In this document: positions 1 to 64,000 of the stretch, piece after piece
Position numbering within the stretch: the stretch's first letter is position 1
Layout: the number at the start of each line of letters is the position of its first letter
Assembly: GCA_010015585.1 (NCBI GenBank)
Contig: ML975169.1
Strand: one strand, 5' to 3'
Origin: Eremomyces bilateralis CBS 781.70
Taxonomy: Eukaryota
Length of the DNA stretch: 64,000 nt
Translations under genes and position numbers: made by a program
The notes under the pieces: model-generated
What the model was told of the DNA's origin: nothing
The model's database searches: none
The model's input: only the letters and a program-made list of their open reading frames with translations

Positions 1-457
1 AGATTAGGGCGGCAGAAAGAGAGGTAGAGCTTGCTCGACGTAGGGCCATTCGACAGGCTGATCGTGAAGCAAGATCGGCACAGGCACAGCTTCTCCAAGA
101 GTTAAAAACACCTCGAAACACCAGAAAACGAGCAAAAGAAGCCTCTCCACAGCAAATTGTACAGCCGCAGGTAATCAGCAGCGATGTGGAGGAGCTAGAT
201 AGCGATGGAGAGGAATCTGAAGGAATGGAGACTCAGACGCGGCGAGGTCGCATTTCCCGGCCACCATGATATCTTAAGGACTTCGATTTGGGCCCTAAAT
301 AAGCTTATAGTATCTCAGAATGTCATAACAACAATTTTTTCTAAATCTCTATTGTATATGGGCGCGAATGGCTGCAAAACTGAGTGCCCATCGCGAGCGC
401 TTATGACGCGATGGACCGTGCAAGGAGTGGTGCCGTGCACGTTGTGGGGAAAACCCA
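1..457 (+). mobile_element. 3' end of a pogo/Fot1-like (Tc1/mariner superfamily) DNA transposon: C-terminal transposase tail (pseudogene) and probable right TIR followed by TA
   Basis: The frame from nt 3 reads IRAAEREVELARRRAIRQADREARSAQ...METQTRRGRISRPP*YLKDFDL. This charged coiled coil plus TRxGRxxxxP tail is typical of fungal pogo transposases, and the TGA is probably from CGA. Repeated CCGTGCA..GTGG motifs at ~415-448 end at ...GAAAACCCA|TA, after which an unrelated coding sequence resumes. The catalytic domain is outside the window. Confidence 0.55.
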
Positions 458-1138
458 TAGATAGAATATTAGTTCTTATTTAGAAGGAGAAGCTGTTGTC
501 TTATCTAGAGGGCAAACATTTTGCCGGTCTACTTTTTAAGCAAAGACAAAGTTACCAAGATCTAACGACAGTATAAACCCTTTAGAAACCCTTTAGAAAC
601 ATATTCCTAACATGTTCAGGCATATATTTAAAAAATCTATAATGATCGCGATAGTATAATGGCGATCTGCTTTCTCAACTAACAGGCCGAGGTTTTTCTT
701 AAACAAACTCATTTTGAGATTGACATGTCGTTCAAGCGTATTCGACAGAAAGACCTAAACGAAATTATCTTTGCAGCATGGCTGAAAGATCACGGAAAAG
801 GTAGTAGTTACTCTATTATATTCCTACCTTGTTTCTAACCTATTTATATAGTTTTTACACTCGCTCGAGTACTTGTCAACACAAGTAATCCTCAGACCTA
901 TACCCTTTGCTTTATAAGGGTGTTTAATCTGATATCTCAAATCCTCCAAAGACCTATTAAATGGTTCCATCTTGATGGAGAAGGATTTGAAACAGTGACT
1001 GTTGATATGTGCTGGAAACAACTCAAAGGTAGCTATTTTAAACGCTCTTTAAATATGTTCCTAACATGTTCCCAGGGTTTGGGCGTTACCTTGAGTCAAT
1101 TGATCCAGAACGGCGTTCCTGGAGATGGCAAGTAAAGA

Positions 1139-1593
1139 NNNNNNNNNNNNNNNNNNNNNNNNNNNNNNNNNNNNNNNNNNNNNNNNNNNNNNNNNNNNNN
1201 NNNNNNNNNNNNNNNNNNNNNNNNNNNNNNNNNNNNNNNNNNNNNNNNNNNNNNNNNNNNNNNNNNNNNNNNNNNNNNNNNNNNNNNNNNNNNNNNNNNN
1301 NNNNNNNNNNNNNNNNNNNNNNNNNNNNNNNNNNNNNNNNNNNNNNNNNNNNNNNNNNNNNNNNNNNNNNNNNNNNNNNNNNNNNNNNNNNNNNNNNNNN
1401 NNNNNNNNNNNNNNNNNNNNNNNNNNNNNNNNNNNNNNNNNNNNNNNNNNNNNNNNNNNNNNNNNNNNNNNNNNNNNNNNNNNNNNNNNNNNNNNNNNNN
1501 NNNNNNNNNNNNNNNNNNNNNNNNNNNNNNNNNNNNNNNNNNNNNNNNNNNNNNNNNNNNNNNNNNNNNNNNNNNNNNNNNNNNNNNNNNNNN
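1139..1593. other. Assembly gap (N run)
   Basis: Run of N characters. Confidence 0.99.
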
Positions 1594-2324
1594 ATATTAG
1601 AATGTGATAATAATATATTATTTAGTTCAAAAGAGCTAGATCAACGCGACGTGGATCAATACTTTGCACGAGAGAAGTATGGAACCTACCACACCCAAAG
1701 AAGCAATCAAATGTCTGCTCGTTATAAGGATCATATGGGAAGAGAAAGTAGGCATTTTCTCTTACGAAACAACCACCTTAAGAATATACTCTAAACGTGC
1801 TTAGAACGAAAGCGAGAGAATAAAGAAAAATCTCTCCTTACCACAGCAGATGAAGATGATGAAGACATCGACGACGATAATACATCTGAAACAGCTTTAT
1901 CGCTGTTATCATTAACTAGAGGCAGTAGACAAAAATCGAGCTCTTTGAGAGGCAGATCAAAAAGATCTCGATTAAATTTAAGAGAAGACTCTCTTTCAAG
2001 CGCTGAGTAAGTTATTTTAAACTCTATTTAAATCCTTTTTATAACATATTTAAAAGACCTTCATCTACATAAACGATCCCTCTTCGGCAGAATACTCTTA
2101 ATCGTTAGTAAGAGCTTAAAGACGTTAGAGCTAGACTAGAGCTTCGGAGGCTAGAGGCTGAGATAGAAGAAAAGGAGCTAAGTAACGCACGAAGAACTCT
2201 AAAGAACGAAAAGCTAGAGTTAGAAATCGTAACCAAGCGGCAGACTTTGCAGCGCCTGGAGGGCGAGGATTAGATAGTAGTAAAAAGTTTCAACTTTCAA
2301 GCGTATTTGAATAAGGCTGCTAAG

Positions 2325-2448
2325 ATTTGTCCCCCCCTTGGAGTTTTGTCCCCCTCTTAGAAGTTTTGTCCCCCCTTAGAGATTTGTCCCCCCCTTGGAG
2401 TTTTGTCCCCCCCTTAGAGTTTTGTCCCCCCTTGGAGCTTTGTCCCCC
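2325..2448. repeat. Tandem array, 7 copies of ~18-19 bp TTTGTCCCCCC(C)TT(G/A)GAG; probable subterminal repeats of the element at 460-2456
   Basis: Read directly. The last copy ends TTTGTCCCCCGCGCTAGT, ~175 bp after the element's stop codon. Confidence 0.9.
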
Positions 2449-2689
2449 GCGCTAGTAAATAGTGGAAATTAGTGGCTTAATCAAACCTAGGGTATATCAC
2501 GGATCTTCCCCTAGGACAACTTCAACGCTTAATTCATTCATACTCTTGCTATCCTAATATAGAGGATATTACTCCCCCTCCAGATTGTCTTTACGATTCC
2601 TATGATAAAGCCTACAATGCTCTTAGGATCCATAGCATACAGCATAGCTACGGCTCCGTACTGAAGCGGAGCAAACCTCACAATTCTGA

Positions 2690-5600
2690 TCACGAGCGTA
2701 GCGAGTAATTTAAGTCGTATATAGGGTCAACTCATTTTCAAACGAGCCTTCTGATTGGCTCGTTTCCTGCATTCTGATTGGTCCCCATCCAGAACCACGT
2801 GACTTCAACTTCTCTTTCACTTCCTAACGTCACTTACCATATCTATTATATCTACTATCTCTACCACCTCTGCCATCTCTTACCACATCTACTATCTCTT
2901 ACCTCTTATGGATCTTGACCCCGGCGGTCGTACATGTCCGACCTGTCGCTCCTGGAAAGCTGATAAGGAGTTTACTTCGAAGCGTCGTAAACTACACGTC
3001 AAGAGGTGCTGGCGGTGTCGTTTCGGTCAGGATCACGGTCAGGATGATCCCGACCATGTAGGTTTTCCAGTGAAGATTCGAATACGTTACCGTTAAAACT
3101 AACCTGATTAGTCCCGTCATCTATATCCTCTCCGGCCTGCCGCTCCTCTACAAGCAGCCCCATCTCCTTCTCCGCATCCTCCCGCCCGAAATCTACATCC
3201 TCTCCGACCTGCCGCTACCCTACAAGCAGCTTCGTCCTCGCAATCAGCGGATACTGATGACGACACGTCCTGGAGGCGGGAGGCTTCCATATTTCACCGT
3301 GCCGGCATACATAGCCAGGATGATAGGGATATAGCGGCTGCTCGCAGGGACTATGCCACCATGTCCCGGGCTCACCGTGCAGCTAATCGTCTAGATCCTT
3401 CCGCGCAGCCATTACCGACGTTTGAGGATTTCCTCCGACAACGGGGTCTATCACCTCTACAGCAACCTAGTCAAGGTGGTCCTCGCCTAAATCCTATCTC
3501 TGAAATTGAGGGCGGTGGGCAACATCGTACACGGAGAGGTGAGCGAGTCCATCGTACCCGTCAACAGGAAGATGATGATCGTACGGAAGCACTTCGACGC
3601 GGAGATGTTCGCCTCGATCCTCGGTCCCCGGATTTCGACATCCAGGACACCAATCTTCCCGACCAGGATTGGGCATACGTCAAGGACTTCCATAAGGTGA
3701 TGGCTGATTTGAAGCTGGAGCACTGCCCCCAATGCGATGAACGGTGGTTTGATATGCATCTCGTGCGTGGCATATGCAAGCGATGCCGAGCTGACGACCG
3801 AAAGCGTAAAGATCTCCCGCCTCTCTATTCCGCCGAGAACCACTTAAATCCTGGCCCAGGCCCATCATATTACGGTCTTCCGGATCTTACTCAGGTGGAG
3901 GAGCTCCTCATCGCTCGCGTGCATTGTGCTGCGGAGGTTCGGAAAGTGAACGGTCTCCAATACCGTTATACCGGGCACGTCATTAACTTTATGAGAGATG
4001 TAGGGCGCGTGTATAACCGTCTCCCACTCCTCCTAAGAGACCTTGAGATCGTTATCCTTCGACCTGCCAACTGGAACCAGGAGCCTCGCATGCAGCGTCA
4101 ATTTCGCCGGGACTACCGCGTTCGCCGTAGTGTCATTGAGCAGTGGCTATTCCATCTTAAGGTATGTTCGCCGTGCCGTTGTTAAGTCGGTAGCTAACCT
4201 ATCTCTAGGCTTACCACCCTGGATATCGCGATATCGTCGTCGACCATAGCCTCTTACAGCAGCTTCCTGTTGATGATAATGTTATGGAAGCGGTCGGCGT
4301 TCACACCACCGATGAAGAGGATTTAGGAGGCGGCGATGACGATACGGGAGAAGAGGCCGAATACGTCGCCGCAGTCCCGGACCTCCTCCAGCCCGATACG
4401 GAGATAGAGCAACTTCGACAGCATGTTGATACCGCTGCCGAACGTCAACGTGTGCATCTTACGATGCCTAGTGTTCGATTGACTCCTCTATCTGAGTTTA
4501 ACCACTCTCAGCCTCTTTTAAGCCTGGCGTTTCCGAGCTGCTTCCCCTGTGGTATTGGGGACTTTGTTCACCCCCGTCTCCGGAAGGTAGACTATCGTGA
4601 CTATATCAAGCATCTGATGAGGTTCTACGATGGTCGTTTTGCAAAGCATCCCCGCCTACGGTATGTCCTTTTTAACACTCTCTTCCGGCAACAGGTTAAT
4701 ACCCGTGCATCTTACTTCGTTCGTCAACGTCCCGAGCAAGGTGATCTATCTCTTGAAGAGATCCGTGCCGCCTTTGCGGATGACTCTCCTGATGCCCAGG
4801 CCCTGCTCAACTCCATCGTCCGTTTTTCAGGGACCTTGCGTGGCACACGGCCATATTGGATCAGGTGTGGTAAGGAGCTTGAAGCTATCGTACAATGGAT
4901 CGGGTCCCCGCATATCTTTTTGACGCTGTCGGCCGCTGATTATCACTGGGATGATCTACAGCGTCATTTACCTCAATATGAGGAGTGGCGTAATGGAACC
5001 CCAGCGGAGCGGATCGCAATTTCTCGCCGCAATCTCCGCGACTATCCCCACATCGCCGCCTTCATCTTCCATCACCGTCGGGAAGCTCTGTACAAGACTG
5101 TGCTGAGCCCGAAGTTCAACCTCCGCGATCAATGGGGCCGATACGAATGGCAGGGTCGCGGCTCGTCGCACTCACACTTCCTCATCTGGCTTGACCGTGC
5201 CTGCCCCAACAGCGAGCTGGATCGTATCCCTGTGGAGGATCTCCCTGCCGCCCTTGAGACATTTGCACGGTTCTGGGGCGGTCATATCACGGCGGTGAAC
5301 CCCGAACCTTCCCGTCGTGTACGACCAGAGGATGAGCGGAGTGCTATCGCGTTAAGTCCCGATACGCAGGAGAATTCTCTAGCGCATCTATCAGCCATCA
5401 TCAATCGCGTACAGAAACACCATTGCACTAATGCGTATTGCCTCCGCAAAAACAAACGCACTAACCGGGAGGAGTGCCGCTTTTACGCCCCGTGGCCGAT
5501 TCGGGATGAGCCTGTTGTTACGAAGGCGGAAGGTAACCCTAGGTTCTTTAACTACCGCGGTATCCGGAATGATGATCGGTTGAACCACTTCTGCCCCGCT

Positions 5601-8440
5601 CTTATCACCGCATGGCTTGCTAATATAGATATCACGCCCTGCACGGGGAGCCGAGCAGTATTAGCCTACTTAGGAAAGTACTGCTCAAAGCCGGAGAAGA
5701 AGACGACCACCTTCCACGATATCCTTAGACATCTCCTAACGGTCGTTCCTGAACATACGCGGCGGCCATTCCTTTCGCTCGTTACGAAGATCATGAATCG
5801 TCTAATTGGTGAGCGCGATTGGTCGGCGCAAGAGGTTTCCCATATCCTTCTTGATCTCCCCCTCAAGGTCTCTTCACGTATGGTGATTTCCGTCGATTGT
5901 CGCCCGGAGGTGGAGCAGTCCCAGGGAATCGAGATCCGGGATGATGGTTCTATTCAGAGCGGCCTCTCCTCTCTTCAGAAGTATAAGCAGCGGCCTGATG
6001 CCTTCGACGACGTTCCCTATCTTGAGTTTCTACGTTGTTATGACTTCGCCAAGGTTAGTTCTATCCGGAAGAGGGGGGAAGGGAAAGAGCGGGCGTTGAA
6101 TTACTTCCCACGATATTCAGCGGTCGGCGATACCCGCGAAGACTGGCATCGCGTTAAACTAATGCTACATCACCCCTTCCGCAGTATGGATAACCTCCTC
6201 CAACCTGATCCACGTGGTCCCCTCTATACATCGTATTCTGATGCATATTCCGCGTCTTGTGGAGATGGTCGGCATGACCATCCGGTCGATCATTACGACC
6301 CTATTATTCTTGGGGACGAGGATGAGTTCGAAGAGGGAGCCAACGAGGAGGAGCATCACCAGGGGAGCTGGGATGAGCTCGCCGGTCAGCTTCCTGGTCG
6401 CGATAGAACCGTTCTGGAGGATCCGGATGCCCTCGGTCAACGACCTCTCGACCGTGAGTACGATTGGGCGTCTCACATCGGTAAGCACGCGTATACGAAG
6501 GAGTGGTGGGCTACTGCGAAGGCCGACTATCCCCACGTCAATGAAGCTGTTCTATTCGCACCTGACACCGTTGAAAAGCTGAACGCGAAGCAACGTATAG
6601 CATATGATATCCTGACGACCCATTTCGCACGCTATGTCGCGACATACACTGATGGGCCTCAGGTCCTGATTAACGTCGATGGCGAGGCAGGCACAGGGAA
6701 GTCTTTTATTATTCAGCTCATCTCCTCGCATCTCCAGGAGGAGGCATCACGGCATGGATTACCGAATCCAGTTCTTCGTGCCGCGCCTACGGGCGTCGCA
6801 GCTCATAGTCTCTCCGCGTCGACCCTACATACTCTTTTTCGTCTTCCTGTTCAAGATGTTGGGTCTCTCGATCCCCTCCGGCCGGCAGCTCTTCAAGCCG
6901 CTCAGGCCACCTTCCGGGGCGTACGGTATCTGATTATCGACGAAAAGTCTATGATCGGCCTTCGCCAGCTCTCCTATATTGACCGTCGTTGCCGCGAGAT
7001 CTTTCCTGGCGTAAACCAGTCTTTCGGTGGTCTTAGTATTCTCCTCTGTGGCGACTTCTTCCAGCTTCCTCCAGTCTTAGCAACTGCTCTTTACACCCAG
7101 AAGAGAGCGCTAAATCTAGATGAGCAGCATGGGCATAATATCTACCACCAATTCGACCGAACGATCAAGCTTGATGAAGTCGTTCGGCAGCAGGGCAATG
7201 ACGTTGAGTCGATTCAGTTCCGCCAGGCCCTCGACCACTTACGGATGGGCTCTACAACTCGTGACGACTGGACATTACTTAGTACACGAGTGCAGGCTAT
7301 GCTTCTGTCTGAAGAGGTAGATTCGTTCCGGGACGCTATCCGTATCTTCGGTAAGAAGGCGCCAGTCGCTATGTTTAACTACATTCGTTTACGCGATCTC
7401 CGTTCTCCTGTCATGATATGTCGAGCAATTCACGAAGGAGGGTCGAAGGCAGAGAAAGCTCCGACCAACGAGGCAGGAAACCTCCATTCTGAGATTCCGA
7501 TGGCGTTGGGAACGCGTGTCATGTTGACAGAGAATCTCTGGACCGAACGGGGTCTGGTGAACGGTGCGATGGGCACAGTACGTGATATTAGCTGGCGGGC
7601 TGGTACTGATATCCAGAAGGATCCCCCGTCTACACTCCTCGTTCAATTTGATCGATATAATGGACCGACGGTAGATGTAGGCGGCCTGGCTTTGGTCCCA
7701 ATCTTCCCATCACGCCGCGAGTTCTATATGGGGAATAATTCGTGCTCACGTATACAGTTCCCACTGACTCTTGCCTATGCCATCACAACACATAAGTCGC
7801 AGGGAATGACCCTAGCACGGGCTGTGCTGGATATTTCGGAGCGGGAGTTCGCGCCTGGCCTAACGTACGTTGCGGTCTCCCGTGTCAAATCTCTCAAAGG
7901 GATTATGTTTGAAGCTCCATTCGACTTCCACGATTTGACACCCCGGAAGGAGAGCGAGACGATGGCGTTCCGGAAGCGGGATGTGCAGAGGAGGGAGAGT
8001 CAGCATATCACGGCAGAGGTTTGTTTATATGATTAGAATCAATCGCGCGGTATTGACATAGTACAGGATCTCCGACGGGTGATCGGATCGTCATCCTTGG
8101 GTGTGGAGGAGTTCCCGGAAGGCGGAGACTGAGTACTATGAGCAAGGATGTTGTATGGCGTAGGATTAGGATCAAAATATCACGAGATAGATCGGTCAGA
8201 CGATCAGACGATCAGACGAGAAGAGGGGATCGTTTTACTTCCTACTTGGGAAGTGTGCACTGGTTACGAAGATGCTGTTTTTAAGCGATTTAGCGATTTC
8301 TAAAAATCAATGAAAAAGTAGAAAAGTAAACGCCCTGGTCGGGATTCGATGATCTGTGCTCTAGGAAGGCAGAGGTCACGTGCCTACGCTCGTGATGATT
8401 TGGGGCAGAAAGCTGACTTTATGCACCACAGTACTATTTT
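2690..8440 (+). mobile_element. Full-length non-canonical Helitron (FoHeli/Helitron2-like rolling-circle transposon), ~5.75 kb
   Basis: It starts TCACGAGCG and ends ...GTACTATTTT. A 13-bp inverted repeat lies at 2689-2701 and 8384-8396 (asymmetric, 44 nt inside the 3' end). There is no TSD, removing it restores the MULE reading frame, and it encodes a Rep-helicase. Confidence 0.9.
2908..8132 (+). CDS. Helitron RepHel transposase (N-terminal Zn fingers, DUF6570-like region, HUH Rep/Y2 domain, Pif1-family SF1B helicase); ~1691 aa, predicted exons 2908-3057, 3112-4161, 4209-8018, 8067-8132
   Basis: Rep motifs: FLTLSA, YEWQGRGSSHSHFLIW (HUH) and YLGKYCSK. Helicase motifs: GEAGTGKS, LIIDEKSM, GDFFQLPPV, YAITTHKSQGMTL and YVAVSRV. 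Three phase-0 GT-AG introns with CTAAC/TTGAC branch points keep the frame. The last exon is less certain (unspliced stop at 8036). Confidence 0.93.
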
Positions 8441-10049
8441 ATTAAGACACGATATTACTACCAGTGCGATCGATTCAGAAAGTATCAGTCAAGAGCAAGG
8501 ATTCTGAACACAAGCACGCGCGCAACAGGATGTCCCTTTAAGCTTGTTATCTTCAAGATAAAGCAATTAGACGATACCGACAAGTAGAGGCTAGAGGTTC
8601 AACATAAGCATCATAACCACTCTCGATCACTCGACCCTAGTACGCACAATGTCTATCGTAGACGTACACCGGCTCAAAAAGACCTAATCGAATCAATGAC
8701 AAATGCTGGGTCCCGGCCGATACAGATATTGAATGCAATTCAAAAGGAGGATCCGGAAACTCGAGTCTCTGCTACCGATATTCGTAACGAGAGAAAGGCA
8801 ATCAGAGTGCAGCACTTGAATAGGAGGAGTCCGATTAAGACGTCACTAGATAACCTGTCTACGTTGACCCCTACACCTGCCCCTATATCTTCCCCTATTC
8901 TATCTTATTCGTCTTTACCAGTCTCTGTTACTGTGCCTATTCCTATGGCTCGATCCCCTCTACAGCCTACTTGGCAACCTCCGTCGTTAGAAGAGTTCTT
9001 TACTAATATCGAACGTCGACGGCTTCAGCCTGTTCTATATAACTGTAGTAACTTTGGCATAGTGATCAATTTTTTGGCAGAGACGGGGCAGGAAAATGAC
9101 CCGATAGAACTGATAGAAGCACGGAATATGGCTCTCGCTATAAGGGGAGTGTATACTTCCTGCACTCCAACAATGGCATAGAATTATCACTTTGGAGATA
9201 TGAATGATTTCTACGCCGAAAGATTTGCACAAGTCGGTGCTCAAAATTTTATTTCTAGGTCTCAGGATGTGCGCAGACAGCGTCCGAAGAGGGCTGCAGT
9301 AGAGAGGGCTTCAAATGCTTAGAAAGGACTTAGCCCGCACAAGAGACAGCGACGTCAGTAGAATATATACTTTGACTCATAAATTGGACAAGACATCGAG
9401 ATACGCTTCAAACTTCAGTCGAAGGAGCTAACAATAGTGATATATTAAATCTTAGTATAGGATTTGTTGATGAAGCTCAACTGACCTCCGAATTTGGTTA
9501 GATGAACTTTCTAGGTGATGAAATGGGTCACGTGAGGTCAGCCGAACCTTTTTCGAGGTCAGCCGAACTGTAGTCACGCTCACTACAGTAGGAGAGCGCT
9601 AGTGCCATAAACCGACCCCTGATGGTAACGCTGAATATAAGCGATGCTTTGTGACAGACTTGGGCTTCGCCCAGTCTGTGTGTTGTGGCCTTGCGGCTTA
9701 AGGCAGAAGGGATGGGTAGACCGTTTGCCCACAGATGTAAATATCAGATCGCAGTGAGAGAGATCTTCTCCTTCTCTCTTTAGCAATTCAACAGCGTTAC
9801 CAGCTTACCAAATCCTTCGTGATTTGGGCCCATGACAGAAACATTGATTATTGAAATAGAAGACTAATTGACTTTTCTTGTGACTGCAAATGCTCTTTTA
9901 ATAAGAATATCCACCTTCGTTTGCTCTGATGCCCGTCAATGAGCAGCGTGACACTGTCTTCTGTCACTCTTCAGCGCGATAGTTCCAGCCTTGAGCCGGA
10001 GAGGAGCAGCCTGCCTAAGAGGACTGCGAACAGCGGTCAAGTCACCGTA

Positions 10050-10830
10050 TTAGTTGTCTTCGCTATCCAAACCCAAGTCTCCGCTCCGCCATGAGATGCC
10101 ACCATGGCCGCCACCGCCGAGGCCATTGTTTGATCTCCATGGCCCTTGATGGCCTCCGTAGATGTATGATCCTCCACTCGGTGGGTGCATGATAGTGCCT
10201 GGTCGAAGCGGTGCCCACTCTCCGTTTGGTCCCGCCGAGTCACCCGCAGGATTCCAACTTCCGTCTGTCTCCTGGTACCATGGGCCAGTGTAAACACCAG
10301 TCAGCGATCCATTGACGTTGGCGCCACTACCAGCCGAAGGATACCTTCCAGGCAATCCACCAACTCCACCACCGCCCCAGCCAATGTTGGACGAAGGGAA
10401 GGTCCCGCTTGATCCAATACCCCAGCTATTGCTCGGATAGGGAGGTTGATTCTGTACCCCCCAACCGCCATCAACACCAGGATTCGAGGAAGGATAGTTG
10501 CCCCCCATTCCACTGCCCCAGCCACCATTACTTGGGTAATTTGAGCCCATGCCGCCAGTATAATATCCTCCGCCCGATGGATATAGGCCGCCGCCTCCGG
10601 TCATGATTCGAACCCCTGGGTTGGGTCCTCCAGAATTCTCGGGGGCAGTAGTGGAGGAAAAATCATCTGTTGCGTTGCCGGCGTTGGAGTTATCGGTGCC
10701 GTTGACTGTCATGGCGATCGATCTCTTTGACAAACTTACTAAGTTTAAGAATAAGGAATTGAAGTTGAGTTATCTCTACGCTAAGGACACATTGAAACAA
10801 AGCAGAATCGAAAGGAGTATAAGTAAAGCA
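10050..10830 (-). pseudogene. Gly/Ser/Asn/Pro-rich low-complexity protein, probably secreted, with a disrupted 5' end (pseudogene or unusual splicing)
   Basis: The 227-aa ORF has repeated YPSSN/GGWG units. In frame upstream is the hydrophobic ALLILLSILLCFNVSLA followed by TAG (10776-78) and TAA (10770-72). There is no in-frame ATG, and a TE end lies ~25 bp upstream. Confidence 0.45.
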
Positions 10831-10854
10831 TTTCAGCATTTCAGCCGTTATGTA

Positions 10855-11055
10855 CAGGGGGCGAACGAAAATACTAGAACAGTTTTTTAAAACCCTTGCA
10901 TCCCAGGGTTCTCATTCGATTAAAGCGTTCCGCACAGTCCTTTCTTCTTCCTTCTTCTAAACGTATACCGTCTTTTCAAACCCCTTGCATCCCAGGGTTC
11001 TCATTCGATCAAAGCGTTCCACATAGTTCTCTTCTTCTTCCTTCCTCTAAACGTA
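10855..11055. mobile_element. Terminal fragment of a Tc1/mariner-like element (TA|CAGGGGGCGAACGAAAA...) containing a diverged ~90-bp tandem duplication
   Basis: TA followed by a CAGGGG start. Copies 10893-10966 and 10982-11056 share CCCTTGCATCCCAGGGTTCTCATTCGAT...CTAAACGTAT. No partner TIR is in the window. Confidence 0.45.
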
Positions 11056-11243
11056 TGTTGTGATATAGTATTGTGATGGATCAGAGGTCTATCGACCTGG
11101 ATGCCTTGTGGCCTTGTGGCCCGTTTGCTCTGTAAACACCAGAACAGATAAACGCCTCGCACACCTTAGATAGATTCCTCCTTCATAGCAACAATTCAAT
11201 GTTTGCCTCACGATTGGAGATTCCCGACAGTGAGACTCTTACA
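11056..11243. mobile_element. Probable solo LTR (188 bp, TGT...ACA)
   Basis: It begins TGTTG exactly where the duplicated unit breaks off and ends CTTACA exactly where Tc1 transposase homology (LRFAR) starts. The flanks do not form a TSD. Confidence 0.45.
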
Positions 11244-12040
11244 CCTCCGATTCGCCCGGGATTTCGTTGGATTCGACTTTTGCCGGGCCCACGCCACCGA
11301 CGAGATCTCCTACGAGAGGGGGACGGGTGGTAAGCAAGTTTGGGTATGGCGCCTGTATCACGAGGCGTACGAACCGAAGATGGTCGAGCCTAGGACCACT
11401 GGCAAGACCATTTCACGGATGATCTGGGGCTCAATCTCGCGTGACGGGAGGTCAGATCTAGTGATCATGGAGCGCGACGAAGACTCTCCAAGGCAGGGCT
11501 ATTCCGCAAAATCCTACATCGCCGCGTTGGAGGAGGGGCTCCTCCCTACGTACGAACCCCGGGATATTGTTATCCAGGATAACGCAAAGATCCACACGGC
11601 AAAAATCACCCAGGAATGGCTGGAGAATCACGGCATCTGGGTGTTTGATTGGCCAGCCAATTCTCCGGACCTTAACACTATAGAACACATGTGGCATCTA
11701 TTGAAAACGATGATCAAGGAGCTCCACCCCGAACTGATGCAGATGGGGGCATCGGACGAGGCACGGGAGGCGATGAATAGGGCCTTGAAGGAGGCGTGGT
11801 GGGCGATCCCCCAGGAAACGATTCGCCAGCTAATCGACTCAATTCCGCAACGTTTACAAGCGGTGATCAAGGCAAAGGGCTGGCATACGAAATACTAGGC
11901 TACTCGCAATTAGACAATAAAAAAAGTATATACTAATCGCTTTCTCTGCGAATTTGAGCGTATCTCACAATGGGGTTGGTCGTGGTAGTGAAATCACGTG
12001 GTTGACGACCCTGCACAGACTTCTGTCCTGTTAATTAGTG
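11244..12040 (+). mobile_element. 5'-truncated Tc1-like transposon: DD34E catalytic domain (stop at 11898) and right TIR ...TTAATTAGTG|TA
   Basis: Motifs LRFAR..TDE, MIWGSI, QDNAKIH and WPANSPDLNTIEHMW are present, with 34 residues between the second D and the E. The HTH domain and left TIR are absent. Confidence 0.85.
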
Positions 12041-12302
12041 TAGATTTGAATCATCAATCATCATCATAATACGAACAAATCAGAACCAAACCATAGCAAT
12101 TACGCGAATTAAAAAGAGTTCTAGGTTGTACACTTCAACGACGACGACGACGACGAAGAGGATATCCTCTGACATGGTTGCCCTATCAACTGCTTCGAAT
12201 TGCTTGAAGTTCACATTTGAGAGCATGTTTCTCTGTACTTCTATCCTCTTCACAACGTGATTGCCCATATCTTCAGGCGCGTTCGCTGTGTGTTTCGGCG
12301 TC

Positions 12303-13058
12303 ATGCGGCTTGCCCATATTCATCTGGCGGGATTGACGCGATATACTTGTGCCGCGGAGCTCCAGACACGACTTCTAGATCGATTCCACGCTCACAAAGC
12401 CGACCCATCGAAGTACCCGCTACCAGACGCGACCATCCTCACCGCCGAATTCCATCCAGTATACACCTGCGGTCGTCGAGAGATTGGAAAGGTCAGGCCG
12501 GAGCAGATGGAGTATCTCAAAGCTGGAGGGAAAGCAGAGTTCCGTGAGGCTTCAAGAGGAGGTCAGACCACATTCCATGGACCTGGACAGCTAGTTGCTT
12601 ATCCTATCCTGGATTTGAAGTCCCATGGAAAAGGCACGAGTCCCCGAGATTATGTCTGTAAATTGGAAGGGGTTATCATCAAGACCTGTCGAAATTTTGG
12701 AATCGAAACCGAAAGAACCGAGCACACCGGAGTTTGGACAAAAGGTCATTCGCGGACCGAAGGGACCGTTGGACAAAAGAAAATTGCTGCCTTGGGGGTC
12801 CATATGCGCCGAAACATTACTAGCCATGGCATTGGCTTGAATGTCAATACGGATTTATGGTGGTTTCGACGAATCGTCGCATGTGGACTCGATGGAAGGC
12901 TTACTACCAGTTTTGCCACGGAAGGGGTGGAGCACATCACCGTTTCGGAAGCTGCTGAAGTATTTGTTCGGCAAATGGCGGAGACGCTTGATGTCAAAGA
13001 CATTTATAAACCATACAAGGACTCCGTCAAGGGCAGCGTTGCGCACGAGCGCATCTAG
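12303..13058 (+). CDS. LIP2: Mitochondrial lipoyl(octanoyl)transferase (LipB/Lip2)
   Basis: Motifs PVYTCGRRE, RGGQTTFHGPGQLVAYPILDL, KIAALGV, ITSHGIGLNV and IVACGL. The first ATG is at 12303. Confidence 0.92.
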   Translation: MRLAHIHLAGLTRYTCAAELQTRLLDRFHAHKADPSKYPLPDATILTAEFHPVYTCGRREIGKVRPEQMEYLKAGGKAEFREASRGGQTTFHGPGQLVAYPILDLKSHGKGTSPRDYVCKLEGVIIKTCRNFGIETERTEHTGVWTKGHSRTEGTVGQKKIAALGVHMRRNITSHGIGLNVNTDLWWFRRIVACGLDGRLTTSFATEGVEHITVSEAAEVFVRQMAETLDVKDIYKPYKDSVKGSVAHERI

Positions 13059-13500
13059 AGCTCAGTCCAGCAGGATCTGCCTCAAATAATGGGGCTACAA
13101 CTCTGTTGGCTGTCAGATCACCTACTAGTAAGAAGTCCTTTCCATTCTCGAATTTAGTTCATAGTTCAATTGTGTCCAATGGGTTGTCTACTGCAGGTAC
13201 GAATACAGATCAAGGACGGCAATTGACTCAAATAGAACGAGATCGGGCTTGGCTATTACCATGTCGTCCGCAACCCAGAGTCCTCGGCTTCTAGCTTTGA
13301 ACCCAATCAAGCGCTTGTCATCGGACTCAAAAACCACTTTCCCCCATCTAACTCGAGTCGATATCAACCAGGCTATGAGCCGTGCTGTAGGCGAAGTTTC
13401 TACTTAGCTCTGGTCATCCCTCATCAATTGCCGCTGATCTGGAAAACAGAAACTCCGTTCAGCCGCATGGTTAGATCCCTTGCTGGGGCCAAACACCATC

Positions 13501-15977
13501 TCACTTTGTCGTCAGTCCTGCAAGTTGCGGCATATCGTACATTGAATCAGGATCTATCATTCTGTTAGGACGTATCCCTGTGCGTAGGTTGACTCCTTAC
13601 CTTTCCCATGTTCGAGAAGGAAATCCTTCGCTTCCTTCACTCTGTCCTTGATGTACTTCAAATGTTTCGCCAAGTCCAGCTTCACCTTTTCATTAGTTTT
13701 GGCACCGCCTTCAAGCGCGTAACGCGCCACATCATATCTGCTGACATTGTTGAGAAGCAGCATGTCGAATGGAGTCGTCGTACTCCCTTCTTCTCGATAA
13801 CTCTCGATCGTAACTCGATCCAACCGAGACCTGCCGAACAACAATCCTCGAAGTTCCACAGCGTATCCGTGATAGTTGATATGTACCGGCCGGTTCGGTG
13901 GAAACAAAGCGTCGAAGACTTCATTCGTGAGGGAGTGCGGGTGGACACCTTCCGTTCCAAGCACCATGAGGTCGGTAACATTGACAACGCGTACCCGAAG
14001 ACTTGGCTCGAGATCTCGAAGCAATTCGGCGGCCTTGACAACTTCGAATGTGACCTCCGTTCCAATACCAACCAGAATGACGTCAGGGTTGAGTCCGTCA
14101 TCGGTGCTCGCAAATTTCCAGACTCCTGCTCCGATGCGACAATGTTCGTCCGCTTCATCGGGTGTCAGGAAGACGGGTGACGGCTGCTTCGATCCCACCA
14201 TCAGATTGACGTAGTTCTTAGACCGGAGGCAGTAACGCAAAGTGCTCAGGAAACAATTCGCATCCGGTGGAAGAAATACTCGGGCAGCACTGGGCTTCAG
14301 GTTCAGTACGGCACCAATGAAGGAAGGGTTCTGATGAGAAAACCCATTGTGTTCCTGCCTAGTCCACGTACTGGTCTCGATGTAATTAATGGAGTGGACA
14401 TCCCCACGCCATTCCACCTCTTGAGCGATCTTGATGAATTTGGCATACTGCACCATCATGGTGTGAACAATCCCGAGAAAACTTTCATATGAAGCAAAAA
14501 TTCCGCAACGTCCCGTCAATGTATAGCCCTGGAGAAAACCCTGGCAGTTGTGTTCCGAAAGGACTTCAATGACTCGACCCCCTCGGTTATTCGAGAACTG
14601 ATCCCACTGGAAGTTTCGGTTCGTAACGTCAAAGACGGGAGTGATTTTGTTGCTTTCAAGTTCGTCAGGACAAAGAAGCCGGATCGAGTGTGGATTCGCT
14701 TGGAAGATTCGACTCATATACTGTCCCACAGCCTGCATGGCACTCATCTCGCTCCCTTTCTCACTGCCATCGTCTCTCCAATCTGGCACCTTAAGCTCCT
14801 CCAAACTGTTGAAGGACTCCTTGACCTGGCCTAACTTTTTGCTATCTTCCGGGATGATGCGGAGAATGCTGTCCGATGGCTTGCCTTCAGGCAATTTCTG
14901 ATGTACATCGTAGCTGGAAAGCCAATCTTTCAGAGTCTGGAGATGCCCTTCATCCGTCTTGGCTTTTGCAAGAGGCACTTGATGGGAGTGGAATGACCCT
15001 TCGATGATTTTTCCATCCACTTCTTTTGGGCCTGACCACCCTTTCGGTGTTCGCATGATGAGGAGGGGCCACCTGGGTTTAGTGATGGGTTTGTCATTGC
15101 GTGCCGCCGACTGGATCTTTCGAATCTCGGTCAACGCCCATTCCATGGAAGCCGCCATGTCTTCGTCGATGCGGTCGAGATTCTCAACGAATCGAACCTG
15201 GTAACCGTACCCGGAGAAAAGTGCGGCCAGCTCTTTCTTGTCCATGCAACCAAAGATGGTACGCTCACTGATTTTGAAACCATTGACATGAAGGATAGGA
15301 AGGACTGCTCCGGACTCTTTTGGGTCGATATACTTGTAGCCATGCCATGCCGTTGCAGTCGGTCCTGTTTCGGCTTCTCCATCCCCAATCACGCACGCAA
15401 CGATGAGGTCGGGCTTGTCCATGACTGCTCCAAAAGAAACCGACAAAGCATACCCCAGCTCTCCTCCTTCATGAATCGCGCCCGGTGTTTCTGCATTGAT
15501 ATGGCTGGGAAATCCTCCAGTGACTGAAAATCGAGAAATAAGATTGTGCAGACCTCTCTTGTCTAGACTGTATTCTGGATAGAACCTTGATATTGACCCT
15601 TCAAGCCACAGGGTAGCAAGCATGGCCGGCGCACCATGTCCTGGACCGACCACATAGATCATTTGAAGATCATGTTTTCGAATGAGGAAGTTCAAATGAG
15701 CGTGAACAAGAATCAGTCCTGGACATGTTCCCCAATGCCCTAGAAGGCGTGGTTTGACGTGGTCGAATTGTAGTTCTTGTTCTAGGAGCACATTATCCTT
15801 CAGAAATATCATAGCAGCCGCAATGAAACAAGCGGCCGCTCGGAAGTTCTCCAGTCCGACTCTTGCATCTTCGGGCAGGTCTGGTTTCTCGATTATGATA
15901 GCAAGTTCCTGGACGCCCTCAGGGAGATGAGATGGTAGCGGCTCAGGATTTGGACGTTTAACAACCTCCACAGGCAT
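13501..15977 (-). CDS. Xylulose-5-phosphate/fructose-6-phosphate phosphoketolase (XFP family); one intron near the 3' end, last exon DPDSMYDMPQLAGLTTK*
   Basis: Motifs LLGHWGTCPG, GPGHGAPA, GAIHEGGELGY, TPP-binding GDGEAETGP, VLSEH and QEHNGFSHQNP. Confidence 0.96.
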
Positions 15978-16294
15978 GGTTTCTTCTTCACAACAGTCGA
16001 TGTTTTGTAGTTTAGTGTTGAATATGACTCAAGAGAATTTCTCTAAGCATGAACAAACTCTGACTTTGAATGGAGGTGAAATCGAAATAATTTGGCCTCG
16101 GATGCCAGGTTCTGAAACTTGGTGAGTTGTTGATATCACAATGAAATGTGGATCATTCTCAACACACGGTTCGTTGACAAATGTCCAGCTTTTGAAATGC
16201 AGGTAATAGGGTATAAAGGTCACAGTGGAGTCTTGTCAAATTGTGATAGTGGAATCTAAAGCTCATTTTGAGTCCTGGTATGCAGGTTCGCGTT

Positions 16295-16302
16295 TGACGT
16301 CA
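16295..16302. promoter_or_regulatory. Perfect CRE/ATF palindrome TGACGTCA ~320 bp upstream of the phosphoketolase ATG
   Basis: The motif is read directly; its function is inferred. Confidence 0.35.
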
Positions 16303-16695
16303 TAGTATGGTCATAGGTGGACAAGCTTATGCAGAGCCTAGGTGTTTACCTTGCACGATTTGGCAACGCAAGTGGGATCTACCGACCTGTAACTCTATGA
16401 ACTTGTATCTGGAATGTCCGGATGGTCTTCTCAAGCCTTGCACACATATCAGCTATCTTACTACCAGACTTCGCTGTTTCCTCAGTTATATCCTATTCAT
16501 TCAAGTTTTCGCGAACCGATTTGGAGTAATTTCCGAGCCCGTAGCATGGAACAAGGTCTGAGACCATTCTGGAAATCCTCAGTTTCTGGCGGCGCAGTTC
16601 TGAAAGTTTGGAAGAGCATGTCAACCGGGTTGGAATCAGCTAGATTCTCTATGAAGATACTGTAATTCGAATCTGGCCCTGCTATAACGCCCCTC

Positions 16696-17935
16696 TCAAT
16701 CTCCTAGTGGATATGCATGTAGCACCTGGCCATAATAGAGTTCGGCGTCCTTGCTGGCCAAAAAGACGAAGCTCGGAGCGATCTCGCTTGGTTGTCCCGG
16801 TCGACCAATACGGGATTCCTCCCCAAATCCTTCCATTTGTTCGGCAGGACGGGAGGCGACTTGGATTGGGGTGTGTACTGGACCCGGAGCCACACAATTG
16901 ACCCGAATGCCCTTTTTGACTAGCTGTACTGCTAAAGCCCGAGTGAACGAGACAATCGCGCCCTTAGTGGCAGCATAGTCAACCATAGAAGCAGTTCCAC
17001 GAAAGGCAACAGTGGAGCTTGTGTTGATGATGCTAATATTGATTAGCGGAGGGTTTGAGTGAATGAATCTCGCCAATGTGGACATGATAGATGAACCGAA
17101 CGATTTAAGTGCCACAGTCGCTGAATCCAGCCGCAGAGAAGAATAGGACGACTGAAAATCGACGAGTGCTTTCCAAAGCATCGCGAATACTGACTGGCTC
17201 ATACTGGTAAAAGAGTCGAACGTACCTGGAGCCTTTTGGCATATGAGGAAGAGCATACTTCGTTATCGCGAACATTTGGAGGATGTTGCTTCGGAATGTG
17301 CTCTCGACATTGTCCAAATCGATATCAGCAAAATCAGGGCACATGATCTGCTTTGATGCATTGTTCACAAGAACATGGAGCTTGCCAAATCTGAGATGAA
17401 GTTAGCGTCTTTCGTGGAATCTTCCTAAATTCCAAAAGGATTTGGATGGCCCACTTATCAACATGCTTCTGCACGGCTTCTTTGCAGGTAGCATTGTCCA
17501 TCAGGTTCCCTGGAACAAGTAGACATTCCCTTCCTTCCTTTTCCACCAGCTTCTTGGTCTCTTGAGCATCATCCTTTTCCTCAGGGAGGAATACAATCGT
17601 GACATCCGATCCCTCCCGAGCAAACAATACTGCAACGGAACGACCAATTCCAGAACTGCGAGTATAAGCCATGATTCAATTGCAACGATAAAACACTCAC
17701 TCTCCACCAGTGATCAATATCTTGTTTCCCTTGAGCTTTCCCGCAGCAGCGTACTCAACAAAGCCGCCCTCACCTTCAAGAGCAGTAGGTTCACTTTTCG
17801 GCTGCATGTGGGTCTCCTTTCTGGGAGAGGTTAGAGAGTTGGACTGCATCGGATCAGGACATACCCAGGTTGATCCTGAGCTTGAGCCTTGGCGATAGGC
17901 TCGAATTTGCCTTGCTGGCCAGCTTGAGATGACAT
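16696..17935 (-). CDS. Short-chain dehydrogenase/reductase (YhdF/general stress protein 39-like), multi-exon
   Basis: The spliced reading gives GKLKGNKILITGGD/SGIGRSVAVLFAREG, LVNNASKQ, DYAATKGAI (YxxxK) and VNCVAPGPVHTP. Confidence 0.9.
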
Positions 17936-19079
17936 GATGAATTGAAAAGTGCCCGCCAAAGTTATGAATGAAATCGACAAATGTTTGACAGAGAATTTAC
18001 AACTACGGAAGTAAGTTATGTAGAAGTCTGACTGATAACTTTCTATGGTGATCCCGCATCACAACTACGTCACTCCAAGCAATGATCACATTAGCTCTAT
18101 GGAATTGTAACCAGCCGCAGTAAAGTAATTCCTCAAATAATAGTGTTTTCCATGGTACTCAGTATGACTGCCAATTAGCTAGGGCTTGATCCTGTCCTCG
18201 TTATGTTCGCCATCATCGAGCGCCTCCACGGAGCAGATAGTCTCACCACTCTATATCCCAAAGATGCTGGGTATACTCAGGGAATTACTCACCCAGCATA
18301 TCTTTTGCCGCAGCCATTTCGATTGAAAGAGTGTAGATCATCAGACCGTGTCTCCCTCGCGATAAATGTACCATTCAGAGGGTCCTTGTAATATGAAATG
18401 GGCTACTATAGTAGAGTTTGGAGAAAACGACCGGGGTGGAAGCCCACGGCAAGATACATTTTACTTCAACTTTATCGTATTGGGACTGGGTGCGGGCGCT
18501 GTCCAACCAGCAAGTGCCAAGTCCTCCTGGGACCTACTTGGTCCTGGATATTGGGCAACCAGGGAGACGCGGTTGTTCTAGTTGTACCCGGCGGACGCCC
18601 TTTGAGAGGAACGGGCAGCCCAGCCGGTAAGTAGTGTCTTGTTGAATGTTGATCGTTTTGGTGTGTCAATCAATCACGGAAACAATAGGATACCTGTTCA
18701 GAGGCAGTGAGATGCTTGTATTCGGTCAGAAGTACATAGTTTACCTTGACGGCCTGACGGGTATATATACCCAGGCTTATGCAATCTTATGTAATTTACA
18801 AGGTGCAGTGACTAAGTAATAGCCGCGGATTTCCGACATGTCTGCTCCGGGCCCATACATTTCGCAAGGGAAGCATGGGATCGGAAATCAATGACAACAT
18901 ATTCTCGGGTGAGTTTGAAAGGGATCCTGATGGTAACATTTTTAATGCTGCCGGCCATCGAACGGAATCTGATGCTCAGCCGCTCAGGTACGTGGGTGAT
19001 TGTACCTGTCACATGGAGGTCACCTGACTTCAGTGTGTGTTTGGTCACGTGGTTTGTGTTTGCTCGGAGATATCTATTG

Positions 19080-19870
19080 TTTACCTCAGCAAGCTCAGGC
19101 CATTTGTGGTCGTGCCAAGGCACCGGAGTGGGACTATACCTAATCGGTAAGTCACATGCACTCCTCGAACAAATAGTTTACCTCAGCAAGCTCAGGCTAT
19201 TTGTGGTCGTGCCTGAGGCAACAAACCACACTATACCTAATCGGTCAATGCAGTTCTCGAACAAATAGCCTGAGGATTCTGTCAATGGTTCACACTGACT
19301 GTTCGATAATTTTCATGTGTTTTTCACGATTTTGGAAACCTCACTTTTGCATATTCTTCAATAACAACACAAGGACTTATTATAATTGCCCTTAAATTCA
19401 CTGGGCTGTGCAGCAAGATATACTTTATCTAGAATTTGAATTTTTTCCACTCCGGATGCTTGTGGCTTGCAAAAAATGCTGATATGTAAGGAACCAAATT
19501 GCATCAGAATCGTCAACCAACCACCGCAGTTCGAGTACCAGTTCGTAGCTATTCTCTGCTCTCTGGAGACGTTGGGTTCAGTCGTACGCTGCGCCGAGAG
19601 GAGGTTCGATCTGAAATCGTCCAAGTTTCACTGGGTTGTCAAGAAACGATAGAGGATTCGATTGAACGTGTCAATTTTACTGTGTGATAGCTCGTTGTGG
19701 AGGAAAACGAGGTTGAAGTGATTAAATTGCTCTCATACAAACGATCTCGACTCAGGCCGAAAATCAATGACAGGATCCTCAGGCTATTTGGTAGAGGACC
19801 ATACCAATTAGGTATAGCGCGGTTCGTTGCCTCAGGCACTACCACGATGGCCTGAGCTTGCTGAGGTAAA
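19080..19870. mobile_element. Non-autonomous foldback/TIR element remnant: ~110-bp imperfect inverted repeats (19177-19290 / 19762-19870) plus an extra tandem copy (19080-19176)
   Basis: TTTACCTCAGCAAGCTCAGGC...CTATACCTAAT...CAAATAGCCTGAGGAT occurs twice in direct orientation (97-bp period) and once inverted. Confidence 0.7.
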
Positions 19871-19887
19871 TAAACCTTGAGTCACTT

Positions 19888-20126
19888 CCTCCGGGGGGGA
19901 CGAAATTGAGTTACGTTTCTTGGCATTCCCCTATGCACAGTTCCCACGATCTTAACCAGAACGCGGCGGAGAATTCACCAAAACAGACCTCTAGTAGTTG
20001 CTTAGTTAGGAAAAGAGTATACTTTTTGGTATTATGCTGTTTTTGAGCGAATTGGGCCTGCCTGTGATGGTGGTGATGGTTGGGGGAATGCCAAGAAACG
20101 TAACTCAATTTCGTCCCCCCCGGAGG
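19888..20126. mobile_element. MITE, 239 bp, perfect 44-bp TIRs, 3-bp TSD CTT
   Basis: 19888-19931 CCTCCGGGGGGGACGAAATTGAGTTACGTTTCTTGGCATTCCCC is the exact reverse complement of 20083-20126. CTT lies at 19885-87 and 20127-29. Confidence 0.85.
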
Positions 20127-20840
20127 CTTCGTTCCTTAAGGCACCTTGAGTTCCTAAAGGCAAAGCGGCGGCATAGACCTTGAGTTCCTCAAGGCATGAA
20201 AGTGGTTCTCGCAACTTCTGCGATCAAACCGCCTCAGGGGGAGGCAGAAAACTTTGACAATACAGAATTAGGACGACTAAAGATTCATAATCATAGAAAT
20301 CTTGTAGGAAAAGCCAGAAAGAAGACTAGCATCCAGTTTACATATCCGATTTAACGGCGCCCGACAAGTCAACGATCGCCTAAAATCAAACATGTTTTTT
20401 GGACTTGTTGGGGATTGGGTCAGTCTAATGAATTCCCCTCCAGTGGAACATCAATTTGGTGGCTTTCAGAACTGCTAGGGGTCAGTAAATAAGCGTCGTG
20501 GATAGAGTGTGACGTTTAGAACAGCTGCTGTAATTAATAGGAGGAGTGGAGGGTTAGAAACTCAGATTTGCATAGTTGTCCCATCCATGTCCTTGGGTTC
20601 CGCGGAGCAAGTGCTTGTTACAACAGCATTAACTAGGCTTCTGCGGGGAAATATTTAATTACCCAGTGGTTGCATCGTTAGTGGGAGACCCGGATCCCCG
20701 AGGTACCCTCCACTATTTTTAGCCCATGTTATCTCAGCCACGTATGCTAATTGCTAATGGCTTATAAATATCAATGGCTTGAAGGCTTTTACGGTGAAGC
20801 CATGTAGTAACCCCATGTTGGCCGACTGCTATTTACTGTC

Positions 20841-23537
20841 ATGAGACCCTCCCCAAATTCCGCGACGGTGTCAATCTCTCCTTGGTTTCGTTTAGAATCT
20901 CATATGCGAGTCCCATGATTTTACATGTTTCGTTCAGTTGGTTTGGCTATCAATGGCTTTCTTTGGCCTTTCCTCCCGGGTTAATCTTGTCTTTATTGCT
21001 ACGGCCGTATGCATTGTCTCGAATATCGGGCTTCGACTGAACAATGGCTTCGAAACCGAAATGTACTCCGAGTTCTTCTGCTGGACTCTATTATCGGTCT
21101 TGTGGCAGTCCAGAAGATTCGTGGAGATACCAGTCGCAGATTTTGATTTGCGACTATCTCCCGCGGAAGCAACGGCGCTGGCGACAGGTATCAGTGCCAG
21201 TTCCCTCTTCCGTGGTATTGAGGATGTTGGCTGGATAAGTGTATGAATCCTCTACAGAGTGAGACGTTGTTCTGACGCATTGCTTTCGTCGTAGCCACTT
21301 TTAACCCTTTCGTTAATGGGTTACCGTCTGTTTCTGAACGACTCTGGCCTCCCCTCATGGACCAATGTATCGACTTCATGGCTTTCTTCTCTTAGAAACA
21401 TATCGAACTTGTTCCGGTCATTCTGGACTGCGACTCCGATTGCCATCGTCTCCTCCTTCAGCTTGTTGCGCGATCCCTCAGGTCCCAAGCTTATCCTGTC
21501 TATGTCCTTTCTTGCATCCCAGCTTGCAATATACATACCCATCACGAGGTCCATAGACGCCCTAAAAAAAAACTCAGGGAAGGAACGGCTATCAGGTGGC
21601 ATTAGACATGTAGGATTGCGTGTACTGTTGATTGCGCCTGTGCTTGCACTTTCAGTCGTTATTGGGTCAAGAGGTGCAATAGAGTTGGACCGGCCTGTCG
21701 TTGATATAGTTGAGGCCAGTGTTCTAAAAGTTTTGTCGTGGGCTTCTCTGCTCTACATTGTACGTCTGCGGTTTGACTTTTGTCCATGATTCGTCTGAGT
21801 ACTGAAGCTTTCCAGGTAAATAAGGAGGTCTTGGTCGAGGCCGCTACAATAATTTCCACTGTTTCCTTTTGCGCTGCTTACTATCCTCTTTTTAATGGAA
21901 TTCAAGCGTTGTATCCTGTAGTTCCGGCAGTACTGGCGCTTTATCAAATTGTTCATTTCGCGACAAAGTCATTTAACGCGCGGCATGCGGTTTTCATATT
22001 CGTTCTCTTACTTTGTCTAGGCGCTACTCCATATATCACGCATGTCCTAAAATCCCCTTTGCAAGTCAGCGAGCATCCGATCGAGATTCTCATCCAAAAG
22101 TTCACAGAAGACTTCAGCTCAGTCTTAACGCGCCAGTCTTCTACCGTGGAGGAGGCTCGTCAGAATTACCGAGCTCGATATGGAAGATCTCCCCCGGAAG
22201 GGTTTGATGGGTGGGTCACATTTGCCCTCGAACGCCTCTCACCCCTAATTGACGACTTCGACTCGATTGATGAGTCTCTTCGACCATATTGGAAGTTCAG
22301 TGGGGCTCAATTGAGGACCAATCTTCAGGACGCGTTAACCAATCCGGATTCCAGACTCATGACCTTCTCTTTCAAAGAAGGCTTGACTGGTCTCGGCAAC
22401 AGTGGATGGATTGGAAATGAACTCGATTCCATGCTAAGAGGTGCCGGGCTTCCCGATTTACAAATGACAATCAATCAACTCGATGAGCCCCGAGTGTTGC
22501 TTTCTCGTGAGCCTGAGGTCGAACACGACGTTCAATTCTTTGACTCCAGTCGAACATCGAACTGGGACCTCATGGTTGAGTCATGCGAAGGGGTATATTC
22601 ACCATCTCATCCTCGAACCCCACTTGACACATTTGGGTTGCCATTTGTCCAGCATGCAGATCACGAGACGGATCTCTGTCGGCATCCCGAATTCAAGTCT
22701 CTCCATGGATTCCTTGATTCACCAGAGACTTTCATATATACAAACTCGGCTGTCCCGGTGTTCTCCCAAGCGAAGCCTTCTACCTTTTCTGATATACTCT
22801 ATCCGAGTCCATTCTACAGTGCTTTATATAGCCAGGGACATTACAATGAAAACGATGATCCTCCCTGGTCAGACAAAAAAAATCGACTGTACTGGGCAGG
22901 CTCCACTACCGGCAGCCACCAAGCTAGTACATGGAAATCCCATCATCGACAGCGGTTCATCGCATTGGTTAATAGCCTTGATAACTCCACACATACGTTC
23001 CTAATCGAGAGCAAACCTGGGAATTGGGTCCCGACAATGTCCCATGAGATCTTCTCTCAACTCTATGACGCCAAATTCACCGACGTCATCCAATGCGAAG
23101 GGGCAACTTGTGATGAAGAGAAGGGGTTTTTCCACCTAGAAGAGCGTGAAGGATATGGTACAGCCTTCAAAAATCATTTTCTCTTTGACCTGGACGGGAA
23201 CTCGTTCTCTGGACGGTACTATACACTGTTGCGGTCCCGGTCAGCTGTACTCAAACAAACCATCTTCCGGGAGTGGCATGATGACCGGCTTGTACCATGG
23301 GTACACTATATTCCAATAAGCCTCAGTCTACATGAGTTGCCTGAGGTAATGCGATATTTCGCTTTAACAGATGTCGGAATAGAAGCAGCAAGGAAGATTG
23401 CAGAGCAAGGCAGGGAGTGGCAGCACAAGGCCTTACGATTACAGGATATGAGTGTCTATTTATATCGGCTATTGTTAGAATACGCCAGACTGCTGGATAC
23501 GTTAAGACCAGCTGGAGAATATGATAAAATTGAGTAG
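20841..23537 (+). CDS. Glycosyltransferase family 90 (CAP10/Cxt1-like beta-1,2-xylosyltransferase) with N-terminal TM region; exons ~20841-20867 (uncertain), 20938-21240, 21295-21759, 21816-23537
   Basis: Motifs HPIEILI, YRARYGRSPPEGFDGW, NQLDEPRV, FSDILYPS, LYWAGSTTG, DLDGNSFSGRYYTLL and EWHDDRLVPWVHYIP. Intron phases are consistent. Confidence 0.9.
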
Positions 23538-23625
23538 CTGTTGAGATTTGAAGATCTGAAGTTCATCAGATTCAGCTAGACCGGTAGTGAGAGCTTTCCC
23601 ACGCCCAATGCTATTTGGAATTCGA

Positions 23626-25470
23626 TCAATTCCCTTTCTTCAACGTCATATTCAAAGCCGGTATATCCAGCCCAATCGCCATCCCTTTCTCATCCAATTC
23701 AAAAACAAACTCATCCAAACTAACCCCATTATACACAAACTTATCCAGACTGTCCATCCACGTAATACAAGTCGGCGTGCCAGCATCAATTGGAGCGGCT
23801 ATATCTTGCAACACAGCTCTAAAGGCTTTTCTGCTACTTTGCGCCGTCTGATCCACGAGATTCGTCGCATACAACCTAAAGTCAAGAGTGTCTGATGGAA
23901 TGGAGTATAACTCAGCAAATGCAGCTCTGAGATCTTTGGAACCGCTGGTCCAATTCGTGAGTGAGAGTCCGGATAGTCCATCGATGGTAATGAGTAGCTT
24001 CGAATCGCCGAAGTTGTAGGTACCAGCGTAATTCAGAAAAGCTTGTTGGATGGCTGACTTTTCCAATGCTGGGAGCAGGTATGTCGAGATGAGGTCAGCA
24101 TGTGCGTTGAGATCAGCGGGGGCAGCCGTATCAGCCGATAAGATGGCAAAGCCCACACCCCAATCAGGTGCAAGACCAAAGTAAGATGAATAAAGGCCTT
24201 GAGCGCCAAACTGAGTGTAAATGGGTACAAGTGCGCCGGTGGATTTTCCAGTGAGGGTTGCCCGATAGATACTGAAAGGTGCTCCGATATCATCGGCGGC
24301 ATTCGAGGTCTGTGAGACGGGTTTTAGCCAGCGGTTTGTGGAAACTTGGCTGAGAAGCTCTGAGCGGAGAATTGCGCGGCCAGCTTTGGACAGATCGGTT
24401 ACTGTTGAGTACATAAAGTTTGCTGCTAAGGCTCTGTTTCCAGCATAAGACTTTAACCCGAATAATTCAAGCATATGGAAGACCTACGTGCTTTCATCGA
24501 TTCTTCCATCCGCCCAACCACTAACTGTTTCGTTGGTCGGAATAACAGCGTTCTTGGTATTGTTTGGTGCACCAAGTGTGCTCGAACGCATGTTGAGAGG
24601 TTGTAAAAAACTCTGGTCGAAGGTAGTGTTGAAAGGTTTTCTGTTGATGTTTTCTACTGCTAGAGCAAGAAGCTGGAAGGCTGCATTTGAATAGGTTGGG
24701 GTGCTTGATGGGAGATTGACGGGTCTTCGTTTTGCCATGAGCTTGAGGAAATCTCGGTGATTTTTGGAAAATGTAGAAATGAGTTGTTGGTTTTTGGTGG
24801 GCAAGATCGAGGCAAGAGCTTTCGGGACCGACTTGTTCGAAAGACTATCGAGGGTCGCTGTGGTGATTGTTAGTACGCGGGAAACATTCTCTGGGGTGCG
24901 CAGAATCTTACCATCTCTTCCTATGCCAGCCATATTACTCGCTAGATCAATGAGTCGTACATCTTCCCACTTCACACTCTCCACAGGCTGGCTTCCTTCG
25001 GATGCAGCAAGTTCGGGGACATGTTTGGTTATCGGATCAAGCCAATGAGTGTCTCCAGCGGCGACAAGGAATGCATAGACAGTAAAGACTGAGGTAATGC
25101 GGGCGACATTGTAGACACTATCAGCGTTCACCTCTCGTACGCCAATTGGGCCGGCAGTTGAGTTGGAAGCAGTGTGATGATATTGATAAAAGAAAGGAGA
25201 AGAGGCGTTTGATAAAGGGTCCGAGGAGAACAGGGCTACGCTGAATGATGTGGTATTTGTCGTTGCTGTGAAGTCGTGGCTGTCGCCAGTGGACAACGCG
25301 TCAAGCGCAGCTGTGAGATTCATAAGAGCAGCCTGTAGAGGTTTAGATGTAGGTAAACCGGTTGGTAGAGGGAATCTGGGACCAAGTAAGGGACATGGCT
25401 GATATGAATCCAGAGACCGGACTGACGGTACGGCAGAGAAAAGAAAGACCAAGGGAGTGAGGAAATGCAT
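23626..25470 (-). CDS. Secreted serine beta-lactamase/transpeptidase-fold protein (alkaline D-peptidase-like), spliced; catalytic motifs degenerate
   Basis: Signal peptide, CPLLGPRFP, DPITKHVPEL, LASNMAGIGRD, PTYSNAAFQLL and MYSTVTDLSKAGRAIL. Confidence 0.85.
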
Positions 25471-25771
25471 ATTGGAAGTAACAAGTGAGGCAGAAGAGTG
25501 GAAGTGAAGTATACAAATGACGGTGGATATTTATTATATTTATACTAGCTTGAATCATCGTTCTTTTATTTTACCTTGACTTTGCACTGAATGGACTGAA
25601 TTGATCTACCCCAGGAGGCCCGACTTGATCCCTGCATGTGAAGACCGAGATAGCGCCTTGGCATCAATCAGGGGTTATCACTCATCAGGAAGCATCCGAT
25701 CTGCAGGGAAAGCAATTGGAAAATGTGGCGTTGGAATTTGTCAAGGCTGACGTTGTTGTCTCCATTACACT

Positions 25772-27510
25772 CTACCCCAATATGTATCCTGTCGGGCCAA
25801 ATTCGATCCGCTTTTGCCAGTGTTCCCACACTTTCGGATCCAAAGAATGACGTGCGTCTACCGATAAGGCTTTGAAGTGCGCTGACGAGGGAAGCAACGC
25901 GTCCACAACAGCAGCAGGCTGAAGACGACGGATGATTTTCATCGTTGTACTGCCATATGCTGAAGACGGCCACAGCCTTCCGTCGTTCTCTCCATTGTCG
26001 TCCATGGCAAAGCATAAACTGACCATTGATTTCTCAGAGGGAATCTGATCGGGAGTTGATTCTTCAATTTCCATGCATCGTTCAGCTAATGCAGCGGACA
26101 TGGCACCATTCCACGGACCTTCGATTCCTGCCTGGCGAAGGCAGTTGATCGCTCTTCGCCTCCATGCCGAGTTCCGATGTTTGAGTGCAGCAAGATATAG
26201 CGGAGGGATGATCCCTAGTTGAGGCACGAACCTGATTTCCTGACGTCCACGAGTGCTACGGCTCTCAAGATTACTTGAGGCCAGCAGCTCCTCCGCAGAA
26301 GTGATGATATGCTCGAATTTCATGCTCTCCAAGGTCCATGCCTCCTCGTATAAACAGAAAAGGTTTGCGAGAAGAGCGGAGAGAGCTAGACAAAAGCTCC
26401 TTAGGATTCTCCGACTTGTGTATCGTGGGAGTGATGCTTTATCAAGTAACAAAGAGTCGAGGAGGGAATTTCCCTGCTGCAACATGTTGAGCAGGCGATT
26501 TTTATCTTGAACCAACTTTCCTGCGGAAGTACCAGCTGCATTACGAGCAGTTTCCGCAACGAAAGCATACGAAGCGTGAATGACATGTATGATATCTCCC
26601 TCGGCCAACAAATCGACATCCTGCGCTAATATGTACCGTTCGAGAGCATCTAATGGGCATACTTCCATTGATGCCAACCGAGTGCCGTTTGTGTATGAGA
26701 GTATCTGAATGTCAATGACGTGAAGTAGAAGATGGAAATCTGAAGCGATTTCAGGGTGTAACTTCATCGCATCGGGGTAGGGGTTGGTATCTGTTGACGG
26801 CGAGGATAAGAAGTGGCACTCTGTGTAAACCATCTGAAACACTGCGTTGATATGCTTCAGAGCATTCTGCCTTCGACGAAATAGCAGTTCAACGGAGCAC
26901 AGTACCAGACAAGTGGTAAAAACCGATGGGAGGCGTGTAGCAAGATCCTCCACATCATTTCGTAGCAGCGACACAGCCGACCCGTAGTACTGGGAGTATA
27001 TGTCTTCGAGATGAGACAGTACGTCATGCGACAGGACTTGCAGCTCTTTTGCCGCGCCATACACTATGCAGGCAGCTTTTGCGCCAGGAGAAGCGTTGGC
27101 ATAACGTTCAAGTACATGCTTCCATGCTTTTTGACCAACAGGACAAAAAGCGTCATCAAACTCCAGAAGACTGTTCAATCCGATATGAGATAGTAAGGCT
27201 GGATCAAGATGGGCTTTGAACGCTGTTGAATTATTTGGGTCTTGGGATGAAGCAGCCAAAACAGCGCCAGAAGTATTGATGTTGTTATCGCCTGGCAGCA
27301 TGCCCTTTGGTGAATAGCCTCCGCATTGTATCCGGGATTGAAAGCACCGAAGGCATTGTGGTTTAATTTCGTCGCATTTGACTTTGCGGGATCTACTCTA
27401 ATCCATAAGTATGCAAGTCTGTAGTCATTAATAGATTAGACTCACTTGCACGTAACACAGCCACCACTTGACTGGCCTTTGGTCAGGACTCGAGTGCGCG
27501 CTTTCATCAT
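25772..27510 (-). CDS. Zn(II)2Cys6 transcription factor
   Basis: The spliced N-terminus GCVTCK/SRKVKCDEIKPQCLRCFQSRIQCGGY joins the 509-aa ORF. The C-terminus has IIPPLYLAALKHRNSAWRRRAINCL. Confidence 0.88.
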
Positions 27511-28299
27511 AACCAATTCGATGTGGAGTCCTTCATGCAACCAGCTCGGACTTTAGCTCACAAGAAGTCGTTGTATAAAGCCGAGTGCGCCGCGAACATC
27601 CGGTTCGAAGCGGAGCAGGAGTAAAATTTGACGCCAAGGTCTAACACCGAGATAGCTTCAATGCCCCTTTAACCCATTAGTCGCTCAATAAAGGAGGTTT
27701 GACGCTCCGCGTTAATGATAGGATCCGTGGATTCGTTGGCTGTAGACGCGGGCTCAAGATGTGAAGTTGGTTATATGGATAATGGTGAGAAATGGAGCCT
27801 TGACGAATTGCTCGATACCATATCCATACATATCGGACATGACAGGGATGTCAGCGATTATGGTTTCTTACGATATATCTCTCACTCGGCAAGTCAGTTT
27901 GAGCAGAGAGAGGTCACAAAATTACATCTAGAGACCATAAAAGCCGATCATTTTTTATTGTACATCCACACTCCATTTGATTGCGTGCCACCTTCCTCCG
28001 AGTTGTGCTGTGGAATTCACATCCGGCGTATTCTTCATAGCACCTAAATCTGCCTCGCCATCACCAAGTGAACAACGCCAAGGACAATGCTAATTAGACG
28101 AATGGCGGTACCATTCAAAGGTTCCTCACACCTGGAGACGGTAACCATATCGATCCATATCCCATACTCAGCACACTTCCCTTCAAACTGTACCGTCCCG
28201 CTCACGCTGGCGAAAGAGGTCCTTCCCACGCCGACAAAACAAGCCCCTTCCAAAACGCCTCTTCATGAGCTTCCATATTTATGAGGTGCATAATCTGGC

Positions 28300-29975
28300 T
28301 CACGCCTCTTCTATAGTGACTTCGACCGTCTTTTCAATATACACGTGCATGTCTGGTGAGTTCGAATCCGATAACCTTGACAATCTTGGTGTGGTCGAGC
28401 GTGCCTGAGAAGGCTGTGTGATGCCCGAATTAGTATCACATGCCGTATGGTTCTCCGCGCCACCAGTAATGACAGTTGTCCGAGCGGGGACATTATGCGG
28501 AAGGGCATTTGCATGATGGCCGGACGAAGAAGCTCCTAGATCGGTGGATAACCCCGTCACAAAGGAAACCCTCCTAGAGTCATGACACTGTGTTGTGAAC
28601 ATCTGCTGGTGATTCACAGACGAAGTAGGCGGAAGGAAATCTGCATTATGACTGGACGGAGAAGCGGCGAGATCGGCGGATGACCCCGTCACAAATGAAA
28701 CCCCCCTGGAGTCGGGATTGTGCGTCGTGGGTATCGCCTGGTGGTTCACGGACGAAGAACCAACATCTGATGACGACTCCCGGCCGTCGATGGAGGAGTG
28801 GGAATGATTGGAGAGGGGTATAAGAGGGACGTCAGGTGTGCGAGGAGTTGGTGGGAGGGTCGCCACTCCTGAACCCGATGACGGTTTGGATCGCGAGGCT
28901 GAATTCGTATCTCGGCGCCACGGACGGCTGTCGAATCGAACTAGGTGCCGTGTCCACCCATACAGGATCGCATCTACCCAGCCAATTGATGTAAGGCAAC
29001 AGCCGGCGAATATATATAATCCAGTAGGCGCTGTGGATCCTGACATAGCAACCATGCGGACGACAGCCACAGGAATCGTGAGACCACAGTAAAAGACTGG
29101 ATAAAGAGCCATGTTCCGTGCGATTCGGCTAGCGAGATCGGTGGTATGAAGGAAGTTGTTCCTATCGTTGGACACCCGGAATAGTCGGATGAGGACAATG
29201 CTATAGACGAGGATGAGGCCGAATTGGAAGATGAATACCCAGAGATAATGAAGGGTCAGTCTACTGGTGTCATATCGATCGGAAATCCAACACTAATTCC
29301 TGGTCAGCGTAGCTCTAAAGGTGACAAGCAAATGTAACATACCCAAGCCCCAGCCCGTGCAAAAAAGGAATGCTCATGAGTCACAGGCCCAATCACGGTC
29401 AGAATGATCGACACTATCCAAGTGAAGGCAATTCCAACCACAAACCACCGACCGGAAAGGGTTCTTGCCCTCCCCATCACCGGAAGGCAATACAAGGTGT
29501 GAAGGGCAATGGCCACTGAGAACCCTCCTGACGAAATATCCCCGAGCTGGATAAAGACGGCTTGGAAAACACATGTTCGACTGGGAGAGAGAACAGCGCC
29601 AATCCTAAGCCAATGCCACGAGACGGCAAAAGCGGCTCCTTGGAAAAAGTCTGCGAGCAGAAGATTCAGCACGAGGGAGGCCGACTGACTGTAACCGGCC
29701 AACGTACCGACCCTGTAAAAGTGGTGGAGCATTCCCTTGCACATGTAGGCAATGAGAAGGAAAGTGGCCACAAGTGACAGGGTTCCAAAGACTGAGAGAG
29801 CAATAACCCCACGTGCGATAATGTTGTCCTGGCTTAAGAACAGTGTTTGATCGGCCATCGACACATTGGACACGATGCCAGCAACGGCCGGTAATGCGGC
29901 AATCCCATAGTCAAGGTTGAACGCGGATTCAATATCGGGGTGAAATTCCGGCGGTATCATGGCTCTAGTGTTCAT
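28300..29975 (-). CDS. 7-TM G-protein-coupled receptor (Git3/cAMP-receptor-like), one intron ~29293-29342
   Basis: Seven hydrophobic segments, with LVLNLLLADFFQ, CVFQAVFIQLGD, FARAGAW/CWISDRY, MALYPVFY and GWVDAILYGWTR. Confidence 0.85.
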
Positions 29976-32900
29976 GAGGTCGTCTGGGTCTCGTAGACAG
30001 CCACGATCGAATGTTTTAGAAGGTTTGACGTGAGAGGTTGTTTGCGAAGTTGGTAGGGATCAGACAAGCGTGATGAGGAGGATAAACGATAAGCATGAGT
30101 ATATGGTGCCGGTAAACTAGGCGCAAGTATACGATGTACGAAAACGAAATGTGAGCAGAGGATGTAGGTAAACGAATCGTCAGTGTAGGGTAGGTAAACG
30201 AATCGTGAGTGTAGGATGTAGGTAAACAAAGGGTAAGAGTGAATTTCGACGTCGCGTGTGATCTATATCAATTACAGTCCCCGCTATCATCGCGATTCCA
30301 AATGAGGATTCCATGGAAAAGCGATTATGCCCAAGGGCGCCTTCACACGAAATCCTCCACTTTGTCTAAGGAGGTCAAGCTTCTTCACCAGGCTGATCGA
30401 GGAATCAGTGACTCAGAAGGATCAGAATGCGAATGTGAAGGATATTCAGGTCGTCAAGGAGAATGAATTCGACATGGTGAATCGCCAAGGTAACAAGAGA
30501 GCTAAAGCTGTGCAACCAAGTGAATGGTTAATCTTCAATCTAGTAGAATTTTCAGCACATGGCTCAGGACAATCGCATGTAAAACGCCGAGAACACATGA
30601 AGGCCAACAAAGGATTAAGAATGATGAACTTCATGGAACAAGATAATCAAAGCATGAGAAGAACGAGGGCCACTCGGCTGTCAGAGCGACAAGGTGCAGT
30701 CCATTTGCCCATGGACGTTCATGTTTTGGCATTGGATTAAGGCTAGCTTGCGCCACCGTCGACGTGGTCTGGAACTTGCATATGTTTACTAGGTGGAAAA
30801 GAATATTGGTCTGGGATGGAACGTGGGGAATTTGGTGTTTGAATCGCGTGGTTGAGGAGCAGGGCTTCTGAATCGTCATGTCCAGTATCCGAGCCAGCAT
30901 CACCATTTTTCTGGGGGTAACAGATGGCACATGTTCAATATTTCCCGGACGGAAAATGCCAATCAGCACCAATGGCTGGGGACATGAGAGCTGATGACCA
31001 AACCAAAATGGCATTGTTCCTGAACGAAGATGTTTGCCTTCGGTAAAGGGGACAGAAGGATAGTGACAGATGGATATGCCTCAGGGATGCATTGTGTGCT
31101 GGAAGTTACTCCGTACATACGGAACTTTGTCAGATCCGGGCATTTAGATATTAGCATCTGGATGTCAACATCTAGATGAGGTCTGGCTAGCATTTGGAAG
31201 CGTCGGGAGTCGGTTCGGATGGAAGCGAACCGTCAAACGTGGTGCGAATCTGATGAGAAAGTCAGAAAACATTGTGGACAAGATCTGGAAGCAGAGCAGG
31301 ATGTCACCAAATCTTCCCTTTCCCCGCAAGCGCGTCGCGCCGGCACGCCACTGGACTTAACCCTGGCAGCCTGACTCCGGTACTGTGGAGATTTGGACGG
31401 GGCGACGGGCTCATCCGCTTCTCTGGAGACTAACATCCCGAGTCAGCTTGTACATGCAGACGGCTGCGGACGAAATATTTCCGTTTTCTGTACCATCGAT
31501 TTTTAGTACTGCGCCATCGAACTTTGGTGAAATGTTAAGTGTACGGGAGCGAATCCAAGCAGCTGTCAAACCTCCCGAGGAAAAGTGGAATCGCTGCATC
31601 TGAGGGAGGAATGCGGAGCATAGATTCATCGAGCCGGGACAGATACTTAGCATGTCGGGCAGCCCATCATCCCTTCGAATACTCTGGTATTCATCGATTA
31701 AGTCTGGCAAAGAAGGATTTCCCTGACTCGTAATCCATAGAGCTGGAAAAAGCGGCCAGACAACCCCCTGAAATCATGATTCCTCCGATCTAATAGATTG
31801 CACCAGACTCGTGGGGTGTCTATCGTAAAGTGAAGCCGGGCTGACTGCTGGACTCGGTGACATACAGAGTACAGAATGCATCCTTTCAACGGTAATAGCT
31901 TGGCTCAACAACTACGCGGGGTCCGCGAAGAACACATGTCCACATTGATATCGTATACATCGTAAATCATGGCTAGAGGCTAGAGTACCCTGTACCAGGG
32001 AGATGGAAGGACATATTCACCCGTCGATACACCACCCACAATGAACAGCTTCGCCCAGAAAGCGAGGATGTTATCTACCAGTAGTAAAACATACACAAGT
32101 GGGTAGATCGGGACTTCGGTGGATAAGGAGCTGGCCATACCTCACCCTCGATGTTATGTAACCTCCAAGGAGGCCAATGAATAGCAGCATCCAATGTAAA
32201 TCAACATCGGGGGCTGGAAAATATTGCATAATAGTATTGTGTGGAAGAGAATTGATCATAGCTAACAAGAACTTTCATCTTTTCTGCGCCATACGCTTGT
32301 AACATTTTAGCTCAGCGCACATACGAGGTTACGAGATTAGTACAGAACAAAGGCTTGATTCGCATTTGACCCTGAGAGAGTCCAAATTGAAGACCAATCC
32401 CCCGCAAAGGGGAAAGCATAATGGTAGGCAAGATTTGTTGAAGGGTGCAAATGGAAGGGAAATCAAAGGTACCAAGGCACAAGGTAATCTGACGGTAATT
32501 ATATGATGACCACTGGTCCTACTCCTCCCCCACCCCCTCGCCCTGTCATCGTTAAATGATGTGTCTGCGATCCTTATCTTCTCACCTTATCGCCTTGTCG
32601 CCTGAGGACTGAGGCAGAGACAGGCTGGCAGACCCAGGCTGGGTGGCTGGCAGACCGCAGGCCGCAGGGGCCAGGCCGCCAGGGCATCATGATAGCGCAC
32701 GGACATCAGCTTCTCCACTGAACGAGGAGTTCCTACAGTTCGACCAGCTGCATCGATCGTCATCAAAACATCAAACCTCACCTTGACTTCCTCCCTCCAT
32801 TTTTCTGTTTCATTTGGCTTGACTTGGTTCTCACGCTAAGGAGGCCCTCCTGTCTTCGGGCGTCTAAGTTAGCCTTTGTGACTCCCTCTTCTTTATAGAT

Positions 32901-33081
32901 TGGTCGAACTTCTCTTATGGATGAATGATCTCCCACCACTTCCCCGCTCTGCCGTATATAACCTCCCAAACCGAAAGACTTCGAACAGTCCAAGCATTCC
33001 GTTCTTTTGATGGTTTATGGAATACCAGATGATATGGGTTATAGTACCCTTGATGATGATCCTTGAATCGGTGTCTCCCCT

Positions 33082-35985
33082 ATGAGCATCATGACTCCTT
33101 TACGACTTCTTTTGACCCTCTGTGGCCTGATCATATCGATCGTCCTTCTGATCAACGTTCGTCTCCCCTCCCGGTTCGAGTCCGATACGTCTCCTTTCGG
33201 CGATTCAGGTTGGCAACCAGGGTATGGCGGACCTAACCGCTCAGGAAGCTTGCGCTCGCTCTTCTCCTTCCACACCCCACTCTTTGCGCCTTCGGCGATC
33301 ATCAGCCTCACAAACGACAATTCGACCTTTTTCTTGGCCAGACCTGCGGCGTTTGGACCTCTATTGCCCTCAACGGGTTTGAATGGACAGTTATGGATTG
33401 CTCCTGGGTTTACGGACGACAGTCCATTACGGAGAAAAAGTCGGGACGGCAGCACCCTACCTAACGGAGAACTTGGATGTACGGATATTCCGGGGTGGAG
33501 TGAAAAGCTTGGAAGGGTCTCCGACTCCGAAGACTGGCAGAACGAAAGGAGTTCTGGCGATCGACAAATGGAAGGATTATCCAAAGGAACGACCAACTCC
33601 AAGAGTCAGCTCACGGAGGGGGAAACCGTGGATCCGACAATCAGCCCTTCAAACGTGAAGCCTACAGTAGGCGGAGCCCATCGGAATAGGGTTGGCCCCA
33701 GGAGAGATGTTCGATTTTTGCAAGAGTCAGGAGAGATATTCGGAAAAGTGGTCCTCATTTCCAGGGGTGGATGCAGCTTCTTTGACAAGACAATGTGGGC
33801 TCAACGTCGAGGAGCTGTTGCGCTCATGGTTGGCGACCATGTTCCTGGAGGACCACTCGTGACCATGTACGCCAACGGCGATACCTCGAATGTGTCCATA
33901 CCGGCCATATTCACGAGCTATACGACTGCTCATCTGCTCTCAACTTTGACTCCGGTAGTGATGCCGATGGATGGTATACTTCCAAGCCACGATGGAGTCG
34001 ACGCTCGCTGGGCACCGTCTAACCGTGCCTCTGATGTCCCAGAGCAAGATGGAAGTCATCCTACATCTCGGTCAGGAGTTTCTGCATATCCACCGAATTC
34101 CCAATTGCGAGGTCGCCAATCTCCATCCCTCACCCAGTGGCTCTATGGGTTGTTCATTCGTAGAGCACCCCTTCCAGGCCGGACACGGTCGGGCTTATCA
34201 GCGAAATCGATGGAGGAATCCAACATTCCAACTGATTTCGGTGATTCGAACCGGCTGTCCACTAGTCGGTTGGAGGAAACAAGCAATGGACGCTCTGGCA
34301 TAAAACCGAGAGTTGGTAAATCGCCTGGATCATCGTCAGTGACATTGGACCAAGATTCAAACGGGTTCATGGATGGGGTTCGTAATTGGCGTAACCTTCA
34401 CCCGTTTCCTGATGCCGTGGAGTCAGAAGAACCGGGAAATCGAAATGGATTCAATGACGATCTCCGTCAAAAAGAGCCTTCCAACATTGTTCAGGGGAAG
34501 TCGATCCGACCAAGCGAATGCGTCATTACTCCTGAAAGTGGAGAATACAAAGGGGTCTCTTGTGTGACCAACGGTGCTGCACTTAGAAGTGCCGTCCCAA
34601 CCACGAACAAAGGGCATTCGTTTACTTCATGGTTGGGTATACACGTTTCAGGGTCCGGCCCAAACGATTTGCCGTCCTCCCCCAACGACGACATTCCCCC
34701 CACGCAATTTTCTCGTCAATACATCCATCCTCACAAAGATTCGAAAACGAACCAATCACAACAAAACCTTCAGCTAGGAGTCTGGGTCACTTTAACCCCG
34801 ACTTCTATCTCATCATCCCCCTTTCTTGACACTCTGTTAGTTCTAGTGGTATCTCCATTAATCACTCTCACAGTTGTCTATGGATTACTTGTACTGCGTA
34901 ATCGTATTCGCCGGAGGCATTGGCGGGCACCTAAGAAGATCGTTGAACAACTACCAGTTCGTGTATACCGCGAACATCAACCATCTCAATCCAGAGAATA
35001 CGCGCCTCCTGTGCAAACACCTTCCCCTCTTGAACCGTCAACTTCACAAGTCGACGAACGCACACCGCTTCTATCAAGGTTTCATCAGGTAAGTCCATAC
35101 CCTCGCTCCACCGCCATAACTAATAAGAGTAACAGAATCCGGACATATTCGGATTTGGCGCAATGGATCCGGGACCATCCTCATCGGCACCCGATGAACA
35201 GTACTTGTATCCAGCTTGGCGGCCTTCTTCGGGAGTTCGCGATGGAGCAGCGGGGCCGAGCCTTCGAGGCAAAGGCCCAGCGCAAGCGCAAGCGCAAGCC
35301 GGACCGCAAGCCGGACCGCAAGCCCGACCTCAAACCCGACCGCAAGCCCGACCACGAGGCCGGCAGCTACACGCTGATCCATCCAAGCGGGTCAGCTGGA
35401 GCGAAACACCTGGTCGAGCGCTTGATTGGCTTAAGGGGCAGCAAGCCGACCAAGACGCAGAAGCAGCGAGAAACCCCTGGATCCCGAGCAAGCGAACGCC
35501 TGTCTGGTCATTCCAAGCTAGACAATCAGTCCAATTCCAACCTCTCCACTCCAGACGACCAGTCTGGAAACGCGTCCTCCGTCGAATAGTCCCGTGGGCA
35601 CATTGGCCTAGTGATGCTAGCGACGTGAGCGACTTTAGCCAGGAGACGTTCTACCCCGAGTCCATTCCGGAATGGCTTCAGAATTATGAGGAGCCAGATG
35701 ACTTTAATTCCCGTTTTCCTATTCCTCATTATCCACAGAAAACCTGCCCGGTTTGTTGCGAGGACTACGTTGAAGGCATCTGTCTGGTCATGACTCTTCC
35801 ATGTGGCCATGAGTTCCATAAGGATTGCGTGTAAGTCTTTCCTATCATCCTTACGAGGACCGTACTGACTAACTGATAGGACGGAATGGCTCGTTTCGAG
35901 GCGTGGAGTCTGCCCCATTTGTCGGGATGACGTAGCCGAAGGCGTTCGTCATAGTACCGACCAACAGGATGGTTCTGAAGCTTGA
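33082..35985 (+). CDS. PA-domain, TM, RING-H2 E3 ubiquitin ligase; exons 33082-35088, 35136-35830, 35880-35985
   Basis: Signal anchor, FFLARPAAFGP, PA motif VVLISRGGCSFFDKTMWAQRRGA and a TM segment. The spliced RING reads CPVCCEDY...LPCGHEFHKDCV/TEWLVSRRGVCPICR. Confidence 0.9.
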
Positions 35986-36297
35986 TCATCGGCCACGGGT
36001 TCGATGAGTGCACGGAAGCTTTTCCTGTCATGCTGCAAGGATTCAATAAGGACGAATGTTATGGAACGGAATACCTCCATTCGAGGCATGGAATACCCTG
36101 GTGGTCGGGAAGTCGTTGAAGGCACTTATGGGAGTGCTCTTCTGGCTTCAAAGGACACCTTTCGAAGATTGATCGGGTTCACGATTGCATGGATTTGTAC
36201 GAATATGATGATAGCGATGAACATTAATAGTCCATTGACTCCCCTATACCATATTGGTCTTTCCTTGTGATGTGCCTGTCGCCATAATTGGGTAGAG

Positions 36298-37253
36298 CTA
36301 TATCGGCCTTAGATTGCTCTTTATTCTCGAAATGTCCTCTGGTTGAAGCCCGAGCATCTTCTCGCAATAGCCCTCTGCAGAACCCCATCGGTTCTCCACC
36401 AATTCTACGAACGCAAACATGGTCTGCGGATGTACCGATCCAATCGCTAGGGTCCCCGGGCGTTCAACGGACACACCCGTGCCGCTTTTGGAGAGCATTG
36501 CTAGAAGACGAGTCCGGGCGGGCTCGATTCCGATTCGCGTCACCGTGTAGTCTGCTGCAATATTAGTCGGTGGGACCGCTGCTAGCATCTGTAGAAGTGC
36601 AGCAAGGACGCCAGTTCGGTCTTTTCCAGCTACGACAAAGTCAATAATCGCTCAAAATAAGTCTCCAAAGAAAGTCGCGAGGTTGTCTAACCAGAGCAAT
36701 GGAACAGTAACCCGTCTTCTGGGCGATCTCTCACGTGTTCCATCACTGCCCGAAAACTGGGAGTGTGGACCTCCAATATGCCTTCATACAGTTTCAGAAA
36801 TCCTCTCGTCATCCCATCGTAGACGTGGCTGTCTTCGTTAGACACGCCGGATACGTTTCTCTCCCCGAATAGCGTCGGATCCACCGTCATCATCGGCGCC
36901 GTACTTGGTAGCCAAACATTTTCCACGCCGTCGATATGTGGATCCGGAAATTTGGCGCGGTCCTCCACACCGCGCAGGTCAAAGATTCGTTTGATGTTAT
37001 GCCGTTCAAGGTCAGCAGCCTGAAGTATATTCGGATCTAGGAGACCCGTCCGGTACAGTAGCCTCGGTCTAAGATGTTGACCACACAGTGAAGCTACATC
37101 ACGAGGATTCAACGCCCCGGGGAGGTTGAGAAAAGGGGCCGAATTGAGGGCCGATTCCAGTTCCTCCCCGATGATTGGTTCCATCAGAGGAGTCATGGAA
37201 AGAGAGAGCAATGCTGGGTCGAGCGGAAGAGAATCTAGAGTCGGTGGAGCCAT
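36298..37253 (-). CDS. Protein tyrosine/serine phosphatase (Y_phosphatase3/IphP-like), one intron
   Basis: Motifs NPRDV, LLYRTG, IFDLRG, spliced P-loop HCSAGKDRTG and IAADYTVT. Confidence 0.9.
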
Positions 37254-38171
37254 CTTGAATATGGAAAGGATAGACTGAGTTTCGTGGTTTCTTCCTGAAC
37301 TGGGCCCCTATGGTTCTTCAAGGCAATCGAAATGCTGCTGCCTGGTGACTTGGATCAAATCCAACCATGGTGTTCGAGCAAGCGAGTCAGCAGGGAATAG
37401 GGATTGATAGGGGGACAAAGGAGCGATGAAGAACACATTAACAGTGGAGGTTCTGGACGTAGCAAGTTTATTTCTATGACTTGCTCAAATGGTATCGACG
37501 ACAGTTGGCCAAGCCAGTTACAGGCACAATCGGCTTCATATATTGGATTTCTCTCATTCTACATCATGGCTGGAGTCGGTCAACTTCGGTTATTGGGCGT
37601 TTCTGACGCCAACTGATCCCGCATGAGTGGTCTCCGAAGAATCTCACGAGAGCCATGTGGAGAACTAGGATAAGGGCATATATGAGAAATCAACAATAGA
37701 ACATCCCAGTTGACTCTCGGGATAATAATGTTTGACGGTTCGGAGGCAGTGGGTGGGAACTCTGACACCGGAAAGAACCAAGACGGCACTCAACGGGAGG
37801 CCCAAACGCCGTTGGTCATCGATTCAGACCATCATGCCGCATAGTCGGCGTGCTTGATGGTCATAAATGATAAATGCCATAGACGCAGATGAGGAAATTG
37901 TAGTGTCATCGCCCAGATAGAATAGGAGGCGGATGAGCGAACTGAACTACACGCTAGCATAGTAAGGCACTAAGGTACCAACCAAGTCTTCATCTGTGGC
38001 GCCTGTGGCGCAGCATGGGCTTGGCTGGATGAACTTCATCAGATTCATCGAATGCTCCAATTCAAATGTTAAGGAGCACTTAGTTGCGGGTACCTTCAAT
38101 TATGAGACGACAAAGGCCCTTCTACCTTTAGTCCATTACTTGACCCTAGTGACTCCTTGCGAACGCTTGAA

Positions 38172-39246
38172 ATGCCGCCTTCAATACCTGTTTCCACCGC
38201 ATCGCGGTTCTCCCGCCGACCATTCCGTTCAACTTCCATTCGATATTTCAGCCATGGACCGAGTCTACGAGCAATGGCGCAAATGGCGCAGCTGGACGTA
38301 AAGATGCCGGCGGATAAATCACCAACGGTCCAAAGAAAGTCGGCAATGCGAGCAGGCCATGGCTTGGAGAACAAAGATTTTGGGTTGATCTCAGGTATGG
38401 CTCCTTCTCGTCACTTCACTGCTCACACTGACAGTGGGATCAAGGGACCTTTATTCCACCTACAGGCCATAACCGACCGGTTTGGTCTCGCGAACTGAAA
38501 GTTTGGGCCAAAATGCAATGGCTTCGAACCTGGAGCAGTGTGGAGGGCTGGGGCCGGTAGGTGTCGAACGGGTGTTCCTCAACGAACTCGATGCTGACAA
38601 CCGAAGGCTCAAATTCATGACATGGTTTGGGGCTGCTAAGCATCTGAAACCCAAATTGGACAGTCGTAAACGAAAACTCAAAGTGATCGCTCGAGATCTT
38701 CATCATTTCATGCATGTTGCATTTGCAGAGTAAGACAAATCACCATCCATCGCACCTCCCACGGTGATACTGACAGGGCATAGGGGGAATAAGCCTGCGA
38801 TTGAGAAATATACAACCGAAGCTCTTCGATTATCTCTCAACACGCGCCTGGGCAATCGCAAGCCGACCGAGATCCTCCACTGGAATTCCGACTACAAGCG
38901 CCTCCAAGTTATATCCGACAAGGTGGCCGAGATACCGCATTTCATCAAAACTGGGAATAAAACCCGGGATGTCAATTTGGTCCGTCAGGTCATTGTTCGA
39001 ATCGAATCACGTCAGAAACTATATCGCGGGACGCCTGGGCCGTCCAGCAAACGGTACGTCGACACGACAAGTCCGATATGGGAGAAGCCTCGAGTCCGAG
39101 ATCAGAACGAATATGTGGTCATCCAACAGATGGTCCTACATGGGAAAATCCATCCATGGAGATTATGGGGAATGGTGGAGGAGTCAAATCCGGATGGGAC
39201 GAATACATTCACGCCCAAGAAGGGGGCACAGCTGAGGAGAAGATAG
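38172..39246 (+). CDS. Mitochondrial Tim44-like domain protein (Mba1/mL45 family), multi-exon
   Basis: Arg/Ser-rich presequence, HVAFAE/GNK, RQVIVRIESRQ and EYVVIQQM...PWRLWGMVEES. Confidence 0.65.
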
Positions 39247-39603
39247 GTCGCCTCCGATCCAGTATTGAGGGAGGCAAGCGAGATATCCATACGGGGCGGT
39301 TCGCTTTTGGAATTGCAATACATCGCGGGGGTGTAACACGGGTTTTCCTAGGGACATGTGACGATCTAGACGTCAAACACGGCGGCTCTAAACTTGGCAC
39401 GGCCAATTCAGCTGTAAGGCGATTTGTACAATAGAATATCAGTCTCATTTTCGCTATTGCGCATGTACTGTCGTCCCGAGATGTGTGTGTGTATTGAAGC
39501 TATAGAATACATGTTCCAACGCGTGCAAATGCTTGGTACGATTTCACGACGTGCTCATTTTCATTCTCCTCCATGTGACCAACCTAGCGGTCCATAAGGA
39601 CGA

Positions 39604-40253
39604 TTAATACGGGCTTGCGGCCTGTTGGCAAGCCTTGAGTTGGTCGAGATACCATCCGCAAACCGTCAAGTCACCCTGGAGATGTCAGCATGTCGAACAG
39701 ATCCAGCCGACTGGAGGGACATACCTTATTCTGATCCATGCAAGACCGGAAGCTCTTCGCATCATTCTCACAGGATCCAGCGGCCCCCCATGATTGTTCT
39801 TGCTGGGTTGCGTTGGTGTTGTAGGGATCGGCTGGGGAAGTCTGCGCCGCCTCGGGTGCCGCTTGGGAGGAACCGCCACCGAAAAACCCGCCAACTGCGT
39901 GACCGATTGAGGATCCAACGGCAACACCACTAATAATCAGGGTAGGTCAGTATCGCTCAAATGAATGCCTTGCCATTCCCGTCTCAGGTGGGTGTCGATG
40001 GGCGGACTGCCGTGGGGAGGGATGGTGCAAAGACGTACGCTGCGGTCGAGGCCATCTGACCGAAGAGACCAGGACCGGCGGATTGAGCTGGTGGTGCAGC
40101 TTGCTGTTGAACAGCAGTCGGAGCCTTAGCAGCCGGAGGATGAGCCACAGTGGAAGCAGATCGCTGTTGGGGGCGCTGCGGAGGAGCAGCCGGTCGTGCT
40201 GGAGCAGCAGTCGGGCGCCGAGGAGGGGCGGAACCACGAGATTGACGAGGCAT
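39604..40253 (-). CDS. MIX17: Mitochondrial IMS CHCH-domain protein (Mix17/CHCHD2)
   Basis: MPRQSRG..., GPGLFGQMASTAA/GVAVGSSIGHAVGGFF, and a twin CX9C ending CGWYLDQLKACQQAASPY*. Confidence 0.92.
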
Positions 40254-40632
40254 GTTGAATAGGAAGGGTGAGGTTGATGGAACGGATGGAGTTATGAGGA
40301 AAGAGATCTGAGTTGAAGATAACAGCAGAGGTTCGATGGCAAATGGACTCTGGAATTATTCGGATTGAAGTTCTGCCGATGAAGTTCTGAAGCCCAAAGA
40401 ACCCGAAATCGCGGAATTAGCCGTCGGCATCGGCTTAAGTCCTGGTGGCGGACCAGCACAGAATAGCTACGAGTCCACGAAAGGATCCACGATCAAGTAT
40501 TACAGCACTGTTGCACTGTCATAGTACCGTATGAGCTAGTTACAAGTAATTAATTTATGTCATGATCCCAATTCTACGGAAAATCCTCTTCGCATCGAGC
40601 CAGTACAGCCCATACAGACCCTCTTGAACATC

Positions 40633-41979
40633 TCAGCCTACCAAGGGGATCCCTTGATTGATCTCTTGGAGGATCATATTCTGTTTCGCCTCCACAAGAG
40701 CCTTGACGAAATACTGGATGACACATTGGATCCCCAGTTCCTCACCTCTTTTGACAAGATACCCGTTAATATAGGGAGTCTCCGGATTTCTGCCTGCCCT
40801 GACATCGACCAACATCGAGCTCATGTTCTCTTTCGTCCGATCGGCAACTGCCACAACCATAGTCTCCAATCGTTCGGCGGAAAACCGTGAGGCAATGTCG
40901 GGAATACCTTGAAGTTCCGGTAAAGCACGAATGACCACGCACGCTTCAGCGATCAAGAGCCGCATTGCCCGAGTGACATCAAAGTTATGCTTCAAAGCAC
41001 CGTTCCGACAGTCCAATAAGGCCGTCATCGGGTTGATTACCGAGTTAACGACGAGTTTCTCGAGTTGGATTTGCAGGAGCTCGGTGGGACTTGAAGCGAC
41101 CGCTGCGAGTACCGGGGCCCGAAGAAAGGTTCGAATGAGATATTTGGCAGTCGGTGGGTATGACCGATCGCCGTCATCGCGCTTGACCAGGCCGAGCACC
41201 GTAGTTCCGTAACCGGCATGCGTAACAGTCCAATCGCCTTCAGCGCGAACGCCATGGGACGTGATTCCGAGGACGAAATGAGGTCGAGATTCAGGGTCAG
41301 GGAACACGCGTTCCTTCACTTCTTCAACAATGCCCATACCGTTTTGAAGAAACAGAATGGTAGATTCTCTTCTCAAACGATGCTTGACCGACATCAAAGC
41401 GGAAAAGGTGCTGTTCGCCTTGACCGTCAGCACCAGGTTGTCGATCCATTCGGAGTCGCTCTCTTCATCTTGGTGCGCAACCACCTGTCCGTGGCTTACC
41501 ACAGGCGGTACCGCCAGCTCAATATCGAAACCACGCCGTGATTCGGTGGTACCTCGCGTGGTTACGTTGATGGCTTCTCCTTGCGCCTTCCAACTTTCGA
41601 TTAAACCACGTCGATGTAGGAGCAAGGAGATCGGGGGAGGAGAGGGTAGACCGCGGAGTGTATGCGCAACCAGTTTGCCTATGGATCCAATTCCAAGTAT
41701 ATGAATGCGCTTATTTGTGACCTCCTCCTCGCCATATTGCTGTGCTATGCGTGCATGCTCCTCTATATGCTCCTCTTCCGGTGATGTGTCCGGCTCGTTC
41801 CTGGACGCAAAGGATCGAGACATTCTGCGTCGATTAGTCTTGTATGTAAGACTTCGAGGATATAGACAGTACCGGTATGGGAAAGGCCACGCTGCCCTCT
41901 CATAGACAGAGGCCGCGTATCTCTGGCCCAATATTTGCCTTGGTCTTTGACAAGTGTGACCACGAACCAGGTTGGCCAA
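40633..41979 (-). CDS. 2-dehydropantoate 2-reductase (ketopantoate reductase) family, mitochondrial presequence
   Basis: Motifs IHILGIGSIG, LTVKA, LFLQNGMG, KLVVNSVINPMTALLDCRNG and NMSSMLVDVRAGRNPETPYING. Confidence 0.9.
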   Translation of the reverse strand: MANLVRGHTCQRPRQILGQRYAASVYERAAWPFPYRYCLYPRSLTYKTNRRRMSRSFASRNEPDTSPEEEHIEEHARIAQQYGEEEVTNKRIHILGIGSIGKLVAHTLRGLPSPPPISLLLHRRGLIESWKAQGEAINVTTRGTTESRRGFDIELAVPPVVSHGQVVAHQDEESDSEWIDNLVLTVKANSTFSALMSVKHRLRRESTILFLQNGMGIVEEVKERVFPDPESRPHFVLGITSHGVRAEGDWTVTHAGYGTTVLGLVKRDDGDRSYPPTAKYLIRTFLRAPVLAAVASSPTELLQIQLEKLVVNSVINPMTALLDCRNGALKHNFDVTRAMRLLIAEACVVIRALPELQGIPDIASRFSAERLETMVVAVADRTKENMSSMLVDVRAGRNPETPYINGYLVKRGEELGIQCVIQYFVKALVEAKQNMILQEINQGIPLVG

Positions 41980-42381
41980 CAGCCACCATGGCGGCGGACA
42001 ACCACGAGCGTGGAGCGGCAGGTTGACTGATGGTTCAAGATACTTTGGAAATCATGGATGACGCAACGGAATTCAGCTTCATAAAGACCCCACGTTGAAT
42101 GGAGCCAATAACAGTAGTGAAAAGATTGAAGGACGGAGGAACAACTGTAATAATATCAATCAGGATACCGACATGACCGGGAATCTCCCTCAGCCCTCCC
42201 AGCTTAAGTTCTAATAATTAGCAGGAGACGACTCTCTGGACCCCGGCAACGGAATTCGCCGTCTCGCCTTTCATTCTTCATTCTTCATCTTTCTTCTTCA
42301 CATCCGTATAAAAACACCTCACATCAAATCAATACTAGACTTCTGTTCTAGAATATCCGGTTCAATCGGAGTACCTTCAAA

Positions 42382-43192
42382 ATGGCAGAAGCTCCTGATT
42401 TAGAGGATCTTATTGCAACCCTCTCCGGCAATATTGATGACCTTGAAGGTGGTTTGCTTCCCATCCTCAAGTCATCGGTATCCAAGTCATCGAGCAAACT
42501 TCCGCTCCTGGACAAAGCTAAACTTTATGTCCTCATCTGTTATACAATCGAGTCTATCATCTTTTCCTCCTTGCGTCTCTCCAACGTCAATGCCAAGGAT
42601 CACCCAGTATTCCATGAGCTTGCAAGGGTACGACAGTATTTCGAGAAGATCAAGGATGCCGAAGCTGGGCCTACAAAAAAGAGGGAAAACATGAGCTTGG
42701 ATAAGGCGGCGGCCGGTAGAATTGTTCGTCATGCTCTTTCCGGGAATGATCGTTTAGATCAGGAGAGGAAGATGGTGGCTCAGGAAATGGGGGCCGCAAA
42801 GGCGAAGCTAGCTGAACTAGAGGCGAAGATGGCCAACAGTGAAGCTTCCGGATCCGAAGATTCTACAGGAGGCCATCACAACCTGCCCTCTGATCAGAAT
42901 CTTAGCCGGAAGAGAAAGAAAGCCAGCGACATGTGGGATGATTCTCAATCCGCCCACAACAGGGACAGCAATACGGATTCTGCAGCGACGTTTGAGAAGG
43001 GCACTTCATCCAAGAGCGCGAGTAAGTTCTCTCGGTATCTAAAACTGCAGTCAATATTCTTACATGTCAGCAGAACGTTCAAAGTCCGGGAAAGTGCCTC
43101 GTAGCGCTCATGCAACCTTTGAAGCCCTCCTGAAAGGGCCGGCCAAAGATGCCGATCCTTCCAAGAAATCAAAAAAGGGCAAGAAATCTTGA
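42382..43192 (+). CDS. C1D/Rrp47 (Lrp1) exosome cofactor, Sas10/Utp3/C1D family; one 3' intron
   Basis: LPLLDKAKLYVLICYTIESIIFSSLRL..HPVFHELARVRQYFEKIK..LDKAAAGR, followed by a basic tail after splicing. Confidence 0.85.
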
Positions 43193-44227
43193 AAACTATG
43201 TCCAATCGCTCCGAATTCGCCTCATTAGGATCTAGCCGGTATGTTGAACTCAATCCATACTAGGGTGGTGTGTGATATTAACTCCGTATACAGTGAAATG
43301 TCGATGCCGGCGTTGTTCCCTTTTCAATTCCAGTGCCCTGCTTGCAGGGAATGGAAATGAAGACATCAATGAACTCACTCCGAGTCTCGGTTGAGGGGAT
43401 CGACTCTCTGGCGCCAGCTTCTCGCGGTCTAGCCAACCCATTTCGCGCATCGCTGTGGTGTGGACTTTGTCGACGGGGTCAGATCTTCGTGAACCTCATT
43501 CACGTGGAGTGCCCGTCAACTCCACACCCATCTATCACGATACATGGAATGTGAAGGTTGGAACTGTGCAAGAACGTCATCAATAAGGTCGCGTTCTTGC
43601 GTCTATGAGATAAGACCTTATGGATTCCTATCAAGGTATCCACTGCCTTCTCATTCGTGTGTGACATGAAAGGGAAACTGCTGATGGCTGTTCAGAAAGC
43701 AGAGAATTTTTCCTCAGGAGTTGGCTTTCGGGGGAGCAAATTAAACTACATGTGCTGTTCCTCGCAGCCGATTTTGCATCCCGGTCTTTCCTGAATGCTA
43801 CGTGATCGATGTGCTGCTGTTCCCAGTCCAACTGAAGAGTCAGACCTTGCCATAACTGACTCGACCATTTCTCACAACCACTCCGTGGGAATGATCTTCA
43901 TGGTCGAAAACATTGCTCGTCACTGTCGAACCCAAACTAAACTCATACGGACTGTCCCAATCTAGTACTTCGCCTAACAACGGAAACATCCAACATAGCC
44001 CACAAGGAAAGAGTGCCCGAACTTTCCCGATGACACCAGACGACGTTGCCAGCCGTTCTTTCCAGAATACTGCGATGCAGCATGCGAGAACCTTTCTTAA
44101 ATCCCGTATGCATTGTTGTCACGTCTTAGAATTGCCTTCGCTAGTGTCTCAAAGGGCATATTATTATTTTCTTTCGTTATCCGCAACTCCAATCGTTATT
44201 CATTAAGTGATAGTCTCTTAGCAGCTC

Positions 44228-46183
44228 ATGAAACCAGGTCGGACATTTCCCATCATGTCTAGTGTAGAGAGCTTCGCCACAGCCGTCACCACGGCTGCGG
44301 ATAGCCAGATGCGACAAGAATCACGCTGTCAGGTCGATGAAAGTGCAGCTTCCAGCCAACTGGATACCATCATACGCAATAGAAGTGCCAGTTGTTCGGA
44401 ATTCAAGATTTCCAGCAACGATAGAGTAGGTCCATTCTACAAAGCCAGCAGCCCATGCGTTCTCATGGCTACGAAACAGTTAGAAATTCGAGTGACTGAC
44501 ATAGTCGTACAGATTTTTTGGAACGGAGATGACGACAAAGACCATCCTCTGAATTGGAAACCTTCGCACAAATGGCGCGCCGTCATCGTCGTTTCTAGTG
44601 CCGTCTTCTCCACCTCAATTGCATCAGCAATGGTGACGCCGAATGTACCAGCCATTGCAGAAACGCTGAGCATCGACTCAAAAGAGAGAATGCAATTGAT
44701 TTACTCGGTTTTCGCACTCTCATATGCCGTTGGACCGTTGATATTCTGCCCCATTTCCGAGCAGCTTGGAAGATATTGGACAATCACCACCGCAATGGTA
44801 CTCTTCTCCCTCGGAAATCTGGTCTGTGGGCTTTCCAGATCTGCTACGCTGTTGATAGCGGCTCGCTTCTTCAGTGGAATGGGCGGAAACGGAGGACAAT
44901 CTGTCGCCATAGCCGTGCTCAGCGATACCTTCTCCTCCGACGACCGCATGAAAGCCATATCGGTGTATAGCACCTTCTCAATTAGCGGGATGGTGATCGG
45001 TCCGATATTAGGTGCCATTTGCAGCGAAAAGTTTCATTGGAGAACGCTGTTCCATGGCACGTCCGTTCTGAATGGAATTGCCCTCGTCATCGTCGCGACC
45101 TTCCTTCCCGAGACCTACCCTCCAACATTGCTTCGAAGAGAGGCCACAAAGATCTCCAAAATCAGAGGCGGACGTCCACCACGCACCCAATACGACGTCG
45201 AGGATTCCGAAGATTTAAGGCGAACGATGTGGCACTGTGCTCGCCGTTCGGTCAAGTTTCTCGTGACCCAGCCGATCCTCCAATTCATAGCGGTATACTA
45301 CGGACTCGGGTTCGGAGTATCTTTCATCATCTTCTCGGTCTTTCCATCGATCTGGACCGAGGCATACGGTCAAACGCCCATCAAAGGATCTCTCAATTTC
45401 ATATGGCTAGGAGTTGGTTGCCTAATCCCGTCCATTCTAGCACCTTGGATGGAAAATGGTGCCAAAAAGTTATGGGATTATGTCAAAGAGAAGAGAAGCC
45501 GGTCGGTCACGTCAGAGCCGAAGTTCGCGGCCGAAACAGACCAGAGTCAGGTAACCCAATATATCGAAACTCTCGATTCCAACGGTGGTGTGCAAGGACA
45601 ACTAGGGCAGCTCACCCCCAACTGTCACCACTCACATTGCTGTGAGCAGCCACACTCCCACCATGCCAATTCAATCTTCACCAGGGGTGCATCGATTGTG
45701 AGCGCGATCGAGTCCGAACTAGCTTTGAGCAGGATCGAGTCCGAAAGACGCCATATATTAAAACCTGAGAAGGTCTTCGGTTACATGTTTCCAGCCGCCG
45801 TCTTCCTTCCATTAGGGCTCTTCTTGTTTGGGTATTCGGTTCAAAACAAGTGGCACCCTGCCTATGTCAACATTGGTGCAGCATTTGTCGGATTCGCAAG
45901 TACCATCATCAGTTTTGCAATTTTCAAATATCTCGGCGATGCGTACCCACTGTATGAGGCCAGTGCTATCGCAGCAGTTCAAGTCAGTCGAGCAGTCACG
46001 TCGTGTACGTTCCCGGTCTTCTCCCGAAAACTATTCGCGATGATGGGATACGACGGCGGAACAGGTTTACTGGCCAGCATTGCTCTCGTACTTGGTCTTG
46101 TAGGAACTTCGGTCCTCGTCGTATTTGGCAAGCGGCTACGTCAGAAGACATGGCGCATTCCCTTACCATGGACAAAGGGTTGA
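44228..46183 (+). CDS. MFS drug:H+ antiporter (DHA1-like)
   Basis: Motifs WNGDDDKDHPLNW, PISEQLGR, ARFFSGMGG, GPILG and LPETYPPTLL, with ~12 TM segments. A short 5' intron is likely. Confidence 0.9.
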   Translation: MKPGRTFPIMSSVESFATAVTTAADSQMRQESRCQVDESAASSQLDTIIRNRSASCSEFKISSNDRVGPFYKASSPCVLMATKQLEIRVTDIVVQIFWNGDDDKDHPLNWKPSHKWRAVIVVSSAVFSTSIASAMVTPNVPAIAETLSIDSKERMQLIYSVFALSYAVGPLIFCPISEQLGRYWTITTAMVLFSLGNLVCGLSRSATLLIAARFFSGMGGNGGQSVAIAVLSDTFSSDDRMKAISVYSTFSISGMVIGPILGAICSEKFHWRTLFHGTSVLNGIALVIVATFLPETYPPTLLRREATKISKIRGGRPPRTQYDVEDSEDLRRTMWHCARRSVKFLVTQPILQFIAVYYGLGFGVSFIIFSVFPSIWTEAYGQTPIKGSLNFIWLGVGCLIPSILAPWMENGAKKLWDYVKEKRSRSVTSEPKFAAETDQSQVTQYIETLDSNGGVQGQLGQLTPNCHHSHCCEQPHSHHANSIFTRGASIVSAIESELALSRIESERRHILKPEKVFGYMFPAAVFLPLGLFLFGYSVQNKWHPAYVNIGAAFVGFASTIISFAIFKYLGDAYPLYEASAIAAVQVSRAVTSCTFPVFSRKLFAMMGYDGGTGLLASIALVLGLVGTSVLVVFGKRLRQKTWRIPLPWTKG

Positions 46184-46404
46184 TTCCGAGGGCATATTTG
46201 AGTTCTCAACGACTATCGTTCCTAGAGCTACTTATTGGCAGACCGATCGGAATTGTACTATTAAATTTTCACGGCAGCAACAAACAAAGTGACAATTTCT
46301 TGAATTAGACCGTTCATTATCAGTCGTTGCCATACCACATAACAAGACTGAAATCTGAAATGACGGATATTGATAAATAATGCAAGCATTGCAATCGGAT
46401 GCAA

Positions 46405-48853
46405 TCAGCACGCATCTCCAGGGCACGCAATGTTCGTCCCATACACATCTCCACTAATGCCGGCGATCTGGAAAATGGCGTTGATGACACCACCAATTCC
46501 TTCTCCAGCAATCAAACCTGCCGCAATCGCGTATGCATAGATGTCAAATGAGTGGGGGAATTTCTTCGCCCAGAAATAAGCAGGCACCGAACCCATAATC
46601 ATCGCCCAGCCATAGGTAGACTGCGGCAGGACGAATGCGAGGGCAACGCACATCATGTTTGGATGATAGGTCCGCACCCATTCGAGGCGCCCAGTCCAAA
46701 CATAGTGGCGGATGAGGACCATAATCACTCCGACAATGGAGAAAACAATGGCGAAGATTCCGGACGAGGCTGGAATGGGGAATGTTGGGTCGGTGACAGC
46801 AACAGCAGTTGCACGCCAGGCTGCAACGGACGGGTAAGAGAAGGGGCAATCCTCGATTTCAGCATCAAGGATACATGGGTAACTGGTTGAAGAGTTAGCG
46901 CTGGTGCTGGGAGTAGAGAGAGGGTCACTTACGCTTTAGCAAAGAGCATGAACATGGCGGGAGCAAGGAAAACGGCAACGATCGTGCCAATACCTTGAGC
47001 AAGCCATTGCTGGTTCGGGGGGGTGCGGAGCAAAAACCCCACACGGAAATCGGCCACCAGATCGGTCGATTGGTTAGCAGCCAGGTTGGCCACCGTACCG
47101 CCCAGAAGGTTGAGTCGCTGAGCCTTGGTAATATCCCAGTTCTCGCCCTTCGTAGCTCCTCCAAGGACAATCTGAGAAGCCTTGGACGCGGCGGTGAGAG
47201 GGGTAACGTCGGTGACACCGGTGCACTGAATGGCGAGGAAGGAAAAGAAGAATGCCAGGAAGACGGAAAGGAGGGATTCGCCGACCGGCATGTCAAACTG
47301 TACGCCCATGACAACGCAAATGCAGATGATGGTAATTAGGAGACCCGGGAGGTACATCCACATCTTAACTCTTTCGCTCGGGTCCGCAGGGTCGAGGACG
47401 GCGTCTTCCGGTTTCTGGTCGCCTTTTCCACGCAGAGAGGTGATCTCGCGGCCAGACTTCTTGGATAATTCATAGATTCCCTTCTGGACACCCCGATAGA
47501 TGGCCTTGCCTCCGATGACGAAGATGCGCCATTGCATCGCTAACTCGGCAAAGGACACGGCAATCATGCAGAGGACACCGGGCCACAACATCCAATAACG
47601 CGGGCTAGGATTGTCCTTCGTAGAGAACTTTGCGCTCAGGGACGCGTAGGAGATATATCCCTCCCATTTCGGATCTTCCGACGCGGGGGTGCCAAACGCG
47701 TAGCCAGTACGGACCAGGACGGGTCCAATAAGACCCCAGGCAATGACACTGCCAGCATAGAAGGAGATTGCAACGTTCAATCCCACAAGCATACCAGCAC
47801 CGATGAAAGCAGGGGTGAACTCAATCACCCAGAACCAGTTCTCAGCGGCAATGGCACCGTTGTTGTAGTTGCCCCAGATAAAGAACCAAGTGAAGATGTG
47901 CCAGTCCCACAGGATACCAACGGCATATTGCGAGACCACTCGAAGTATTAAAGCAGCAGAAAAAGACCAGCTGAGGGCTACCATCTTGAGCTTGGCAGCG
48001 GCCTCTCCCGTGGCAGCCAGGTGCATGCTGCGAATGGTCATGGCCGTTGCAGAAGCCGTTGGGAAAATGAGTCGGAGCTCGCGAGCCACATAAATGATAA
48101 AGAATTTACGTACTGCAAAACATTAGTTACATTCGAAACCAACACTTCGTGGCACTTACGAGGGGTTGCAAAGAAGAATCCGAAGTAACCACCCACGGCG
48201 GTGAATCCAACAATGCGCCAGAAGTCCGCCTGGGGGGTTTCCAGCAGGTTGAGCTGATACAACGCGGGGAGAGCAGACACGAAGGCATTGGACATGCCTC
48301 CAGATGCGGTGGCTGCGGTCTGAACGATGTTGTTCTCACGCGGTCCGAATGATCCTCCGAGGAAAGGAATATTGCCAAACGTCTTGGAAAGGAACTTGAG
48401 GACTGCGAAACCAGCAATGGCCTAATGTGCAACAGTGAGTTAACTTCCATTGGCCCAGCATAGACGAGCGAAACTTACGCCGAACAAATTCGCAGTGAAC
48501 GTCCATCCAGTCTTGAGACCTAGGTAGACGTTGCTCGCATTGACCAGAGCACCACAAATGCAGCCCACGAAGATGGCACGGAAGGTCACAATCCAGTCGC
48601 GCTCGTCTGGAAGATCGTCGAAGGGGCGGAATGGGTCGTCGATGAAGTTGAAACCTTCCGGCTCCTTCTCATCGGCGCCCACTCCGTCATTGCGGAACTC
48701 CGTGGTGTCCAGCTCATAGCCCTGCTTGGAATCGATTTTCTCGTCATATTCAGTCGCGCCCACTCTAATACTTTGTCAGCTATGGTGGTCTCAGGAGTAG
48801 ATATGCCATTGCACCACTTACGGGGCCGCCTGGGGCGTTTCCCTTTCACTCAT
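46405..48853 (-). CDS. OPT/YSL-family oligopeptide transporter, multi-exon
   Basis: Motifs [50 protein letters not shown] and [12 protein letters not shown]. Confidence 0.92.
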
Positions 48854-51800
48854 GCTGGAGAGTATGCCACCCTATCACGGTATGCTGATATGGGTAGCTA
48901 GAATCTCAAAACATAGGCTGAACGACGCGTCCAAAGGTCTCAGTGAGAAACGGACGATGCTCCTAAAGACGTGGTTCTCGGAGAGAAAGTCGCGATTGCG
49001 AGCGCGGGGGAGGATAAGAATAATATAGCCAAGACGTAGAGGGATATGGTTTGATTATCCTGGTTGCATCCCAGATCGTTTCCAAGCTTCGCGCCCAAAG
49101 CAATGGAACCTGAGAGGCTGGACTCTGGAGTGACTGGACGTGCCGCGGTTTCGCATCAGGTATGGACCCCGACGATCATCGGCCCTCCTAGGCCTGGGAC
49201 GGCTTCAACCTGATATCCTTTATCAGGACCCTGGAGCCCTGGAACGAAGGTTGAATGCCCCTACACAGTAGTGGGTCCAGCCCACCCTGCAACGATGCAA
49301 GGAACAAGGAAGGGATATGCTGGCAAGCCTGGCATACATTACTTGATATTCATTTTGCCCGTCTAGTTCCAACCCAACCGCTGGTTCAATGGAGGAGGTG
49401 CTTCAAATCACCTGCAAGTCGGCCACCTCCTCCTGCCAATCCTGGAAAGGATTCGAGCAATGGGTGGTAAGCGAAAGTACGAAGGTTGGTGATATGGATC
49501 GACTATCCAGGGCTAGATCGCACATTTTCAGCCAGGAGTCCAGACGTGGGGCGGAAGAAACCGCTACTGAACGACTCTATGGTGTCTTTTGCTTAGACAA
49601 GCGATGAAGCGAAGGAAGTTAGCCTACAATGATGTTTGGACCTACTAATTTGGCGCAAGTCTGGTGAGTCGTAGGTAATTCCACTTTACGTCCAGAACTT
49701 AACCGGAGGACCTATAAGACCTAAGTGGTAGGAGGAATGGCAGACGGGTGGTGACCATGATCTTGATCATCGATGTATTGAGCCATTGAATGCCACCCCA
49801 GCCCCCAGGTAACCATTCTTGCCGCGACACATCACACACGGTTGAGGACTGGGGTGGCAATACTGTAAATCGGTAATGATATTGGAAGCGGAAATGGGGG
49901 AGCACCGAGAAAGGGAGAATTCGATTTTGTAACCTTCGGAACGCCTGCGCTAGGATGTTAAGCGGCAGTAGTGCATCCTGTGCATTAGTACCATAATCAA
50001 GCTAATCCCCCAAGGAGGGAACAAGCTTTTGATAGTGGCGTAATTATGTTCCAGCCGTTGCGGTGGTGCTGAGCGCCGGAACCTCTAGCCCCAAAGGCTC
50101 CAACAAGGTTACGATGCTAAATCGTGGGACCTGTCATCTGTGACAATGGGTAAGAGCGGAATTGGTAACTTGCAATTTTGCGTACCTAATACAAACATAC
50201 CGTGTTAATGGAGGCGGAGGTCCCCGAAGAAATCTCATGCTCTCCCCCTCTACCGCTTGCCTAGCTTTATCAGTTCAGAATTCAGATTCAGCTTGGGTCT
50301 TTGACCCGTTACATTCTCGGTTGCTCAGAGACATTGCTATATGTGTGGCAAACGGTTTTCCCATAATACGGCAAGGTTCCGCACTGAAAGACCCCCCAAG
50401 CAAAAGATTGACGTTGTGCTTCACCAACCAGACTGCGCTGCTCACATCAATTCTGTGGTCTGTCGTCGATAGAAGCCGTTGTGGCGTAACGGGTCGAGCA
50501 ATAAGCTCCAAGCCTCAAAATGCTGTCCTGGTCAGTGTGCCATGGTGCAGGTGGGGGGCTGGGAGTTGCGACTTCATCGCTATTCCAATTTCCGACCACC
50601 CATCAGTCATACATAGACCATAACTTTGTTCTCTTCCCGTACGTAACAAGTAACAACAGGATATCCGTATATGCGAGCGACATCCTCACATAATCATTCC
50701 GCTCCAAGGACGAAGTTAGAAGAGAAGGTGCCATAAAATTAATAATTGGTCGACTACTCGATATTCACCCAGTCTCACGCACTGACGCACACGGGACATC
50801 TGTAATGGCCCGTTCTCCTGCAGGGTTTGTACTGTCTATTATGATCCTTCGAGAATCCAGACATGTAATTGGATGCTTGGGGCATGCTCGGCAATCATGA
50901 GGTTACATACGGAATACAGACTGGCAGTTCGGGAGCAGGGTTGGTACAGTAACCGTGTACGGTGTACATACCCGACTACGAACCCTGCTGGTTAGCCCAA
51001 GCCATCCACATGTCAAATTGTCAATCTCCAACGGAGGCTTGCCTTTTCTGGAAGGTCGATGGTTTCCCCACCAATGTGGGATTATCTCCGAGGGCGATCT
51101 GCGTGTGGCTGCACGCCACACATTCTTTGCTGTGGCCTATGAGAGCCGGCCGGGGTGGCCAAATTATGCTAAACGCCTAAATCACCACCTGCTTCTCGAT
51201 CTACTAATAACCGAGTGATAGTAACTGTCTCATTTGGGCAGGTATCCACTTGCCGCTTGCTCGCAGAAACCATGGCCAACCGTCCCCTGCTCGTCGGCTC
51301 CTTATAACGAGGATAATATGTAATAACGATTTGTTGGTGGGATATATTTAGGACCTTACGTACGGAGTAGTACTCGGATACTGATCCGCCCTAGCCGAGC
51401 AACGGAGCAGGCCGGTTCCTCCAGTGTTTGAGAAGGGCAGTTGAAATGAGGGATTCAGTGAGGGTGGTGACCGGTTGGACAAAGACGGCAGGCCGAAAGC
51501 GAATCCACCTACGGAGTAATCAAGCAATAATATTACGATCTGACTGCCGGCAGCTGCTTCCCTCGCAAGTTGCAAATCCTTGGAGCCTTCATCCATCTCT
51601 CAGTCGTGGCACAATGGATGGCCAATTCGCACCGATAGGAACCAGTACGATACTGACGGGATTCTAGAAGGGATTTACGGTGTTCTAGAAGGAATTGGCG
51701 CATCAAAAGGGCGGTCCACGTTTAGATATGTGTAGGACCTAGGAACCTGGTTGGATGAGAAGATTGATCTTCGATACTCGGAACTCGGACGCTGATCCAT

Positions 51801-52691
51801 TTATCCTATTGTCCCATTGTACCGGAGAATTGGGTGATCCTCCTTGCTCGGATATGCTGGTACTGTACGCCCTATGGTGAATAATGTCTAGTTTTCGAGC
51901 AACAGAGCGATTTATCTCCCCTTGGATCTCGATTCCCGAAAACCAAAGACACGGTTAACATCTTATTCCATGTGCAAAGCCGCATGTTCAGGCGTCGGCA
52001 GCCGGAATATGTGATTCCTTGAAGTGAACAACAGGAACCTTTGGAACAAGCCGGTTCAATGAGATCATGTATTGAGACCCGTAAACTCGAGAGAGATAAA
52101 ACATTGCTTGAGCTGCATTTTTCGGTCACAGTATAGCCTTTCGTATGCCCCCACTTCTCAAAGGAGTTGTACAAGCGATTCTGACTTAACAATGGGAACA
52201 TAAATCTAGAGGAAAAACATGATGCTGACGAATAAGATCTTGGATCCAGGAAAATATGCTGGTTCAACAGGATATACCGCCCTCTAAACCGCCATCGGAA
52301 TGTCCGTAGGTACTCATAATCAACTCTTCTGAGTTGAGCAAGCACTAGGAGCATGATATATCTCCAGTACTCTGCGCTTCAAGATGAAGATGACCTTGAA
52401 CGGTTTCCCTTTGTCAGAGGAAATGTGAAACTGTCATCATACCTTAGAACGGCCGTTGTGAGAGCGGAGTTGACATGGAGAATCAGAATGTATTTCTGCC
52501 TTAGAGCCTTGATGCCTCGAAACTTTACGCTTCCACGTCTGTGCTTCGAAGTATCAAGATCCAAGGATCCATTATTGCCTACTGGACATCTAGATCTGGT
52601 GATGCTTGATCGCAAGTCTACTCGGATCTTTTGATCAGGAACACGTCAATTCCAACCTTCCTCAAGTCCTAGCCTTCCCAGCGGTGCAACA

Positions 52692-53745
52692 ATGGCGTCA
52701 AAACGGAACGTGGTGACCCTGTCATCAAACGTGAGGAGTTTGGCACCACGGCAATCCCAACTCTGTCGCAACCAGCAACGAGGCTTTGGAAGTCTTCTAC
52801 CCCGAAACGCTTATGACTCATTACGGCGACCTATACACTGGACAAGATGCGAGTCCAAACCTCGATTGTTCTCCCACACGACCGCACAGTACTACAAGAG
52901 TGTGCAGGAAGCCAAATCGAGACATAAGACGGGGGTATGTCGAATGTCGAATGTGCATCGTGGAGGATGAACGGCTAATTCGTGGGCAATAGGTGTTCTC
53001 GTGGAAAGCTGCCGTGGTATTTGTCATAACGGGCATCGGTCTCATCATTTTCTTTGAGAGTGAAAAGGCCCGCTTAGAAAGGAAGCGTCTTGCCGAGCAG
53101 ACGAAGGGAATTGGAAAGCCCAAAGTTGGTGGACCCTTTCACTTGGTCGACCATGACGGGAATCCGTTCTCAAGTGAGGATATGAAGGGGAAGTACGCAC
53201 TGGTAGGTGTCATATTAGAATGGTTCGACATGGAAGATCTAACAAGGCATCAGGTTTACTTCGGCTTTTCCAATTGTCCAGATATCTGTCCCGATGAGCT
53301 CGATAAAATGGCGGTCATGATCGATCTCACAAAACAAAAAGTGGGCAACGTGCTACGAGCCGTCATGCTCACCTGCGACCCAGCACGAGATAGCCCCGCG
53401 ATACTGAAGGAGTATCTTGCGGAATTTCACCCGGATATTATCGGATTGACGGGTTCATATGAGGAGATCAAGCAGACTTGCAAGGCATATCGCGTCTACT
53501 TCTCCACGCCGGAGCATGTGAAACCCGGTCAAGATTACCTAGTGGATCACAGCATATACTTCTATCTCATGGGTAAGCCGGTCCAACCCGCGTGTCCATT
53601 GCGCATGCCCAGGGCTAATGTTGGTCACCTAGATCCGGAAGGAGATTTCGTCGAGGCAATTGGACGGAATTTCACAGCAGAGGACGCGGCCAGGGTCATC
53701 ACAGAGCACGTCAAAGATTGGAAAGGCCCCTTGGACCGGAGTTAA
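52692..53745 (+). CDS. SCO1: Cytochrome c oxidase copper chaperone Sco1, multi-exon
   Basis: Motifs GKPKVGGPFHLVD, YFGFSNCPDICPDELDKM, CDPARD and YLVDHSIYFYLM. Confidence 0.96.
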
Positions 53746-53998
53746 TTCCGTGGTGGAGCGAATGTAGATCTGTACCATATGTGTCTTGTATATATCGTGC
53801 ATGGCATCTGGCGTATGGGGATTGGATGCTGTTCTGATCGGTTGGATCGGCGTGAATGATGGCTTTTGGAGCCACTAGTAACGAATCACCCTACTCAATC
53901 AAGCGGGCCTCGATTTAACAAATGAAAAGGTCATTTCTGGGGTATCATAATCGTCTATGAGTCTAAATGACGGCATGAACGCGAAACCTTCGGTTTGA

Positions 53999-55090
53999 TT
54001 AATGGTCGACCCTTGACAGCCGGCTGGGATGAATACCCTCTGGACGGCCTGACTCCTTGGGGGTAGGGAGCTCTGGCGCCGAACTGGAAGGTTTCGATTG
54101 ATCTCGCGGTTTCTTTTTCGAACTCGGTGCAGTATCGTCCTTCCCAGAGTTGTTCTCCTTCTCCTTCTTCTCCTTATCCTCCTTGGCGAGTTTCTGTTTC
54201 TGCTCCTCAACCATCCTCCGCTTCCGCTGCTCAGTCAACTTCGTGTTCTTCTCCTTGATCTTCTCCTTTCGGAATTTGCTTTTCGAACCTCCTCCTCCGA
54301 CCGTCAGCTCCACGTTGATTTTCCGAGCTGGGGAGGTTCCATCATCGAATTCGGTATGGTGATAGAGTTTGAGACATGTCTTCATGCGATCGTAATGATC
54401 GAACTCCAGAAAAGCGAACCCCTTGGACTTTCCGGTTTCCTTCTTCGTGGCATGACGAACGGAAGCAGGCTTCAACTTCTCGAAGTGCTTATTGAGCGCT
54501 TCGGTCGTGGTCGTGTATGGTAGATTTCCTGGGTTGTGTTAGGAACAACTCTTCCCTCAGAAATGTTTAGAATGTAGCTTACCAACGAATACAATGAACT
54601 TCTGGCCCTTCATTGATTCCTTGCCCGCCGACTGATTCTGCCCTTCTTCGTGTTTAGGGGGATCCGCTGCAATCACGGGTTCGGCATCCTTGGACTTGGA
54701 TTCGCCCTCGGACTTAGACTCGCTCTTAGACTTGGACTCGATCTTGGACTCGATCTTGGGCTCCACCTCGGACTTGGACTCAATCTTGGACTCGTCTTTG
54801 GACTTGGAATCGCCCTTGGACTTGGATTTGGATTTGGACTTGGACTTGGACTTGGACTCGGTCTTGGCCTTGGGCTCGTCTTCGGACTTGGACTCGACTT
54901 TGGACTTGGACTCATCCTTGGACTTGGACTCGCCCTTGGACTTGGACTCGCCCTCAGACTTAGACTCGCCCTTGGACTTCGACTTCTTGCTTCGTTTGGC
55001 CTTCACCTCATCTTTGCGGCTGCTCGATTGCTCGTCATCAACCGTTCGCTTCCGCTTCTTCCCCGATAACTCCTTATCTGCTTCCGACAT
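53999..55090 (-). CDS. Nucleolar RRM protein (Nop6-like), one intron
   Basis: FIVFVG/NLPYTTT (RNP2), KSKGFAFLEF (RNP1), RKINVELTVGGGG and a C-terminal GIHPSR. Confidence 0.85.
54690..54980. repeat. Coding minisatellite (6/18-nt GGACTT/GGACTC units) encoding (K/E)SK repeats in the Nop6-like protein
   Basis: Read directly; it translates as KSKGESKSEGESKSKGESKSKDESKSKVESKSE... Confidence 0.9.
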
Positions 55091-55408
55091 CTTGTACTGG
55101 TCAGGTTCTTGTAATTTTAGCTTTTGCAGATGGGTTCGAGTGAATGCAGATCAGAATATTGGGGAATTTCTAGCACTGGAGATTTTCGTTCAACAAACTG
55201 GAAGACAATATTTTTGTGGGGTAGACAGGGGTCATAGCGTATGGAATAAAGCGAACGGCCGAATGTGAATCGGATGTTGCGGTCTCTGCTTGGACTTGGC
55301 TGGAGCTTTGGACAATTGACATCGAGTATCGACAGTGACAGTGAACGTGAACGTGAACGTGAACGTGGAAACCACAATCAGGGGATGGGCATTGCAATTC
55401 TTTAAGCT

Positions 55409-56553
55409 ATGTCTCTCGGTCCAAGAACCTTTGCTCGTTGGTTGACCGGCGGCTTCCAATGCTCGAAATGTCAGAGGCTCCAATTCTTGCCCACCAGGCA
55501 ATTGCGACGACTTCATTCCCAGGGCCGCAATAGCTCCTCGCATAATGCCGGTGATGACCCCAATTTCTCGTCGGTAATTGACCAGCCGGCCGTGCTGGTT
55601 CGCAGCGGTCAGCGACATGGTCCTGGGCTCATCCTGCTTGGTATGTGTCCTTCCTAGAGACCACTTTCATCTGATTGACATGTTCCTAGCTCTCATCCCT
55701 CTCACCGCGTTCGCCCTCGGTACATGGCAAGTTCAGCGGCTATCATGGAAGGTCGATCTCATCGCAAAATACGAAGACCGTCTGCTTCGTCCTCCTCTCC
55801 CATTGCCGCCCAAGATTGACCCTTCTGCCGTGGGCGACTTCGACCATCGGAGGGTAACGGCAACCGGTCGATTCCGCCATGACCAGGAGATGCTGGTGGG
55901 CCCGCGGATCAACGAAGAAGAAAACGGATACTTCGTAATCACACCCTTGGAGCGTGAAGGGGAAGGGAGTACCATCCTCGTCAATCGAGGCTGGATACCG
56001 AAGAGATTGAAAGATCAACGAGCTAGGGAGGCCGCCGCGAGGGCAAGCACCAAAAGTGCGGAGGAGCCACTCCCGCGTGGCGTGGTTACGGTCGAGGGAT
56101 TGTTACGGGAACCGTGGAAGAAGAATATGTTCACCCCGGATAATCAGCCGGAGAAGGGTGAGTGGTACTTTCCGGATGTCCATGAGATGGCCAAATGGGC
56201 TGGCAGCCAGCCAGTTTGGATTGAAGAAACAATGGGTATGTCAAGCATTCACTCGCCGCCACCGTGCGCCTGGTTAATCATATTTATAGAAGCAAGTTTC
56301 TTAAATTCATACGCGAGAGAAGAAAGAGGTATTCCTATCGGCCGAGCCTCGGAGGTGAAGCTCAGCAACAACCACCTTCAATACGTGGTTACATGGTATG
56401 TGACTGGATCCTTTCCCTTCCACACCACCATATTTCTAACACCATGTATCCAGGTATGGCCTTAGTCTAGCTACCTCTGTCATGTTGTGGATGGTGGTTA
56501 AAAAACCTCTTGCTGGGTCCGCTGGTCGAGTTCGACACAGCAGACAGTGGTAA
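55409..56553 (+). CDS. SHY1: SURF1/Shy1 cytochrome c oxidase assembly factor, multi-exon
   Basis: Motifs FALGTWQVQRLSWK, VGPR, ILVNRGWIP and NNHLQYVVTW/YGL. Confidence 0.95.
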
Positions 56554-56631
56554 TCCAAGAGAAAGGTTGTGACCCAACACGCTCTCCAGTTTATTCCAAG
56601 GTGGTGTAACGACGGTCAAAACGAACAGGGA

Positions 56632-58465
56632 CTACTCCGGCTCCTCTGTGATTGTCGCCATGCGGTTCTTCTTCCTTTTTCGAGCCTTGATCGGCGCAGT
56701 CATTCGTATTTCTTGAATCAGCTCCCGAGGAAGAAATCGTTGCGCCAGCGAAAAGGGCGTATTCGATGCACTCGTCTGCCGTTGTCTGGAAGAGGTTGTC
56801 AGCGGTCATCCGTTGTCAAGTTCCTCGAGCCCTACCTTCTCATGAGAGCAAGCATGTCCGACTCCTCGATCGTTTTTCGGCCGGCGTGATCGGCATAGCT
56901 TGCAAGGTCTTCAGCAACCTGTTCGAAAAACCAATCGCTAGCTTGGGAAATAGCTAGCAACGTGTCTTTTCCCAGTTTTCCATTGGCGATGCCGCAGGAT
57001 TTGGCCGTTGCTGTTGCCAGTCGTTTGATGACGGATGGCGGAAACGACCCATAGGGCTTGCCAAATTTCGATATCTTCTTTGGCTCCGGGCCTCGCTTTA
57101 CTGGAGAGCGTTCCGGGCTGTTCCTCATAGCATCATCCTGCACCAGAAAATGTGTGTTCTGTGGTGTTGGAATCCGATTGTTTAGGGAAGCCGAAACCAC
57201 TTCTTCCACCATTTCCGAACCGTCCGAGTCACCTTCGCTTAGTTGCGTTTCGTCCTGCTGTGTAAACCCCCCCGGATCCGATTGCGCGGGTGATTCGGGT
57301 TGTGGGGACTCCTGTCGCCTCTCGGGAACGCGGAACTGAAATGTCGTAGTGTTACCATCCGAAGGCGACGAGGAACGGCGCTCAGCATCCAGTCTAGACT
57401 CTCTCCGCAGAATTGCCTGGACCTGCTGTGTTGTATCACTATTTGATGTTAGCGACGATTCCAACCGGCGTCTGGGAATGCGCACTCGTCTTCCATCGCA
57501 CCAATCTCCTCCAAGAATGCTTGGGTATCTTCCATTCCGATGTGCTCCAGGACCCCGGTGAGATTGGCTGTCTGTTCGTCCATCTCGTATTCTTCCATAT
57601 CACCGAAACGATCGCTCAAGGTCTCCAGCGCCAACCCACCCAAACTAAACCTCGAAAGATCTTGTCGTCGGCCCATTTCCACATCCCTTGCCGAACGCGC
57701 TGTTTTTGCCGAGCTCTGGGATAGAGCTGCCACTGTGGCTTCGTCATCGTCTTCTTCATCTTCATCCAGGTTGACCGAAAAACGTGGGACTTTCTCGTGG
57801 AAACTGTCGTCATCTTCCAGCGCGTTTAAAGGGAGCGAGAGACGGGGCGGTGCCTCGTCAGGCTCGTCGAAGAAATCCTCGAATCCATTTCTGCGACGCT
57901 TGGTTGAGGGGATAGCAGCTGGAGACGGCTCTATCGGTGCGGTACGTGCGGCAAGGACTACACCGTAAGGAAATTAGAACATTCATCAGAGCGCAAGCAA
58001 GTTTGGAGGCGCAAGAAAGGGGATACACACGTCTACTCAGGTTTCGTAGAGTGTCCCTCGGAGTCTCCCTCTGCAATCTCCCACTCTTTCGTCGATCTCT
58101 TCCCGGGGTCCCTGCCCGGTCAATCCTTTGCTGATATGCGCGGATCGCATGGGGAGTAGTCGGTTTGGTGCTTCGCTGTAGTCGAGACCGAGAAATCGTT
58201 CGCGGCCCGCGTGATAAGCTTCCGGGCGTCCGAACGGGGATTTTGAACGCTGAAGCTGGCTGGCGACTGGACGCCCGTTCAGAGGGTGTCGCGGGGTTTC
58301 GAATGACGTTCGCTAAGTTATGGAGCTTGACAAGTCAGAGGTCGAAAAAGAAAGGGCATATCAAGGGCCTACATCTGTGAATGGAGTCCGCTTGTTGGTA
58401 TCGCGGTCGTCGGCACCCGATTTGCGAGGAGTATACCGCACTCGTTTCGATGGTGGTTCGGCCAT
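56632..58465 (-). CDS. Kinetochore protein CENP-T (Cnp20-like), C-terminal histone fold, multi-exon
   Basis: Disordered TP-rich N-terminus with QRETPRDTLRNLSR. The histone fold reads ASDWFFEQVAEDLASYADHAGRKTIEESDMLALMRR/QRQ...FSLAQRFLPRELIQEIR. Confidence 0.85.
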
Positions 58466-58893
58466 AGGGATTTGCGACTATGGTGCCAATATTTAAAGCT
58501 CAGAGGGCCAGAACAGTACCGTAAGTTATTTACTGGAGGAATGGTAGCGTTGGAGAACAATAGAATTATAGAAACCGACTGGAAGTGTTGTTTACATCTA
58601 CGCAGGTTTCGGGGAGACGTCAGTGGGTCATCGCGTCCAGTACATCAGGCATTAAGGCATAAATGTTGGGGATAAGGCATCAACGTTGTACTCTGGACCG
58701 CTTTAATTATCAGATCAATCGATAAGCCCTTGAATGCTTGGCATCAAAATTGTCATCCAGTCCTGATTGATATTAATGTTGAAGTTTGAACCGTCCTACT
58801 TCGATTTCGATTCTTCGGTCGATCTTGACAAGTCCTTAATAATTGATTTAGAGGTGAACTATATTGAAGTCATCTGTGTGTAAATCCATCGCC

Positions 58894-59874
58894 ATGGCAA
58901 AGGGACACACTGATACCTCACCGCTGGTTGATGGGCCGCCCGATTCCAGCACCAAGCGCAAGAGGGTCGAGGAGCCAGTCCAGAAATCGACGCATTCAAA
59001 ACGCAGGAAATCTCGGAAGCCCAAGGACATTCAAGATGATGAGATCGATCAAGAGCAAAAGGTCAATAAGGGAATTTCGCGCATGGACAGTGTCCTCCTT
59101 GCGGACTTAATCGTCCAACGAACGAAGCGATTTGAGCCGGAATTAAGTTCTGTGGAACTAGAAGATAAACACATCCCTTGTGAGTCTTCCTACCAGTCCA
59201 CTTTGGCTGATGTAACTCATCGGTTTTGCAGCAAAGGCGATATTTGACACCACCGTGTGGCAGGAGGACCGAACAGTGGATCAACTTCCCAACTTTCTCG
59301 AAAAGTTTGCAGAAGACAAGCTATCTGTATGTCCGAAACCGAATGGCAGTCCTCACACTTTGGTCCTCGCCATGGCTGGGCTTAGAGCGGCAGATCTAGC
59401 TCGGTAAGTATTGCGTCTTCGTGCTGGTAACATATAGTTGCTGATGGTTGCAAGATCTCTCCGGAAATTTCAGACCAAGGATGCGCTGATAGCCAAACTT
59501 TTTGCCAAGCACATCAAACTGAATGAGGCCATTGAGTCATGCAAACGTTATAGGTCAGTTCGATAATGATATCGATCGCTATGATTCTAATCTCTCTACA
59601 GGATGAACATTGGAGTCGGCACTCCTCAGCGAGTTCTCGACCTCCTGGAGGCCGGTGAGTTGGACCCAAAAGAATGTTTCACAACCGCTGACTCATTATA
59701 GGATGTCTATCAACCGATCACTTAAAAAGAATCGTGCTTGATGCATCGTACGTGGATCCGAAGAAGAGAGGGGTCATGGATATGAAGGAGGTCACCGTGC
59801 CATTGACCAAGCTACTTTCACGGCCAGAACTCAAGTCAAAATATGGCGTGGACCTTCAGATACTATTCTTCTAG
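58894..59874 (+). CDS. CMS1: Cms1, U3-containing 90S pre-ribosome subunit, multi-exon
   Basis: Motifs LSSVELED, GSPHTLVLAMAGLRAADLAR, AKLFAKHIKL, VGTPQRV and LDASYVDPKKRG. Confidence 0.88.
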
Positions 59875-61419
59875 AGGGTGTCATGATCAACAGCACAGTT
59901 TACTCGAACCTTTTTGTTGAAGTTCTCTGATGCTGTGGAATTGCTTGATATTCGGTGGGTACGCACCCGATACGTTCACCAGGCTTGCGTCAACAAAATC
60001 AGCCTTATCATATCGAGTGGATGTTGTGGGCCCGAGGCCGGACTGCGAATAGTGCAGAATATACTCCGTAAGACAGGACCATTCGTCGTCTTCAATCATT
60101 CCTCAAAGGGCATTTTATTGGAGGTTGGGAGAATCCTGAAAGCACAATGATTCACCACTCACCAGATCGGCTTCTGATGCAGTCAAGCGAGATGGAGCTA
60201 CAGGCAGGGATACCTAGTAGGGCAGGGCACGGTGGGACGGGGCAGGACTTTGGGTGGGCAATAAGAGGGGGGCTGTGGCGCTACAGAGCTAGGTGAGGGC
60301 AAGCGATCGAGGGCAGCGCTTGGAGGGTTGGACATTGATAGACACGAGAGAATGATGCAGCCTAATTAGTGGCAGCGAATGAGACATACCTTTCGACTTT
60401 CCAGGACAATATAATATCGGCGAATGATAAAGGAATGGTGATTTGCAGCGAGTCAACTGGGCAGAGGAAGTAGGCAACCCAACCGATCAGCCAACCGGGC
60501 GGGCCAGCCGAAGCTAGTTGCTAAGTTAAGTGCTAGATTGGCATCCAGAAGTCGGAAACGCTTGGGACTTTGGGGGTCGGGGGAGTTGGGAGTTGGGGCG
60601 AGGTCCTCCGTAGATTAGGGACGAATTAGGGACTGGGCTGGGGACGTGGAGTAGAAGAACAACTGCCACCACACGGCACACCACCATCACCATCATACGA
60701 ACCCTTTAACAAGTACCACCTACTACCTACGTACTCCGTAGATGCACTTGGATCTTCTGAAACTGCTTTTGCTTTAGACCTTCATCTCCATTCTCCATTT
60801 TCCCGCAACGCGCCCTTATTATCTTCCTGTTAAGCTTCTCCCTTATCCAGACTCCATCTCCTTGTCGCCAGTCGACTTATCTGCTGCAAAGACGGTGTTC
60901 CAAGTCAGCGTACGGCATTGAGTGTGTCTGATCAGAAGCTCTGGAGCTCAAGTAGTCACCGTTGGAGTTGAAACCTGGTGTTAGACCTGATAGCCACCTT
61001 GGTCATTCCCTCTGAATCAGAACCGCTGTCATTCTGCCACGACTCGTACGATCCATTCTATCACCCAACCTCGATACCACGGTACGACATCGCATATATC
61101 ATACCGGATATTTCGCACATCTCATCGATTTGATATTCGACGACGAGCTCCGATACACGCTCAGGAAGCCTGCAGACCACTCCGTCGTCTATATCGTCAC
61201 GAGCTTGTCCCTGTGAGGGTACAGCTATACGATTTACCTTCGGTCAGTCGATTGCTCTCTCCAAGTAAGAGACGTGTTGAGCTGTCCGCTCGTCTTGTCA
61301 TTCTAGTCCAATTCTACATTGCGCACAATACTAACCCTTTTACTTGGTACATGCAGTTCTATACGCTGAACCGAGATATAATCCTCTTACCGCCTACCCT
61401 TCGCTGAAAGTCTGGCAAA

Positions 61420-62304
61420 ATGGCTGCTGCCCCACCAACCCAATCCTTGAAGGTCCGTGAACGAACTTTATCGGATACTAGAAGTCATGGCTGACCTCGA
61501 TAGTGTGTGGTGACGGGAGATGGTGCTGTCGGAAAGGTAAAGCTCCTGGATCGCGCGGTTTCTGGAAAGCTGCTGACTCTCGATCTAGACATGTCTCCTC
61601 ATATCATATACCACGAATGCCTTCCCCGGAGAATATATTCCAACTGTGTACGCTATCCCCTAGTCAGCCCCCATCGCTAGATTCGTCATGCTTGGTAGAC
61701 CCCTCGACTAAGTGGTGACCAGATTCGACAACTATTCCGCAAGTGTGATGGTAGATGGGAAACCCATCAGCCTGGGTTTATGGGACACGGCCGGCCAAGA
61801 AGATTACGATCGACTACGACCTCTCTCTTACCCTCAGACGGACGTATTCCTGATCTGCTTCTCCGTTGTCAGCCGCGCCTCGTTCGACAACGTGAAAGCC
61901 AAGGTGAGCGTTCCATTCTACATCCACCGAGTTCGTTTGCTGATGCATGATTAGTGGGCGCCTGAGATTGAACACCACGCACCCGGCGTACCAATCATCC
62001 TGGTTGGCACCAAGCTCGATCTGCGAGATGATGAGGGGACACGGGAACAATTGAGAAAGATGAAGCAGAGTCCAGTGTCATATGAGGAGGCGGTTCAGGT
62101 CGCGAAGGAAATCAAAGCATACAAATATCTCGAATGTTCGGCTCTTACCACTCGTAATTTGAAGAGTGTTTTTGACGAAGCAATCCGGTACGGCATTTCC
62201 GGAGGAGTTTAACCCCTTCTTGTTGGAGCTGACAATCCTCTAGGGCAGTCCTGAATCCTCGTCCTACAGCAAAGAAGTCAAGTAAGAAGTGCACAATCCT
62301 ATAA
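61420..62304 (+). CDS. RAC1: Rho-family GTPase Rac, multi-exon
   Basis: The spliced reading gives [73 protein letters not shown], ending in CAAX KKCTIL*. Confidence 0.96.
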
Positions 62305-62904
62305 ACATATTACCCCGAAGTCCTGTGTCGAGATCATCTCTCCTTTCTTAGCATATCGAAGGTGACGATCTCTTTACACCGGAGATGACGAGATGGCGTT
62401 CGGCGAGGAAAGGAATGAACGTTTTGCGATACAGACAGCGAGCATCGCTCTACCCGGGTGCATACTTCTCTATTAGTGGTTGAGGGCCAGCGATTCCAAG
62501 CTCGTTAATTGAGATTGCACTCTTAACATATTCAGACACGACAGTCCGCCGGAGCACCCTTCGTACATCTCTCTGCGGGATCGATAGACCGGCCTTTGCC
62601 TTCTTACATGTGGTCTCAACCTACATCTTATTCATTCTCTTCAGTTGAAATTTAATTCATGCTTTAGTCAATGTCGCGGACTTTTTTCAGCTAGCCGATC
62701 GCACGTGGATCAATATCTTGGTTTTCATTCATGGTCTTGAAGATAGACATTTCCGGTTGCCTGGCGTTTTGTAGATAATTGAATCTGGAACTTGTTGCTA
62801 TCTCCGTTTCTTGATTGAGCCACATCTTTATCATGAATATTGCACCGTATAATCCCTTTCGGGTTCGTTTTCGCGAGTCCCTTTAGGTCCCCACCGGATG
62901 TCAT

Positions 62905-63876
62905 CTATGCTATTCCAGTATGGTCGCTATATCGGTTCTCATAAACCCAGTTGACCAGTTCCTGGTCGCTTTTACAAACATGTGTGGTTCCCCAGCCGTC
63001 CGTCATGGCTTTGACCGTGGTGCTCTCCCCTTCCAACGCAGCGTCGCCGCAGCACTTCTGACTTTGCCTTAGGTAGTCAAAGCAATGTGTGACATGGCGC
63101 TGCATGTCAGGGTTCTGCGTTTCCTCTCCTAGCCGGCAGCGACCCAAATCGCGCATGATCAGGTAGAGGCAGTGGTATTGGTGCAGCGAGGCAATACTGT
63201 AGCCTCCTCCCTTCACTCCCTTGAAATGTAGGGGCTTGCCGATGTCGTACTTATCCGCGTCGGGGACTCGAACAAATCCCCGACCAACTGCTGTTCTGTC
63301 AGCGGTTGTTCAGTGTCTGGTCTAGGTTGTTTAATCTTTTACCGGGCATATCATTCCGCCATCGAGTGCGAACCTCGTTGAATATAGCTCGAGTAGAGAA
63401 CATGGTCTCATTCGCATATCGATAGTCCGGTTGAAAGGTAACCAACTCGGATGAAACTGCCAGTACGCGTATATCAGCAGGAGTCCAGCACGGCCCCGTG
63501 TCGCCATGGGCTACATACATGGCGGGACAAGCCCATTTGGCTCTCCCAATAGCTCCAGCTGATCTCCAGAGGCGGGCGCTGAAAGATCCGTCGATGAGGT
63601 GTTGGATCCTGCCGTCGATGTACACTCTGCTCTTGGACGCCGGCCTTCACTTGACACTGCGATGATCAACAGGAGGGCCACCGCTAAGAGCAAAATATTG
63701 CCCAACAAGCTCCATATCAAGTAGCGCCTCGTTCTATTCCCTGCGTCGTAGCTCTTCTCTCGTTCATCGTGCTTCCATTGCCGACGATCCAACATCGCAA
63801 CCTCCTCATTCTCGTCCAGTGAGTCTCTGGGGAACACCGGCAACCCATCATGACTTTCTTGAAAAGGTAATACCAT
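62905..63876 (-). CDS. DUF3328 / UstYa-like oxidase, multi-exon
   Basis: N-terminal TM anchor, two HxxHC motifs (LHQYHCL, HVTHCFDYLRQ), C.GDAALEG and DGWGTTHVCK. Confidence 0.9.
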
Positions 63877-64000
63877 AGTTCCGAACCCTAGAAAGTCGCA
63901 TTACGATTTCAGACAGTGGATGGGCATCCAAAGTAGACGTTGAAAGAAGCATTTTCCAAACATCTCCATCAGTGCTTCATTCTTAGGTCTGGTTAGGATT

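Follow-up and report, generated by a model that had tools for sequence, protein, structure and literature searches.

Genes and termini of the element

The 64-kb window, by which we mean the whole stretch of DNA analysed, carries on its plus strand a 5750-bp element inserted into a MULE reading frame (Table 1). The element encodes one intact protein of 1675 amino acids in three exons, combining DUF6570, an HUH Rep domain and a PIF1 helicase with no internal stop or frameshift. Both introns are short and of the canonical fungal type, and the spliced protein gives a single blastp match over the exon 2/3 junction with all 11 of 11 homologues. Exon 1 shows a weak match to Stc1 (E 0.0076), below the Pfam cut-off. 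Matches to Helitron_like_N (PF14214, 1.7e-37) and PIF1 (PF05970, 2.8e-22) bear out the initial annotation of this element as a Helitron, and DUF6570 (PF20209, 1e-20) scores 75 bits, the cut-off being 24.3. The Walker A motif reads GEAGTGKS, LIIDE forms Walker B, and H321, H323, Y487, Y491, K831, D911 and E912 (exon 3 numbering) are invariant in a 17-sequence alignment. The claim that the element lacks an AP-endonuclease and captured genes also holds: the Pfam search of the protein detected no AP-endonuclease or OTU domain C-terminal to the helicase, and there is no room for further genes, since with its introns the gene fills 5129 of the 5750 bp. The open reading frame ends 404 nt short of the 3' terminus.

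Positions 2689-2701 pair with 8384-8396 over 13 of 13 nucleotides, 12 nt of the repeat lying within the element, and the 5' 12-mer would reappear as its reverse complement within the last 120 nt with a chance probability of about 6e-6. The asymmetric terminal inverted repeats (TIRs) described at the outset are thus a perfect 12-nt pair, 2690-2701 with 8384-8395. The region 8340-8440 folds at -17.1 kcal/mol (z -3.19); a terminal 5' hairpin is absent, the first 51 nt being no more prone to fold than shuffled versions of them (z -0.36). The element begins (T)CACGAGCG rather than TCAG, and its 3' end, CAGTACTATTTT, contains no CTRR, in keeping with the non-canonical character initially assigned. 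ATTGG occurs within the first 200 nt in 11 of 12 compared elements, and the 217-nt 5' region, with its two ATTGG (reverse CCAAT) boxes and CACGTG, presumably serves as the transcription start or promoter region.

Table 1. Features of the element and of the interrupted MULE (window coordinates)
Feature	Position	Strand	Basis
MULE coding remnant left of insertion (...KPHNSD)	2553..2690	+	tblastn
Helitron2-type element (type very probable), 5750 bp	2691..8440 (alternative 2690-8439)	+	empty-site joints and MULE homologue matches
5' arm, asymmetric TIR, TCACGAGCGTAG	2690..2701	+	
Sub-terminal 5' hairpin, 9-bp stem, carrying first of two ATTGG boxes	2740..2765	+	
ATTGG boxes; CACGTG	2754-2758 and 2777-2781; 2796-2801	+	
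Exon 1, 50 aa, CxxC...CxxC zinc-finger-like	2908..3057	+	
Intron 1, 54 nt, GTAGGT...ACTAAC...TAG	3058..3111	+	inferred from splice signals and frame
Exon 2, 350 aa; DUF6570 at about 3808-4161	3112..4161	+	
Intron 2, 47 nt, GTATGT...GCTAAC...TAG	4162..4208	+	
Exon 3, 1275 aa plus stop	4209..8036	+	
Exon 3 domains: Rep; PIF1-type helicase	about 4602-5186; about 6612-7913	+	
Exon 3 motifs: HSH; YLGKY; Walker A; LIIDE	5169-5177; 5667-5681; 6681-6704; 6930-6944	+	
Imperfect palindrome (TCACG...CGTGA) overlapping 3' arm; CACGTG at 8377-8382	8376..8395	+	DNA fold
3' arm, asymmetric TIR, CTACGCTCGTGA, 44-45 nt from 3' end	8384..8395	+	
Imperfect stem-loop between 3' arm and 3' end; 10 pairs, two interruptions	8401..8428	+	DNA fold
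3' terminus CTATTTT, then host A	8434..8440	+	
MULE coding remnant right of insertion	8441..9355	+	tblastn
Residues ~46-183 of full-length MULE homologues; C-terminal ~140 aa	8441-8863; 8951-9355	+	
TAG stop in MULE remnant	8585-8587	+	

Insertion site and the interrupted MULE

The local sequence reads ...CACAATTCTGA T(2690) CACGAGCG ... CTATTTT(8440) ATTAAGACA; one T, at 2690 or 8440, fits either side, and the insert measures 5750 bp on either placement. Deleting these 5750 bp by script joins the flanks as ...SVLKRSKPHNSD|IKTRYYYQCDRFRKYQ..., a single MULE frame. In tblastn comparisons with the window, the matches of 10 of 10 MULE homologues stop on the left at 2690 (2684 for P0154) and restart at 8441, with continuous residue numbering in nine of the ten (...KPHNSD | V/IKTRYYY...). 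Because these residues are consecutive, uninterrupted MULE proteins read NSD-(I/V)KT at the insertion point, the opposite of what the initial annotation named as a refuting result. The same joint, from 2689 to 8440 and skipping exactly 5750 bases, occurs in three contigs each of X1 and X2, public sequencing runs of one and the same sample of this organism. The contigs bearing it are paralogous uninterrupted MULE copies, that is, empty sites, and since not a base is gained or lost at the joint, the element has no target site duplication (TSD). Restoration of the MULE frame on excising 2691-8440 or 2690-8439, and a 5750-bp insertion without TSD at a TGAT site, were both asserted initially and are confirmed by the joined flanks, the 10 homologues and the empty-site contigs. 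For the element's own locus, the predicted empty-site sequence is TCTGATATTAAG.

The target site is TGAT|A (or TGA|TA). The element was originally said to start TC and end ATTTT; each of these ends is possible alone, but a 5750-bp insert cannot have both. The permitted pairs are TC...ATTT (2690-8439, cut TGA|TA) and CA...ATTTT (2691-8440, cut TGAT|A). A junction of joined ends would be the same string under both.

What has been interrupted is a MULE frame, as originally described, but not an intact gene, the copy being internally deleted and bearing a stop codon. By tblastn, residues ~184-733, including the catalytic domain, are deleted, and the MULE pieces of the window give no Pfam match, not even to the MULE transposase domain PF10551, which is found in 33 of 36 homologues. 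The interrupted element is therefore a MULE deletion derivative: degraded, non-autonomous and present in high copy number.

Class and relatives

What kind of Helitron is this? An HUH motif, two catalytic tyrosines, an SF1B/PIF1 helicase and insertion without TSD place it in the Helitron superfamily, whereas the terminal inverted repeats and the missing 3' CTRR set it apart from Helitron1. It shares TIR-bearing ends and the HLE2 side of the family with Helentrons, but has no AP-endonuclease or OTU domain behind the helicase. Like generic Helitron2 (HLE2) elements, it combines a TIR within the 12-16 nt rule, a sub-terminal right arm followed by an imperfect stem-loop, a DUF6570-RepHel fusion and the lack of a TSD (PMC11417382, PMC5148889), DUF6570 having been proposed by HELIANO as an HLE2-specific transposase marker (PMC11417382). 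Its site differs from the T|T or TTTT|T/C target given for generic HLE2 in these sources, a rule from which FoHeli1/2, assigned to Helitron2 in section 12 of PMC5148889, deviate as well.

FoHeli1, FoHeli2 and their C. globosum relatives are 5-6 kb long, insert at TNAT|A, terminate in ATTTT and carry a 12-bp inverted repeat whose 3' copy lies 38-51 bp from the end (PMC5148889); here the corresponding features are 5750 bp, TGAT|A, CTATTTT, 12 nt and 44-45 nt. The element further resembles FoHeli1 and FoHeli2, as described in that paper, in its TATTTT end, in its single DUF6570-Rep-Hel gene without endonuclease and in sitting within another transposon, as those often do. FoHeli1/2 start TCAGCCGAAGGCTG or TCAGTCCGAAGGAC, with 5'-end hairpins (PMC5148889), whereas the start here, (T)CACGAGCGTAGCGAG, has none; without a hairpin at its 5' extremity and without TCAG, the element is neither FoHeli1 nor FoHeli2 proper. 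The FoHeli1 start quoted in the initial annotation, TCAGCCGAAG, agrees with Table S1 of PMC5148889. With the FoHeli-like Helitrons of C. globosum the element shares the ATTTT end, an asymmetric TIR rather than a 5' hairpin, and TNAT|A (Chellapan et al. 2016, PMC5148889), as well as an imperfect palindrome overlapping the TIR (section 13 and Fig. 6 legend of the same paper, which also give no 5' hairpin). It differs from them in TIR sequence, and CHGG_05501 (P0066) is only about 39-40% identical and lies in a sister clade. The proposed Helitron2/FoHeli kind is thus upheld by the inverted repeat and its 3' distance, the ATTTT end, the target, the size and the DUF6570 match.

No full-length public protein exceeds 48-50% identity with the transposase; for F. 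oxysporum Helitron proteins the identity is 42-45%, in alignments that cover 88-99% of the query (at least 90% except for P0065). Among 26 soil-metagenome loci with near full-length matches, 11 have a TIR pair and share the end architecture of the window element; at the remaining 15 no TIR is convincing, in several cases owing to a contig that stops too early. TNAT lies before the 5' arm, or overlaps with it, at each of the 11 loci, and in seven the 3' end could be placed, 36-57 nt beyond the 3' arm; all these metagenome ends were assigned by visual inspection of TIR and T-run rather than with the help of empty sites. Of the nine 3' ends placed in total, eight have at least four terminal T (the exception, L033, ends TATTT) and six are followed by A; L004, L037, L007 and L010 end GTATTTT. 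In a tree of 60 Rep-Hel proteins, which excludes Helitron1, Helentron and curated Helitron2 references and whose F. oxysporum proteins are not tied to named FoHeli subgroups, the window protein falls into a 12-member clade (support 99) with L004, L005, L006, L008, Fonsecaea and Penicillium capsulatum, sister (support 100) to a 34-member clade holding all Fusarium oxysporum, Metarhizium and Chaetomium proteins. Given this choice of proteins, the Helitron2 assignment rests on structure, DUF6570 and nesting beside the F. oxysporum proteins. Taken together, the element is with high confidence an intact, autonomous-looking Helitron2 (HLE2) of FoHeli1/2-like form, from a family absent from public protein sets, inserted without TSD at TGAT|A in a non-autonomous MULE. 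Its exact ends are confirmed, and what is new is the family, not the kind, which has been described before.

Alternative readings, mechanism and significance

One might also think of a canonical Helitron1 whose 3' end has degenerated, given the hairpin near the 3' end, the seeming TC at the 5' end and a target that could be read as A|T, but we give this explanation almost no weight: CTRR is absent, the 12-nt asymmetric TIR is perfect, DUF6570 is reported to be HLE2-specific (PMC11417382), the likeness to F. oxysporum Helitron proteins is the 42-45% given above, and the match to the Helitron1 Helraiser (7lcc) is limited to 170 residues of the helicase core (E 1e-16), leaving the Rep domain unmatched. 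An assembly chimera, in which repeat mis-assembly joined a Helitron to MULE flanks, appears just as improbable. In its favour, Helitron and MULE alike occur repeatedly in the genome, and 1.1 kb upstream there is an assembly gap (455 N); but a 646-nt X2 contig covers 7824-8469 with 0 differences and spans the right junction, and the junctions fall at exactly one MULE codon and at TNAT|A, the target of the family. Among the matches listed for the same-organism runs, no contig spanned the left junction. A cut one base leftward in the same element (start TC at 2690, end ATTT at 8439, insertion between A and T, TGA|TA) is possible but doubtful. In form it would then agree with canonical Helitrons, which start TC and insert at A|T, and it is compatible with the sequence, one base fitting both sides of the joint; the perfect inverted repeat takes in T2690 and even A2689, FoHeli1/2 are written with a TC start, and FoHeli1 copy 1.5 is listed with a 3' end one T shorter (PMC5148889, Table S1). 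Against it stand the run of at least four terminal T in eight of the nine relatives with a placed 3' end, also seen in FoHeli1/2, the 5' arm directly following TNAT in relatives that start C or G (L005 TTAT|CAAAG, L008 TAAT|CGGAG, L026 TGAT|GGTTG), and the published group target TNAT|A (PMC5148889). These features favour TGAT | CACGAGCG...CTATTTT | A, in which the seeming TC start would owe its T to the target.

The element may, with a likelihood we put somewhat short of even, be an intact-looking but immobile relic, a lone old insertion of a diverged rather than active family. No second copy was found in the 64-kb window, and contigs that match the element exactly reach depths of 225-270 (X1) and 152-162 (X2), about equal to those of single diverged relatives. 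The exact copy appears to be single-copy, and the "possibly active family" of the initial annotation is overstated. In the contigs of the same-organism runs, no other sequence covers 3868-4091 at 85% likeness or above, and no joined-end form occurs among the matches listed; related contigs are numerous, but their likeness is 85-95% rather than complete (of 588 matched X1 contigs, 175 reach at least 99%, MULE flanks included). An old relic is harder to reconcile with a 1675-aa frame free of stops and frameshifts, with every catalytic motif intact, with two perfect TIR arms, with the absence of a RIP signature (TpA/ApT 0.74) and with an insertion that postdates the spread of the MULE derivative. 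In addition, a contig of X3, a run of the same organism from another study that we guess to be RNA, matches exon 2 at 3112-4159 with 0 differences and extra letters beyond both borders, continuing both ways as a spliced transcript would. We entertain, though only tentatively, a live Helitron2 lineage, transcribed and correctly spliced in its host as this contig hints, whose 5' end would be the C directly after the target TNAT.

How might such an element move? Like Helraiser and canonical Helitron1 (PDB 7lcc), it couples an HUH-Y2 Rep to a PIF1-type helicase and presumably uses the same rolling-circle chemistry. By analogy with Helraiser and with FoHeli1 joined-end amplicons, we propose that the HUH/Tyr nuclease would nick the plus strand at the 5' end, just behind the host TNAT, and that the helicase would then peel the strand off 5' to 3'. 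The 3' TIR arm, stem-loop and T-run may together form the recognition signal for the 3' end. Pairing of the TIR arms in the displaced single strand could bring the ends together for circle formation, and the circle would integrate at another TNAT|A.

The FoHeli-like kind has been described as widespread in Pezizomycotina, and our findings do not change the known working of such Helitrons. They provide a base-exact, empty-site-validated FoHeli-like Helitron2 architecture outside the Sordariomycetes, in a Dothideomycete host, Eremomyces bilateralis or a species very close to it, that lay outside the 102 genomes of the 2016 survey; the literature searched held no mention of Eremomyces together with Helitron. 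Together with the 11 metagenome relatives, the element shows that TNAT targets, sub-terminal 3' TIR arms and terminal T-runs are conserved throughout the clade that is sister to that of Fusarium and Chaetomium, while the TIR sequence itself varies from family to family. This should be of use in annotating fungal Helitrons overlooked by canonical TC...CTRR finders. If the lineage is live and starts with C, a TC start would not be required in this group, and the TIR arm and target T would position the nick; with ends known to the base and a length of only 5.75 kb, the element would then offer a compact system in which HLE2 transposition might be reconstituted.

Insertion boundaries and the interrupted MULE

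The FoHeli-like element, a Helitron2-type transposon at 2691-8440 (alternatively 2690-8439), lies within a degraded MULE. Read directly, the window runs ...CACAATTCTGA-T(2690)-CACGAGCGTAGCGAG... at the left junction and ...CACAGTACTATTTT(8440)-ATTAAGACACGA... at the right, and scripted joining of the flanks regained one reading frame, ...SVLKRSKPHNSD|IKTRYYYQCDRFRKYQ..., bearing out the initial annotation, which had held that removal of the insert rejoins a MULE frame. Matches of MULE relatives to the window (tblastn) ended at 2690 on the left (2684 for one) and started at 8441 on the right in all ten cases, with homologue residue numbers consecutive over the break in nine of ten (...KPHNSD|V/IKTRYYY...); uninterrupted copies do read NSD-(V/I)KT at this point.

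Copy number and empty sites were approached through contigs of public sequencing runs only. Contigs of these runs with at least 85% likeness were aligned to 2300-9000; X1 and X2 represent one sample, X3 carries the same organism label but comes from another study, X4 comes from another organism and covers a small share of the stretch, and all four runs were available as contigs. Three contigs of X1 and three of X2 join 2689 directly to 8440, skipping exactly 5750 bases with one base fitting either side, and the insertion is therefore 5750 bp long without a target-site duplication (TSD), as first proposed. The right junction is crossed by a 646-nt X2 contig (7824-8469) with 0 differences, and in other MULE variants GTC or GTCA stands between 2690 and 8444. 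Summed contig depth is about 1,100-11,600 over the MULE flanks versus 150-270 for contigs identical to the Helitron copy. Because the flank depths are so much greater, the MULE is a high-copy, non-autonomous family, and the joined forms are paralogous uninterrupted MULE copies, not necessarily the allelic empty site.

What kind of gene was interrupted? MULE coding homology does abut the insert, but the "MULE gene" of the initial annotation is not intact: this copy has a TAG stop at 8585-8587, and residues ~184-733 of its homologues, which make up the catalytic part, have no counterpart here before the C-terminal ~140 residues return at 8951-9355. The copy (2553-2690 plus 8441-9355) is thus an internally deleted derivative and a non-working gene. 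Pfam gave no match on the flanking pieces, and their identity was taken from homologues: the right-hand piece, its single TAG read as X, had 36 relatives in a protein search, 33 of them with the MULE transposase domain PF10551, the top named ones being "FAR1-related" proteins of Macrophomina phaseolina (72%) and Alternaria alternata (62%). Comparison of 1594-2560 with 9200-10400 revealed no MULE termini, that is, no inverted repeat beyond chance 8-10-mers. Tandem ~19-nt repeats (TTTTGTCCCCCCCTTAGAG-like) at 2323-2448, just 5' of the coding remnant, may be MULE sub-terminal repeats. A 422-nt MULE contig of X4 (labelled organism B) matches 8440-8861 with 2 differences at depth 5.5; it may be explained by contamination, or by an element that is shared or was transferred.

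The window otherwise holds an ordinary fungal gene set (phosphoketolase, lipoate ligase, MFS and OPT transporters, SURF1, CENP-T), and its phosphoketolase is 99% identical to a protein of Eremomyces bilateralis, a Dothideomycete, the second best match being 71%. The Helitron/MULE pair sits at the border between an AT-rich block (1-2000, GC 31%, with a 455-N assembly gap at 1139-1593) and a gene-rich region. A further transposon remnant lies 2.7 kb downstream: the ORF at 11170-11898, which encodes a DDE_3 (Tc1/mariner-type) transposase domain (E 9.4e-16). GAGGTCAGCCGAAC occurs twice in direct orientation (9534-9547 and 9555-9568), after which comes a hairpin with a perfect 8-bp stem (ACTGTAGT...ACTACAGT, 9567-9589), and the TCAGCCGAA core of this region equals the start of FoHeli1. 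As a second Helitron end, 9534-9589 was rejected, having no TNAT before it, no T-run end and no nearby Rep ORF; it may represent either the sub-terminal part of the MULE or what is left of another element.

Termini and transposase gene

Features of the element (window positions)
Feature	Position	Detail
5' TIR arm (terminal inverted repeat)	2690-2701	12-mer TCACGAGCGTAG
Hairpin	2740-2765	9-bp stem
First exon	ATG at 2908	50 codons; precedes 54-nt intron
Intron, 54 nt	3058-3111	signals GTAGGT...ACTAAC...TAG
Intron, 47 nt	4162-4208	signals GTATGT...GCTAAC...TAG
Imperfect palindrome	8376-8395	contains 3' arm
3' TIR arm	8384-8395	perfect reverse complement of TCACGAGCGTAG; 44-45 nt before 3' end
Imperfect stem-loop	8401-8428	3' of palindrome

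The chance of the TIR 12-mer recurring as a reverse complement in the last 120 nt is about 6e-6. The final 101 nt of the element fold more strongly than shuffles (z -3.19), and the same comparison detected no hairpin in the first 51 nt (z -0.36). Given the one-T ambiguity, "starts TC" and "ends ATTTT", both asserted initially, are incompatible for a 5750-bp insert. Since the first element base following TNAT is C or G in three metagenome relatives (L005, L008 and L026), comparison of the termini favours reading the element as TGAT|CACG...ATTTT|A.

DUF6570 is found in ORF 3112-4185 (1e-20), and Helitron_like_N (1.7e-37) and PIF1 (2.8e-22) in ORF 4209-8036 (Pfam). In homologues these domains occur together in a single protein, whose tblastn matches overlap by 9 residues around 4173/4194. 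The predicted spliced product (exons 2908-3057, 3112-4161 and 4209-8036) has 1675 aa and 0 internal stops; for each of the 11 homologues a single alignment spans the exon 2/3 junction, and HSH, YLGKY, GEAGTGKS and LIIDE are all present, in columns invariant among 17 relatives. Including introns, the gene takes up 5129 of the 5750 bp, between a 5' region of 217 nt and a 3' region of 404 nt, and therefore leaves no room for captured genes; with no endonuclease domain detected by Pfam on the element ORFs, the earlier statement that captured genes and an AP-endonuclease are lacking holds. RIP indices of the element are unremarkable. The N-terminal part of the transposase is proline-rich and poorly conserved; in it, a 46-nt segment is repeated 72 nt apart with 87% identity (3113-3158, 3185-3230), and X3 has a variant lacking 192 nt there (joint 3039->3232).

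Copies and possible expression in the host

Self-BLAST of 2001-9400 found no further Helitron copies in the window, and nine homologues matched the window at 3199-8024 only (tblastn). Depth is even among the contigs identical to this copy (225-270 in X1, 152-162 in X2, 102-105 in X3) and about equal to that of single diverged relatives, and 3868-4091 has no other coverage at 85% likeness or above. Many diverged Helitron relatives, with 85-95% likeness across Rep and helicase (4300-8100, X1-X3), occur in the same genome; they part from this copy just past its stop, where all three runs show loose ends (8096-8097). Variants that have the 5' end (joint 2720->2950) and the 3' arm (insertion of TAG after 8383; joint 8300->8387) in common with this copy indicate a small number of additional elements whose ends are related.

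A 1539-nt contig of X3 matches 3112-4159 with 0 differences, its limits coinciding with the predicted exon 2 borders, and bears 191 and 300 extra letters at its two sides. The MULE left flank is shallower than the Helitron in X3, the reverse of the DNA runs. These data hint that the element is expressed in its host, X3 being RNA only by guess. Among the 15 joints listed of 22, none skips an intron and none joins backwards, the latter being uninformative because contigs drop rare forms.

Relatives and placement among fungal Helitrons

A metagenome scan yielded 70 loci, relatives being encoded by 270 of 403 candidate stretches. TIR pairs of 11-18 nt were present in 11 of the 26 loci with a near full-length match, and TNAT precedes or overlaps the 5' arm in all 11; the remaining 15, several on contigs that stop short, gave no convincing TIR. 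For nine loci a 3' end was placed by eye; seven of these loci bear TIRs, and there the end lies 36-57 nt beyond the 3' arm. Eight of the nine end in a run of at least four T (L033 ends TATTT), and the following base is A in six, G or C in two and the contig end in one. The nearest relatives start CAAAGCGAGCTTGCGAGC (L005) and TAAAGCGAGCCTGCGAGC (L004), visibly resembling CACGAGCGTAGCGAG. Of 12 elements, 11 have ATTGG within their first 200 nt, where about 0.28 occurrences per 200 nt would be expected, a recurrence that points to a putative conserved promoter element. In L023 (7-66), the 5' terminus occurs in two tandem copies (TGCCAGCGCAAGCGTCAAAATTCCCCGTC) 30 nt apart, an arrangement reminiscent of the "multiple 5' termini" that have been reported in some FoHelis.

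Residues 1-1200 of exon 3, used as query in an exhaustive search, returned 24,800 (E 1e-3), 9,483 (1e-10) and 1,375 (1e-30) cluster representatives, with no full-length match above 48% identity. The closest full-length public proteins, from Fonsecaea monophora and one metagenome, are 48% identical, and F. oxysporum proteins 42-45%. In a midpoint-rooted FastTree tree of 60 Rep-Hel proteins (SH-like supports), built without Helitron1 or Helentron references, the protein of the element falls in a 12-row clade (99) with L004, L005, L006, L008, Fonsecaea and Penicillium capsulatum. The sister group of that clade (100) comprises 34 rows and includes every Fusarium, Metarhizium, Hirsutella and Chaetomium protein. 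The five locus tags listed for F. oxysporum cluster members had no match in eight supplement files of PMC5148889, and which cluster is FoHeli1 or FoHeli2 was guessed from length.

According to Chellapan et al. 2016 (PMC5148889), FoHeli1 and FoHeli2 start TCAGCCGAAGGCTG and TCAGTCCGAAGGAC, both end TATTTT, measure 5-6 kb, target TNAT|A and carry an inverted repeat of 12 bp, its 3' copy 38-51 bp from the end; the paper also describes an ambiguity of one T at the 5' end. Chaetomium globosum relatives retain the ATTTT end, repeat and target but show no 5' hairpin, and the palindromes that overlap their repeat are imperfect, a description that fits the window element point for point and makes this type the nearest in structure. 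E. bilateralis lies outside the species surveyed in 2016, and our literature search found no paper pairing Eremomyces with Helitron. HELIANO (PMC11417382) defines the Helitron2 side (HLE2) by terminal inverted repeats that are short and, on the right, followed by a stem-loop, and reports DUF6570 as HLE2-clade-specific. Helitron1 Helraiser (7lcc) is matched by 170 helicase residues only (E 1e-16, PDB search). The Helitron2/FoHeli classification made initially is upheld by the ATTTT end, TIR and TNAT|A, as in the FoHeli descriptions, and by DUF6570. By analogy, transposition would proceed by rolling circle via an intermediate that is circular, the TIR arms serving to bring both ends together. 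At ~48-50% identity to the nearest public proteins, the element is a new family of the already described fungal Helitron2 kind.
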